Virus genome (UHGV): UHGV-1592266 | Origin: a virus | Length of the DNA: 17,097 bases | Strand: one strand, 5' to 3' | Shown: one piece after another, positions 1 to 17,097 of the stretch | Position numbering within the stretch: position 1 is the first letter of the stretch | How the letters are laid out: the number at the start of each line of letters is the position of its first letter | The notes under the pieces: generated by a model | Seen by the model: the letters and a program-made list of their open reading frames with translations, nothing else | The model's database searches: none | What the model was told of the DNA's origin: nothing | Program-made: the position numbers and the translations under genes

Positions 1-723
1 ATCGTCAGTAACTGCCCACCATTTGTTTCTCGACCAATCGTAATACCCTTCGAAGGTATCGCACTCAGTCCAGCCGTAAGACTTACCCCAACACCAAACA
101 TACTGTTTATCGTTCGGCATTCGCTCACTACAGCTTATCCAACCATCCGGAGTTACCGGATAGTTGCCACCCTGAACAGTAGGCATATCCGGACCTTTGC
201 GAATCGCCCTGGCAAGATCGATTTGGTCGTCGTACAACCAGTCACCTGTTTGCGGATTATTTGCTTCTGCCAATTGTGCAGCCCACTCCAGGCCGTCTTT
301 GTGTCCTTGCAGATAGTCCAGCGGTAACTCATCACTATTACTTACAGGTTCGGCCTGAAGCATGGCGGCGCGATAGGCGGTCCAGCCGACAGCTTTTCCG
401 TGTTCAAACGCGCTGTCAAAGTCATCATCAATTTCCATCGCAGCGGGCACAGATACCGGCGCTGGCGGGGCGGTGTAGAGCGGCATTACCTCAATATTGA
501 AGATATCCCCCTCGCTTGGACACGCCTCTGCGCTACCGTAAACCCAAGGGTGAACGACTCCGTTACGCTTGTTGATTAATCTGTGCGCCCACGCCACAGG
601 CTCCGCTTCGAGCGATGCCAGCGCGATACGCGCCAGCGCCGAAGCCTCACCGCATTGAACGTGGTCAGTTTCGATAATTTGCTGTAACTGCTCTTTGGTG
701 AATTCTCTGGTAATAGTGCTCAT
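1..723 (-). CDS. ea-region protein with a DUF551-like Trp/Cys-rich C-terminal part; 3' end cut by the window edge
   Basis: Absent from the supplied track because no stop is reached. ATG at 723 follows GAGGA by 7 nt. My hand translation is open for all 241 codons down to position 1 (MSTITREFTKEQLQQIIETDH...GWISCSERMPNDKQYVWCWGKSYGWTECDTFEGYYDWSRNKWWAVTDD). The C-terminal pattern resembles DUF551 modules of lambdoid ea regions (from memory, unverified). Track ORFs 153..335 and 261..500 lie inside it in other frames. Confidence 0.7.
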   Translation of the reverse strand, partial: MSTITREFTKEQLQQIIETDHVQCGEASALARIALASLEAEPVAWAHRLINKRNGVVHPWVYGSAEACPSEGDIFNIEVMPLYTAPPAPVSVPAAMEIDDDFDSAFEHGKAVGWTAYRAAMLQAEPVSNSDELPLDYLQGHKDGLEWAAQLAEANNPQTGDWLYDDQIDLARAIRKGPDMPTVQGGNYPVTPDGWISCSERMPNDKQYVWCWGKSYGWTECDTFEGYYDWSRNKWWAVTDD

Positions 724-733
724 AGGTTAGTCC

Positions 734-910
734 TCAGTATCCAGAGTACGCGCGGAGTGATGCTATTCTCGCGGTGATATCATTGATGATTTCCTCCACT
801 ACCTCTGCGTGCTCATGTTCATCACGCAAGACATCAAGGGCGCTGTCTATTTCACGGAGCATATCCTGCTGCCATTCAATATCTTCTGATTCCGGGATTT
901 CGTATTTCAT
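734..910 (-). CDS. small acidic protein, 58 aa, unknown function
   Basis: Below the track cutoff, so hand-translated. ATG at 910 lies just downstream of GGGGAG. Product MKYEIPESEDIEWQQDMLREIDSALDVLRDEHEHAEVVEEIINDITARIASLRAYSGY, TGA at 734-736. It fills the gap between the 913..1257 ORF and the ATG at 723, with spacers of 2 and 10 nt. Confidence 0.6.
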   Translation of the reverse strand: MKYEIPESEDIEWQQDMLREIDSALDVLRDEHEHAEVVEEIINDITARIASLRAYSGY

Positions 911-912
911 GC

Positions 913-1257
913 TTACTCCCCTTTACCGGCTGCGGTGACGTTGATGCCAGCGTTATCACAGGCGATGCGGAATGCCGCTTGAAGTTCTCGCGCAACGTGT
1001 GGCACATAGCCGTCGAAGGTTGGCATTTCGACAGTCTTCTTTTCTGCGGCTTCCAGCTCATCCAGCAGCGCCAGCACGGTAGTGGGGTTTGCTGCGGAGT
1101 TCAGCGCGTTCAAGGCAGTGATATCTGCATCAAGCTGAGTTCCTTCTGCCAGTGAGATATCGAAAATGTCATCAGGCGGCATAACACTAAGGCGCTCATG
1201 TGCGCCAACTGCTGCCGCTGCGATTTCACGCAGCGCCTGTTTGTCGATGTTGCTCAT
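913..1257 (-). CDS. Ead/Ea22-like protein, short paralogue (114 aa)
   Basis: MSNIDKQALREIAAAA and TVLALLDELEAAEKK match the N-terminal module of ORF 1523..2590 ([29 protein letters not shown]). The start overlaps the upstream stop as ATGA. Confidence 0.75.
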   Translation of the reverse strand: MSNIDKQALREIAAAAVGAHERLSVMPPDDIFDISLAEGTQLDADITALNALNSAANPTTVLALLDELEAAEKKTVEMPTFDGYVPHVARELQAAFRIACDNAGINVTAAGKGE

Positions 1258-1526
1258 TGGGCGGTTCCTTCGTAACCGATGGCTTCTGCAATTTCAGCAA
1301 GTGTCTCTGCACTTTCACCCACTGGCTCATTCATCCAGTCGAAGGAAACAAGCTTACCGCCTTCGATAACGCCGATGTTGAAATCATCACTACCTTGTGT
1401 TTTCAGACCATGCTTGATTGCCTTATCGCGCTTATCGAAGTCAACGCCGTCTGTCGTGTATTCAACTCCATGGCCTTTCTCGTTGCACCACCAGTACTGC
1501 TGAATAACGATGTATGATTTGCTCAT
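1254..1526 (-). CDS. hypothetical protein, 90 aa
   Basis: Full-length track ORF. ATGA overlaps at both ends tie it into the operon. No family recognised. Confidence 0.65.
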   Translation of the reverse strand: MSKSYIVIQQYWWCNEKGHGVEYTTDGVDFDKRDKAIKHGLKTQGSDDFNIGVIEGGKLVSFDWMNEPVGESAETLAEIAEAIGYEGTAQ

Positions 1527-2590
1527 AGCGCGGCTCCCTGTCGTAACTGGTCGGCGAGTTCGAATTCACCATGGTTAGTAAATTCGCCTGCAAGTTTTTC
1601 TCTTAGCTTCATAACGGCTTCCTTTGCGCTTTCGATATCCTTATGGTGCCCTGCGCTGTACTTCTTCCCGTTAAATTGAACGCTTGCTACATATCGCTTA
1701 TCGCGCTTATTCCAATAGACCCCCTTGACACCAGTGGTGTTATTTTTCTGGGTTGGTTTGTTGAATTGATTCTGCGATAGAGAGCAAAGGCGCAGGTTTC
1801 TTATGCTGTTGTCTTTCTTGATGCCATTGATATGGTCGATAGGCTGGGAAGGCCATTCTCCGTAATGTAGAAGCCATGCTAGACGGTGAGCAAAGCACTT
1901 CTTGCCAAACAGCGAAAAGGCGTAATAGCCCTGCCAAGTTTGAGAGCCAATAATTGCTCCTTCCTGACGACCTGCAAAGTTGACTTTCGCGGTAAGAACT
2001 CCAGTTTCAGGGTTGTAGTCAATAAGGTCTCTGATATCGCCAACAGACATGAGCAGATTCTTATTAAGGATTTCAATTTCCTTCTGGAGTGGTTCAGATG
2101 CCTCACGCCTAACTTCAGCCAGGAAAGCATCGGTGGCTGGGGTTTTGTTATCTGACTCCAGCCACTGGTTGTAGTAATAATCGAACATGCCAGTAGGATA
2201 ACCACATCCGCCGTGCACGTGGTCTTTCATAGCAGAACCACACATGCAGTAGTCATTGTCAGTATTACTAATGATGTTGATAAGTTGCTGTGTCCGTTGC
2301 TTCAACATCGCATTCTCCGCCGCCAGCGCCGAAAACTTCTCGTGTGCCAACTTAACAGCTGCATCAGCCTGCTTAATTGACTCAGTCGCTTTCTGGTGGT
2401 CTTCGGCCAGCCCTGCTAAATCAGCCTCCAGTTCGGCTAGGCGTTCATTTAATGCATCTCGTTCATCCAGTAGAGCCAGCACAACCTGAGGTGTTACTTT
2501 CATACGAAATGCCAGCAATTTTTGAGGTGTTGCTACTGTTTCAATTGCTACTGCTGCCTCACGCAGTACCTGATAGTCAATCTTGCTCAC
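1523..2590 (-). CDS. Ea22-like N-terminal scaffold fused in frame to an HNH endonuclease plus AP2 DNA-binding module (355 aa)
   Basis: GTG start in a GTGA overlap with the upstream stop. Residues 1-165 are an Ea22-like coiled coil with CMCGSAMKDHVHGGCG. Residues ~185-335 read GYYAFSLFGKKCFAHRLAWLLHYGEWPSQPIDHINGIKKDNSIRNLRLCSLSQN (HNH_3 pattern), then TGVKGVYWNKRDKRYVASVQFNGKKYSAGHHKDIESAKEAVMKLREKL (AP2 pattern). The tail ELADQLRQGAAL matches the tail of paralogue 2587..3168. Confidence 0.85.
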   Translation of the reverse strand: MSKIDYQVLREAAVAIETVATPQKLLAFRMKVTPQVVLALLDERDALNERLAELEADLAGLAEDHQKATESIKQADAAVKLAHEKFSALAAENAMLKQRTQQLINIISNTDNDYCMCGSAMKDHVHGGCGYPTGMFDYYYNQWLESDNKTPATDAFLAEVRREASEPLQKEIEILNKNLLMSVGDIRDLIDYNPETGVLTAKVNFAGRQEGAIIGSQTWQGYYAFSLFGKKCFAHRLAWLLHYGEWPSQPIDHINGIKKDNSIRNLRLCSLSQNQFNKPTQKNNTTGVKGVYWNKRDKRYVASVQFNGKKYSAGHHKDIESAKEAVMKLREKLAGEFTNHGEFELADQLRQGAAL

Positions 2591-3168
2591 TGGTTGCCTC
2601 CTTTGCGAAGCTGGTCGGCGATATCTTCGAGAACGCCATCAGAGAATGAGCGGTCAAAATCGCCTTCCGGCGCATTAGCCATAAACTCAGTTGAGGTAAG
2701 AATCATCCGGGCAATATCCGCTGCGTTCTTCGCAGTATCATCAATAAAACCAGCATCCCAGGCAGCCAGCATTCTGTTCGCCACAAAGTAAGCGCCTTCC
2801 TTGCGTGCTTCAGTCTTCACTTCATCCCAAAAAGCGTCGGTGACTTGGGTTTGCGGCATCCTTCCGTCTATTGCGCAGATATACGCATCAGATAGTTCAC
2901 CCTGCTCGCCGTCAAACACGTAGCAACTCTGTACGATAAATTTATTCAGCCACGCATTCTCCACAGCCAGCGCCGCGCACTTGGCCTCAAGGTTATCAAT
3001 CGTGATTCCAGCAGAACGACACTCCCGCAACGCCGTTTCTAGTTTTGATTCAAGTTCACCGAACTTACGGACAAGATATTCAGCGTTTGTTTCGTTAACC
3101 TTTAAATCTCGGGGGATGCATTTACCTTTCAGAAAACCATCCATCTCAATTAGTGACATTTGTTTCAT
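2587..3168 (-). CDS. Ea22-like protein (193 aa from the ATG at 3168)
   Basis: I chose the ATG at 3168 ([11 protein letters not shown]) because it forms an ATGA overlap with the stop of 3165..3329 and has GGAG 9 nt upstream. [33 protein letters not shown] and [12 protein letters not shown] parallel EKFSALAAENAMLKQ, TDAFLAEVRREA and ELADQLRQGAAL of ORF 1523..2590. Confidence 0.75.
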
Positions 3169-3329
3169 TTCTTCCCACTCCGCCACATAGCATTCAGATA
3201 TTTGTTTTGATTCACTGATGGAAAAGAATTTCTCTTAAGCAATTCCTCTCTCGATGGCATTGGCTTTACGCGTTGGCGAATAATCATTTCTGCCGGAAGA
3301 ATGCCGGGATTGTATGCAAGTCCTCTCAT
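3165..3329 (-). CDS. small hypothetical protein, 54 aa
   Basis: Internal ATG at 3329 ([15 protein letters not shown]...) has GAGGAA 6 nt upstream and lies just after the stop of 3340..3636. The longer track start at 3362 would overlap that gene. Confidence 0.55.
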
Positions 3330-3339
3330 GGTAAATTCC

Positions 3340-3636
3340 TCAGTCATTACTGATAGCGCCATAGCGTGAGCGGTAATTACGCAGGCGCGGGTCGATATAT
3401 TCAGGGAATTTGTCTATTGTCGCTTTTCGCAACGGTCTCATTGCTGTTTCGTTTGTTCGGTCCTTCTCATCTTTTAACGCGAGTTGTATATCGCGTCGGT
3501 ACATCCGTTCTGCTTTTGTTTCTGGTGGCAGATCGATAAACGTGTCGAAATTGTTTTTGATATTTTCCAGCACCTCCGCCTTGGAGCTACCGGAACAGCG
3601 GCGCGGGTCATCCGCACCATACATAGGCGCTGGCAT
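3340..3636 (-). CDS. abc2: Abc2-like protein (candidate anti-RecBCD protein of P22-type recombination modules), 98 aa
   Basis: [18 protein letters not shown]... and ...[12 protein letters not shown] match my memory of P22 Abc2. The position downstream of erf fits. The assignment is from memory only. Confidence 0.55.
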
Positions 3637-3659
3637 AATGGAATCCTTATGTTGCTACT

Positions 3660-4043
3660 TTAGAAGGGAATTGAATCGTCGTATTCAGGATGATTTTGAT
3701 GATTGCTACTTTGCTGCTGTTGGCTGTTTCCTGAGGTTGCAAATCCAATCTTTGCATTCAGTAATTCAAGAGTGATTGATTGACCATTTTGCCCCTGATA
3801 AACATCAACCCTGATGTTTTCTCCGGTAATTTCCACAATGCCACCTTCAACAAGAACACTACGGTAGTAATCCGCTTGCGCTCCCGGCTTGGCAAATACA
3901 ACGGCGCTGTAGTTTGTCCATTCTTTCTTTTTTGTCTGGCGATCGTAATACTGAACGCCAGCACGGATGTTGAATCCGATATTTTCCCCGGCCTGAAACT
4001 CTCTTGCGGGCTTGTTTAGTCTTACAGTAATCGAATGTGCCAT
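3660..4043 (-). CDS. short phage single-stranded DNA-binding protein (127 aa)
   Basis: The internal ATG at 4043 (MAHSITVRLNK...) overlaps the erf stop as TAATG. A Q-rich linker and the C-terminal tip EYDDSIPF resemble the SSB acidic tail (DDDIPF). Confidence 0.75.
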   Translation of the reverse strand: MAHSITVRLNKPAREFQAGENIGFNIRAGVQYYDRQTKKKEWTNYSAVVFAKPGAQADYYRSVLVEGGIVEITGENIRVDVYQGQNGQSITLELLNAKIGFATSGNSQQQQSSNHQNHPEYDDSIPF

Positions 4044-4648
4044 TAAGCAGCCGCTCCTTCTAATTCGTCTCGTCTGATGTTGTAAACGTCCTGCGCTTTG
4101 TGCTGCTCCGGTGTTCCTTCGAGCATCTTCCACGCTTTGGCGAACGCCTGTTTAAGCTCTTCCACGGTGTTTTTCTGCATTGCTGCGTCAGTGAATGCTT
4201 TTAGAACCTGTTCAGGTGTAGGTGATGGTTTTGATTGCTTTGCTACTGCGTTCTGCTGATGTTTATGCTCGTCTGTATCTGCATCTTTCGCATCATCAAT
4301 GCCGAACAAACCATTGAGGCAATACTTGCGTGCATAAGAGCTTGTAGCTCCCGTAACTTGTGCAGAATCCATCCCTTTCTTGCTTTCTTCCTCTCGTGCA
4401 AGAGCGGTTGCCGTATGACTGTTTTCGCCATCGGTAATAGTTGCCGTGGCTTTCACGTAATACCGATCACCAATCAACACAACTTCATCGCTGATTGATA
4501 AAAACAGGCCATTCAGTAACGGCTTAACGCCTTCAAGAATGTCTTCGCAGCTTCTGTATTTATATTTTCCGAATGAGTTGTACTGATTCTTTGGCGCGTT
4601 CAGATTCTCCTGAATAGCTGCCAGTCTTGCGTAAAATTCTTTGCTCAT
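4043..4648 (-). CDS. erf: Erf-family single-strand annealing recombinase
   Basis: From the ATG at 4648: MSKEFYARLAAIQENLNAPKNQYNSFGKYKYRSCEDILEGVKPLL...VTGATSSYARKYCLNGLFGIDD. This is near-identical to my memory of P22 Erf. Confidence 0.9.
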   Translation of the reverse strand: MSKEFYARLAAIQENLNAPKNQYNSFGKYKYRSCEDILEGVKPLLNGLFLSISDEVVLIGDRYYVKATATITDGENSHTATALAREEESKKGMDSAQVTGATSSYARKYCLNGLFGIDDAKDADTDEHKHQQNAVAKQSKPSPTPEQVLKAFTDAAMQKNTVEELKQAFAKAWKMLEGTPEQHKAQDVYNIRRDELEGAAA

Positions 4649-4658
4649 ATGATTGTTC

Positions 4659-4829
4659 TCAGAATGGACATTCCCCAAGGAAATAACGCTGATTTAATAC
4701 TTCGACTCGGGACAAATTAAGGCATACCCGCATTCCTTCGCGGTCGCCATTATGGCGATACCAGAGAGCTTTCTGCGTGTACATGCGTCTCTGTAACTTG
4801 CTCTCCTTCACTGTGGTTGCAAGTGACAT
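4659..4829 (-). CDS. small basic protein, 56 aa, at the arf position upstream of erf
   Basis: Hand-translated: AAGGAG lies 6 nt before the ATG at 4829. Product MSLATTVKESKLQRRMYTQKALWYRHNGDREGMRVCLNLSRVEVLNQRYFLGECPF, TGA at 4659-4661, 10 nt before the erf start. Confidence 0.55.
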   Translation of the reverse strand: MSLATTVKESKLQRRMYTQKALWYRHNGDREGMRVCLNLSRVEVLNQRYFLGECPF

Positions 4830-4908
4830 GAATATCTCCTTCGTTACCGATTAATTCTTTCATCTGACGAATGAATTCTTCGTCTGACCAGTTATCTGTA
4901 AAACTCAT
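4750..4908 (-). CDS. small acidic ORF, 52 aa, ATGA-coupled to kil; overlaps 4659..4829 by 80 nt in another frame
   Basis: Hand-translated: the ATG at 4908 overlaps the kil stop (ATGA). Product MSFTDNWSDEEFIRQMKELIGNEGDIHVTCNHSEGEQVTETHVHAESSLVSP. The long overlap makes it doubtful that both ORFs are translated in full. Confidence 0.4.
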   Translation of the reverse strand: MSFTDNWSDEEFIRQMKELIGNEGDIHVTCNHSEGEQVTETHVHAESSLVSP

Positions 4909-5057
4909 TTCCTGCGATACCACGGAAGGTTGATAGCTGATTTCATCGCTTTATTTGCTTCAAGCCACATTTTTGAATCACCAATAAATCTGGCTATTAC
5001 TGCTTTGTTCTGTGCAGCACGAAGCATCTGGTGATTGATGGCTATTTCATTGCGCAT
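4905..5057 (-). CDS. kil: Kil-like host cell-division inhibitor, 50 aa
   Basis: Hand-translated: MRNEIAINHQMLRAAQNKAVIARFIGDSKMWLEANKAMKSAINLPWYRRK. The IARFIGDSKMWLEA core resembles lambda Kil (IATFIGDEKMFREA, from memory). The position directly after cIII matches lambda and P22. Confidence 0.6.
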   Translation of the reverse strand: MRNEIAINHQMLRAAQNKAVIARFIGDSKMWLEANKAMKSAINLPWYRRK

Positions 5058-5173
5058 AATAAGACCTCAACTCTTTTCCATCCGTCACGTAATTTACGGG
5101 TGATTCGTTCAAGTAAAGATTCATTTAATTGGAAGGCACCCATGCGAGCGCCTCCCGCGATTGCGTAAATCAT
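5042..5173 (-). CDS. cIII: CIII-like inhibitor of FtsH (43 aa)
   Basis: Hand-translated from the ATG at 5173 (AAGGA upstream): MIYAIAGGARMGAFQLNESLLERITRKLRDGWKRVEVLLCAMK. The ESLLERITRKLRDGWKR core equals the lambda CIII amphipathic helix. Confidence 0.85.
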   Translation of the reverse strand: MIYAIAGGARMGAFQLNESLLERITRKLRDGWKRVEVLLCAMK

Positions 5174-5197
5174 GGGTGGTTCCTTATGTTGGTTTTA

Positions 5198-6166
5198 TTA
5201 GTAGGTTATTTTTGTTGCGAATACTTCGCCTTTTACGATGGCTGTTATGATATTTTTAGCAACATCTTCTGATGCACCAACCTTGATAAGGTCAGCAAGT
5301 ATTTTGTTATTTACTTCTTTCCGGTGAGCTTTATCCTTTGCTCTACGCTCTTCTTCGTCCTTGATTCTTTTTTCTTCTGCTATTCTGGCTTGCTCTTTTG
5401 CTTCAGCCTCGCGCCGGATTCGTTCAGCCTCCTCCTGTGCTTTTCGGCGTTCTGCTTCAATTGCCGCCTGCTTTTCTCTTTCAGCTCGTTCTGCTGCCTC
5501 TTTTGCTTCGCGCTGTGCTCGTTGCTCGGCTTCAATGCGTTCACGCTCTGCACGTTCCGCTGCGGCCTTAGCTTCTGCTTCTCGCCTTGCTGCTGCTTCA
5601 ATTTCGGCTTTTGCCTTTGCTTCGGCTTCTGCTCTGGCTTTCTCTTCAGCTTCTCTTTTTAAGCGTTCTTCATGCTCTCGCTTTTCCTGCTCCGCTTTGA
5701 GTCTTGCCTCTTCTCTTTGGCGGTCAAATTCGCGATCCATCAAAATAGCTATTTCATGGTCAGACTCAATTTGCTTTGCGAGAGCTTCAGCTGCTGCCTT
5801 AGCTTCTTCTTCGGCTTTAATCCGCGCCTGTTCTTCCTCATAATCAGTAAGAGGCTGGCGCGCCTTGGCTTTCAGCTCATCAAGGCGATCACGCACTGTC
5901 TTGCGGTTGGCATCAATTAGCTTTGGAATTTCCTTCAGTTCAGCAACAAGGTCTTTGCCAAGACCATCGAGATATGTTTTCGTCTGCGCAACTTTATACG
6001 CCAGAGAAGCGATCTCCTTTCTGCCCTTTGCCGTTGTGATATCAGGCACAAAGGACATAACTTCACGTTCAACCTTTTGAAGGATTTCTTCAATCTGGTC
6101 GGCAGACTGAAATACAGTCATTGCATTTGCTTTTTCAATAACAACTAAATCTGTTACTTCACTCAT
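5198..6166 (-). CDS. 322-aa protein: globular N-terminal ~120 aa (possibly DUF1351-like), ~170-residue E/A/K/R-rich helix, small C-terminal domain
   Basis: I chose the ATG at 6166 (MSEVTDLVVIEK...) with GGAGGA 4 nt upstream. The longer track start at 6220 would read through the terminator hairpin at 6186..6207. Residues ~125-300 are almost entirely E, A, K and R. Confidence 0.8.
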   Translation of the reverse strand: MSEVTDLVVIEKANAMTVFQSADQIEEILQKVEREVMSFVPDITTAKGRKEIASLAYKVAQTKTYLDGLGKDLVAELKEIPKLIDANRKTVRDRLDELKAKARQPLTDYEEEQARIKAEEEAKAAAEALAKQIESDHEIAILMDREFDRQREEARLKAEQEKREHEERLKREAEEKARAEAEAKAKAEIEAAARREAEAKAAAERAERERIEAEQRAQREAKEAAERAEREKQAAIEAERRKAQEEAERIRREAEAKEQARIAEEKRIKDEEERRAKDKAHRKEVNNKILADLIKVGASEDVAKNIITAIVKGEVFATKITY

Positions 6167-6178
6167 ATATCCTCCGTC

Positions 6179-6207
6179 AAAAAAATTGCCCTCACACTGG
6201 AGGGCAA
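6179..6207 (-). terminator. intrinsic terminator inside the pL operon
   Basis: The minus strand reads TTGCCCTC-CAGTGT-GAGGGCAA followed by TTTTTTT: an 8-bp GC-rich stem (6186-6193 / 6200-6207) and a U-tract (6179-6185). Confidence 0.75.
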
Positions 6208-6298
6208 AGAAGATTTCCAATAATCAGAACAAGTCGGCTCCTGTTTAGTTACGAGCGACATTGCTCACATAGCAGACTCGCAAATCTGCTATAGGTGC

Positions 6299-6460
6299 TT
6301 ATTCGCATCGCATGACAACATCAAATTTTTCGAGATTACTTTGTCGCAACAATCCCTCTTCTACGCGGTCAGCTTTTCTATAATTATCAAATTCGAAATG
6401 TTTAATTACTTCTTTCGTTTCTCGCTCTATAACTTCAACAATGTATTTCTTATTCATCAT
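6299..6460 (-). CDS. small hypothetical protein, 53 aa
   Basis: The ATG at 6460 (MMNKKYIVEVIERETKEVIKHFEFDNYRK...) forms an ATGA overlap with the stop of 6457..6735 and follows GGGGGAAG. The longer track start is embedded in the upstream gene. Confidence 0.6.
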   Translation of the reverse strand: MMNKKYIVEVIERETKEVIKHFEFDNYRKADRVEEGLLRQSNLEKFDVVMRCE

Positions 6461-6735
6461 TCTTCCCCCAGGGCCTTGCTGATGGCTGCCTTGGCTCGTT
6501 TGTATTCGGTTAACTCTCTGCACCCTTCGTCATGCTCGTAAAGGAAGACAAGCTCTTGCAGTGCTTCAAGCAAATCAGGAGCTGCTGCTATCAGTAGCGC
6601 ATCCTCCCTTTCATTTCTTGTTGCTGCTTCAATGTATGTGTCACCAATCGTCACACCATGGAACGTAGTCATCATCTCGTTGACGTTTCTAACCGTGTAC
6701 TTCCATTTACCAGGCGTACCCTTAAACTCTTTCAT
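6457..6735 (-). CDS. small protein resembling an Ea22 C-terminal domain (92 aa); paralogue of 7256..7507
   Basis: ATG at 6735 (MKEFKGTPGKWKY...) follows GAGGTG. It shares AAPDLLEALQ and KA..AISKALGEE with ORF 7256..7507. Confidence 0.75.
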   Translation of the reverse strand: MKEFKGTPGKWKYTVRNVNEMMTTFHGVTIGDTYIEAATRNEREDALLIAAAPDLLEALQELVFLYEHDEGCRELTEYKRAKAAISKALGEE

Positions 6736-6738
6736 ATC

Positions 6739-6783
6739 CACCTCTGTTGTTTATGCCAAAAATAAAGGCCGACTATGCGGCCT
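6739..6783 (-). repeat. copy A of a directly repeated ~45-bp linker (terminator plus RBS)
   Basis: The plus strand reads cacctctgt..ttatgccaaaaataaaggccgactatgcggcct. The 33-nt stretch 6751..6783 is identical to 7525..7557, and cacctctgt (6739-6747) is identical to 7512-7520. Confidence 0.9.
6753..6783 (-). terminator. intrinsic terminator (inside linker copy A)
   Basis: The minus strand reads AGGCCG-CATAGT-CGGCCT followed by TTATTTTTGG. The hairpin overlaps the TAG stop of ORF 6782..7252. Confidence 0.7.
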
Positions 6784-7252
6784 AGTAGAATACCCAATTT
6801 TCTGTTTCTTGGTTGTGTCCAAAGTTATATTCAATATCTGGTGTTGATGTATCAATATTCTTCATCCCATCAACAAGAGTTGATACAACAGCCAAATCTT
6901 GTTTGATTCTCATCAAATGGTATTTCTTCCGGCGCAATAAACTTTCAATGGCAAGTTTCTTCGTCGGGAACGCAAAAGATCTTTCTGCATTTTTTGCTAC
7001 TTTCTTAATTGCATATCTATTTCTCCTTTGTTTCCATTCCTGTAACCACTGATTTGGTGCTGGTTTAAAATTAACAATCCAATGCGCAGGAACCAACCAT
7101 GCATAATGCTCTGTCTGATGAAAAGCTATATATTGAAGTGCGAATATTTTGATTCCATCTTCTTCAACTGTCGCTTGGAATCTCCAGAAAACAGGCATTC
7201 CATCATGTTCAGTTTCTGATTCAGGAAAAGGTACGCTCCATGATTTTGTCAT
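6782..7252 (-). CDS. hypothetical protein, 156 aa, AT-rich orphan
   Basis: Full-length track ORF lying between the two linker copies. It has a Trp/His-rich N-terminal half and a basic middle (KQRRNRYAIKKVAKN, LLRRKKYHLMRIK). No family recognised. Confidence 0.7.
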   Translation of the reverse strand: MTKSWSVPFPESETEHDGMPVFWRFQATVEEDGIKIFALQYIAFHQTEHYAWLVPAHWIVNFKPAPNQWLQEWKQRRNRYAIKKVAKNAERSFAFPTKKLAIESLLRRKKYHLMRIKQDLAVVSTLVDGMKNIDTSTPDIEYNFGHNQETENWVFY

Positions 7253-7255
7253 ATA

Positions 7256-7507
7256 TTACTCATCTCCAAGGGCTTTGCTGATTGCTGACTGTGCTTTCGA
7301 TACTTCATCAGGATAATGGTCATTCCAGTTTTGCTTGTATGCCTTGTTTAGCATCGCTTGCAGGGCTTCGAGCAAATCAGGAGCTGCCTCCATCAATCTC
7401 ACATCACCTCGATGGATGGTTGTATCGTCAAACGTGAAATAAACCCCATCATCGTTAAATCCAGCGCCAACAACATTCCATGGCCTTTTCATTCTTCCTA
7501 CTGTCAT
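7256..7507 (-). CDS. small protein resembling an Ea22 C-terminal domain (83 aa); paralogue of 6457..6735
   Basis: ATG at 7507 follows the linker GAGGTG. MEAAPDLLEALQAML and KAQSAISKALGDE match the paralogue. Confidence 0.75.
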   Translation of the reverse strand: MTVGRMKRPWNVVGAGFNDDGVYFTFDDTTIHRGDVRLMEAAPDLLEALQAMLNKAYKQNWNDHYPDEVSKAQSAISKALGDE

Positions 7508-7511
7508 TATT

Positions 7512-7557
7512 CACCTCTGTGTATTTATGCCAAAAATAAAGGCCGACTATGCGGCCT
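7512..7557 (-). repeat. copy B of the directly repeated ~45-bp linker
   Basis: See copy A. The two copies are in direct orientation, 774 bp apart. Confidence 0.9.
7528..7557 (-). terminator. intrinsic terminator (inside linker copy B)
   Basis: Same AGGCCG-CATAGT-CGGCCT hairpin plus TTATTTTTGG, 4 nt after the TAA of ORF 7562..8011. Confidence 0.7.
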
Positions 7558-7561
7558 GAAA

Positions 7562-8011
7562 TTACTTAACCAATGATGCTGCATATTCGATAAGGTAAAG
7601 CTTTGGGGCCAGCCAAATTTTTAACCAAGTCATATTGGTTACTACACCAATAATAAAAATCCCCCACAGAGTCAAAACTACAACCAATGGCATGATAAGA
7701 AGATTAATATCACCTTTGCTATCCCAAACCATTGTCGGCCTGTATTTGGGATTTCCTTTCTCCCATGAATATCCTTCATCACCGATTTTACCTGTCTCAA
7801 CTCTTTGGCACTGCTTCTTCATAAACCAGAAAACCAGTGGGATTGTTAAAATGGCCATTAATGTTTTAATCAGACTGTCAACCATATTCCATAGCAGCAA
7901 CTGATGAACAACATCAGGAATCTGTGCCTGGCTGAATGAAACAGCCGCGTCTATTCCATTACTGGCTTTTTGCAGTAGTTCTACGAGAATCTTGTTTGCT
8001 TGTTCTTCCAT
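7562..8011 (-). CDS. predicted two-pass inner-membrane protein, 149 aa, unknown function
   Basis: Internal ATG at 8011 (MEEQANKILVELLQK...) follows GAGGTTAGAT. Hydrophobic spans are LLLWNMVDSLIKTLMAILTIPLVFWFM and INLLIMPLVVVLTLWGIFIIGVV. The longer track start overlaps the upstream small ORF. Confidence 0.75.
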   Translation of the reverse strand: MEEQANKILVELLQKASNGIDAAVSFSQAQIPDVVHQLLLWNMVDSLIKTLMAILTIPLVFWFMKKQCQRVETGKIGDEGYSWEKGNPKYRPTMVWDSKGDINLLIMPLVVVLTLWGIFIIGVVTNMTWLKIWLAPKLYLIEYAASLVK

Positions 8012-8019
8012 ATCTAACC

Positions 8020-8184
8020 TCAAATAAGTGGTTTGCTGCGAAAATAAATACGTTCCCACCAAGTTCCGTATCTATCTATCCAGTTACACCAATCATCGAC
8101 ATTCCATTTTGTTGTGTCGCATTTTGGCAACTGGCATGAATATCCACCTTCTTTGTAAAGTCGGCGTTTGACTTTCTTGAGCAT
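8020..8184 (-). CDS. small Trp/Cys-rich protein, 54 aa, immediately downstream of N
   Basis: Below the track cutoff, so hand-translated. GAGGTGAGCC precedes the ATG at 8184, and that SD overlaps the N stop. Product MLKKVKRRLYKEGGYSCQLPKCDTTKWNVDDWCNWIDRYGTWWERIYFRSKPLI, TGA at 8020-8022. Confidence 0.6.
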   Translation of the reverse strand: MLKKVKRRLYKEGGYSCQLPKCDTTKWNVDDWCNWIDRYGTWWERIYFRSKPLI

Positions 8185-8192
8185 GGCTCACC

Positions 8193-8525
8193 TCAATCGT
8201 AATAAGCTGGAATTGATTTTCCGCGTTGCTTCTGGCGGCCTGAGCAAGTCACACCCATTTCACTGCGTGGCTTGCTGTACCATGTGCGCTGATTCTTGCG
8301 CTCAATACGTTGCAGGTTGCTTTCAATCTGTTCGTGGTATTCAGCTAGCACCGTAAGGTCTATAGGATTCAGTGCGCTTTCTACTCGTGATTTCGGTTTG
8401 CGATTCAGCGAGAGAATAGGGCGGTTAACTGGTTTTGCGCTTACCCCAACCAACAGGGGATTTGCTGCTTTCCATTGAGCCTGTTTCTCTGCGCGACGTT
8501 CGCGGCGGCGTGTTTGTGCATCCAT
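8193..8525 (-). CDS. N: antitermination protein N, lambda type
   Basis: MDAQTRRRERRAEKQAQWKAANPLLVGVSAKPVNRPILSLNRKPKSRVESALNPIDLTVLAEYH... matches lambda N, including the arginine-rich motif. Only the last ~25 residues differ from my memory of lambda N. Lambda-type boxB sites are present at both nut sites. Confidence 0.95.
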   Translation of the reverse strand: MDAQTRRRERRAEKQAQWKAANPLLVGVSAKPVNRPILSLNRKPKSRVESALNPIDLTVLAEYHEQIESNLQRIERKNQRTWYSKPRSEMGVTCSGRQKQRGKSIPAYYD

Positions 8526-8793
8526 CTGGATTCTCCTGTCAGTTAGCTTTGGTGGTGTGGTGGCTGGTAGTCTAGCTCCAGCTTGTTGAGTCTCATTCGG
8601 AGGGGTATAACCGGCACCCCAGCGATTTTTCCATGCGACAACGTGCGCGTTATGGCGGCCTTATCGCCCGCGGCTCCCCATCTCGTCCACGCTATTGCTA
8701 GCGTTGGGAGCGCTTCACCGCTCAACAGTAGGTAAGCACTTGCCAGTGACTAGCTGGCTTCACCACACCCCAAAGCCTTCTGCTTTGAATGCT
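8526..8793 (-). promoter_or_regulatory. N leader (5' UTR) with a long closing helix and several internal hairpins; larger than the lambda leader
   Basis: On the minus-strand RNA, GGUGUGGUG (8761-8769) pairs with CACCACACC (8554-8562), enclosing ~190 nt. Internal hairpins include ACGCUA-GCAA-UAGCGU (GNRA loop), GAGCG-GUGAAG-CGCUC, GGGGU-N9-ACCCC and GGCG-N7-CGCC. A long-range GUUGAG/CUCAAC pairing is also possible. The N SD (AGGAG) follows at 8532-8536. Confidence 0.5.
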
Positions 8794-8824
8794 GCCCTTC
8801 TTCAGGGCTTAATTTTTAAGAGCA
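8794..8824 (-). promoter_or_regulatory. nutL (boxA plus boxB)
   Basis: The minus strand reads TGCTCTTAA AAATTAA GCCCTGAAGAAGGGC. BoxB at 8794-8808 is the lambda nutL boxB. BoxA at 8816-8824 differs at its first base from the CGCTCTTA of nutR. Confidence 0.9.
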
Positions 8825-8868
8825 TCACCTTCATGGTGGTTAGCGCGTCCTGCTGATGGCTTAAAATT

Positions 8869-8936
8869 ACAAGAAAGATTGTATACTGTAAACAAGAAAT
8901 ATTGTAAAAAGAGGCGTGAAAAACAAACTCCGTTGT
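8869..8936 (-). promoter_or_regulatory. oL operators (three ACAA-N6-TTGT sites) and pL
   Basis: ACAAGAAAGATTGT at 8869-8882, ACAAGAAATATTGT at 8892-8905 and ACAAACTCCGTTGT at 8923-8936 all fit the 434 operator consensus. A candidate pL on the minus strand is TTTACA-N17-TATACA spanning the two proximal operators; the exact hexamers are uncertain. Confidence 0.75.
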
Positions 8937-8963
8937 TTTTAAACGGAAAATAGTTTGTTTTTT
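8921..8963 (-). terminator. candidate t-imm terminator ending the PRM transcript (hairpin flanked by T-runs on both strands)
   Basis: AAACAAACT (8921-8929) pairs with AGTTTGTTT (8952-8960), and inner CCGTT (8930-8934) pairs with AACGG (8942-8946). U-rich tracts follow in both directions. It lies 24 nt after the hex-locus stop and overlaps the distal oL site. Confidence 0.45.
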
Positions 8964-8986
8964 GGTTATCGAGATTGAGGTGGGGA

Positions 8987-10339
<1,353 letters not shown>

Positions 10340-10347
10340 GACATTCC

Positions 10348-10379
10348 CGCTCTTACACATCCCCGCCCTGAAAAAGGGC
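10348..10379 (+). promoter_or_regulatory. nutR (boxA CGCTCTTA, boxB GCCCTGAAAAAGGGC)
   Basis: BoxA at 10348-10355 and boxB at 10365-10379 are identical to lambda nutR. The following stretch up to the cII SD (TAAGGAAATACTTACATATG) reads like the lambda tR1 / cII leader. Confidence 0.9.
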
Positions 10380-10448
10380 ATCAAATTAAACCACACCTAT
10401 GGTGTATGCATTTATTTGCATACATTCAATCAATTGTTATCTAAGGAA

Positions 10449-10481
10449 ATACTTACATATGCAACTTACAAGTACTCGCAA
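10449..10481 (-). promoter_or_regulatory. pRE-like CII-activated promoter
   Basis: The minus strand reads TTGCGAGTACTTGT (a TTGC-N6-TTGT repeat, 10468-10481), then 13 nt, then AAGTAT (10449-10454). This is the same geometry as lambda pRE (TTGC-N6-TTGC, 13 nt, AAGTAT). Confidence 0.5.
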
Positions 10482-10737
10482 GAAAGCGAATGCAATTACA
10501 AGCAACATCCTGAATCGAATTGCTGTACGTGGTCAGCGAAAGGTTGCCGACGCGTTAGGGATTAATGAATCGCAAATTTCGCGATGGAAAGATAGCTTCA
10601 TCCCCAAAATGGGAATGCTTCTGGCTGTTCTTGAATGGGGTGTTGAAGACGAGGAGTTGGCGGAACTGGCTAAGAAAGTAGCCAGAATGCTGACAAAAGA
10701 AAAAGCCCCGAAGAACGGCGAATTCTTCGAGGCCTGA
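10459..10737 (+). CDS. cII: CII transcriptional activator
   Basis: Internal ATG at 10459 with the lambda cII SD. GINESQISRWKDSFIPKMGMLLAVLEWGV parallels lambda VDKSQISRWKRDWIPKFSMLLAVLEWGV. Confidence 0.9.
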   Translation: MQLTSTRKKANAITSNILNRIAVRGQRKVADALGINESQISRWKDSFIPKMGMLLAVLEWGVEDEELAELAKKVARMLTKEKAPKNGEFFEA

Positions 10738-10761
10738 TGTAGAAAGACTGGATCAATCCAC
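10697..10761 (-). ncRNA. oop: oop-like antisense RNA overlapping the cII 3' end
   Basis: Strong minus-strand terminator: GCCUCGAAGAA (10723-10733) pairs with UUCUUCGGGGC (10705-10715) over 11 bp including one G-U, with a 7-nt loop and then UUUUUCUUUU. The candidate 5' end GUGGAUUGAUCCAGU resembles the lambda oop 5' end GUUGAUAGAUCCAGU. Candidate pO is TGGAAT-N17-CATAAT, with the -10 at 10769-10774. Confidence 0.5.
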
Positions 10762-10771
10762 AGGAGTAATT

Positions 10772-11416
10772 ATGACATACGAAAATGACAAATTCCAGGT
10801 TCTGAAGAGCATGAAGGTGCCAGATGATTTTAAATCAAATGGCTTTGTTTATGTGCTTTCTAATGAGTGCATGCCAGGAATTTATAAGATTGGGATGACT
10901 AAGCATTCACCAGAAGTTAGGGCTAAAGAAATTTCAGCCTCTACTGGCGTTCCTAAGCCATTTAAGGTGATAGCAGCCTTTCATTCAAATAATCCCGCAT
11001 CAGATGAAAAACTCATGCATAAAGCCTTTGCAAAAGAGAGGCTTAGTGATAATCGAGAGTTTTTCAAGCTTGAAGATAATGAGCTTTCTGAATCTCTAAA
11101 TGAAATAAGGGCGCTGGTTGGCCCTGAAAGAAATGGCGAGACGGCAGAATACGCAATTTACGACTCATTCATTTCTTTTCGCCATGAAAATGAGCTTGAT
11201 CTTAATGAGGAGCTTATAGAGCAAGGTCTGGGTAGTGTAGTTGGTCATCTTCCTGCGGTGAAAAATTTCCTTATTCGCGCCGGAATTGATTACGCGAAGC
11301 AACTGATAAGCAAATATAACTCATCGATAGTTATTAATACAGATGGCAGTGTGGTGATGGTTAAGTCTCTTGAAGCCCAATGCTTTGATGCGGAGGTTGG
11401 AAATGAGCCTGGCTGA
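10772..11416 (+). CDS. T5orf172/MUG113 (GIY-YIG-superfamily-like) domain protein, 214 aa, inserted between cII and O
   Basis: AGGAG lies 5 nt before the ATG. GFVYVLSNECMPGIYKIGMTKHSPEVRAKEISASTGVPKPFKVIAAFHSNNPASDEKLMHKAFAKERLSDNREFFKL fits the T5orf172 pattern. I recognise no family for the C-terminal ~110 aa. Confidence 0.8.
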   Translation: MTYENDKFQVLKSMKVPDDFKSNGFVYVLSNECMPGIYKIGMTKHSPEVRAKEISASTGVPKPFKVIAAFHSNNPASDEKLMHKAFAKERLSDNREFFKLEDNELSESLNEIRALVGPERNGETAEYAIYDSFISFRHENELDLNEELIEQGLGSVVGHLPAVKNFLIRAGIDYAKQLISKYNSSIVINTDGSVVMVKSLEAQCFDAEVGNEPG

Positions 11417-12245
11417 AGTATTTTACCTGTCGAAGAGTGAACCTGTTGAACAGGAGCGAAGAGTGGCTGATATCGATGATGGTTACACCAGATTCGCTAA
11501 CGAGCTGCTGGAAGCTATCGCAAGTGCTGATTTAACCGCTCGCCAGTTGAAAGTTATGCTGGCCTACGTCCGGAAAACATATGGATTCAATAAGAAAACA
11601 GATCGAATAGCCGATGAGCAAATTGCTCAGTTAACAGGACTGTCAAGGCAGAATGTTAACAAGGCTAAAAAAGAACTGATTTCAATGAATTGCCTGTTTA
11701 TGGATGGAAATCAAATCGGTGTAAACAGTGAGGTATCTGCGTGGCAATTCAGCAAGTGTCTCCAAGTTAGCAACTTTGTCTCGAAGTTAGAGACAAAAAA
11801 TGTCTCCAAATTAGAGACACTCAATGTCTCGAAGTTAGAGACACACAAAAGACATTCTTTAAAGACAAAAGAAAATATTAATAAACCCCCTATATCCCCC
11901 AAAAAAGTTTCTCAGAAGTTCGACCCGCTAGAAACAGAGTTGCCTGATTGGTTATCAGCAGAAACATGGTTGTCGTGGGTTACCTATCGCAAGGAGATAG
12001 GTAAGTCGATCAAGTCTAAGCAAAGTGTCACTCAGGCTATCAACGTTCTAAGCAGAAGTCTGGAGAAGGGATATACACCTGAAGAAATTATAAACCAGAG
12101 CATCGCCAGTGGTTGGCAGGGGATTTTTGAACCCAAGACTCCAAAGGGGAAATCTCAACCGAGGCCGCAGCAGCGAGCTATGCAGGAAAACTTTGCCGCC
12201 AAAGATTACGGGCAAACTGAAATGCCTTCATGGGCGCAGGAGTGA
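11403..12245 (+). CDS. O: lambda O-type replication initiator
   Basis: ATG at 11403 follows GGAGGT. DDGYTRFANELLEAIASADLTARQLKVMLAYVRKTYGFNKKTDRIADEQIAQLTGLSRQNVNKAKKEL is the Phage_rep_O N-terminal domain pattern. The iterons lie within the gene, as in lambda. Confidence 0.9.
   Translation: MSLAEVFYLSKSEPVEQERRVADIDDGYTRFANELLEAIASADLTARQLKVMLAYVRKTYGFNKKTDRIADEQIAQLTGLSRQNVNKAKKELISMNCLFMDGNQIGVNSEVSAWQFSKCLQVSNFVSKLETKNVSKLETLNVSKLETHKRHSLKTKENINKPPISPKKVSQKFDPLETELPDWLSAETWLSWVTYRKEIGKSIKSKQSVTQAINVLSRSLEKGYTPEEIINQSIASGWQGIFEPKTPKGKSQPRPQQRAMQENFAAKDYGQTEMPSWAQE
11757..11843. repeat. replication origin iterons (four 19-bp units)
   Basis: TGTCTCCAAGTTAGCAACT (11757), TGTCTCGAAGTTAGAGACA (11777), TGTCTCCAAATTAGAGACA (11801) and TGTCTCGAAGTTAGAGACA (11825). 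Units 2-4 have inverted TGTCTC/GAGACA arms. The spacing is 20, 24 and 24 bp. Confidence 0.85.
11844..11905. other. AT-rich unwinding region of ori
   Basis: cacaaaagacattctttaaagacaaaagaaaatattaataaacc... lies directly after the iterons, the same layout as lambda ori. Confidence 0.7.
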
Positions 12246-12247
12246 AT

Positions 12248-13141
12248 ATGAATACGACAAATGGTTACAATCTGGCACTGCAAAGGCAACTTGTAGACTC
12301 AAAAATCAATGACATTTCTGATCTGAAACAGAAACTTGAGTTTAGCAAAATTGGATCAGCATCAGATGGAATGTCAGTTACCAGCACAGTGGAAGAGTGC
12401 GAGAAACACGGTAAATATACTTCCTATGAGAAATATCTGACCATCTCAGGAAAAAGAATTACTTCAAGTAAATCTGAGTGCCCACAGTGCCTTGAGGAGA
12501 AAATTCGTAAGAAAGAGATTGAACGTGAGCAGGCAGAACAAAGAGCAAGACAATCAAAAATTGAATATTTGTTGAATTCTCTCAATATTCCAGAGAGGTT
12601 CAAAAATTGCACTCTTCAGAATTATGAGCCTGTTAACGATGATGCAAAGCGAGTTCTTAAGGTATGCCAGGCATATGCCAGTAAGTGGCCTGAACGCCTT
12701 CAGAAAGGTGGCGGACTGGTCATGTGTGGTAAGCCTGGAACTGGAAAGAACCACCTTGCACTGGCTATCGCTAGGCACGCCATTATCGAGCATCAAAGCT
12801 CTGTGATATTTACCACTGCGTTGAAAATTGCCAGAGAGTACAAATCAACATGGTCTAAGGCCGCAACCAGAACTGAAGAAGAAGTCATTAGGCAATTTAC
12901 GCATCCTGACTTGTTAATAATCGATGAGGTTGGCGTGCAGTTCGGCAGTGATGCTGAAAAGCTAATCATGTTCGAAATTATCAACACCAGATATGAATAC
13001 ATGAAGCCAACAATCCTGATTAGTAATCAGAGCAAAGATGAACTTTCGGCATTCATTGGTGAGCGTGTTATTGACAGGATGAATGATGGCGGCGGATGCA
13101 CCCTTGCGTTTACATGGGATAGTTACAGGAGCAGATCGTGA
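12248..13141 (+). CDS. DnaC/IstB-like AAA+ helicase loader with an N-terminal Cys/His cluster
   Basis: ATG at 12248 follows GGAGTGAAT. Walker A is GKPGTGKNHLA and Walker B is LLIIDEVG. An IPERFKNCTLQNY motif resembles DnaC. The N-terminal CEKHGKY...CPQC may form a zinc ribbon. Confidence 0.85.
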   Translation: MNTTNGYNLALQRQLVDSKINDISDLKQKLEFSKIGSASDGMSVTSTVEECEKHGKYTSYEKYLTISGKRITSSKSECPQCLEEKIRKKEIEREQAEQRARQSKIEYLLNSLNIPERFKNCTLQNYEPVNDDAKRVLKVCQAYASKWPERLQKGGGLVMCGKPGTGKNHLALAIARHAIIEHQSSVIFTTALKIAREYKSTWSKAATRTEEEVIRQFTHPDLLIIDEVGVQFGSDAEKLIMFEIINTRYEYMKPTILISNQSKDELSAFIGERVIDRMNDGGGCTLAFTWDSYRSRS

Positions 13142-13428
13142 CTGGAAAAGAAATCATCCTGGAATATCTGAAAACTCATGAACAATTCTCCCCACATGAA
13201 TTAGCTCTGATCACCGGAATACCAAATAACAGAATCGCTCAAGCAGCAAGGCATATGGTGAAACAAGGGCATTTGAGTGTTGTTGAGCGTAAGTGGAAGA
13301 CGGTTATTTATGCGAAACGCAAAGTGAAGAAGGAGCCAATTAAAAGAAATCCAGATGGTACGGGGTGGGGATGTGCAAATCCAATGACGGCGTTTATTAA
13401 TAGGGCGCTTATGGAGGTAAGGCAATGA
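13138..13428 (+). CDS. small putative winged-helix protein, 96 aa, at the ren position
   Basis: GTG start in a GTGA overlap with the loader stop. FSPHELALITGIPNNRIAQAARHMVKQGHLSVV looks like a helix-turn-helix followed by a wing. Confidence 0.6.
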   Translation: MTGKEIILEYLKTHEQFSPHELALITGIPNNRIAQAARHMVKQGHLSVVERKWKTVIYAKRKVKKEPIKRNPDGTGWGCANPMTAFINRALMEVRQ

Positions 13429-13694
13429 ATAAAAAACAATTAGCCATTCTCGAAAAGGCATGGGATGCACAAATATCATGCGCTTTGAAAGAACAGGCAC
13501 TACCAATAATCCAGACCAAATCGAAAATAGCCAGGCAGTTATGCGATGACGGATTCCTGAACGAAGTTGAGATTACGCGCCAGATGGTAACGTTCAAAGG
13601 GTATGAGATAAATCATCATGGTATAGCGGCGTATTGCTCCCACCTTCCTGATGACGTTGACATTGATGAAATGGAAAGGGAGATGAAGCAATGA
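13425..13694 (+). CDS. hypothetical protein, 89 aa
   Basis: ATGA overlap with the upstream ORF. No family recognised. Confidence 0.6.
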   Translation: MNKKQLAILEKAWDAQISCALKEQALPIIQTKSKIARQLCDDGFLNEVEITRQMVTFKGYEINHHGIAAYCSHLPDDVDIDEMEREMKQ

Positions 13695-13719
13695 CCATCT
13701 ACATCACTGAGCTAATAAC

Positions 13720-13750
13720 AGGCCTGCTGGTAATCGCAGGCCTTTTTATT
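13720..13750 (+). terminator. lambda tR2-like intrinsic terminator
   Basis: AGGCCTGC-TGGTAATC-GCAGGCCT followed by TTTTTATTT. The sequence, including the flanking GGGGGAGAGGGAA, matches lambda tR2 as I remember it. Confidence 0.85.
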
Positions 13751-13780
13751 TGGGGGAGAGGGAATTGGAGGCTTTAAGAA

Positions 13781-13996
13781 ATGAGTACGATAGCTGAGCT
13801 TGTCAGGGCTAATTTTCGTGAAGAGTTGGTGCGTTGGTATCGGTATCGTTCATCGTCCAGTTTGCCGATTGATGAGTTGTATGAGCATTCACCTGCTGCA
13901 CGACGCTATCCGCGTGACCGTGTTCTTCGACGGTTGTCCAAACTCAACAATGAGTTTCAGCGCAACAGAATTATTCGGAGTCTGGATTTAAAGTAA
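13781..13996 (+). CDS. small basic protein, 71 aa, unknown
   Basis: GGAGG lies 9 nt before the ATG. The product is Arg-rich (MSTIAELVRANFREELVRWYRYRSSSS...). It sits between tR2 and ninB, which are adjacent in lambda. Confidence 0.55.
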   Translation: MSTIAELVRANFREELVRWYRYRSSSSLPIDELYEHSPAARRYPRDRVLRRLSKLNNEFQRNRIIRSLDLK

Positions 13997-14006
13997 AGGA
14001 GTGAGC

Positions 14007-14213
14007 ATGACAAATCAGCAGCAAATAGAGTTCATCCTTGAGCAGATTCGAAAAATGCGAGAAAAGAACCAGCCAGACATGATGGAAATATGGAGACGCC
14101 AGCAGGAAGAATACCGCAAGCATATTTTTGGTGAGAGAAAACAGGATGACTGGAGCCTATATGGCTATGGCACCAGGACAAATAAAAACGGATATAGCAT
14201 TTACACATATTGA
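14007..14213 (+). CDS. small protein, 68 aa, unknown
   Basis: ATG at 14007 follows AAGGAGTGAGC (the track start at 14001 is GTG). The N-terminal half is a charged helix and the tail is Tyr/Gly-rich. Confidence 0.55.
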   Translation: MTNQQQIEFILEQIRKMREKNQPDMMEIWRRQQEEYRKHIFGERKQDDWSLYGYGTRTNKNGYSIYTY

Positions 14214-14221
14214 GGAATTCC

Positions 14222-14632
14222 ATGAAACAGACAATTTTCCTCAGGAGTAAGCAACAACAGCAAGCCGCAATCACCGCCATCCTCGCAACACCACTCGATA
14301 AAGACAAGCCAGTTACCATCCGCATTACTGACTACAAGCGCAACCTTGACCAGAACGCAAAATTTCACGCGATGCTGGCGGATATCGCAAGTCAGGTTCA
14401 ATGGTGCGGCAAATGGTTAAAACCAGAACAATGGAAGGTTTTGTTGATAAGCGGTCATGCAGTGGCAACAAAGCAGGAAGCTGATGTTTTGCCCGGGCTT
14501 GAAGGCGAATACGTCAACATTCGCGAAAGTAGCGCGCAGATGAGCGTGAAGCGCATGGCAAGCCTGATTGAGTACACGACAGCATGGGCTATTGGTCAGG
14601 GTGTCAGATTTACCGACAGGAGGTACGAATGA
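14222..14632 (+). CDS. ninB: NinB (Orf-family recombination mediator)
   Basis: ATG at 14222 follows [53 protein letters not shown] parallels lambda NinB IVVTIQERNRSLDQNRKLWACLGDVSRQVEWHGRWLDAESWK. Confidence 0.85.
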
Positions 14633-14811
14633 GACGACAGCGACGAAGCATCACCGACATCATCTGCGAAAACTGCAAATACCTTCCAACGAAGCGCTCC
14701 AGAAATAAACGCAAGCCAATCCCAAAAGAATCTGACGTAAAAACCTTCAACTACACGGCTCACCTGTGGGATATCCGGTGGCTAAGAGAACGTGCGAGGA
14801 AAACAAGGTGA
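14629..14811 (+). CDS. ninE: NinE
   Basis: [60 protein letters not shown] is nearly identical to lambda NinE. ATGA overlap with ninB. Confidence 0.9.
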
Positions 14812-14978
14812 TTGACCAAAATCGAAGTTACGAACAAGGAAGTGTCGAGCGAGCTTTAACGTGCGCTAACTGCGGTCAGAAGCTGCATGTGCTGGAAGTT
14901 CACGTGTGTGAGCACTGCTGTGCAGAACTGATGAGCGATCCGAATAGCTCAATGTACGAGGAAGAAGACGATGAATGA
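14808..14978 (+). CDS. ninF: NinF
   Basis: GTG start in a GTGA overlap. (V)[55 protein letters not shown] matches lambda NinF. Confidence 0.85.
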
Positions 14979-15693
14979 GTTAATAAATGGCAATGCCATC
15001 AAAATGACAAGCATTGAAATCGCTGAGTTGGTGGGTAAGCGTCATGACAATGTGAAACGTACCATCGAAACACTGGCTAAAAATGGTGTTATCCGGCTTC
15101 CTCAAATTGAGGTTTCCGAAAGAATCAATAACTTAGGGTTCAATGTTCAGTACGAGCATTACGTCTTCGAAGGCGAACAAGGTAAGCGAGATAGTATTGT
15201 TGTTGTTGCCCAGTTGTCGCCAGAGTTCACCGCTCGCCTTGTTGACCGCTGGCGAGATCTTGAAGACGCTGCGGTTAATATCCCCAAAACGCTACCAGAA
15301 GCGTTGCGCCTTGCTGCTGACCTTGCTGAGCAGAAAATGCAACTGGAAAACCAGCTCGCAATTGCCGCACCTAAAGTTGAGTTTGCCGATCGAGTTGGCG
15401 AAGCCAGCGGAATTTTGATTGGAAACTTTGCAAAGGTTGTCGGTATTGGTCCAAACAAACTGTTTGCGTGGATGCGCGATCACAAAATCCTTATTGCTTC
15501 AGGTTCCCGGCGCAATGTGCCAATGCAGGAATATATGGATCGCGGCTATTTCACAGTGAAAGAAACAGCGGTCAATACAAATCACGGAATACAGATATCG
15601 TTCACCACAAAAATCACCGGGCGTGGTCAACAGTGGCTGACCAGAAAGCTGCTCGATAACGGAATGCTGAAAGTAACAGGGGAGGCTGCTTAA
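14971..15693 (+). CDS. Rha-family regulatory domain plus KilAC/ANT C-terminal domain protein (antirepressor-like)
   Basis: The N-terminus MTSIEIAELVGKRHDNVKRTIETL fits the Rha pattern. The C-terminus LPEALRLAADLAEQ...APKVEFADRV...IGNFAKVVGIGPNKLFAWMRDHKIL...GYF fits the KilAC pattern. Confidence 0.8.
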   Translation: MNELINGNAIKMTSIEIAELVGKRHDNVKRTIETLAKNGVIRLPQIEVSERINNLGFNVQYEHYVFEGEQGKRDSIVVVAQLSPEFTARLVDRWRDLEDAAVNIPKTLPEALRLAADLAEQKMQLENQLAIAAPKVEFADRVGEASGILIGNFAKVVGIGPNKLFAWMRDHKILIASGSRRNVPMQEYMDRGYFTVKETAVNTNHGIQISFTTKITGRGQQWLTRKLLDNGMLKVTGEAA

Positions 15694-15983
15694 TGGCCAA
15701 TCTACGCAAAGAAGCACGCGGCAGAGAATGTCAGGTACGTATTTACGGCGTATGCAATGGCAATCCTGAAACTACAGTTCTGGCGCATTACCGGATGGCT
15801 GGAATTTGCGGAACGGGAATGAAGCCTGACGACCTGATCGGCGCATGGGCTTGTAGTGACTGCCACGCGGAGATCGACCGACGCACAATGATTCTCGACA
15901 ACAAAGACGCCAGACTTTACCACCTCGAAGGCGTGATCAGGACGCAGGCGATACTGCTGAAGGAGGGGAAGATTAAGCCATGA
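15693..15983 (+). CDS. ybcO: YbcO-like (DUF1364) putative nuclease
   Basis: MANLRKEARGRECQVRIYGVCNGNPETTVLAHYR...CSDCHAEIDRR closely parallels DLP12 YbcO from memory. Confidence 0.75.
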   Translation: MANLRKEARGRECQVRIYGVCNGNPETTVLAHYRMAGICGTGMKPDDLIGAWACSDCHAEIDRRTMILDNKDARLYHLEGVIRTQAILLKEGKIKP

Positions 15984-16342
15984 ACGAATATCAGTTTGTG
16001 CTTCCATACCCGCCGTCGGTGAACACCTACTGGCGAAGACGGGGAAGCCAATACTACATCAGCGATAAAGGCCAGAAATACCGAAAAGACGTTCAGCAAA
16101 TCATCCGCCAACTCAAGTTAGACATTTTCACCAAATCACGACTCCGCATCAAAGTAATCGCAGACGTTCCAGACTCCCGCCGCCGCGACCTCGATAACAT
16201 CCTGAAAGGTTTACTCGATTCCCTTATCCACGCAGGATTTGCGGAAGACGACGAGCAATTCGATGACATTCGCGTAATTCGTGGCGTGAAAGTACCAGGC
16301 GGACGGCTTGGAATAAAAATCACCGAACTGGAGAACGTATGA
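15980..16342 (+). CDS. rusA: RusA Holliday-junction resolvase
   Basis: LPYPPSVNTYW, the catalytic region DSRRRDLDNILKGLLDSL and GGRLGIKITE parallel E. coli RusA. Confidence 0.9.
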   Translation: MNEYQFVLPYPPSVNTYWRRRGSQYYISDKGQKYRKDVQQIIRQLKLDIFTKSRLRIKVIADVPDSRRRDLDNILKGLLDSLIHAGFAEDDEQFDDIRVIRGVKVPGGRLGIKITELENV

Positions 16343-16527
16343 ACGCCACAATTCAAACGATACCAGAGCTTCTTATCCAGACACGAGGCAATCAGACCGA
16401 AGTGGCGAGGATGCTTTCCTGCGCAAGAGGAACAGTGCTCAAGTACAACCGAGACAGCAAAGGCGAGCGTCACGTAATAGTTAACGGCGTCCTGATGGTC
16501 AAACAGGGCAAGAGGGGAAGACGATGA
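16339..16527 (+). CDS. ninH: NinH
   Basis: IQTIPELLIQTRGNQTEVARMLSCARGTVLKYNRDSKGERHVIVNGVLMV parallels lambda NinH VKTIPDMLVEAYGNQTEVARRLKCSRGTVRKYVDDKDGKMHAIVNDVLMV. Confidence 0.85.
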   Translation: MNATIQTIPELLIQTRGNQTEVARMLSCARGTVLKYNRDSKGERHVIVNGVLMVKQGKRGRR

Positions 16528-17012
16528 GCATAAGAGAAATAAACCTCACCAAAGAACAGCACGATTGGCTGAATGGCTGGCTTGAACTGTGGGGCGCATG
16601 GGTTTATTCAGGTCGTCTGGAAAAGCGCATGAGCAGCGTAATAGCGAAGTTCATGGAGAGCGTAGAGCCGGGAAGAGTTATGACAAGGCCAATGTGTAAT
16701 GATGATGATGGAATGTTGATTTCTCAGGTCGTCGATTCCGTCATGTGCATTGACAAGAAAGCCTTTGGCATCCTCCTCAGCTACTACGCTCATGGATCTT
16801 CCAAGCATGCCATTGCATCTTACTATCATCGTGTCGCAAGACCTCGCAAGATGTTATGCCGGGGCGGCGGGCGTATTCAAAAACCATCGCTCGCAACCTG
16901 TCGCCGGGAAGTTGACGAAATCCTCAATGCTTCGTTGTTTATGATTTACCCAGTTCTGGATAGTGCGTTTAAAAACCGGAAACGTGTAGAGAAAATTAAA
17001 CATGTAGCATAG
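16524..17012 (+). CDS. Q: late-gene antiterminator Q, non-lambda type (similar to the DLP12 QuuD sequence as I remember it)
   Basis: LELWGAWVYSG and RPMCNDDDGMLISQVV correspond to the LERWGAW and RPQCCDDDAMII motifs of that Q family. It is the last gene before a promoter-like site, in the position expected for Q. Confidence 0.8.
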   Translation: MSIREINLTKEQHDWLNGWLELWGAWVYSGRLEKRMSSVIAKFMESVEPGRVMTRPMCNDDDGMLISQVVDSVMCIDKKAFGILLSYYAHGSSKHAIASYYHRVARPRKMLCRGGGRIQKPSLATCRREVDEILNASLFMIYPVLDSAFKNRKRVEKIKHVA

Positions 17013-17018
17013 AACGTG

Positions 17019-17047
17019 TTGACATCATTGAGCAAATGAGCAACACT
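17019..17047 (+). promoter_or_regulatory. candidate late promoter pR'
   Basis: A perfect TTGACA at 17019-17024 lies 7 nt after the Q stop. The best -10 at 17-nt spacing is the weak AACACT (17042-17047). No experimental anchor. Confidence 0.4.
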
Positions 17048-17056
17048 ATTCGCATA

Positions 17057-17097
17057 AGCTGCCGTTAGTGACTCTTAAGTTGCAACGGTGGCTTTTT
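17057..17097 (+). terminator. hairpin plus T-run at the window edge (candidate early terminator of the pR' transcript, or end of the Q transcript)
   Basis: AGCTGCCGTT (17057-17066) pairs with AACGGTGGCT (17084-17093) over 10 bp including two G-U pairs. The loop is 17 nt and TTTT follows (17094-17097, truncated by the window end). Confidence 0.35.

Follow-up and report, generated by a model that had tools for sequence, protein, structure and literature searches.

The 355-residue protein encoded on the minus strand of virus genome UHGV-1592266 is probably (we put it at roughly 0.6) a mosaic member of the Ead/Ea22/EaE/Oad2 family of the lambdoid 'ea-region', with a complete and selectively maintained HNH_3–AP2 cassette as its interchangeable C-terminal domain. 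We analysed a window of 17,097 nt of this genome, to which all coordinates refer (Table 1).

Table 1. Features of the 355-aa gene and its surroundings
Feature	Position	Strand	Details and basis
Third family member, 114 aa, Ead_Ea22 N-terminus	913..1257	-	Pfam E 2.5e-17
Downstream gene, 90 aa, phrog_26897, translationally coupled	1254..1526	-	ORF list, PHROG
Whole gene, Ea22-family scaffold plus HNH–AP2 C-terminal cassette	1523..2590	-	355 aa, GTG start; ORF list, Pfam, PHROG
aa 343–355 and stop, Ea22-type tail FELADQLRQGAAL	1523..1564	-	In-frame SD GGGAG 1534–1538; ATGA stop/start overlap 1523–1526
aa 281–342, AP2-type DNA-binding domain (GVKGVYWNKRDKRYVASVQFNGKKYSAG...) and helix	1565..1750	-	AP2 match below Pfam cut-off
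aa 189–280, N-terminal beta domain and HNH_3 nuclease	1751..2026	-	Conserved HNH residues
aa 161–188, linker helix (REASEPLQKEIEILNKNLLMSVGDIRD)	2027..2110	-	Alignment; AF2 helix 151–179
aa 149–160, hinge motif KTPATDAFLAEV (TPATDAFLAEV)	2111..2146	-	Similarity breakpoints, family motif count, codon alignment
aa 111–147, variable Cys/His-rich middle module (NDYCMCGSAMKDHVHGGCGYPTG...)	2150..2260	-	AF2 pLDDT <50 at aa 115–132
aa 1–110, Ead/Ea22 signature and long helix, putative coiled-coil oligomerisation module	2261..2590	-	Pfam, AF2, heptad test
Upstream paralogue, 193 aa	2587..3168	-	N-terminus and C-terminal domain unlike those of the 355-aa protein; coiled-coil, hinge and tail motifs shared with it
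Shine–Dalgarno AAAGGAGG of the 355-aa gene, inside last codons (R-K-G-G) of the upstream paralogue	2597..2604	-	Sequence

Domains and integrity of the 355-residue protein

From its N-terminus onwards, the protein comprises an Ead/Ea22 segment with a long helix, a Cys/His-rich middle, a hinge, a linker helix, HNH_3, AP2 and a short Ea22-type tail. Pfam places Ead_Ea22 at residues 2–88 (E 8e-9, 36.6 bits, cut-off 27) and HNH_3 at residues 233–275 (E 1.4e-15, 57.1 bits, cut-off 24.8), and matches AP2 at residues 286–335 under the gathering cut-off (E 1e-5, 26.1 bits, cut-off 33.3). Among PHROG profiles, phrog_368 matches residues 1–168 and phrog_99, 'HNH endonuclease', residues 167–351 (E 6.6e-66). 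An AF2 model predicts a single helix at residues 34–110 (pLDDT ~90). In a test of its heptad a/d periodicity, 10 of 2000 shuffles scored as high; the signal stands out for residues 40–75 only and is missing from the hinge/linker helix. Comparison of the full protein with PDB sequences gave no meaningful match. NCBIfam and PADLOC searches yielded nothing beyond spurious coiled-coil matches and a weak 'homing endonuclease' match, indicating that the protein is not a known defence-system component. A packaging HNH of the HK97 gp74 type was ruled out by the subfamily, the AP2 domain and a location in the early operon rather than beside terminase.

The HNH_3 part conserves H235, R236, D252 and H253 (1832–1837), N261, N265 (1796–1798), R267 and N277 (1760–1762), and has a beta-beta-alpha-metal fold resembling I-HmuI, with a fold match to 1u3e. 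Degeneracy of the catalytic residues had been named as a way in which the original prediction could fail; they are intact, and D252, H253, N265 and N277, whose catalytic roles we assume by analogy to I-HmuI, are nearly invariant in an alignment of 147 fused and free-standing relatives. The AP2 part has the three-stranded sheet and helix of AP2/ERF, a good fold match despite its sub-threshold Pfam score. Homology to free-standing HNH–AP2 enzymes spans residues 189–341 (DNA 1568–2026), close to the ~150-residue HNH_3 plus AP2 stretch predicted at ~1586–2038. Cassette lineages share ~91% amino-acid identity with 53% identity at third codon positions, dN/dS is 0.015–0.03, and pN is 0.013–0.018 in the HNH part and 0.007 in AP2. 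Because dN/dS is ~0.03, the cassette is strongly conserved under purifying selection and is not decaying.

We considered whether the ORF could have arisen through faulty assembly or sequencing, or through a recent chance fusion of two genes that has no function as one protein. This is extremely improbable and already refuted. The same protein without any difference (P0001) was recovered from ENA samples ERZ1745642 and ERZ918551 as well as one IMG/VR UViG, three independent assemblies carrying the identical ORF 1523–2590; intact orthologous fusions are present in hundreds of genomes, and dN/dS is ~0.03 over the linker, HNH and AP2 parts. Nothing was found in favour of an artefact, and the frameshift that might have joined two genes is absent. 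The window's own combination of an Ead N-terminus with HNH–AP2 was seen in no more than 4 contigs and one UViG.

Probable exchange of domains between conserved joints

The relation between the 355-residue protein and its upstream neighbour had been proposed from three points of similarity. BLASTP recovers all three (residues 47–102, 149–164 and 344–352), each weak alone (E 0.03–0.15); the homology is real because both proteins match PHROG profiles 368, 614, 492 and 14548. The 193-residue length first given for the neighbour agrees with its probable ATG start at 3168, which lies in an ATGA overlap with its own upstream gene, and the ~90-residue segment described as unrelated corresponds to a post-hinge C-terminal domain of 76 residues that is indeed unrelated. 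The neighbour's N-terminal 73 residues are ~97% identical to HK446 gp27 (Oad2).

Similarity to other prophages breaks at the hinge. Phage mEp213 gp35 matches residues 1–161 at 97% identity; past residue 161 it has a different 54-residue C-terminal domain followed by the same tail, and its cassette-less hinge region reads ...ACCCCAGCCACCGACGCTTTCCTGGCTGAAGCGCGGGCGCAT.... At the DNA level, 99% near-identity to mEp213 stops at 2113, homology to the Salmonella cassette starts at 2143–2157, and identity to other prophages returns to 100% from 1537. The hinge motif recurs in 164 of the 267 family proteins, and its DNA core ACCCCAGCCACCGAYGCTTTYCTGGCTGAAG is common to alleles with and without the cassette. 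These breakpoints mark TPATDAFLAEV as the recurrent recombination joint between scaffold and C-terminal cassette. Synonymous changes at 5 of 11 hinge codons relative to L014 indicate that the hinge is conserved mainly as peptide; we rejected a DNA-level constraint, given these changes and a DNA identity that is raised only modestly. The adjoining linker helix is kept in all fused cassettes and missing from free-standing relatives, and different Cys-rich modules occupy the middle position in other family members.

Across relatives, the hinge leads into C-terminal domains of at least 21 clusters. In prophages of Salmonella, Enterobacter, Citrobacter and E. coli, more than 25 distinct N-terminal modules precede the nuclease cassette. 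Its genomic slot is invariably the one after abc2–DUF2737, and it is 92–97% identical in nucleotides between loci with unrelated 5′ halves. Alleles with and without the cassette have the same slot, hinge and tail, the cassette standing where others have different C-terminal domains; no empty-site allele was seen among the family proteins, in which short post-hinge tails are fragments. The nuclease part has therefore probably taken the place of the C-terminal domain, between two conserved joints, rather than having been inserted. Of the two origins originally suggested, Ea22-like modules carrying different heads fits this pattern better, although in the search for N-termini fused to other enzymatic domains, over 147 N-terminal-half representatives, DUF551 was the one further domain recognised, and no second kind of enzyme turned up.

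One Salmonella form of the cassette (P0006) occurs in 623 collection blocks. The cassette had no DNA match in 5,426 complete E. coli genomes, and is absent from 50,697 isolated-phage records at ≥60% identity. A set of representative genomes, one per species, does not contain the prophage; the sole match there was a partial one, 48% identical, from Companilactobacillus. Shared modules also lead automated annotation to label nuclease-less relatives 'HNH endonuclease'.

The second joint, the tail, ends ...QLRQGAAL and so carries the basic-Gly-x ending of Ead/Ea22-like proteins. In all 12 distinct family gene ends examined, an SD-like motif (AAAGGAG or a close variant) lies in frame 7–10 nt before an ATGA/GTGA overlap. 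The '...QLRKG..' ending common to these proteins encodes, in frame, the ribosome-binding site that serves the next, overlapping gene, and this explains the 'K/RGE motif of unknown significance'. The GTG start of the 355-residue gene (2588–2590) likewise overlaps the TGA stop of the paralogue (2587–2589). The anti-SD duplex energy is −11.6 kcal/mol at the gene start, no stronger than −6.6 at internal starts and −1.5 at M181, and there is no minus-strand promoter-like site in 700–3700; separate expression of the nuclease, which had been raised as a check, thus finds neither an internal ribosome-binding site nor a promoter. The gene belongs to the leftward early (PL) operon, with cIII, kil, erf and abc2 in the same direction and N, cI, cII, O and P upstream, in the order N ... 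cIII, kil, erf, abc2, DUF2737, paralogue, 355-aa gene ... DUF551 ... int. The same 90-residue downstream gene also follows non-HNH alleles in other prophages. A conserved immunity or antitoxin partner downstream was rejected, as the downstream gene differs in every cassette lineage.

Comparison with known ea-region and HNH–AP2 proteins

Lambda Ea22, which has a coiled coil at its centre, is tetrameric (PMC10834534) and pro-lysogenic (PMC7093339), and Ea22 C-terminal domains are already known to be mosaic and interchangeable (PMC10834534, PMC7093339); the expectation that this locus would recast the Ea22 family was therefore overstated. Like the lambda and Stx-phage Ea22 variants (PF13935; PMC10834534, PMC7093339), the 355-residue protein is built in three parts, with a short N-terminal segment and a predicted coiled-coil centre preceding a C-terminal domain that is variable and mosaic, and it has a K/R-G-x ending. 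Its gene lies where Ead/Ea22-like genes usually do, in the early-left operon with recombination genes on one side and xis/int on the other. Where lambda Ea22 has an 80-residue alpha/beta dimer C-terminal domain and other members DUF551, it carries a 195-residue nuclease and DNA-binding cassette, and its Cys/His-rich middle and TPATDAFLAEV hinge are missing from lambda Ea22.

HK446 gp27 (Oad2) is a tested anti-OLD anti-defence protein, and a 2026 preprint describes fusions of its relatives to an HNH homing nuclease or EaD/Ea22 (bioRxiv 10.64898/2026.07.10.737580). The 355-residue protein belongs to the same mosaic family, with the same hinge, tail and slot directly after DUF2737, but its similarity to Oad2 itself is limited to the hinge and tail motifs, and the Oad2 C-terminal domain, presumably OLD-binding, is absent. 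In the window the Oad2-like N-terminus sits on the neighbour and not on the HNH gene, and the neighbour's C-terminal domain also differs (48% overall identity). An E. coli protein (P0002) joins an Oad2-like N-terminus to the window's exact cassette. No homologue of HK446 gp33, the OLD trigger, was found at 4659–4829.

HNH–AP2 is a recognised homing-endonuclease class, 'IPA-HNH' (PMC10448857). Free-standing members (for example Bas77_0074 and Salmonella phage 64795_sal3 gp21) and I-HmuI-type nickases have the same order of beta domain, HNH_3 and AP2, and the free-standing enzymes share with the cassette the HNH_3 motif AHRLAW...IDHING...DN.I.NLR...QN..N and 38–49% identity over residues 186–342, the nearest reaching 49%. 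Unlike them, the cassette always follows hinge, linker helix and coiled-coil scaffold and precedes an Ea22-type tail, is without a ribosome-binding site of its own and is strongly conserved; it sits in early operons of temperate prophages rather than in genomes of lytic phages.

Other fused relatives are 312-residue Salmonella enterica proteins annotated 'endonuclease' or 'HNH endonuclease' (P0006/P0007) and their Enterobacter and Citrobacter relatives, which have the same cassette (~91% amino acid, 80% nucleotide identity), hinge, tail and slot. These proteins share with the window gene an 84-nt coiled-coil segment (2309–2392, 92% nucleotide identity) but have another middle module and another N-terminal head without a Pfam Ead_Ea22 match. 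The common Salmonella fusions are without that N-terminus; taken strictly, 'Ea22 scaffold' describes the rare window allele alone. The proviso that the fusion might already be common and annotated holds for the class, which carries the label 'HNH endonuclease' with no known role attached.

Alternative readings and possible function

The cassette could instead be a selfish in-frame homing element: HNH–AP2 would cut family alleles without the cassette, repair would copy it in, with homology arms provided by the conserved hinge on one side and the conserved tail and next-gene start on the other, and the scaffold would supply only expression. We consider this possible but doubtful. Alleles with and without the cassette occupy the same slot and share the hinge DNA core, and many different N-termini are joined to the cassette precisely at the hinge. 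The phage encodes a recombinase, Erf, next to it, and the cassette's strong conservation is also compatible with active homing. HNH–AP2 enzymes are a recognised homing class (PMC10448857), and an HNH element inside a phage gene has a precedent, there read out of frame (PMC11855218). The nuclease is also intact and in frame, as in-frame capture had proposed. Yet the cassette stands in for another C-terminal domain instead of interrupting a continuous gene, with no empty site seen; it has no translation signals of its own, is 49% identical to its nearest free-standing relative and evolves at a dN/dS of ~0.03. About half of third codon positions differ between the three cassette lineages, so spread among them is old. 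Among top matches no copy except P0114 is degenerate or frameshifted, and ordinary lambdoid mosaicism at conserved gene-boundary sequences accounts for the pattern without nuclease action. A regulator that acts independently of nuclease activity is less likely again: on this reading the head would be a sequence-specific DNA-binding module on an oligomeric scaffold, for instance silencing a host or rival-phage gene or biasing the lysis–lysogeny decision like lambda Ea22, by analogy with the AP2/CapR domains of CasPR anti-CRISPR repressors. AP2 is the most conserved part (pN 0.007), phage repressors built from homing-endonuclease DNA-binding domains exist (10.64898/2026.02.23.707548) and lambda Ea22 is pro-lysogenic (PMC7093339). 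Against it stand the HNH segment's own very strong constraint (pN 0.013–0.018) and the near-invariance of D252, H253, N265 and N277 across the 147 fused and free-standing relatives.

The 355-residue gene is translated by coupling, from the SD in the paralogue's last codons and the GTGA overlap. Under the preferred reading of a mosaic family member with a maintained nuclease head, the N-terminal Ead segment and 77-residue helix would drive oligomerisation, like that of lambda Ea22, whose tetrameric state is experimental, and so bring at least two I-HmuI-like heads together. I-HmuI on its own nicks one specific strand; a pair of heads, guided to DNA by their AP2 domains, could place nicks in both strands or hold two sites together. 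Such pairing is plausible in view of the tandem HNH-like modules of free-standing relatives, counted by a crude motif search in about 30 of 120 and in none of the fused set. The enzyme would act on DNA early in infection or induction, from a locus that is a known hotspot for recombination and anti-defence functions, with Oad2 in the same slot, and its substrates may be rival or resident related phages, or recombination substrates of the adjacent Erf/Abc2 system.

Mosaic Ea22 C-terminal domains and HNH fusions in the family are already known, and the same nuclease tail is common in Salmonella and related prophages. Few functions have been assigned in the ea/exo–xis accessory region of lambdoid phages, with Oad2 now reported as anti-defence and lambda Ea22 biasing lysis–lysogeny. 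A wider view, which we hold to be unlikely, is that the Ea22/EaE/Oad2 family is a plug-and-play platform in which an oligomerising coiled-coil stalk bears interchangeable heads for phage–host and phage–phage conflict, the HNH–AP2 head being a domesticated nuclease that works as a multimer and is directed by sequence at defence loci or the genomes of rival lambdoids, or a driver of its own cassette exchange at the hinge. If the head did drive exchange, this would be an in-frame, scaffold-dependent homing system, unlike introns, inteins or free-standing homing endonuclease genes. A recognisable, strongly conserved enzymatic head gives the family an assayable activity, the predicted nicking or cleavage of DNA by an oligomeric HNH–AP2 protein, and with this member one can test concretely whether the stalk serves to multimerise its heads.

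Domains and expression of the 355-aa gene

The window corresponds to a lambdoid prophage's early region, in which the leftward operon continues past DUF2737 as a series of short genes joined by translational coupling. In two human-gut metagenome samples, identical contigs carry int, ybhC and ybhJ-like genes past the left end, which suggests an Escherichia-type host and, by the E. coli map, integration at the lambda attachment site. A 340-aa ORF between erf and N is marked by an extended, strongly charged stretch of Glu/Ala/Lys/Arg repeats (EAEAKAKAEIEAAARREAEAK...) and has no match in a Pfam search; some records label its relatives 'TolA' or 'cell envelope biogenesis protein TolA'.

Features of the prophage early region and of family gene ends
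Feature	Coordinates	Strand	Setting
90-aa downstream gene (phrog_26897)	1254-1526	(-)	
355-aa gene	1523-2590	(-)	
Neighbour ORF	2587-3168	(-)	
DUF2737	3165-3362		leftward operon from N
abc2	3340-3636		leftward operon from N
erf	4043-4678		leftward operon from N
340-aa ORF	5198-6220	(-)	
N	8193-8525	(-)	
cI	9388-10020	(-)	
cII	10399-10737	(+)	
O	11370-12245	(+)	
DnaC-like P	12230-13141	(+)	
In-frame SD and overlap at family gene end	1523-1541		window
In-frame SD and overlap at family gene end	2587-2604		window
In-frame SD and overlap at family gene end	1345-1360		lambda (L022)

The 355-aa gene is a translationally coupled member of the early operon and encodes a single polypeptide with intact HNH and AP2 domains, confirming the Ea22-type fusion proposed in the original prediction. 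Pfam places Ead_Ea22 at aa 2-88 (above cut-off), HNH_3 at aa 233-275 (E 1.4e-15) and AP2 at aa 286-335 (E 1e-5, below cut-off), and PHROGs assigns phrog_368 to aa 1-168 and phrog_99 'HNH endonuclease' to aa 167-351 (E 6.6e-66). The AlphaFold2 model (mean pLDDT 85.7; >90 across aa 181-345) consists of a helix of 77 residues at 34-110, a low-confidence Cys/His-rich segment at 115-132 (pLDDT <50) and a hinge/linker helix of 29 residues at 151-179, followed by the nuclease and AP2 folds. Translation begins at a GTG that overlaps the upstream gene's TGA stop (GTGA). Preceding this start is AAAGGAGG, whose anti-SD pairing amounts to -11.6 kcal/mol, against -1.5 for M181, the sole Met just before the nuclease. 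No minus-strand promoter-like site was found between 700 and 3700, and no internal start signal for separate expression of the nuclease, a check proposed earlier, is seen. Many family members have variable Cys/His-rich middle modules that may be small zinc knuckles, as at window 2194-2260 (aa 111-132) and in the family proteins P0006, P0041 and P0046 (NDYCMCGSAMKDHVHGGCG; HGFVRCNCCGDELMCH; VCPNCSHEEP; EYCRRECED).

Exchange of C-terminal domains at the hinge

Ea22 comprises an N-terminal segment, a coiled coil and a variable mosaic C-terminal domain, and the full-length protein is a pro-lysogenic tetramer (PMC10834534, PMC7093339). Sequence comparison indicates that the nuclease part of the 355-aa protein is a replacement of such a C-terminal domain; the nuclease is in frame in one intact ORF, as predicted, but was not inserted into an Ea22-family gene. 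mEp213 gp35 is 97% identical to the window protein over aa 1-161, whereas its remainder is an unrelated 54-aa C-terminal domain with a tail of the same kind. DNA near-identity to mEp213 stops at window 2113, nuclease cassettes from other prophages are homologous from 2143-2157 to 1519-1548, and the two matches overlap within hinge codons KTPATDAFLAEV.

Of 267 collected family proteins, 164 carry the hinge motif. The C-terminal domains behind it fall into at least 21 unrelated clusters, of which the HNH-AP2 cassette is the largest; most are unannotated and 40-105 aa long. This cassette lies behind more than 25 different N-terminal/middle modules in Salmonella, Enterobacter, Citrobacter and E. 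coli, and its DNA is 92-97% identical between loci with unrelated 5' halves, identity beginning exactly at the hinge. Free-standing HNH-AP2 enzymes of lytic phages (Bas77_0074, 64795_sal3 gp21) align to aa 189-341 only, so the cassette adds a family-specific linker helix before the core and an Ea22-type tail after it. With aa 1-165 as query, a full HMMER search across 1.84 billion representatives returned only 241 relatives, with matches breaking at about aa 50, 72-84, 98-105 and 163. Among the best 147 of these 241, Pfam identified only Ead_Ea22 (53) and DUF551 (8), and none of the fusions to other enzyme domains that had been envisaged.

Gene endings and the neighbouring paralogue

Ea22-family proteins end in a 'K/RGE motif of unknown significance' (PMC7093339). 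At all 12 distinct family gene ends examined, the codons of the R-K/Q-G/E-x-x-x ending form an in-frame SD-like motif, AAAGGAG or nearly so, that lies 7-10 nt ahead of an ATGA/GTGA overlap with the next gene, which usually opens ATGAGCAA; lambda ea22 keeps this signal, ending in AAAGGAGAGTGA, followed by a 5-codon relic ORF. Use of the ending as a ribosome-binding and coupling signal for the next gene explains the K/RGE motif, and accounts for the C-terminal ADQLR.G likeness between the 355-aa protein and its neighbour. That likeness and the two others originally noted, in the coiled coil and at TDAF..EV, are recovered by BLASTP, each weak alone; the two proteins have four PHROG profiles in common and are therefore paralogous members of a mosaic family. 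For the neighbour, the ATG at 3168 (ATGA overlap) is the most likely start, giving the predicted 193 aa.

In a 2026 preprint, HK446 gp27 is named Oad2 and reported to inhibit P2 OLD defence, and its relatives are said to occur fused to an HNH homing nuclease or to EaD/Ea22 (bioRxiv 10.64898/2026.07.10.737580). Oad2 shares the family's genomic slot, hinge and tail and is a paralogue of the neighbour, about 97% identical to it over the first 73 aa but with a different C-terminal domain, and the E. coli protein P0002 joins an Oad2-like N-terminus to the window's exact cassette. Just 3' of gp27 in HK446 (L023), a 20-codon relic ORF of an Ead/Ea22 N-terminus (VSKIDYQALREIAKHQRLTE, then stop) is the trace of a deletion whose joint falls at the gene boundary usual for the family.

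The 90-aa downstream gene has a relative in E. coli ET665 (L024 1347-1619; 81% identity over 130 nt) that RefSeq labels 'antitoxin'. Also present behind alleles without the nuclease, it is ruled out as a nuclease-specific partner.

Distribution, selection and possible role

As a class, HNH-AP2 fusions are common and already carry annotations, though they are uncharacterised. The 312-aa Salmonella protein P0006 is indexed in 623 collection blocks, bears the name 'endonuclease' or 'HNH endonuclease' and, in P22-like prophages, is invariably found after abc2 and DUF2737. The window's own protein is rare in its exact form (4 contigs and one UViG). Cassette DNA has no match in 5,426 complete E. coli genomes, and 50,697 isolated-phage records contain no cassette relative above 49% identity. 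A 172-aa family member of E. coli WEM25 (WP_190811884.1; L002 3624-4142 (-)) is named 'hNH endonuclease' in RefSeq and has neither HNH nor AP2 domain; this label probably came by transfer from fused proteins with the same N-terminal and hinge modules.

The leading alternative, less probable than the mosaic reading but still plausible, is a selfish homing cassette carried in frame, with hinge and tail serving as homology arms. Among three cassette lineages, third codon positions differ by about 47% while amino acids are about 91% identical, and dN/dS is 0.015-0.03 (Nei-Gojobori), ratios that are upper-bound-like estimates because dS is saturated; pN values are 0.013-0.018 for the HNH segment and 0.007 for AP2. 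The direction of this sequence signal is unambiguous and marks a maintained protein, not a decaying homing gene; an element that is actively homing could be as highly conserved. A nuclease-dead regulator is unlikely; across 147 aligned fused and free-standing relatives, Y192, G197, Y222, H235, R236, W239, D252, H253, N261, N265, R267 and N277 are near-invariant, and the degeneracy considered earlier for the HNH catalytic residues is not seen at D252, H253, N265 or N277. Also unlikely is an assembly artefact, against which stands the identical 355-aa ORF in independent ENA assemblies and an IMG/VR contig.

In the maintained fusion protein, the stalk is predicted to oligomerise, by comparison with lambda Ea22 and from the heptad signal at aa 40-75, which would juxtapose I-HmuI-like heads. 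I-HmuI alone nicks one strand. Many free-standing relatives of 250-360 aa contain two or three tandem HNH-like modules (P0281, P0287, P0290, P0296, P0304, P0316, P0320 and others); in the upstream copies the DH motif has often degenerated, pointing to internal pseudo-dimers. A rough count of motifs puts tandem modules in about one quarter of free-standing relatives and in none of the fused set, a difference only suggestive that head pairing matters. In phage Bas77 (L004 1480-3047) the closest free-standing enzyme lies immediately upstream of an exonuclease VIII gene, and the fused genes follow erf and abc2, making a possible link between the cassette and recombination plausible; related free-standing enzymes of other lytic phages likewise adjoin exonuclease genes. 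The reading that fits the 355-aa gene best is that it adds a new member to a known mosaic family, with a nuclease architecture that is also known.

Follow-up and report, generated by a model that had tools for sequence, protein, structure and literature searches.

In their survey of enterobacteriophage accessory regions, Silas et al. ranked the "Ral" region second-highest (bioRxiv 10.1101/2023.04.06.535777). Their library of 200 genes, used with wild Escherichia coli strains, includes Ral (UDP0087), the restriction alleviation protein of lambda, and orf184 (UDP0184), which triggers the P4-hotspot abortive-infection (Abi) system gop-beta-cII (bioRxiv 10.1101/2023.04.06.535777). Lambda Ea22 and the Ead_Ea22 family are likewise products of early-left accessory genes of lambdoid phages. 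Here, we describe two genes, encoding 156 and 53 amino acids (aa), in a 17,097-nucleotide stretch of the virus genome UHGV-1592266 (called the window below, at its full length). Both are known but uncharacterized phage accessory genes that belong to this published hypervariable region.

The window and its leftward early operon

The window, to judge by its genes, covers the early region of a lambdoid phage with a mosaic genome, and it encodes a cI repressor (S24 peptidase plus helix-turn-helix [HTH] domain; positions 9388-10020, minus strand), Erf and Ead/Ea22 proteins, and the N antiterminator (Pfam N36; 8193-8525, minus strand), which defines the leftward pL operon, itself on the minus strand, that holds all of the cassettes considered here. 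Phage records cover at most 59% of the window, the top matches being Bas106, HK633, Sf101, and mEp043, and no complete E. coli genome contains 80% or more of its 2-kb arrangement. An Rfam scan of the window returned no known RNAs.

From N onward, the genes follow in the order N, 54-aa open reading frame (ORF), junction, phrog_3054 gene, terminator, 83-aa phrog_1273 gene, 156-aa gene, terminator, 94-aa phrog_1273 gene, 53-aa ORF, 933W-type spacer with terminator, and phrog_1376. The two ORFs of interest, at 6782-7252 (156 aa) and 6299-6460 (53 aa), exist as a first-pass annotation had called them, both on the minus strand. Within the leftward early operon, both occupy the hypervariable stretch that separates N from cIII/kil and is known as the "Ral" accessory region. 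A promoter scan found one promoter-like site, compared with 5.3 expected by chance, and no convincing promoter belonging to either gene. As both genes sit behind N and terminator-like hairpins without such a promoter, they would need N antitermination of pL. Their expression would then be confined to conditions of N antitermination, namely, early infection or induction.

The 156-aa gene is L0079

The 156-aa ORF (6782-7252, minus strand) matches the phrog_1636 profile from end to end (residues 1 to 156 on profile positions 1 to 156; E = 2.7e-112) and is a member of that family. Its product, here called L0079, has the same sequence as L0079 of phage 933W and vb_24B_11c of Phi24B (100% identity), and HK97 gp45 and an unannotated ORF of H-19B match it at 99.4% identity. 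The smaller protein is a member of phrog_6949 (residues 2 to 53 on profile positions 1 to 52; E = 3.4e-40). The earlier description of the pair as orphans with no recognizable family is thus contradicted by the PHROG assignments and by the identity with 933W L0079. It does hold for curated resources, as Pfam, NCBIfam, and PADLOC gave only chance-level matches for both ORFs and their neighbors. The sole match in PADLOC-DB 2.0, to Cas1_II, was at chance level (E = 0.018; 12 bits), and assignment to a known defense system was rejected.

In 933W, Phi24B, HK97, and H-19B, the gene occupies the same operon as in the window, and none of the four copies carries more than a hypothetical annotation. A literature search retrieved no paper mentioning L0079, vb_24B_11c, or HK97 gp45. 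The arrangement of the window nevertheless differs from that of these phages. In all four, the gene directly follows N, whereas in the window the phrog_3054 cassette and the 83-aa phrog_1273 gene intervene, and the end of the 83-aa gene stands where those phages have the native ribosome-binding site of L0079 (GAGGTGAGAT).

L0079 is widespread. Its DNA was found in 598 of 5,426 complete E. coli genomes (11%), with up to four copies per genome, and it is present in most sequenced Shiga-toxin phages; the 53-aa ORF was found in 90 of the same 5,426 genomes. Full-length homologues with identities down to 55 to 57% occur in Pectobacterium, Brenneria, Cronobacter, and Rosenbergiella. Across 80 IMG/VR loci, which were taken as the best protein matches and are therefore a biased sample, the 28 DNA alleles of L0079 show 0 to 12 synonymous and no nonsynonymous changes relative to the window. 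Similarly, 74 of 83 phage records are at least 99% identical to L0079 in protein, and the surrounding 1.4 kb of DNA in the phage collection is mostly 95 to 99% identical.

The composition of L0079 is unusual. At a GC content of 36.7%, compared with 45.6% for the window, and of 29.9% at third codon positions, it has the lowest GC content among left-arm ORFs of at least 100 aa, and the first-pass annotation was right to call it the most AT-rich long ORF of this arm; with 32.7%, the 53-aa ORF has an even lower value. The annotation had also noted a Trp/His-rich N terminus, a basic center, and an acidic tail, and each of these is present: the protein has 7 Trp and 6 His residues, mainly within residues 1 to 73; residues 61 to 120 have a net charge of +13 and a pI of 11.1; and residues 121 to 156 have a net charge of −5. 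The protein as a whole is basic (pI 9.1). Low GC had been taken as a sign of recent acquisition. However, in nine of nine contexts, from phages of Escherichia, Salmonella, Pectobacterium, Vibrio, and Marinobacterium, the L0079 family is 4 to 12 percentage points lower in GC than its flanks. This makes low GC characteristic of the family as a whole, and it does not date the arrival of the gene in the window phage.

Exchangeable units with common boundaries

The junction at the end of N (AAACCACTTATTTGAGGTTAGAT, comprising ...SKPLI* and a ribosome-binding site; 8012-8034, minus strand) was recognized by sequence conservation. In most other phages, it lies immediately 5′ of L0079 or of a 28-aa ORF with ral, whereas in the window it is followed by the phrog_3054 gene (7562-8011, minus strand; assigned by profile hidden Markov model [HMM]), which encodes a 149-aa predicted membrane protein and is the first cassette after the junction. 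A relative of this phrog_3054 protein is UDP0047 of the Silas et al. library. Just after the gene lies one of two identical copies of a 34-bp terminator-like repeat (copy 2; 7524-7557, minus strand). The other (copy 1; 6750-6783, minus strand) contains a hairpin resembling an intrinsic terminator (AGGCCGCATAGTCGGCCT plus TTATTTTTGG) and overlaps the L0079 stop codon; it serves as a cassette boundary. Many cassettes in other phages end with the terminator-like sequence GGCCGCATAGTCGGCCTTTATTTTTGGCATAAACAACAGA, which is the 34-bp repeat of the window. The downstream junction (6186-6298, minus strand; GAGCAATGTCGCTCGTAACTAAACAGG...) is common to the window and 933W-type phages, and a strong hairpin resembling a terminator closes it at 6186-6207. 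In phages of the 933W type, the junction sequence comes after L0079, with a short spacer between them.

In a scan of viral contigs, at least 120 carried the N-end junction AAACCACTTATTTGAGGTKAKAT-ATG, and in other phages nine or more different genes begin there. Among the contigs listed, the first gene was a 28-aa hyper-acidic ORF overlapping ral in about 55 to 60 and L0079 in about 30, followed by an 83-aa phrog_2471 gene (14 contigs), a 107-aa phrog_1372 gene (6), phrog_3054 (6), a 62-aa DUF7167 gene (2), and three more genes seen once each. At the 79 loci encoding a protein identical to that of the window, L0079 starts directly after AAACCACTTATTTGAGGTGAGAT (the last codons of N, ...SKPLI*, plus the ribosome-binding site) in 69 and has the 933W-type spacer on its 3′ side in 64. 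L0079 is a self-contained one-gene unit that normally comes first after N, at the junction used elsewhere for ral. The two seldom occur together: among 119 junction loci from the matches listed, 53 have ral (confirmed as Pfam PF11058; E = 1.6e-48), 36 have L0079, and 2 have both, while ral was found within 5 kb of L0079 at none of 80 L0079 loci. The window contains no ral. Homology between L0079 and Ral was considered and rejected, with no Pfam match and an hhalign probability of 0.17.

The region thus consists of exchangeable units arrayed between common boundaries, and with gene content that varies from phage to phage between conserved flanks, both genes qualify as accessory-region genes in the sense of Silas et al. 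The first-pass annotation had placed the two genes in the cargo slot of repeated cassettes. The common boundaries, the 34-bp repeat, and the nine or more alternative junction genes bear out the cassette organization; L0079 as the cargo of an "Ea22-C-like" gene does not agree with its position directly after N at 69 of 79 loci. The word "partner" fares likewise: it is apt for the 53-aa gene, which accompanies phrog_1273 genes, and misplaced for the 156-aa gene, which normally stands alone after N.

The 53-aa gene travels with phrog_1273 genes

The 53-aa (or 52-aa) gene (6299-6460, minus strand; phrog_6949 by HMM match) is preceded by its carrier, a 94-aa phrog_1273 gene (6457-6741, minus strand; HMM) whose product is of the form AAPDLLEALQ...KALGEE. 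As first described, the two are coupled by an ATGA, in which the ATG at 6460 overlaps the TGA (6459 to 6457) of the 94-aa gene. The first codon of the small ORF varies, being GTG or ATT in many alleles, and a length of 52 aa is given by both the PHROG profile and the published annotation, so the start may be at 6460 or at the ATG at 6457. A start at 6457 would still overlap the upstream stop, by one base. From residue 2 onward, the protein is identical to the 52-aa accessory gene (AG) product UDP0149 of Silas et al. Divergent homologues (77 to 91% protein identity) have a dN of 0.07 to 0.19 with saturated synonymous sites, and internal stops are present in 3 of 36 distinct DNA alleles (3 of 67 loci).

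At 61 of 80 loci, an ATGA overlap joins the 53-aa gene to a gene that ends in ...AI[SRK]KA[LI]G[ED]E and contains the motif AAPDLL[EN]AL. The N-terminal halves of these carrier proteins are highly varied, while the C terminus is kept. The small gene thus travels with a phrog_1273 gene as a two-gene module. The association is not exclusive from the side of the carrier: phrog_1273-type genes have a 4-nucleotide overlap with the next gene at 51 of 79 loci, and the next genes are highly diverse, including 42-aa, 51/62-aa, DUF551-like, and zinc-finger (TraR/DksA-like by eye) genes as well as L0079. The window itself has a second phrog_1273 gene (83 aa; 7256-7507, minus strand; HMM), which stops 3 nucleotides before the L0079 start and has a near-identical counterpart in AG UDP0123 of Silas et al. 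An 83-aa gene followed by L0079 is rare, being found besides the window only in L195 and E. coli p11A, the latter with an Nmad5 gene in the first slot. The AAPDLL motif family of phrog_1273 reaches many bacterial phyla.

A conserved C terminus and an ATGA ahead of many unrelated small genes fit a linker better than a specific pair, and to us the conservation of this 3′ end across phrog_1273 genes indicates a recombination linker no less than it does a protein partnership. Most likely, the 53-aa protein either works with the conserved C-terminal part of phrog_1273 proteins or is merely co-inherited with it. That the two form a complex, with the 53-aa protein as a functional subunit or antagonist of its phrog_1273 neighbor, is possible but rather doubtful. 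The ATGA overlap with a gene ending ...KALGEE at 61 of 80 loci and the conservation of the small gene together with the partner C terminus, while partner N-terminal halves vary, would be expected of such a complex. The same C terminus and ATGA, however, also precede the 42-aa, 51/62-aa, DUF551-like, and zinc-finger genes and L0079, and no phenotype was reported for either protein by itself in the Silas et al. screen, where UDP0149 and UDP0123 are not among the genes reported to have a counter-defense or lethal phenotype (bioRxiv 10.1101/2023.04.06.535777).

The 83-aa and 94-aa proteins had been labeled "Ea22-C-like." This label was dropped, since neither showed PF13935 (Ead_Ea22) among the Pfam matches listed to E = 1 and both are, unlike Ead_Ea22 proteins, members of phrog_1273; NCBIfam also yielded no family for them. 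True Ead_Ea22 (PF13935) proteins are encoded elsewhere in the window, at 913-1257 (114 aa; E = 2.5e-17) and 1523-2590 (355 aa; E = 8e-09).

L0079 belongs to a deep superfamily with a basic face

A profile search of 1.84 billion representative proteins yielded 87 proteins, mostly of 130 to 160 aa and 20 to 27% identical to L0079, all of them unannotated. This superfamily spans phrog_1636, phrog_13631, and phrog_25384. The phrog_1636 HMM was matched by all 72 members tested, and a Pfam scan of the same 72 revealed no family common to them. Among the large proteins that the search returned, P0079 (940 aa) and P0093 consist of repeat or low-complexity sequence and are uninformative as fusions.

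An AlphaFold prediction of L0079 with 20 close homologues (pLDDT of 59.5) was superseded by one using an 89-sequence alignment, which reached a pLDDT of 95.5 and a pTM of 0.82. In this model, three long antiparallel β-strands (residues 19 to 55), two short helices, and a short strand (83 to 86) are followed by a 33-residue basic amphipathic helix (98 to 130) and an ordered acidic C-terminal tail. Foldseek found no analogue of the model in the PDB. In BFVD, there were 12 significant structural matches, all to uncharacterized phage proteins, from phages of Erwinia, Achromobacter, Delftia, Rhizobium, Tenacibaculum, and Cellulophaga. The model suggests that L0079 is a small basic α/β protein whose fold has no solved relative. 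An AP2 or integrase-type three-strand-plus-helix DNA-binding domain was rejected, as hhalign gave no profile similarity to AP2. Tudor/SH3-like small β-barrels (PWWP, PipX, and the PcrA Tudor domain) scored below accepted thresholds, with no Foldseek match, and are a lead only.

Residues conserved in distant members are Y/W23, R24, G33, E46, T47, K75, K83/84, K87, and R91/92, and further along F93-A94-F95, T97, K98, A101, R108, K109, and F155. The best-conserved polar positions of the superfamily are basic (K83/84, K87, R91/92, K98, and R108/K109). At E46, the only conserved acidic position, the L0079 subfamily has Q, which speaks against a catalytic role. Judging from this pattern of sequence conservation, L0079 probably functions by binding, not as an enzyme. 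Distant members also have a possible His/Cys metal site (H45/C49/C53/H115).

The genomic settings of distant relatives are mostly early as well. In the unrelated Salmonella phage NX263, an early operon begins with a homologue of 64% identity, and in a Vibrio phage the homologue is the second gene. In Pectobacterium and Marinobacterium prophages, Pseudomonas phage Medea1, and metagenomic phages, the homologue lies in the early-left operon, between the recombination genes and int/xis. Distant homologues are often a few genes away from an orphan DNA methyltransferase or a Lar homologue. One of them, L089, stands alone between structural genes, more like a lysogen-expressed moron. L0079 is normally first after N, and across the contexts examined its homologues have no constant neighbor.

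Discussion

As the evidence stands, L0079 is an ordinary, well-defined "conserved hypothetical" protein that would not surprise a specialist. Both it and the 53-aa gene are genuine protein-coding accessory genes under purifying selection. The alternative that one or both are spurious, noncoding frames in an AT-rich spacer could appeal to their very low GC, the lack of a curated family, and the internal stops in 3 of 36 small-ORF alleles. It is effectively refuted by the exclusively synonymous changes over 28 L0079 alleles, a small-ORF dN far below dS, homologues in several genera together with a deep superfamily, and the pLDDT of 95.5 of the L0079 model. The lack of conservation that the first-pass annotation thought might expose a spurious ORF was not found.

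What L0079 does can be approached from its setting. We tentatively favor, at somewhat below an even chance, a reading in which L0079 is an N-dependent early host-directed protein that binds nucleic acid or another polyanion and has a counter-defense or takeover role. This reading draws on position, mobility, conservation pattern, and charge. In the model, the basic face formed by strand 83-87, R91, the K98 helix cap, and R108/K109 would probably bind nucleic acid or another polyanionic host component. Movement as a single unit with no constant neighbor speaks for a target in the host and not for a partner in the phage, and L0079 would then probably act on the host, parallel to Ral in function and unrelated to it in sequence. 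The parallel is guilt by position, as most other occupants of the slot are likewise uncharacterized. The moron-like setting of L089 and the lack of a reported phenotype for UDP0149 and UDP0123 count against the favored reading. So does charge: L0079 is basic (pI 9.1), in contrast to Ocr, ArdA, and many other classical anti-restriction proteins, which mimic DNA and are acidic.

A different function that would also use conserved Lys and Arg residues is that of a phage-internal DNA- or RNA-binding regulator that would adjust early transcription, the choice between lysis and lysogeny, or antitermination, in the manner of genes of the exo-xis region (Ea22 and Orf63). The basic character of L0079, its position immediately 3′ of N at 69 of 79 loci, and the homologues that come first or second in early operons of unrelated phages are all consistent with such a regulator. 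Nevertheless, we consider it decidedly unlikely: L0079 is dispensable to the lambdoid plan, with ral or other genes in its place at about half of the junction loci listed; the gene moves among phages with unrelated regulatory circuits; and no HTH or other known DNA-binding motif was found in the protein. Still less probable is a role of L0079, the 53-aa protein, or both in defense or superinfection exclusion on behalf of the lysogen or infected cell, like SieB or Rex in the equivalent lambda region. A membrane protein (phrog_3054) can occupy the same slot, the composition is AT-rich and moron-like, and one distant homologue stands alone between structural genes, all of which would suit exclusion. 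Yet there is no PADLOC match, and membrane or enzymatic features are absent. Moreover, genes with no promoter of their own behind N and terminators should be silent in a repressed prophage.

The favored host-directed reading can be given a sharper form, in which the L0079/HK97 gp45 superfamily is a new-fold early counter-defense protein that, for example, inhibits restriction or another nucleic acid-sensing form of immunity by binding the nucleic acid substrate or the guide of the effector, that replaces Ral in Shiga-toxin phages and HK97, and that has spread across phages of Proteobacteria. We regard this form as unlikely. If L0079 does disable a host defense, it would help to explain the host range and spread of Shiga-toxin phages and would add a new fold to the anti-defense repertoire. 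It is carried by most sequenced Shiga-toxin phages, as the first gene transcribed after N in those phages, and a confident model without a solved relative, together with this prevalence, makes L0079 a reasonable experimental target. The identification of L0079, a high-confidence structural model, a superfamily alignment, and a map of cassette boundaries are provided here.

The slot of L0079 is a published hot spot for counter-defense (Ral) and abortive-infection triggers (orf184); L0079 itself is not in the 200-gene library of Silas et al., and its sequence occurs neither in their supplements nor in those of a follow-up published in 2025. The restriction alleviation protein Ral of lambda (PF11058) occupies the same post-N junction, is likewise an early, N-dependent, dispensable small protein, and is nearly mutually exclusive with L0079. 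It differs in being 66 aa long and Cys-rich, whereas L0079 has 156 aa and is basic, and the two have no sequence relationship. The orf184 gene (mEp213 AFM76385.1; phrog_1372) is a 107-aa alternative cargo of the same post-N junction and accessory region. It too is unrelated in sequence to L0079 and differs from it in having a known phenotype.

Sequences bordering the post-N cassettes

The accessory region of the leftward pL operon that follows the antiterminator gene N (8193 to 8525, minus strand) is entered through a short junction, AAACCACTTATTTGAGGTKAKAT-ATG (23 to 26 nt; 8012 to 8034, minus strand), which comprises N's last codons and a ribosome-binding site. This junction is common to at least 120 viral contigs (loci L276 to L395), in which at least nine unrelated alternative genes start after it. 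As so many unrelated genes follow one common junction, the junction appears to be a recombination linker for the first cassette after N. Separating the junction from N is a 54-aa ORF (8020 to 8184, minus strand) that ends in ...SKPLI*. These terminal codons are those of common N alleles, whereas the window's own N terminates in ...IPAYYD*. Judging from these endings, the 54-aa ORF appears to be a remnant of the 3′ end of an N gene, left behind by recombination.

The first post-N slot has further occupants in other genomes. A hyper-acidic, Tyr-rich ORF of 28 aa, MEEEFEEFEEHPQDVMEQYQDYPYDYDY (phrog_16060), absent from the window, begins at the junction in locus L277 and in about 55 to 60 other junction loci among the matches listed; in these loci, ral begins before this ORF ends. 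In the E. coli p11A prophage (L094, 3394 to 4017), the slot holds an Nmad5-family gene, with a putative role in nucleotide modification, upstream of the same pair of genes as that found in the window, i.e., the 83-aa gene (7256 to 7507, minus strand) and L0079 (156 aa; 6782 to 7252, minus strand).

In the window, the unit formed by this pair is flanked on both sides by identical 34-bp terminator-like repeats (6750 to 6783 and 7524 to 7557), 774 bp apart. Many cassettes in other phages terminate in the same 34-bp sequence. Given both observations, homologous recombination at the repeats could mediate cassette gain or loss.

Proteins of the cassettes and neighboring genes

The 83-aa protein and the 94-aa product of a second gene (6457 to 6741, minus strand) are small phrog_1273 proteins that carry the motif AAPDLL[EN]AL...AI.KALGEE. 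Across loci L176 to L273, the N-terminal halves of these proteins are mosaic, and the genes that come next are diverse; in 51 of 79 loci, the two genes share 4 nt (an ATGA-type overlap). Contigs carrying this motif include ones assigned to Bacteroidota, Verrucomicrobiota, Bacillota, and many Proteobacteria as well.

In a superfamily alignment with L0079 as the query (A3), many distant members have an H-x3-C-x3-C ... H pattern (query positions 45, 49, 53, and 115), which may represent a metal site. Residues 45 and 53 covary, H45 occurring with C53 and K/R45 with V53. The L0079 subfamily has His at positions 45, 49, 112, and 146 in place of this pattern.

Elsewhere on the left arm, a 56-aa ORF (4659 to 4829, minus strand) is a close relative of UDP0168 from the accessory-gene library of Silas et al., and several left-arm genes of the window have therefore already been synthesized and screened. 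In a 355-aa fusion (1523 to 2590, minus strand), an N-terminal domain of the Ead_Ea22 type is joined to HNH_3 and AP2 domains. Just downstream of cI and overlapping its end, an ORF (8987 to 9463, minus strand) with a signal-peptide-like stretch coincides with a local GC dip to 0.39 and had no family match in Pfam, NCBIfam, or PADLOC; it may be a lysogen-expressed moron. Finally, a gene flanked by cII and the replication gene O (10772 to 11416, plus strand) encodes a protein of 214 aa in which a T5orf172/MUG113 domain is recognized (E of about 1e-15); the arrangement in Bas106 is the same.

Follow-up and report, generated by a model that had tools for sequence, protein, structure and literature searches.

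In the lambda pL operon, RNA polymerase that has been modified by the N protein reads through the intrinsic terminators (the tL2a-d cluster and tL3). An integron cassette is characterized by an attC-like imperfect palindrome with R' and R'' core sites, together with a dedicated integrase. Morons, as Juhala et al. are said to have described them in 2000, are promoter-gene-terminator insertions in lambdoid genomes, and in 2001 Clark et al. reportedly recognized seven boundary sequences. Such short conserved boundary sequences of lambdoid phages were proposed as foci of recombination (Clark et al, 2001, for HK620; Susskind and Botstein, 1978), as cited in PMC3029335. In the nin region, small genes are packed with ATGA-type stop/start overlaps, and in P22-like phages terminators within operons are common and their roles are given as 'not known' (PMC8022706).

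The window analysed here, the whole 17,097-nucleotide stretch from the virus genome UHGV-1592266, comprises the immunity and early-left (pL) region of a mosaic lambdoid phage, and phage records each cover at most 59% of it. We use T for the hairpin AGGCCGCATAGTCGGCCT together with its U-tract and a linker of ~25 nt, p83 and p92 for the 83- and 92-amino-acid paralogues of phrog_1273, o156 and o53 for the open reading frames that come next to them, and TM149 for a 149-amino-acid membrane-helix protein. On the minus strand the order is a cI-type repressor gene, nutL boxB, N, a DUF5484 gene, TM149, T copy 2, p83, o156, T copy 1, p92, and o53, continuing past o53 with a tL2a homologue and the PreS/LPR1 sRNA region and then a 322-amino-acid Sf6-gp33-like gene. 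After this gene comes a segment in which the close relatives Bas106 and mEp213 have cIII, kil, and Erf. With N and nutL upstream in this order, p83, o156, p92, and o53 are therefore open reading frames of the pL operon downstream of N. The features are as follows:

9388-10020, minus strand: cI-type repressor gene
8794-8808, minus strand: nutL boxB GCCCTGAAGAAGGGC, an exact match with 0 expected by chance
8193-8525, minus strand: lambda-type antiterminator N (PF11438, N36, E 1.6e-26)
7562-8011, minus strand: TM149, 149-amino-acid membrane-helix protein of phrog_3054, the commonest gene upstream of T
7540-7557, minus strand: hairpin of T copy 2, AGGCCG-CATAGT-CGGCCT, from the repeat search, terminator scan, and folding
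7508-7539, minus strand: U-tract TTATTTTTGG and linker CATAAATACACAGAGGTGAATA of T copy 2, bearing the Shine-Dalgarno sequence of p83, from sequence and alignment
7256-7507, minus strand: p83, 83-amino-acid paralogue of phrog_1273 (PHROGs, E 8e-24)
6782-7252, minus strand: o156, 156-amino-acid open reading frame of phrog_1636 (PHROGs), with a TAG stop codon that overlaps T copy 1
6766-6783, minus strand: hairpin of T copy 1, identical to that of copy 2, from the repeat search and terminator scan
6736-6765, minus strand: U-tract and linker CATAAACAACAGAGGTGGAT of T copy 1, bearing the Shine-Dalgarno sequence of p92, from sequence and alignment
6457-6735, minus strand: p92, 92-amino-acid paralogue of phrog_1273 (PHROGs, E 5e-18; labelled PF27050 in a precomputed database of Pfam assignments)
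6299-6460, minus strand: o53, 53-amino-acid open reading frame of phrog_6949 (PHROGs), with a start that overlaps the p92 stop codon (ATGA)
6186-6207, minus strand: homologue of the lambda tL2a terminator, at the 3' end of a PreS/LPR1-like sRNA region (~6180-6262)

An earlier note on this DNA had described a segment of which 33 nt recur identically 774 bp apart. The repeat search finds the exact direct repeat to be one base longer, with positions 6750-6783 and 7524-7557 100% identical over 34 nt at a spacing of 774 bp, and we estimate the chance expectation of an exact 34-mer repeat in 17 kb to be ~5e-13. The further shared sequence that the note had pointed out, CAGAGGTG on the minus strand and CACCTCTGT on the plus strand, is indeed common to both copies. 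The minus-strand anatomy is also as described there, with each copy reading as a stop codon, AGGCCG-CATAGT-CGGCCT, the U-tract, CATAAA, 14-16 nt that include CAGAGGTG with the Shine-Dalgarno sequence, and ATG. When the two copies are aligned on the minus strand they match from AGGCCG to the ATG, a distance of ~50 nt, and the sole differences, a 2-nt indel and substitutions, all lie 3' of GGCATAAA. At the left edge of copy 2 the TAA stop codon of TM149 (7564-7562) is followed by TTTC (4 nt) and then the hairpin (7557-7540), with the ATG of p83 at 7507. At the left edge of copy 1 the TAG stop codon of o156 (6784-6782) overlaps the first two hairpin bases (AG), with the ATG of p92 at 6735. A terminator scan detects both hairpins, each with a 6-bp stem that contains five G-C pairs and a 6-nt loop, and the hairpin by itself folds at -9.2 kcal/mol (z = -2.6). 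Directly 3' of the stem, both copies have the U-rich run UUUAUUUUU, in which 8 of 9 bases are U. T thus has the sequence features of an intrinsic terminator, namely a GC-rich stem-loop on the transcribed strand and a U-rich tract 3' of the stem, and, moving downstream from N, copy 2 is the first site that looks like one.

Two other functions for the segment were considered and rejected. Translational control through pairing of the U-tract with the Shine-Dalgarno sequence was discarded because the predicted pairing is no better than in shuffled sequences (z = -1.3 and -1.8). A promoter in copy 2 (TTGGCA-16-AATAAT, found in that copy only) was discarded because it overlaps the start codon of p83 and because promoter-like sites are not enriched, with 6 found and 11.3 expected in shuffled sequence. 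The Pas sRNAs of EPEC prophages, which are located in the late region, are irrelevant to T. A search of Rfam with region 4000-11000 at E values up to 1 gave no match to an RNA family, and a text search of the literature gave no match to the hairpin sequence.

The genes that adjoin T in the window are small. The earlier note had recognized a small paralogue after each copy, and both proteins belong to phrog_1273; they are 44% identical and have AAPDLLEALQ and AISKALG[DE]E in common. The layout of p92 consists of a conserved N-terminal part up to AAPDLLEALQ, a hypervariable middle, and a conserved AISKALGEE end. The spacing to the next genes is likewise as the note had it, with a 3-nt gap between p83 and o156 (TAA-tat-ATG at 7258-7250) and an ATGA overlap between p92 and o53 at 6460-6457. 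There are 28 homologues of o156 at ≥97% DNA identity, and o156 is 100% identical to its counterparts in loci L113 and L130. Searches of Pfam, NCBIfam, and PADLOC gave no match for p83, p92, o156, o53, or TM149, and their PHROGs families have no function label. A profile search of PDB sequences returned nothing under E 0.28, and the AlphaFold2 model of p92, built from 26 sequences, was poor (pLDDT 60, with the N-terminal 40 residues below 50).

The core of T is not unique to this genome. T was found with a 65-nt query in 223 phage records, from Escherichia, Stx-converting, Salmonella, and Shigella phages and in partial form from lambda, and with a 51-nt query in 1439 of 5426 complete E. coli genomes (approximately a quarter), with ~1700 prophage loci in E. 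coli that contain it. Its 20-nt core is present in at least 120 IMG/VR contigs. In lambda, a remnant of T located directly after the ral stop codon retains a stretch, TAGTGGCCTTTATTTTTGGCATAAATAACAGAAT, that spans the 3' arm, the U-tract, and the linker; its 5' arm is degenerate, and the remnant folds at -4.1 kcal/mol. In the GenBank record of mEp234 this hairpin is labelled a 'rho-independent terminator', and a tL2a-like one comes next. Given this annotation, and given that boundary sequences are a published concept (Clark et al, 2001, as cited in PMC3029335), the statement in the earlier note that it knew of no description of the repeat unit was too strong. A control scan in which the loop was left free found the AGGCCG/CGGCCT stem followed by a T-run to be a generic terminator shape across unrelated bacteria, with 78 different loops among 120 matches and CATAGT in none of them. 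Because the generic stem occurs with other loops, and the phage copies share both loop and linker, the phage copies are homologous by descent. In the phage copies the loop CATAGT is nearly invariant, the variants CATGGT and AATAGT also being found, and both T copies in the window are the commonest variant in the population.

The sequences that flank T were catalogued in IMG/VR loci by using the core as an anchor and typing both sides, in samples that contain redundant prophages. Among the matches listed, 110 instances present 19 upstream and 22 downstream sequence types in 39 combinations, and each of the two commonest upstream genes is paired with at least 5 downstream types. Again among the matches listed, half of the T copies are followed by a non-coding spacer toward PreS/LPR1, as in lambda, and 26 of 125 instances (approximately a fifth) are followed by a member of the paralogue family. 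There is some linkage disequilibrium between the left and right modules, with a mutual information of 1.17 compared to 0.60 in permutations. Conservation per position is ~0.5 through position -1, rises to 1.0 at the first base of the hairpin, and then decays gradually in the 3' direction (110 IMG/VR instances among the matches listed). At least 17 unrelated upstream genes, among the matches listed, adjoin the hairpin with a stop codon 0-4 nt away, and two types of open reading frame run into the hairpin and end at the TAG of its loop. Genomes with 0, 1, or 2 copies of T are found, in many gene orders.

T therefore resembles the boundary sequences in being one short sequence with unrelated flanks on both sides, situated at gene and module boundaries, the concept being as cited in PMC3029335. 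Compared with the boundary sequences, T is internal to a single operon, where its neighbours are small accessory genes instead of large modules, and it doubles as a putative terminator. The comparison with morons is also partial. The T-linked genes are, like morons, small, accessory, terminator-associated, variably present, and of lower GC content (36-47%, compared to 50-56% for N). However, they have no convincing promoter of their own, are apparently expressed from pL, and are preceded by the terminator as often as they are followed by it.

We consider it likely that T is a conserved rho-independent terminator of the lambdoid pL operon that doubles as a mosaic boundary, and that the window was assembled from modules that bear T. 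In this model, T would occupy the hypervariable stretch of accessory genes that separates N from the tL2a/PreS sRNA. In the absence of N, transcripts from pL would stop at the first copy of T that they encounter, after N, DUF5484, and TM149, while N-modified polymerase loaded at nutL would read through both copies of T and tL2a. We infer this N-dependent read-through from lambda biology: the N of the window has the arginine-rich boxB-binding motif (N36), and its nutL boxB lies between pL and N, upstream of the terminators. With a lambda-type N and a perfect nutL boxB upstream, read-through that depends on N would therefore be the expected regime. The suggestion in the earlier note that N gates the two gene pairs is correct in that T lies downstream of a lambda-type N and a perfect nutL. 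It does not extend to a special gate for these pairs, since in any lambdoid phage all genes past the first pL terminator depend on N in this way. T resembles the named pL terminators of lambda in operon, orientation, hairpin and U-tract, and position downstream of N and nutL, and tL2a is itself present in the window, ~560 bp further downstream of T. It differs in not being one of them, and lambda's own T has a replaced 5' arm and a weak stem.

Since the same 20-50 nt are shared by phages with unrelated flanks, T could also serve as a homology patch, at which homologous recombination would reassort left and right modules. This recombination may be performed by a phage Erf-type annealing protein or by host RecA.

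Some properties of T fit this model less readily. At 6 bp and -9.2 kcal/mol the stem is short. Hairpins are broken or missing in some phages, as in the lambda remnant and in 8 cases where only the linker precedes a paralogue gene, and terminator function is therefore not strictly maintained. Passive homologous exchange does not fully account for the sharp left boundary at the base of the hairpin, shared by at least 17 unrelated genes. T could be a sequence-specific docking element, acting as DNA or RNA and recognized by a phage or host factor, that directs the insertion of accessory genes at the base of the hairpin. Such an element would explain why so many unrelated genes end 0-4 nt from the hairpin, why two types of open reading frame use the TAG in the loop, and why the loop is nearly invariant though any loop would serve a terminator. 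Selection for a compact joint, together with recent spread, can account for both the sharp left edge and the invariant loop, and we regard a docking element as very unlikely. The near invariance of CATAGT bears equally on the idea that T acts mainly as an RNA rather than as a terminator, either as a protective 3' end or processing site or as the Hfq-binding 3' end of sRNAs derived from 3' UTRs. Sequence-specific recognition would explain the conservation of the loop, a GC-rich hairpin with a U-tract is also the 3' module of Hfq-dependent sRNAs, and the neighbouring tL2a forms, in lambda, the 3' end of the Hfq-bound sRNA PreS/LPR1. However, Rfam contains no matching family for the region searched, the loop does vary, and recent common descent with recombinational spread explains the conservation of the loop equally well, which leaves a primary role as RNA unlikely.

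The earlier note had instead proposed a discrete cassette of terminator, small conserved protein, and variable partner. In its strongest form, T would be the 5' end of a dedicated exchangeable cassette in which the phrog_1273 protein is an 'adaptor' for the partner and the two form a functional pair, such as toxin and antidote or a specificity pair. Several observations appear to favour this arrangement. Among the matches listed for the T-anchored set, T immediately precedes 26 of the 29 paralogue genes, and the next gene starts close by, at -4 to +29 nt, in 64 of 82 paralogue genes. Its junction with the paralogue, ...ALG[DE]E/TGATG, is conserved. Whichever gene comes next, its Shine-Dalgarno sequence and start codon are overlapped by the conserved ...ALG[DE]E end. 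These next genes represent 21 unrelated families, among them a TraR/DksA-like zinc-finger type, a MEWxKCSERMP type, and DUF5484. Viewed from T, however, ~79% of instances precede something other than a paralogue among the matches listed. Viewed from the 82 paralogue genes, only 22 are preceded by a canonical T; the others have a variant or remnant (13), the linker only (8), an unrelated hairpin (8), or nothing terminator-like (30), with 1 having too short an upstream sequence to judge. Paralogues that are 99-100% identical carry different partners, either o53 or a 70-amino-acid gene. The partners also occur without a paralogue: o156 lies directly after T in 13 loci and after a paralogue only in L112, L135, and the window, and o53 elsewhere sits after an unrelated 53-amino-acid gene. 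In lambdoid early operons, tight coupling of the ATGA type is widespread (PMC8022706). The ATGA overlap of p92 and o53, and the TGATG and TAATG junctions in 64 of the 82 family members, resemble the packing of the nin region, the differences being that the T-linked genes are in the early-left rather than the early-right operon and that the junction is embedded in the conserved C-terminal ALG[DE]E. The conserved co-occurrence of partners that characterizes toxin-antitoxin pairs is not seen, with 21 partner families and an o156 that is mostly without p83, and PADLOC gave no match to a known or candidate defence system. Judged from its sequence, T is also unlike the recombination site of an integron cassette, being an 18-nt perfect hairpin with a U-tract and without R'/R'' core sites, and no integron-type integrase is associated with T in the annotated loci inspected. 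The triplet of terminator, paralogue, and partner recurs as one of many combinations. Because only some copies of T precede a paralogue, and because the partners vary, it is not a unit, and we consider a dedicated cassette quite unlikely.

T is thus a widespread putative terminator, already annotated as such, and a probable mosaic joint, an ordinary feature of mosaic lambdoid genomes, and it reveals no new regulatory or cassette mechanism. It does offer a clean and quantifiable illustration of the shuffling of small accessory genes by lambdoid phages, in which a terminator-linker of ~50 nt, carried by prophages of approximately a quarter of complete E. coli genomes, joins many left and right modules. 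T could be used as a reference point when the accessory genes that lie between N and the PreS sRNA are catalogued, and as a natural substrate with which to measure short-homology recombination by phage annealing proteins.

The arrangement of the window as a whole was not found elsewhere: no place in the phage records covers at least 80% of 6200-8200, and none of the 5426 complete E. coli genomes covers at least 80% of 6250-8050. Its parts recur in the catalogue of architectures. TM149-T-PreS is present in 19 loci, TM149-T-p92 with a single T in L089, L115, L136, L158, and L166, and TM149-T-o156-T-p92 in L113 and L130, where the copies of T are 541 bp apart. Single loci have T-p83-o156-PreS (L112), N-o156-T-p92-o53 (L126), and TM149-T-54aa-T-o156, in which a 54-amino-acid gene lies between the copies of T (L102). 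The window is collinear with L113 and L130 at 97-99%, with two exceptions: p83 takes the place of a 30-nt linker that joins T to o156, and o53 that of a 70-amino-acid gene. Between its o156 and the p83-linked o156 of L112 there are 10 differing sites, beginning at position 50, and its T copy 2 and linker are identical to the T-linker of L112. Comparison of the window with L113, L112, and L166, which are few genomes, is consistent with crossovers in T. In what looks like the simplest history, reconstructed from a few SNPs, an L113-type backbone (TM149-T-o156-T-p92) would have acquired T-p83-o156(5') from an L112-type phage in place of T-linker-o156(5'), with one crossover in T and a second in the initial 50 nt of o156. 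The window would then have two copies of T because gene modules, each with its own T, were joined there by recombination, and not because of a local duplication.

A recent tandem duplication within this genome, followed by divergence, might be expected from the direct repeat with its exact 34-nt core and from the presence of a gene of the same family after each copy. However, the paralogues are only 44% identical, DNA similarity outside T is limited to a 49-nt stretch at 82% identity, and the second genes are unrelated. Furthermore, each unit is found separately in other phages at 97-100% identity, and both copies of T are simply the commonest variant in the population. These observations make a duplication extremely improbable. 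The proposal in the earlier note that the identical linkers are substrates for exchange or deletion is plausible, as natural genomes with TM149-T-p92 and with TM149-T-o156-T-p92 exist. The single-T genomes (TM149-T-p92) are the exact product expected from T-by-T recombination in the window, which supports the copies as such substrates.

Further joints probably lie within coding sequence, both at the segment that encodes AAPDLLEALQ and at the ...ALG[DE]E-stop/start junction, which in addition provides the next Shine-Dalgarno sequence. The 49-nt stretch of similarity between the p83 and p92 genes of the window is located at the AAPDLLEALQ segment. Chimeric paralogues (P0011, P0019, P0031, and the gene in L135) consist of a p92 N-terminal part and a p83 C-terminal part that are joined at AAPDLLEALQ.

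Two upstream ORFs, unrelated to each other, run into the hairpin of T, the repeated terminator-plus-linker element of the early-left operon, in IMG/VR loci. The stop codon of both read-in ORFs is the TAG within the T loop (CATAGT), and the encoded proteins end in ...(E/K)-A-A-stop. A related linker is found in the window at the junction between the DUF5484 gene and TM149, which encodes a 149-aa membrane-helix protein.

IMG/VR loci, e.g. L049 and L076: upstream type GACTTCCTTCCG, stop taken from the T loop
IMG/VR loci, e.g. L043 and L070: upstream type ...ACATCA, stop taken from the T loop
Window 8020-8050, (-): DUF5484 gene 3' end together with the ribosome binding site of TM149 (GCAGCAAACCACTTATTTGAGGTTAGATATG), ~86% identity to the non-coding linker GGCAGCAAGCCACTTATCTGAGGTGAGATATG

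The linker GGCAGCAAGCCACTTATCTGAGGTGAGATATG follows terminator T in another phage group. By this identity, a single linker sequence is coding in the window and intergenic elsewhere.

The phrog_1273 family, to which the paralogues p83 and p92 downstream of T belong, is itself mosaic (window 6457-6735 and homologues P0001-P0120). Its N-terminal 60 residues are conserved, with AAPDLLEALQ at their end, and are followed by a hypervariable middle of 15-35 residues and then AISKALGEE, the conserved end. Chimeras of p92-type and p83-type sequence occur naturally within the family. The related phage mEp213 (L002/L205) carries two different N antiterminator genes in tandem early-left modules, in the order lambda-type N, p92, o53 (the 53-aa ORF after p92), PreS, and HK620-type N.

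Beyond the o53 module lies a region homologous to PreS/LPR1, an sRNA of lambda, followed by a gene that is kept 3' of PreS across many lambdoid phages.

Window ~6266-6292, (-): 11-bp hairpin (AUAGCAGAUUU-GCGA-...), directly upstream of the PreS/LPR1 5' end
Window 6180-6262, (-): PreS/LPR1 homologue, with a terminator at 6186-6207
Window 5198-6166, (-): 322-aa protein, homologue of Sf6 gp33
Lambda (L003) ~1203-1241, (-): 12-bp hairpin at the matching relative position, sequence unrelated to the window hairpin

The PreS/LPR1 region is nearly identical to that of lambda from GAGCAATGTCGC to the T-run, and the 3' end of the lambda sRNA is the terminator tL2a. In the window, the o53 module meets this region at a mosaic boundary that coincides with the 5' end of the reported ~88-nt sRNA. 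The hairpins upstream of this end in the window and in lambda are alike in shape but differ in sequence, and therefore may act as a processing signal. The long, repetitive, E/A/K/R-rich middle of the 322-aa protein accounts for direct-repeat families D1-D3.

Three further features lie elsewhere in the window.

7506-7533, (-): promoter-like TTGGCA-16-AATAAT, 10/12 match
8987-9463, (-): 158-aa ORF, flanked by the cI-type repressor and by pL
11777-11848: three tandem 24-bp repeats (TGTCTCGAAGTTAGAGACA...), family D8

The promoter-like sequence, present at T copy 2 only, arises where the conserved linker meets the beginning of p83, with its -10 element overlapping the p83 ATG, and is probably a chance match. 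The 158-aa ORF occupies the position of rex in lambda and is followed by a terminator-like site at 8948-8928. Within its product, an internal Met precedes a stretch resembling a signal peptide. We consider the ORF a candidate for an exclusion or conversion gene expressed in lysogens. Each D8 repeat is an inverted repeat. Placed by offset from the annotation of the close relative Bas106, the D8 repeats lie ~400 nt within the O-like replication gene and are therefore probably origin iterons.

Follow-up and report, generated by a model that had tools for sequence, protein, structure and literature searches.

A T4 gp55.4-like small gene and a mosaic two-TM membrane gene are neighbours, but seldom companions, downstream of N in a 434-immunity lambdoid prophage

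The segment directly downstream of the antitermination gene N in a 17,097-nt stretch of UHGV virus genome UHGV-1592266 (hereafter the window) had been described, in an initial annotation made from sequence alone, as a compact two-gene unit of the superinfection-exclusion, abortive-infection or anti-defence type. Our analysis rejects a two-gene defence module and identifies the region as ordinary mosaic DNA within the early-left operon of a lambdoid prophage. The best account, to which we assign a probability of about 80%, is that cassette shuffling at a conserved linker juxtaposed two accessory genes that belong to the early-left (PL) operon and are unrelated to each other. Here, we establish the identities of the small ORF and of the membrane gene, the mosaic structure of the locus, and the lack of linkage between the two. 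Each gene falls in a family that had been catalogued before, and the annotation of the Sf6 counterparts, genes 36 and 34, dates from 2004. The outcome is mostly negative: a candidate "new defence module" is removed, and the close coupling seen in it turns out to reflect no more than a small deletion. For annotators of phage dark matter, it draws attention to a very small protein family common to T-even and lambdoid phages and to a large membrane family that lacks a Pfam model and has conserved termini around a swappable hairpin.

Table 1. Features of the early-left segment, in window coordinates unless residues are stated
Feature	Position	Strand	Basis or remark
Putative PL promoter (-35 TTTACA, -10 TAATTT) with two 434-type OL operators	8864..8905	(-)	Read from sequence; promoter assignment putative
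OL operator ACAATATTTCTTGT	8892-8905	(-)	
OL operator ACAATCTTTCTTGT	8869-8882	(-)	
nutL boxB hairpin GCCCTGAAGAAGGGC (N-utilisation site)	8794..8808	(-)	Sequence
Antitermination protein N, 110 aa	8193..8525	(-)	Pfam N36, E 1.6e-26
Linker copy 1 TTGAGGTGAGCCATG: N stop, SD, small-ORF start	8182..8196	(-)	Pattern search
Small ORF, 54 codons	8020..8184	(-)	DUF5484 / phrog_1871 match
Small-ORF codons 1-43, DUF5484 / T4 gp55.4-like core	8056-8184	(-)	
Small-ORF codons 44-54, read-through tail	8020-8055	(-)	TAA stop loss
Linker copy 2 TTGAGGTTAGATATG: small-ORF stop, SD, membrane-gene start	8009..8023	(-)	Pattern search
149-aa two-TM protein, phrog_3054	7562..8011	(-)	PHROG profile and hydropathy
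Membrane protein, conserved N-terminal segment	N-terminal ~45 aa		
Membrane protein, TM1	residues ~46-64		
Membrane protein, variable loop	residues ~65-104		
Membrane protein, TM2	residues ~105-124		
Membrane protein, conserved amphipathic C-terminal helix	residues 128-149		
Intrinsic terminator: 6-bp stem 7540-7557 followed by TTTATTTTT; U-run 7530-7539	7524..7557	(-)	
Identical second copy of the 34-nt terminator element	6750..6783	(-)	Ends the following two-gene cassette (ORFs of 83 and 156 aa)

The early-left setting

The host element is a 434-immunity, P22-like/lambdoid prophage, in which both ORFs are encoded on the minus strand and follow a lambda-type N (Table 1). Its immunity region includes hex, a gene co-transcribed with cI. 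The membrane gene belongs to the PL operon, with N to one side of it and Erf to the other. The Sf6 record annotates the form ACAAnnnnnnTTGT as a 434-type operator. N itself, annotated as such in Sf6, SfI, and BEN2908, carries the N36 arginine-rich motif, consistent with the nutL boxB hairpin, which we take to be identical with lambda nutL boxB; our terminator scan flagged this same hairpin as plus-strand terminator-like. No ral is present between N and the terminator in this window, and an Rfam search of positions 6200-9200 found no RNA family. Scanned against Pfam, NCBIfam, and PADLOC, the two proteins and those around them yielded DUF5484 for the small ORF and nothing else. Papers describing the genomes of epsilon34 and L, both P22-like phages, state no more than that the function of most early-left genes is not known.

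Several features of the earlier description were borne out. The block is AT-rich relative to N (GC 40% in the small ORF and 39% in the membrane gene vs 50% in N, with 45.6% for the whole window), and the pair does end at an intrinsic terminator, a hairpin followed by a U-run with a folding energy of -12.3 kcal/mol (z = -2.0). The segment after N is variable and, as had been stated, non-essential territory: both genes are real and conserved, and ral occupies this segment in Sf6. Moreover, the terminator is the first one downstream of N and is also kept after Sf6 gene 34.

Our scans detected no minus-strand terminator between boxB and position 7557 and no sigma-70-like site on the minus strand from 7560 to 8200; these are consensus scans, which can miss Rho-dependent terminators and weak promoters, so we can only infer the timing of expression. 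The position of both genes, downstream of nutL and ahead of the first terminator after N, makes it most likely that they are produced with N and not in the lysogen. We propose that, alongside N, both would be expressed within minutes of infection or induction, and that each protein would most likely act alone, in the lytic programme.

The small gene, a gp55.4 homologue that has lost its stop

The small ORF was found where it had been reported, with its Shine-Dalgarno sequence (GAGG) overlapping the N stop (gatTGAGGTGAGCCATG). The same arrangement, directly 3' of N with the SD over the N stop, is shared by all 79 lambdoid loci inspected, which makes translational coupling with N likely. The predicted protein scored 41.5 bits against Pfam PF17583 (DUF5484; cutoff 27, E 1e-10), with residues 5-42 aligned to model positions 3-41 of 43, and matched phrog_1871 over residues 1-43 with an E value of 4.4e-21. 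A tblastn search retrieved 912 phage records, and about 900 T4-like phages hold the gene. These data confirm that the ORF, whose conservation had been in question, is a gene, and since the membrane ORF has a family-level protein match as well, both are clearly beyond chance.

The small protein shares ~50% amino acid identity with the genes of T4-like phages and 91-95% with the copies in Sf6, SfI, and mEpX1. Its residues 1-43 correspond to the full length of the family formed by T4 gp55.4, Sf6 gene 36, SfI gp44, and the mEpX1 homologue, with which it has in common a conserved basic N-terminus and the motif PKxDTTxW..DW..ID..G.W. In the alignments, K6, R7, L9, K11, G13, K21, D23-T24-T25, W27, D31, and W32 are conserved residues that it shares with the T-even members. 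By these sequence matches, the small ORF is a lambdoid homologue of T4 gp55.4 (DUF5484, phrog_1871). The surroundings differ between the two branches: the lambdoid gene is fixed directly after N, and the T-even gene belongs to the nrdG-55 cluster of small ORFs.

The window allele has 54 codons vs 43-45 in the family. The canonical lambdoid gene has 45 codons (...WWDK-TAA) and is followed by a 54-nt spacer. Compared with Sf6 and BEN2908, 20 nt including the TAA are replaced here by 1 nt, a net loss of 19 nt. Because the stop is lost, reading runs on through the spacer to a TGA inside the SD of the next gene, leaving 8 nt before the membrane-gene ATG (8011). The 54 codons and the 8-nt spacing that had been noted are therefore correct for this window but allele-specific. 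Among 80 IMG/VR copies, 68 encode 45 aa and 9 encode 54 aa, and these 54-codon alleles precede various genes. The length of 54 aa is thus an allele trait and no argument against DUF5484 homology. The AF2 model had a pLDDT of >90 over residues 1-43 and of <50-66 over the tail, which predicts a core of ~43 residues folded as an alpha-beta-alpha-beta mini-protein and a disordered added extension of 9 residues.

The composition had been described as rich in Trp and Cys. We counted the three Cys residues reported but five Trp residues instead of seven. A Cys-based zinc site was considered and rejected: the three Cys residues are present only in the lambdoid branch and correspond to L/S, G, and I in the T4-like homologues. 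The ORF had also been called unannotated, which is true of E. coli BEN2908 (PGAP) and of phages phi458 and N7 and does not apply to Sf6 (gene 36), SfI, and mEpX1. We found no mention of DUF5484 in the literature and one of gp55.4, merely as a transcript; peptide strings of both proteins were absent from the main texts of papers.

That the ORF is no gene at all, and serves as a mere spacer or linker downstream of N, is extremely improbable. PGAP skips it in BEN2908, and the lambdoid copies show low diversity and a weak third-position excess (3, 7, and 9 variable sites at codon positions 1, 2, and 3), a count drawn from too little diversity to inform. Against this stand the strong SD, the DUF5484 score above the gathering threshold, the phrog_1871 match, the identity and conserved motif shared with the T4-like genes, and the confidently modelled fold. 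As for its role, we tentatively suggest a cytoplasmic protein that may bind or inhibit a host factor and so serve either takeover of the host or counter-defence.

The membrane gene and its exchangeable hairpin

The initial annotation placed a 149-aa protein with two hydrophobic spans 8 nt after the small ORF, as we also find; its soluble N-terminal part before the first span is ~45 residues long, not ~35. All 149 residues align to phrog_3054 (model positions 1-137 of 137, E 1.1e-64). In a PHROG scan of diverse relatives, 46 of 46 matched phrog_3054 and none matched a PHROG of assigned function, and every one of 516 homologue clusters bears the name "hypothetical." At 50% identity, this large stand-alone family falls into at least 2,563 clusters. 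Among its best 150 representative clusters, the membrane proteins measure 100-184 aa, with every hit within 70-184 aa, and no informative domain fusion was seen. Members include Sf6 gene 34, the HF4s "TM helix-containing protein," SPN9CC AEW47744.1, Shigella phage B2 gp83, and Vibrio phage 1.245.O gp68. The family extends to the early/middle regions of virulent N4-like phages and to Vibrio and Klebsiella phages; in N4-like phages and STGO-35-1, the gene is found among nucleotide-metabolism, RusA, and RNA-polymerase genes.

Conservation is concentrated at the two ends of the protein, where an N-terminal segment and a C-terminal WLKIWxAPKxYLxEYAAxL helix, with the family motif WLKIW(L/I)APKLYLIEYAASLVK, flank the hydrophobic spans. 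The window protein is 97% identical to the HF4s and Gally copies. Compared with Sf6 gene 34, the first ~115 nt of the gene are 100% identical, the centre is unalignable, and the 3' end is conserved together with the terminator. The hairpin and loop are wholly different among the 149-aa, 140-aa (Sf6), and 120-aa (SPN9CC) variants, and the charge of the loop varies, from RKRRED in STGO-35-1 to NKGDDAD in SPN9CC; a positive-inside analysis of topology gave inconsistent results among variants. Judged by these alignments, the membrane gene is an intragenic mosaic whose two-TM hairpin appears freely exchangeable between conserved helical termini.

The profile and structure searches that had been proposed for both proteins were productive for the small ORF and led to phrog_3054 only for the membrane protein. 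Pfam gave no family at E<=1 for the membrane protein, nor at E<=5 for seven relatives. Its AF2 model reached a pLDDT of 65 (low confidence) and had no Foldseek match with E<1 in BFVD, and profile searches of PDB sequences returned no match. For neither family was there a structural or profile match to any characterised protein.

Linkage and possible roles

If the two genes formed one small-soluble-plus-membrane-protein module for exclusion, abortive infection or anti-defence, they should be found together. Their organisation here invites this reading, as they are neighbours on one strand, separated by 8 nt and served by one terminator, and adjacency recurs in three IMG/VR loci and in E. coli BEN2908. 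Co-occurrence, however, is limited to 9% of membrane-gene loci and 15% of small-ORF loci, with adjacency at ~4%: in IMG/VR, 71 of 78 membrane-gene loci have no small ORF within 3 kb and 62 of 73 small-ORF loci have no membrane gene, with three adjacent cases in each set. After the small ORF and the linker comes a 28-aa acidic ORF and then ral in 33 loci, a 156-aa ORF in 12, an 83-aa ORF in 11, an 87-aa ORF in 6, a 60-aa ORF in 4, and the membrane gene in 3-4, so that the conserved spacer and linker precede at least six alternative genes. The order in Sf6 is N, gene 36, ral, gene 34, with ral separating the two; in HF4s, N is followed directly by the membrane gene; and in SfI, N, the small ORF, and ral follow one another and the membrane gene is absent. 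About 900 T4-like phages have the small gene without the membrane gene, and the converse holds for N4-like, Vibrio, and Klebsiella phages. No phage record contained 80% or more of the block, and of 5,426 complete E. coli genomes only 2 did; it is contiguous only in BEN2908, which has the 45-codon allele. The close spacing itself is a deletion product. These data largely refute the module, which we regard as very improbable: of the compact unit with its own terminator, the terminator stands and the functional unit does not. The genes assort independently, and their adjacency here is a chance of recombination.

The linker pattern has only two matches in the window by pattern search, and these repeats bracket the small ORF; in HF4s, the same linker connects N straight to the membrane gene. 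We propose that this conserved ~15-nt SD-ATG linker (TTGAGGTGAGATATG) is the cassette-shuffling site that brought both genes together. A similar organisation is described for the "boundary sequences" of lambdoid phages and for cassettes of the moron type (Juhala et al. 2000, as cited in PMC2629481), in which short conserved linkers and terminators likewise act as exchange points; bsq features are present in the Sf6 record. Of the moron features, a downstream terminator is present and an upstream promoter of its own was not found by consensus scan, which points to operon-embedded cassettes and not to autonomous morons.

With the genes uncoupled, the membrane protein has to be considered alone. 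A prophage-expressed protein of the SieB/SieA kind, protecting the lysogen by exclusion or abortive infection, would suit a small inner-membrane protein at the position of sieB in lambda and P22, and a variable centre is what an arms-race protein should have. The neighbourhood downstream of N and the non-essential, accessory character are indeed shared with SieB and Ral. Nevertheless, neither ORF matches the SieB or Ral models of Pfam, NCBIfam, and PADLOC, and Ral is a separate gene in Sf6 and SfI, between or after the two genes. For the membrane protein, we found no Pfam SieB, Imm, or holin match at E<=1, no PHROG holin match, and no PADLOC match. In lysogens, sieB is expressed from a promoter of its own; in contrast, the PL orientation and the lack of any promoter-like site upstream in the consensus scan, which can miss weak promoters, suggest that the membrane gene would be silent there. 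The virulent N4-like phages that carry the family form no lysogens, and the 434 immunity region already has a cI-co-transcribed gene in hex. We therefore consider a SieB/SieA-like protein improbable and, more generally, a prophage-expressed exclusion or abortive-infection role unlikely for the two genes, as no promoter-like site precedes either one, PL is repressed in the lysogen, and the membrane family is present in virulent phages; the genes being unlinked, the module claimed for them is not sustained. An anchor or organiser of an early intracellular process, tethering replication or recombination like phi29 p16.7, seems no better a candidate. The nucleotide-metabolism, RusA, and RNA-polymerase neighbours in N4-like phages and STGO-35-1 are in its favour, as are conserved soluble or amphipathic termini around a hairpin exchanged like a generic anchor, but no nucleic-acid-binding or other known domain was found in the protein, the 150 best representatives show no fusions, and a gene that is optional and often absent in lambdoid phages would be unusual as a core replication helper. 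Least credible is a role in lysis, whether as a holin, an antiholin or another regulator: at 149 aa and with two TM segments, the protein recalls class II holins, yet the gene lies in the early-left operon outside the late lysis cassette, and BEN2908 has a lambda-family holin elsewhere in the prophage.

Under our preferred account of two independent early accessory genes, an early role at the envelope is probable for the membrane protein, for instance neutralising a membrane-associated host factor. By analogy with T4 Imm (PF14373), likewise a small early phage inner-membrane protein with two TM segments, it might conceivably block further phage DNA entry, although we hold this to be doubtful; the analogy is functional only, with no sequence or profile similarity, and Imm lacks long conserved soluble termini. 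More speculatively still, the membrane family might be an unrecognised class of early envelope effectors with the hairpin and loop as a specificity cassette. If so, the variable part might track the entry machinery of competitors, as in superinfection immunity, or belong to an inhibitor of membrane-bound defence effectors. Separately, the gp55.4-like mini-protein might be a widely conserved protein that inhibits some host factor.

The 120-aa variant SPN9CC AEW47744.1 ("orf47") was one of the 200 accessory genes screened by Silas et al. (bioRxiv 10.1101/2023.04.06.535777) and is absent from the reported hits. This is weak evidence against a strong phenotype in counter-defence or toxicity; the screen was, per its authors, poorly powered for protective phenotypes. 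As this variant has already been cloned, the membrane family is cheap to test.

Layout and expression of the locus

The relevant genes at the locus all read on the minus strand, and the window carries a phage 434-type immunity region, with PL flanked by 434-type operators. Hex (Sf6 gene 38), a secreted-looking protein of 134-158 aa with 98.5% identity to the "repressor protection protein" of phage 434 and lambda imm434, is encoded directly downstream of the cI-like repressor; hex, not the small ORF or the membrane gene, is co-transcribed with the repressor in lysogens. The scan also called a plus-strand terminator at the position of boxB, which is probably a by-product of boxB symmetry, since on the minus strand this hairpin forms the nutL site.

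Features of the window
Feature	Position	Strand	Remarks
cI-like S24/HTH repressor	9388-10020	-	immunity region, 434-type
hex, 434 "repressor protection protein" gene	8987-9391	-	immunity region
hex terminator	8928-8948		own terminator of hex
Putative PL promoter, two ACAAnnnnnnTTGT operators	8864-8905	-	downstream of 434-type immunity region
nutL boxB hairpin, GCCCTGAAGAAGGGC	8794-8808	-
N	8193-8525	-	Pfam N36, E 1.6e-26
Small ORF, 54 codons	8020-8184	-	GAGG overlapping N stop codon
149-aa membrane ORF	7562-8011	-	ATG 8 nt past small-ORF stop
Hairpin and U-run	7530-7557	-	terminator scan
34-nt terminator element, TTTATGCCAAAAATAAAGGCCGACTATGCGGCCT	7524-7557; 6750-6783	+ (as written)	identical copies
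83-aa ORF	7256-7507	-	phrog_1273
156-aa ORF	6782-7252	-	phrog_1636; starts MTKSWSVPFP
94-aa ORF	6457-6741	-	paralogue of 83-aa ORF
49-nt direct repeat	6555-6603; 7357-7405		82% identity
355-aa ORF	1523-2590	-	Ead/Ea22-like N terminus, HNH_3 and AP2 domains
214-aa ORF	10772-11416	+	T5orf172/MUG113 domains
IstB/DnaC-like replication gene	12230-13141

The initial annotation, which placed two ORFs after N with a Shine-Dalgarno (SD) sequence over the N stop, an 8-nt gap and a terminator after the membrane gene, was essentially correct as a description. Both ORFs have a GC content of 39-40%, compared with 50% for N. Between boxB and 7557, the scan found no terminator on the minus strand, so the first intrinsic terminator downstream of N is the hairpin at 7540-7557, in a position equivalent to that of lambda tL1. 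No promoter-like site was detected within the block of the two genes. Both would be made together with N as soon as infection or induction occurs, and would be silent in a repressed lysogen.

Independent assortment of the small ORF and the membrane gene

The interpretation of the two genes as a two-gene module is refuted by their distribution, as they assort independently both in IMG/VR loci and in known phages. In the 78 IMG/VR loci that carry the 149-aa membrane gene, the small ORF was absent within 3 kb in 71, adjacent in 3 and further off in 4. Conversely, 62 of 73 small-ORF loci had no variant of the membrane gene, which was adjacent in 3 and non-adjacent in 8. Known phages represent every combination: the order is N, small ORF, ral, membrane gene in Sf6; N directly followed by the membrane gene in HF4s; and N, small ORF, ral, without the membrane gene, in SfI. 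The complete block of N, small ORF and membrane gene was found at ≥80% in no INPHARED phage record and in just two complete E. coli genomes out of 5,426, contiguously only in BEN2908. The small ORF lies directly after N in all 79 lambdoid loci; its linkage is to N rather than to the membrane gene.

The tight 8-nt spacing is real, but it is the by-product of a small deletion. In Sf6 and BEN2908 (...tggtggga-TAAATAACAGGTAACTTAAG-cgtattta...), the small gene ends WWDK-TAA and is followed by the canonical 54-nt spacer. The window reads ...tggtggga-A-cgtattta... at this site; the stop is lost, and translation thus runs through the spacer (ERIYFRSKPLI) to a TGA within the SD of the next gene. IMG/VR copies have 45 codons in 68 of 80 cases and 54 codons in 9, and the genes downstream of the 54-codon copies vary, in line with a deletion by-product. 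A 60-aa small-ORF variant from a Logan contig (P0123), compared with window 8020-8070, has the same stop-less junction and reads the spacer in a different frame (…IDTELGGNVFIFAANHLFEVRYGIS), continuing into the 5' end of the membrane gene. This shows that no protein-level selection acts on the tail.

Linker and terminator repeats

The conserved spacer and linker (…cacttatttgaggtgagatATG) precede at least six different genes. After the small ORF, these are a 28-aa acidic ORF followed by ral (33 loci), a 156-aa ORF of the same family as that in the window (12), ORFs of 83 aa (11), 87 aa (6) and 60 aa (4), and the membrane gene (3-4). The 15-nt linker, an SD-ATG stretch, occurs exactly twice in the window, on either side of the small ORF, and once in HF4s, between N and the membrane gene; this pattern is the signature of a cassette gained or lost through recombination at the linker. 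The extremely acidic 28-aa ORF (MEEEFEEFEEHPQDVMEQYQDYPYDYDY), the commonest partner of the small ORF (33/77 loci), lies between it and ral in Sf6 (L001, 3100-3190) and in IMG/VR loci; it is without annotation in Sf6, lambdap47-like in SfI and missing from the window. In the 12 IMG/VR loci, the 156-aa ORF directly follows the linker as an alternative occupant of the membrane-gene slot.

Terminators double as cassette boundaries here. The distal copy of the 34-nt element closes the next two-gene cassette after the membrane gene, and the element is also kept after Sf6 gene 34. Since two 100% identical copies bracket the cassette of the 83- and 156-aa ORFs, we suggest that it was gained by recombination at these boundary sequences. 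The 83- and 94-aa paralogues, which contain the direct repeat, have a common C-terminal AAPDLLEALQ...AISKALG(D/E)E segment.

Protein families and possible roles

The small ORF is a real gene, and its family is known but uncharacterised. Profile searches placed it in Pfam DUF5484 (score 41.5 bits, with the cutoff at 27) and phrog_1871 (E 4e-21), with both matches limited to residues 1-43. Homologues were found by tblastn in 912 phage records, ten of them lambdoid or P22-like (including Sf6 gene 36, SfI, mEpX1, N7, phi458 and CurroJimenez) and ∼900 T4-like, where the homologue is gp55.4 in the nrdG-55 small-ORF cluster. Alignment with the T-even homologues gave a signature of a basic N terminus and PKxDTTxW..DW..ID..G.W. 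The ORF has five Trp, rather than the seven initially counted; its three Cys are substituted in the T-even homologues, which rules out a Cys-based metal site and makes the Cys-rich character a trait peculiar to the lambdoid branch. In the AF2 model (17-sequence alignment), residues 1-43 adopt an alpha-beta-alpha-beta mini-fold, predicted with confidence (pLDDT >90), while residues 44-54 form a tail predicted to be disordered; a structural-neighbour search returned no match.

The membrane protein belongs to phrog_3054 (E 1e-64), with no match in Pfam, NCBIfam or PADLOC. Its close relatives form 516 clusters across Enterobacteriaceae, every one named "hypothetical." A profile search gave 2,563 clusters at 50% identity; all matches listed are 70-184 aa long and carry no fused domains. 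The family occurs in 178 phage records (tblastn), among them virulent N4-like phages (including Shigella B2 gp83 and Vibrio 1.245.O gp68), in which early/middle genes surround it. The N-terminal ∼45 residues, a soluble segment initially put at ∼35, and the C-terminal ∼22 (WLKIWLAPKLYLIEYAASLVK) are highly conserved (majority-residue fractions 0.89 and 0.92), with variable TM1, loop and TM2 (0.48-0.68) and a loop of about 8 to about 70 residues. Alignment of the gene with Sf6 gene 34 shows 100% identity over the first ∼115 nt, an unalignable center, and identity again over the last ∼30 nt and the terminator; the gene is an intragenic mosaic. Charge bias settled no membrane topology, and the AF2 model was weak (pLDDT 65).

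Both genes are ordinary, already-catalogued accessory cassettes; papers on P22-like phage genomes give no known function for most early-left genes. By analogy, the best precedent for the membrane protein is an envelope-level role in the lytic phase, such as T4 Imm-type superinfection immunity, to which we give a modest probability; it resembles Imm in being small, early and two-TM, and its family is also found in virulent phages. A host-factor binder for takeover or counter-defense, likewise of modest probability, would be the best precedent for the gp55.4-like mini-protein. Silas et al. tested a set of 200 accessory genes (bioRxiv 10.1101/2023.04.06.535777, Supplementary File 3) that included a 120-aa membrane-family variant from SPN9CC (AEW47744.1, "orf47") and no member of the gp55.4 family. 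orf47 was absent from the reported conditional-lethal or host-sensitizing hits, in a screen whose power for protective phenotypes was limited according to its authors. phrog_3054 could possibly represent an unrecognized class of early envelope effectors.

Elsewhere in the window, the 355-aa ORF resembles the eaE-HNH homing-endonuclease fusion of phage epsilon34 gene 31 (PMC2629481). The 214-aa ORF, immediately past cII and preceding the IstB/DnaC-like gene, may be a homing-endonuclease-like element inserted into the early-right operon.

Follow-up and report, generated by a model that had tools for sequence, protein, structure and literature searches.

The stretch of DNA analyzed here (the window; 17,097 nt, from UHGV virus genome UHGV-1592266) represents the early region of a P22-like or lambdoid phage, with Bas106, HK633, and Sf101 as its nearest relatives. 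On its minus strand, it encodes the antitermination protein N (ATG at 8525), which is 93–100% identical to the lambda-type N proteins of approximately 110 loci and carries the N annotation in Sf6, HK544, and Bas106. Upstream of N lie nutL boxA, in a stretch that is shared with HK544 and CL707 and annotated as boxA in both, and the nutL boxB hairpin (Table 1). With boxB at 8808–8794, positions 8526–8793 correspond exactly to the boxB-to-ATG stretch, so the segment is located on the pL transcript, between nutL (boxA and boxB) and the ribosome-binding site of N. In the carefully annotated records of HK544 and Sf6, nutL and N are marked and the interval between them is left empty. A search for internal promoters and terminators identified none on either strand and picked up the boxB hairpin.

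Table 1. Positions of the nutL–N features and of the paired elements of the leader in the window
Feature	Position	Strand	Remark
nutL boxA (TGCTCTTAA)	8816..8824	-	Position and sequence class as in lambda nutL boxA
nutL boxB hairpin (GCCCTGAAGAAGGGC)	8794..8808	-	Same as lambda boxB
Lower closing helix, 5′ arm GCUUUGG	8770..8776	-	Pairs with 8552-8546
Upper closing helix, 5′ arm GGUGUGGUG	8761..8769	-	Pairs with 8562-8554; equivalent of the tRNA acceptor 5′ strand
First hairpin GCCAG-CUAGUCA-CUGGC	8742..8758	-	D-arm position, after the AA linker; in MFE, centroid, and consensus folds
Helix GCUCCC/GGGAGC (8711-8706 with 8678-8673) around the GNRA hairpin	8673..8711	-	Outer helix; wobble changes only
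GNRA hairpin ACGCUA-GCAA-UAGCGU	8704-8689	-	Two compensatory pairs
Hairpin GGGGU-GCCGGUUAU-ACCCC	8602..8620	-	In centroid and consensus folds
Last hairpin GCUGG-AGCUAGACUA-CCAGC	8563..8582	-	T-arm position; abuts the upper-helix 3′ arm
Upper closing helix, 3′ arm CACCACACC	8554..8562	-	Pairs with 8769-8761
Bulged A between upper and lower helix	8553	-	Kept in 35 of 36 core types
Lower closing helix, 3′ arm CCAAAGC	8546..8552	-	Pairs with 8776-8770
Shine–Dalgarno GGAG of N	8533..8536	-	Same as lambda
N antitermination gene, 110 aa	8193..8525	-	Listed ORF

The borders of this leader had been described as lambda-like in an earlier note on the window, and they proved to match lambda exactly on either side of the core: 5′ of it, the identity extends from boxB up to and including GGCTTTGGGGTGTG, and 3′ of it, from CACACCACCAAAGC up to and including the ATG. 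The base of the closing helix also matches lambda (boxB to GGGGTGTG, and CACACC to ATG). The stretch between these borders could not be aligned with lambda. The leader is 268 nt long in the window versus 158 nt in lambda, the stem–loop is 231 versus 121 nt, and the distal core is 198 versus 90 nt; the GC content of the core is 57–61%, compared with 31–54% in the neighboring sequence. These sizes and GC values mean that the note correctly described an enlarged, GC-rich leader with an interior approximately twice the lambda length. Its suggestion that the interior has been replaced agrees with the lack of sequence similarity between the two cores, and the interior of the window leader is a replacement of the lambda interior, not an expansion of it. 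What the two leaders have in common is the position on the pL transcript, boxB, the lower helix, the bulged A, the Shine–Dalgarno region, the start of N, the first six pairs of the upper helix, and the overall architecture, whereas the upper helix of the window is one pair longer. Judged by its sequence, then, the window segment is the pL leader RNA between nutL and the ribosome-binding site of N and is a long allele of the lambda N-leader stem–loop, which we designate type B.

The leader also contains an open frame of 60 codons (8725–8543), which could be read as a small protein, and in phage Bas106 an automatic pipeline has annotated a “hypothetical protein” here. The curated Sf6 and HK544 records contain no such annotation. 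The ORF starts with TTG and lacks a Shine–Dalgarno sequence, matches no PHROG or Pfam family, and has no divergent homologue detectable with tblastn. Natural variants carry a premature stop codon (L244) or a frameshift (L106, with a comparable one-base deletion in L189), which argues that the frame is non-coding, as the earlier note, which also remarked on the missing Shine–Dalgarno sequence, had supposed. In divergent copies, six to eight nonsynonymous codon changes were counted versus two or three synonymous changes, and no purifying selection on the frame was detected. We consider a small protein extremely improbable, and this reading is already refuted to the extent that sequence allows; the “hypothetical protein” called at the leader in some phage records is spurious.

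The leader is closed by a long-range helix of two parts (7 bp below and 9 bp above a bulged A), and this helix is present in the MFE, centroid, and consensus folds. The 9-bp closing helix noted earlier (GGUGUGGUG/CACCACACC) therefore exists and is extended past the bulged A by the 7-bp helix. Loci for comparison were gathered in three ways, with the lambda-type N, the leader 3′ flank, and the helix 3′ arm; because the last scan was keyed on the window’s own 3′ arm, the frequency of that version of the upper helix is inflated. Clustering produced 37 groups; setting aside L180, a false positive located in a coding region, gives 36 core types. The lower helix is near-invariant across the types, with its 5′ arm varying at the first two positions only, and its outermost pair changes from G–C to A–U in 11 type B loci. 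The upper helix occurs in 19 different versions across the approximately 36 core types (for example, GTAGCGCG/CGCGTTAC, GATTGGATG/CATCCAATC, ACAGGCGT/GCGCCTGT, and GGTAAGAG/CTCTTACC), and every one of them is complementary. Furthermore, wild lambda-type leaders show a compensatory change from G–C to U–A within the closing helix, and all leader types fold into one shared architecture. The folding z-score is −4.1 for the whole leader, on either strand, versus −0.57 for the core alone, indicating that the folding signal resides in the long-range helix. The comparison thus identifies the closing helix as a conserved and covarying element of lambdoid phages, and its position and the sequence identity at its base make it the RNase III stem of lambda. 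The lambda cleavage by RNase III, which we take to occur near the bulged A, falls in a stretch that is identical in the window leader.

The type B leader is 100% identical in Sf6, Sf101, HK544, HK446, HK633, mEp213, mEp043, and Bas106 and was found in 60 of 5,426 complete E. coli genomes; with the Bas106 exception, its copies in phage and E. coli records are unannotated. The 60 full copies fall into 15 haplotypes, among which L244, L288, and L270 differ at 12–16 positions, and a scan of viral contigs specific for type B brought in no further divergent haplotypes. When the core was searched with BLAST against the phage, E. coli genome, and plasmid collections, only copies in N-type leaders were recovered (98–100% identity), with no homologue outside such leaders, so the core is neither a repeat or ERIC/REP-type element nor a piece of a known gene. 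A partial copy in strain P276M was set aside as a deletion in a decayed prophage. The abundance of core types was estimated from a sample keyed on the leader 3′ flank and N (approximately 214 loci), in which the short type D, whose 43-nt core is the smallest of the common ones, accounted for 80 loci, the lambda-type core for 48, type B for 34, type E for 20, and the CL707-type core (type C) for 17, together with several rarer types.

No similarity was detected between the type B core and the other core types, and on this comparison it is one of approximately 36 unrelated cores that are swapped within a constant frame. This frame is likewise found ahead of further N analogues and after different boxB types, as with P22 gene 24 (MTVITYG...) behind GCGCTGACAAAGCGC, and it occurs in an Intestinirhabdus prophage in which N is only 32% identical. 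Type B itself was found in at least five different nutL/N contexts at 93–100% identity, indicating that the stem–loop is exchanged as a unit, presumably via recombination in the conserved arms. The earlier note had not recognized that the interior is one allele among approximately 36 cores, that the frame is common to different N analogues, or that it has a link to tRNA.

The interior of the leader is less clear-cut thermodynamically. Fifty of 200 shuffles of the core fold as well as the core itself, the cores of five other types are likewise unremarkable in their folding, and the MFE structure of the leader has an ensemble frequency of 0.0006. The nested multi-branch fold proposed earlier thus has no thermodynamic support beyond base composition; the additional GC-rich hairpins are indeed predicted, but not beyond chance. 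Support for the hairpin at 8602–8620 is weakened by two single-locus variants, each of which breaks a pair. The segments of the suggested long-range helix, GUUGAG (8726–8721) and CUCAAC (8590–8585), are both present, but their pairing is absent from the MFE and consensus folds. By our estimate, chance alone would produce approximately one such match per 200 nt, and because the two segments never vary, the comparison neither supports nor rejects that helix.

The 6-bp hairpin with a GCAA loop, also noticed from the sequence of the window, exists, and no other interior helix is backed by compensatory changes. In two neighboring pairs, both bases change (G–C to A–U and C–G to U–A), and the loop changes from GCAA to GUAA, so that GNRA is kept. 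In the tested core structure, which was picked after the substitutions had been seen and has a depth of three lineages, the both-side changes amounted to two pairs, a number attained by seven of 500 shuffles, and to three cells, a number attained by none of 500; the slid controls contained no both-side changes. Across the three divergent haplotypes, eight of nine substitutions in paired columns keep the pairing. RNAalifold favors an alternative fold that accommodates these transitions of the GNRA hairpin as tolerated wobble pairs. The covariation nevertheless argues for structural selection on at least one hairpin of the interior, the GNRA one. Similar patterns were seen in other cores: type C and its 85% relative L182 differ by two compensatory pairs, with no disruptive change among approximately 15 differences, and the D-position stems of types E and F differ by one compensatory pair.

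The stem of the first hairpin is invariant, and the UAGUC in its loop, at 8752–8748, is complementary to the GACUA of the last hairpin, at 8572–8568. This allows a 5-bp pairing, a length that loop shuffles reach at P ~0.04, and in the divergent haplotypes four of the seven other loop positions vary, whereas none of the 10 bases of the contact does (chance ~0.015 by our own calculation). These figures are no more than suggestive of a kissing contact in type B resembling that between the D-loop and T-loop of tRNA.

Such substitutions bear on the possibility that the core is a functionless passenger, either a decayed tRNA pseudogene or captured DNA, with only the helix being of importance and the near-identity of the copies reflecting recent spread. 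The compensatory changes fit poorly with a pure passenger: the type B GNRA loop has been retained along with its two compensatory pairs, type C and the tRNA-shaped class I leaders (see below) also contain compensatory changes, nearly all substitutions in paired columns of the divergent haplotypes preserve pairing, and the loop bases of the proposed kissing contact have been spared. We therefore regard a functionless core as quite unlikely, although the lack of relationship between the cores of different types, a folding energy at shuffle level, the 99–100% identity of most type B copies, and a SNP density in the type B core (3.5 per 100 nt) that is not below that of the helix arms are all compatible with it.

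An Rfam scan, suggested in the earlier note, returned no family for the window at gathering scores, and a search of 8400–8950 at E up to 10 gave only two chance-level matches; ARAGORN identified no tmRNA in the window. The proposed role as a sensor or protein-binding platform found nothing in the analysis that points to either. The replaced interior, the RNase III stem, the non-coding ORF, and the GNRA hairpin are thus the parts of the earlier interpretation that stand, and the sensor or platform and the multi-branch fold are those that found no support.

A relationship to tRNA emerged from the other core types. For the L172 core, which has the same flanks, ARAGORN called a tRNA, and the score on RF00005 was 34.8 bits, against a gathering score of 29. 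The acceptor stem of this tRNA is the upper helix (GGGUGUG/CACACC); its D- and T-arms are good and its anticodon stem is poor. A further group, class I (L122, L247, L337, L339, and others), contains GCUC-AACGGC-GAGC after the AA linker and a canonical T-arm, GCUGG-UUCGACU-CCAGC, abutting CACCACACC. Relatives of class I occur in 92 phage records at 75–87% identity, and none is meaningfully annotated there. The class I element of the Pantoea phage PdC23 (L344) scored 37.4 bits on RF00005; its anticodon loop carries a 45-nt insert, and its variable arm is long. The class I element of Salmonella phage gmqsjt-1 is located just upstream of two ordinary tRNA genes. The alignment of ten class I sequences yielded a cloverleaf in which 11 of 34 pairs covary. 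Canonical T-arms, defined as a stem of at least 4 bp around UUCRANN, were present in five of the 37 clusters (the false positive L180 is counted among the 37), compared with a mean of 0.06 and a maximum of two in shuffles. In a second class (class II), with at least eight different middles, GCUGA(U) in the D-position loop and (A)UCAGC in the T-position loop are kept and are complementary; this predicted loop pairing could replace the tRNA elbow with a kissing contact.

Type B resembles class I, represented here by L122, L339, and the PdC23 element, at both ends. Its first 20 nt (GCTTTGGGGTGTGGTGAAGC) are those of L122, and the 3′ end is also shared (AAGCTGG ... CCAGCCACCACACCACCAAAGC), so that the acceptor stem (UGUGGUG/CACCACA, contained within the 9-bp upper helix of the window), the AA linker, the T-stem (GCUGG/CCAGC, in the same place), and the whole 3′ arm are common to the two. 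The 5′ arm of its upper helix aligns with the acceptor stem of the tRNA-scoring elements L344 and L172, and its last hairpin aligns to the T-arm of R1, a class I covariance model built in this analysis. Type B differs from class I in its T-loop (AGCUAGACUA versus UUCGACU) and D-arm, and approximately 150 nt replace the anticodon and variable arms. RF00005 did not match type B even at E up to 10 (gathering score 29 bits), and ARAGORN, confronted with AGCUAGACUA as the T-position loop and CUAGUCA as the D-position loop, called no tRNA in the window. The best score against R1 was 6.2 bits (E 0.07; 451-nt search, filters off), with the alignment limited to the T-arm and the acceptor 3′ strand. Because these formal tests for tRNA and class I fail, type B was classified as a derived relative of a tRNA-shaped leader element and not as a tRNA-like RNA. 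The conserved ACCA after the upper helix was rejected as a tRNA 3′ end, being two bases out of register with the acceptor alignment.

From these shared elements, the leader frame appears to derive from a tRNA. This suggests an origin for the regulatory stem, with the upper helix corresponding to the acceptor stem and several cores still scoring as tRNAs. Our literature search, in which the older lambda papers are poorly covered, found no description of a tRNA-like N leader, an interchangeable core set, or a tRNA origin.

Control by RNase III and by N has a textbook example in the lambda N leader, which to our knowledge has been studied in one allele only. As cited in PMC5371410, it is processed by RNase III (Steege 1987). 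The lambda N protein represses its own translation via nutL, and the segment in between has a high degree of structure (PMC5725501); the effect on N translation is credited there to Wilson (1997 and 2002). Lambda is the only phage in which processing and regulation have been tested, and by homology with it we infer helix formation, proximity of nutL to the ribosome-binding site, and RNase III cleavage in the window leader. On balance, we favor as probable a cis-acting role for the leader, in which a self-folding scaffold forms the RNase III site and couples nutL to the translation of N. The closing helix would form co-transcriptionally, assisted by the N/Nus complex held at nutL, just 5′ of it. 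The helix would then set this complex beside the ribosome-binding site of N, allowing N to repress its own translation. RNase III would cut the helix, uncoupling nutL from the reading frame of N and increasing the synthesis of N. The variability of the core, combined with its local structural constraint, suggests that it serves as a compact self-folding nucleus for the long-range helix. It would be a tRNA relic, possibly joined by the contact that resembles the D-loop/T-loop pairing, and otherwise free in sequence and length.

A pure scaffold offers no obvious reason for keeping and exchanging so many unrelated cores. By homology with lambda, RNase III would release an RNA of approximately 215 nt from the type B leader, and a folded tRNA relative freed in this way might act in trans by binding a factor of the host or the phage. 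It could, for instance, counter tRNA-targeting defenses as a mimic or decoy of tRNA, or soak up a tRNA-binding protein as a sponge, with the different cores reflecting different targets or an arms race. This would account better for the variety and exchange of the cores, which move between different nutL/N modules at near identity. The tRNA-shaped relatives occupy exactly the same frame, T-arms are enriched among the core clusters, loop–loop complementarity mimicking the elbow occurs in both class II and type B, structure is conserved in the cores, and the RNA belongs to the first transcript made after infection or induction. However, type B passes none of the tRNA tests, its core folds without a thermodynamic signal, and the shortest cores (approximately 30–45 nt) leave little room for a separate function. 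There is also no known target or partner and no reported stable RNA species, and we consider a role in trans unlikely. The prophage anti-sRNAs and Pas sRNAs were rejected as counterparts, as they are located at other sites. A broader version, in which the lambdoid N-leader stem–loops, including the lambda site, form one tRNA-derived family excised by RNase III, with cores acting in trans, for instance as tRNA mimics or decoys, and with the approximately 215-nt type B RNA having exchanged its elbow for a kissing loop, seems to us quite unlikely. The tRNA link does raise the possibility that, very early in infection, N leaders are also a source of stable tRNA-like RNAs.

The leader stem–loop has parallels in other systems. 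In rRNA operon leaders, as in the N leader, a long-range helix has a Nus-loading site (nut/boxA) just upstream of its 5′ arm, surrounds a structured RNA, and serves as a substrate for RNase III. It has been proposed that looping by the Nus complex aids helix formation in the rRNA leader (PMC4807359), and the same has been proposed for N (PMC5725501). The enclosed RNA is variable and 30–250 nt long in N leaders, whereas the rRNA leader encloses the conserved 16S rRNA, and the known output in lambda is control over how the downstream gene is translated; the resemblance is one of analogy and not of homology. The R1.1-type signals of T7 are likewise hairpins with an internal bulge on an early transcript, processed by the host RNase III (PMC8708148), but they are short and irregular, lack a large distal domain, and are not coupled to a nut site. 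Within the N leaders themselves, the approximately 36 unrelated cores carried by the same conserved helix constitute a natural swap set for probing the function of the distal leader.

The cores termed class II, defined by complementary loops at the D- and T-like positions, carried GCUGA(U) in the loop of the first hairpin and (A)UCAGC in the loop of the last (leader loci L039, L116, L243, L258, L301, L317, and L320). The two loops were complementary over 5–6 bases in eight core types, the middles of which differed from one another. The second loop of the L239 leader reads GUCAGU, with which the pairing would persist via two G-U pairs. A tRNA-like element of class I, the cloverleaf type, was found in Salmonella phage gmqsjt-1 (L345, locus positions 250–629), approximately 100 nt upstream of two tRNA genes and outside any nutL/N frame. 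These two tRNA genes were ordinary, scoring 62 and 57 bits with the Rfam tRNA model RF00005.

In the leader frame, a lambda-like closing helix encloses interchangeable cores. In the lambda reference (L001), the hairpin that adjoins this helix at its 3' arm contains two mismatches, G-G and G-A, whereas the wild lambda-type leaders L043, L044, and L177 have standard pairs at these positions. The L057, L108, and L343 leaders have an additional ORF of 45 codons (MTMNNEALKEMIAKLLEDARRIQEVEPNAGTQSRIDEAMKLLKGE), with its own GGAG, as an insertion downstream of the closing helix and ahead of the N start. The core of L119 (type T07) contained AGCGUGAAAAAGCGC, which is nearly a second copy of the nutL boxB of the same phage, GCGCUGAAAAAGCGC. 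Two decayed prophages, L004 (E. coli P276M) and L132, had a deletion endpoint inside the type B core, which is the core of the window itself, and the deletions joined this core to remnants of virion genes. Upstream of the leader, the position of a terminator-like hairpin in the window matches that of the Timm terminator annotated in HK544 and CL707.

Terminator-like feature near the leader (window coordinates)
Feature	Position	Strand	Location
Terminator-like hairpin followed by a T-run	8928-8948	minus	upstream of pL

The 17-mer CACCACACCACCAAAGC also occurred in environmental viral contigs (loci L240, L249, L250, L255, L259, L261, L267, L290, and L296), in surroundings that look like repeated coding sequences (...CTCTACACCACACCACCAAAGC...), and the leader frame was absent around it in all of them. 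These repeats are unrelated to the leader element. The lambda N gene and its leader, with full or near-full identity to lambda in genome contig matches, were also found in assemblies of unrelated organisms (L008–L036), including Shewanella, Chromatium, Paenibacillus, Capnocytophaga, Desulfovibrio, and Kitasatospora. Many of these matches lie on short contigs of low coverage, and their presence in these assemblies looks like contamination by lambda control DNA.
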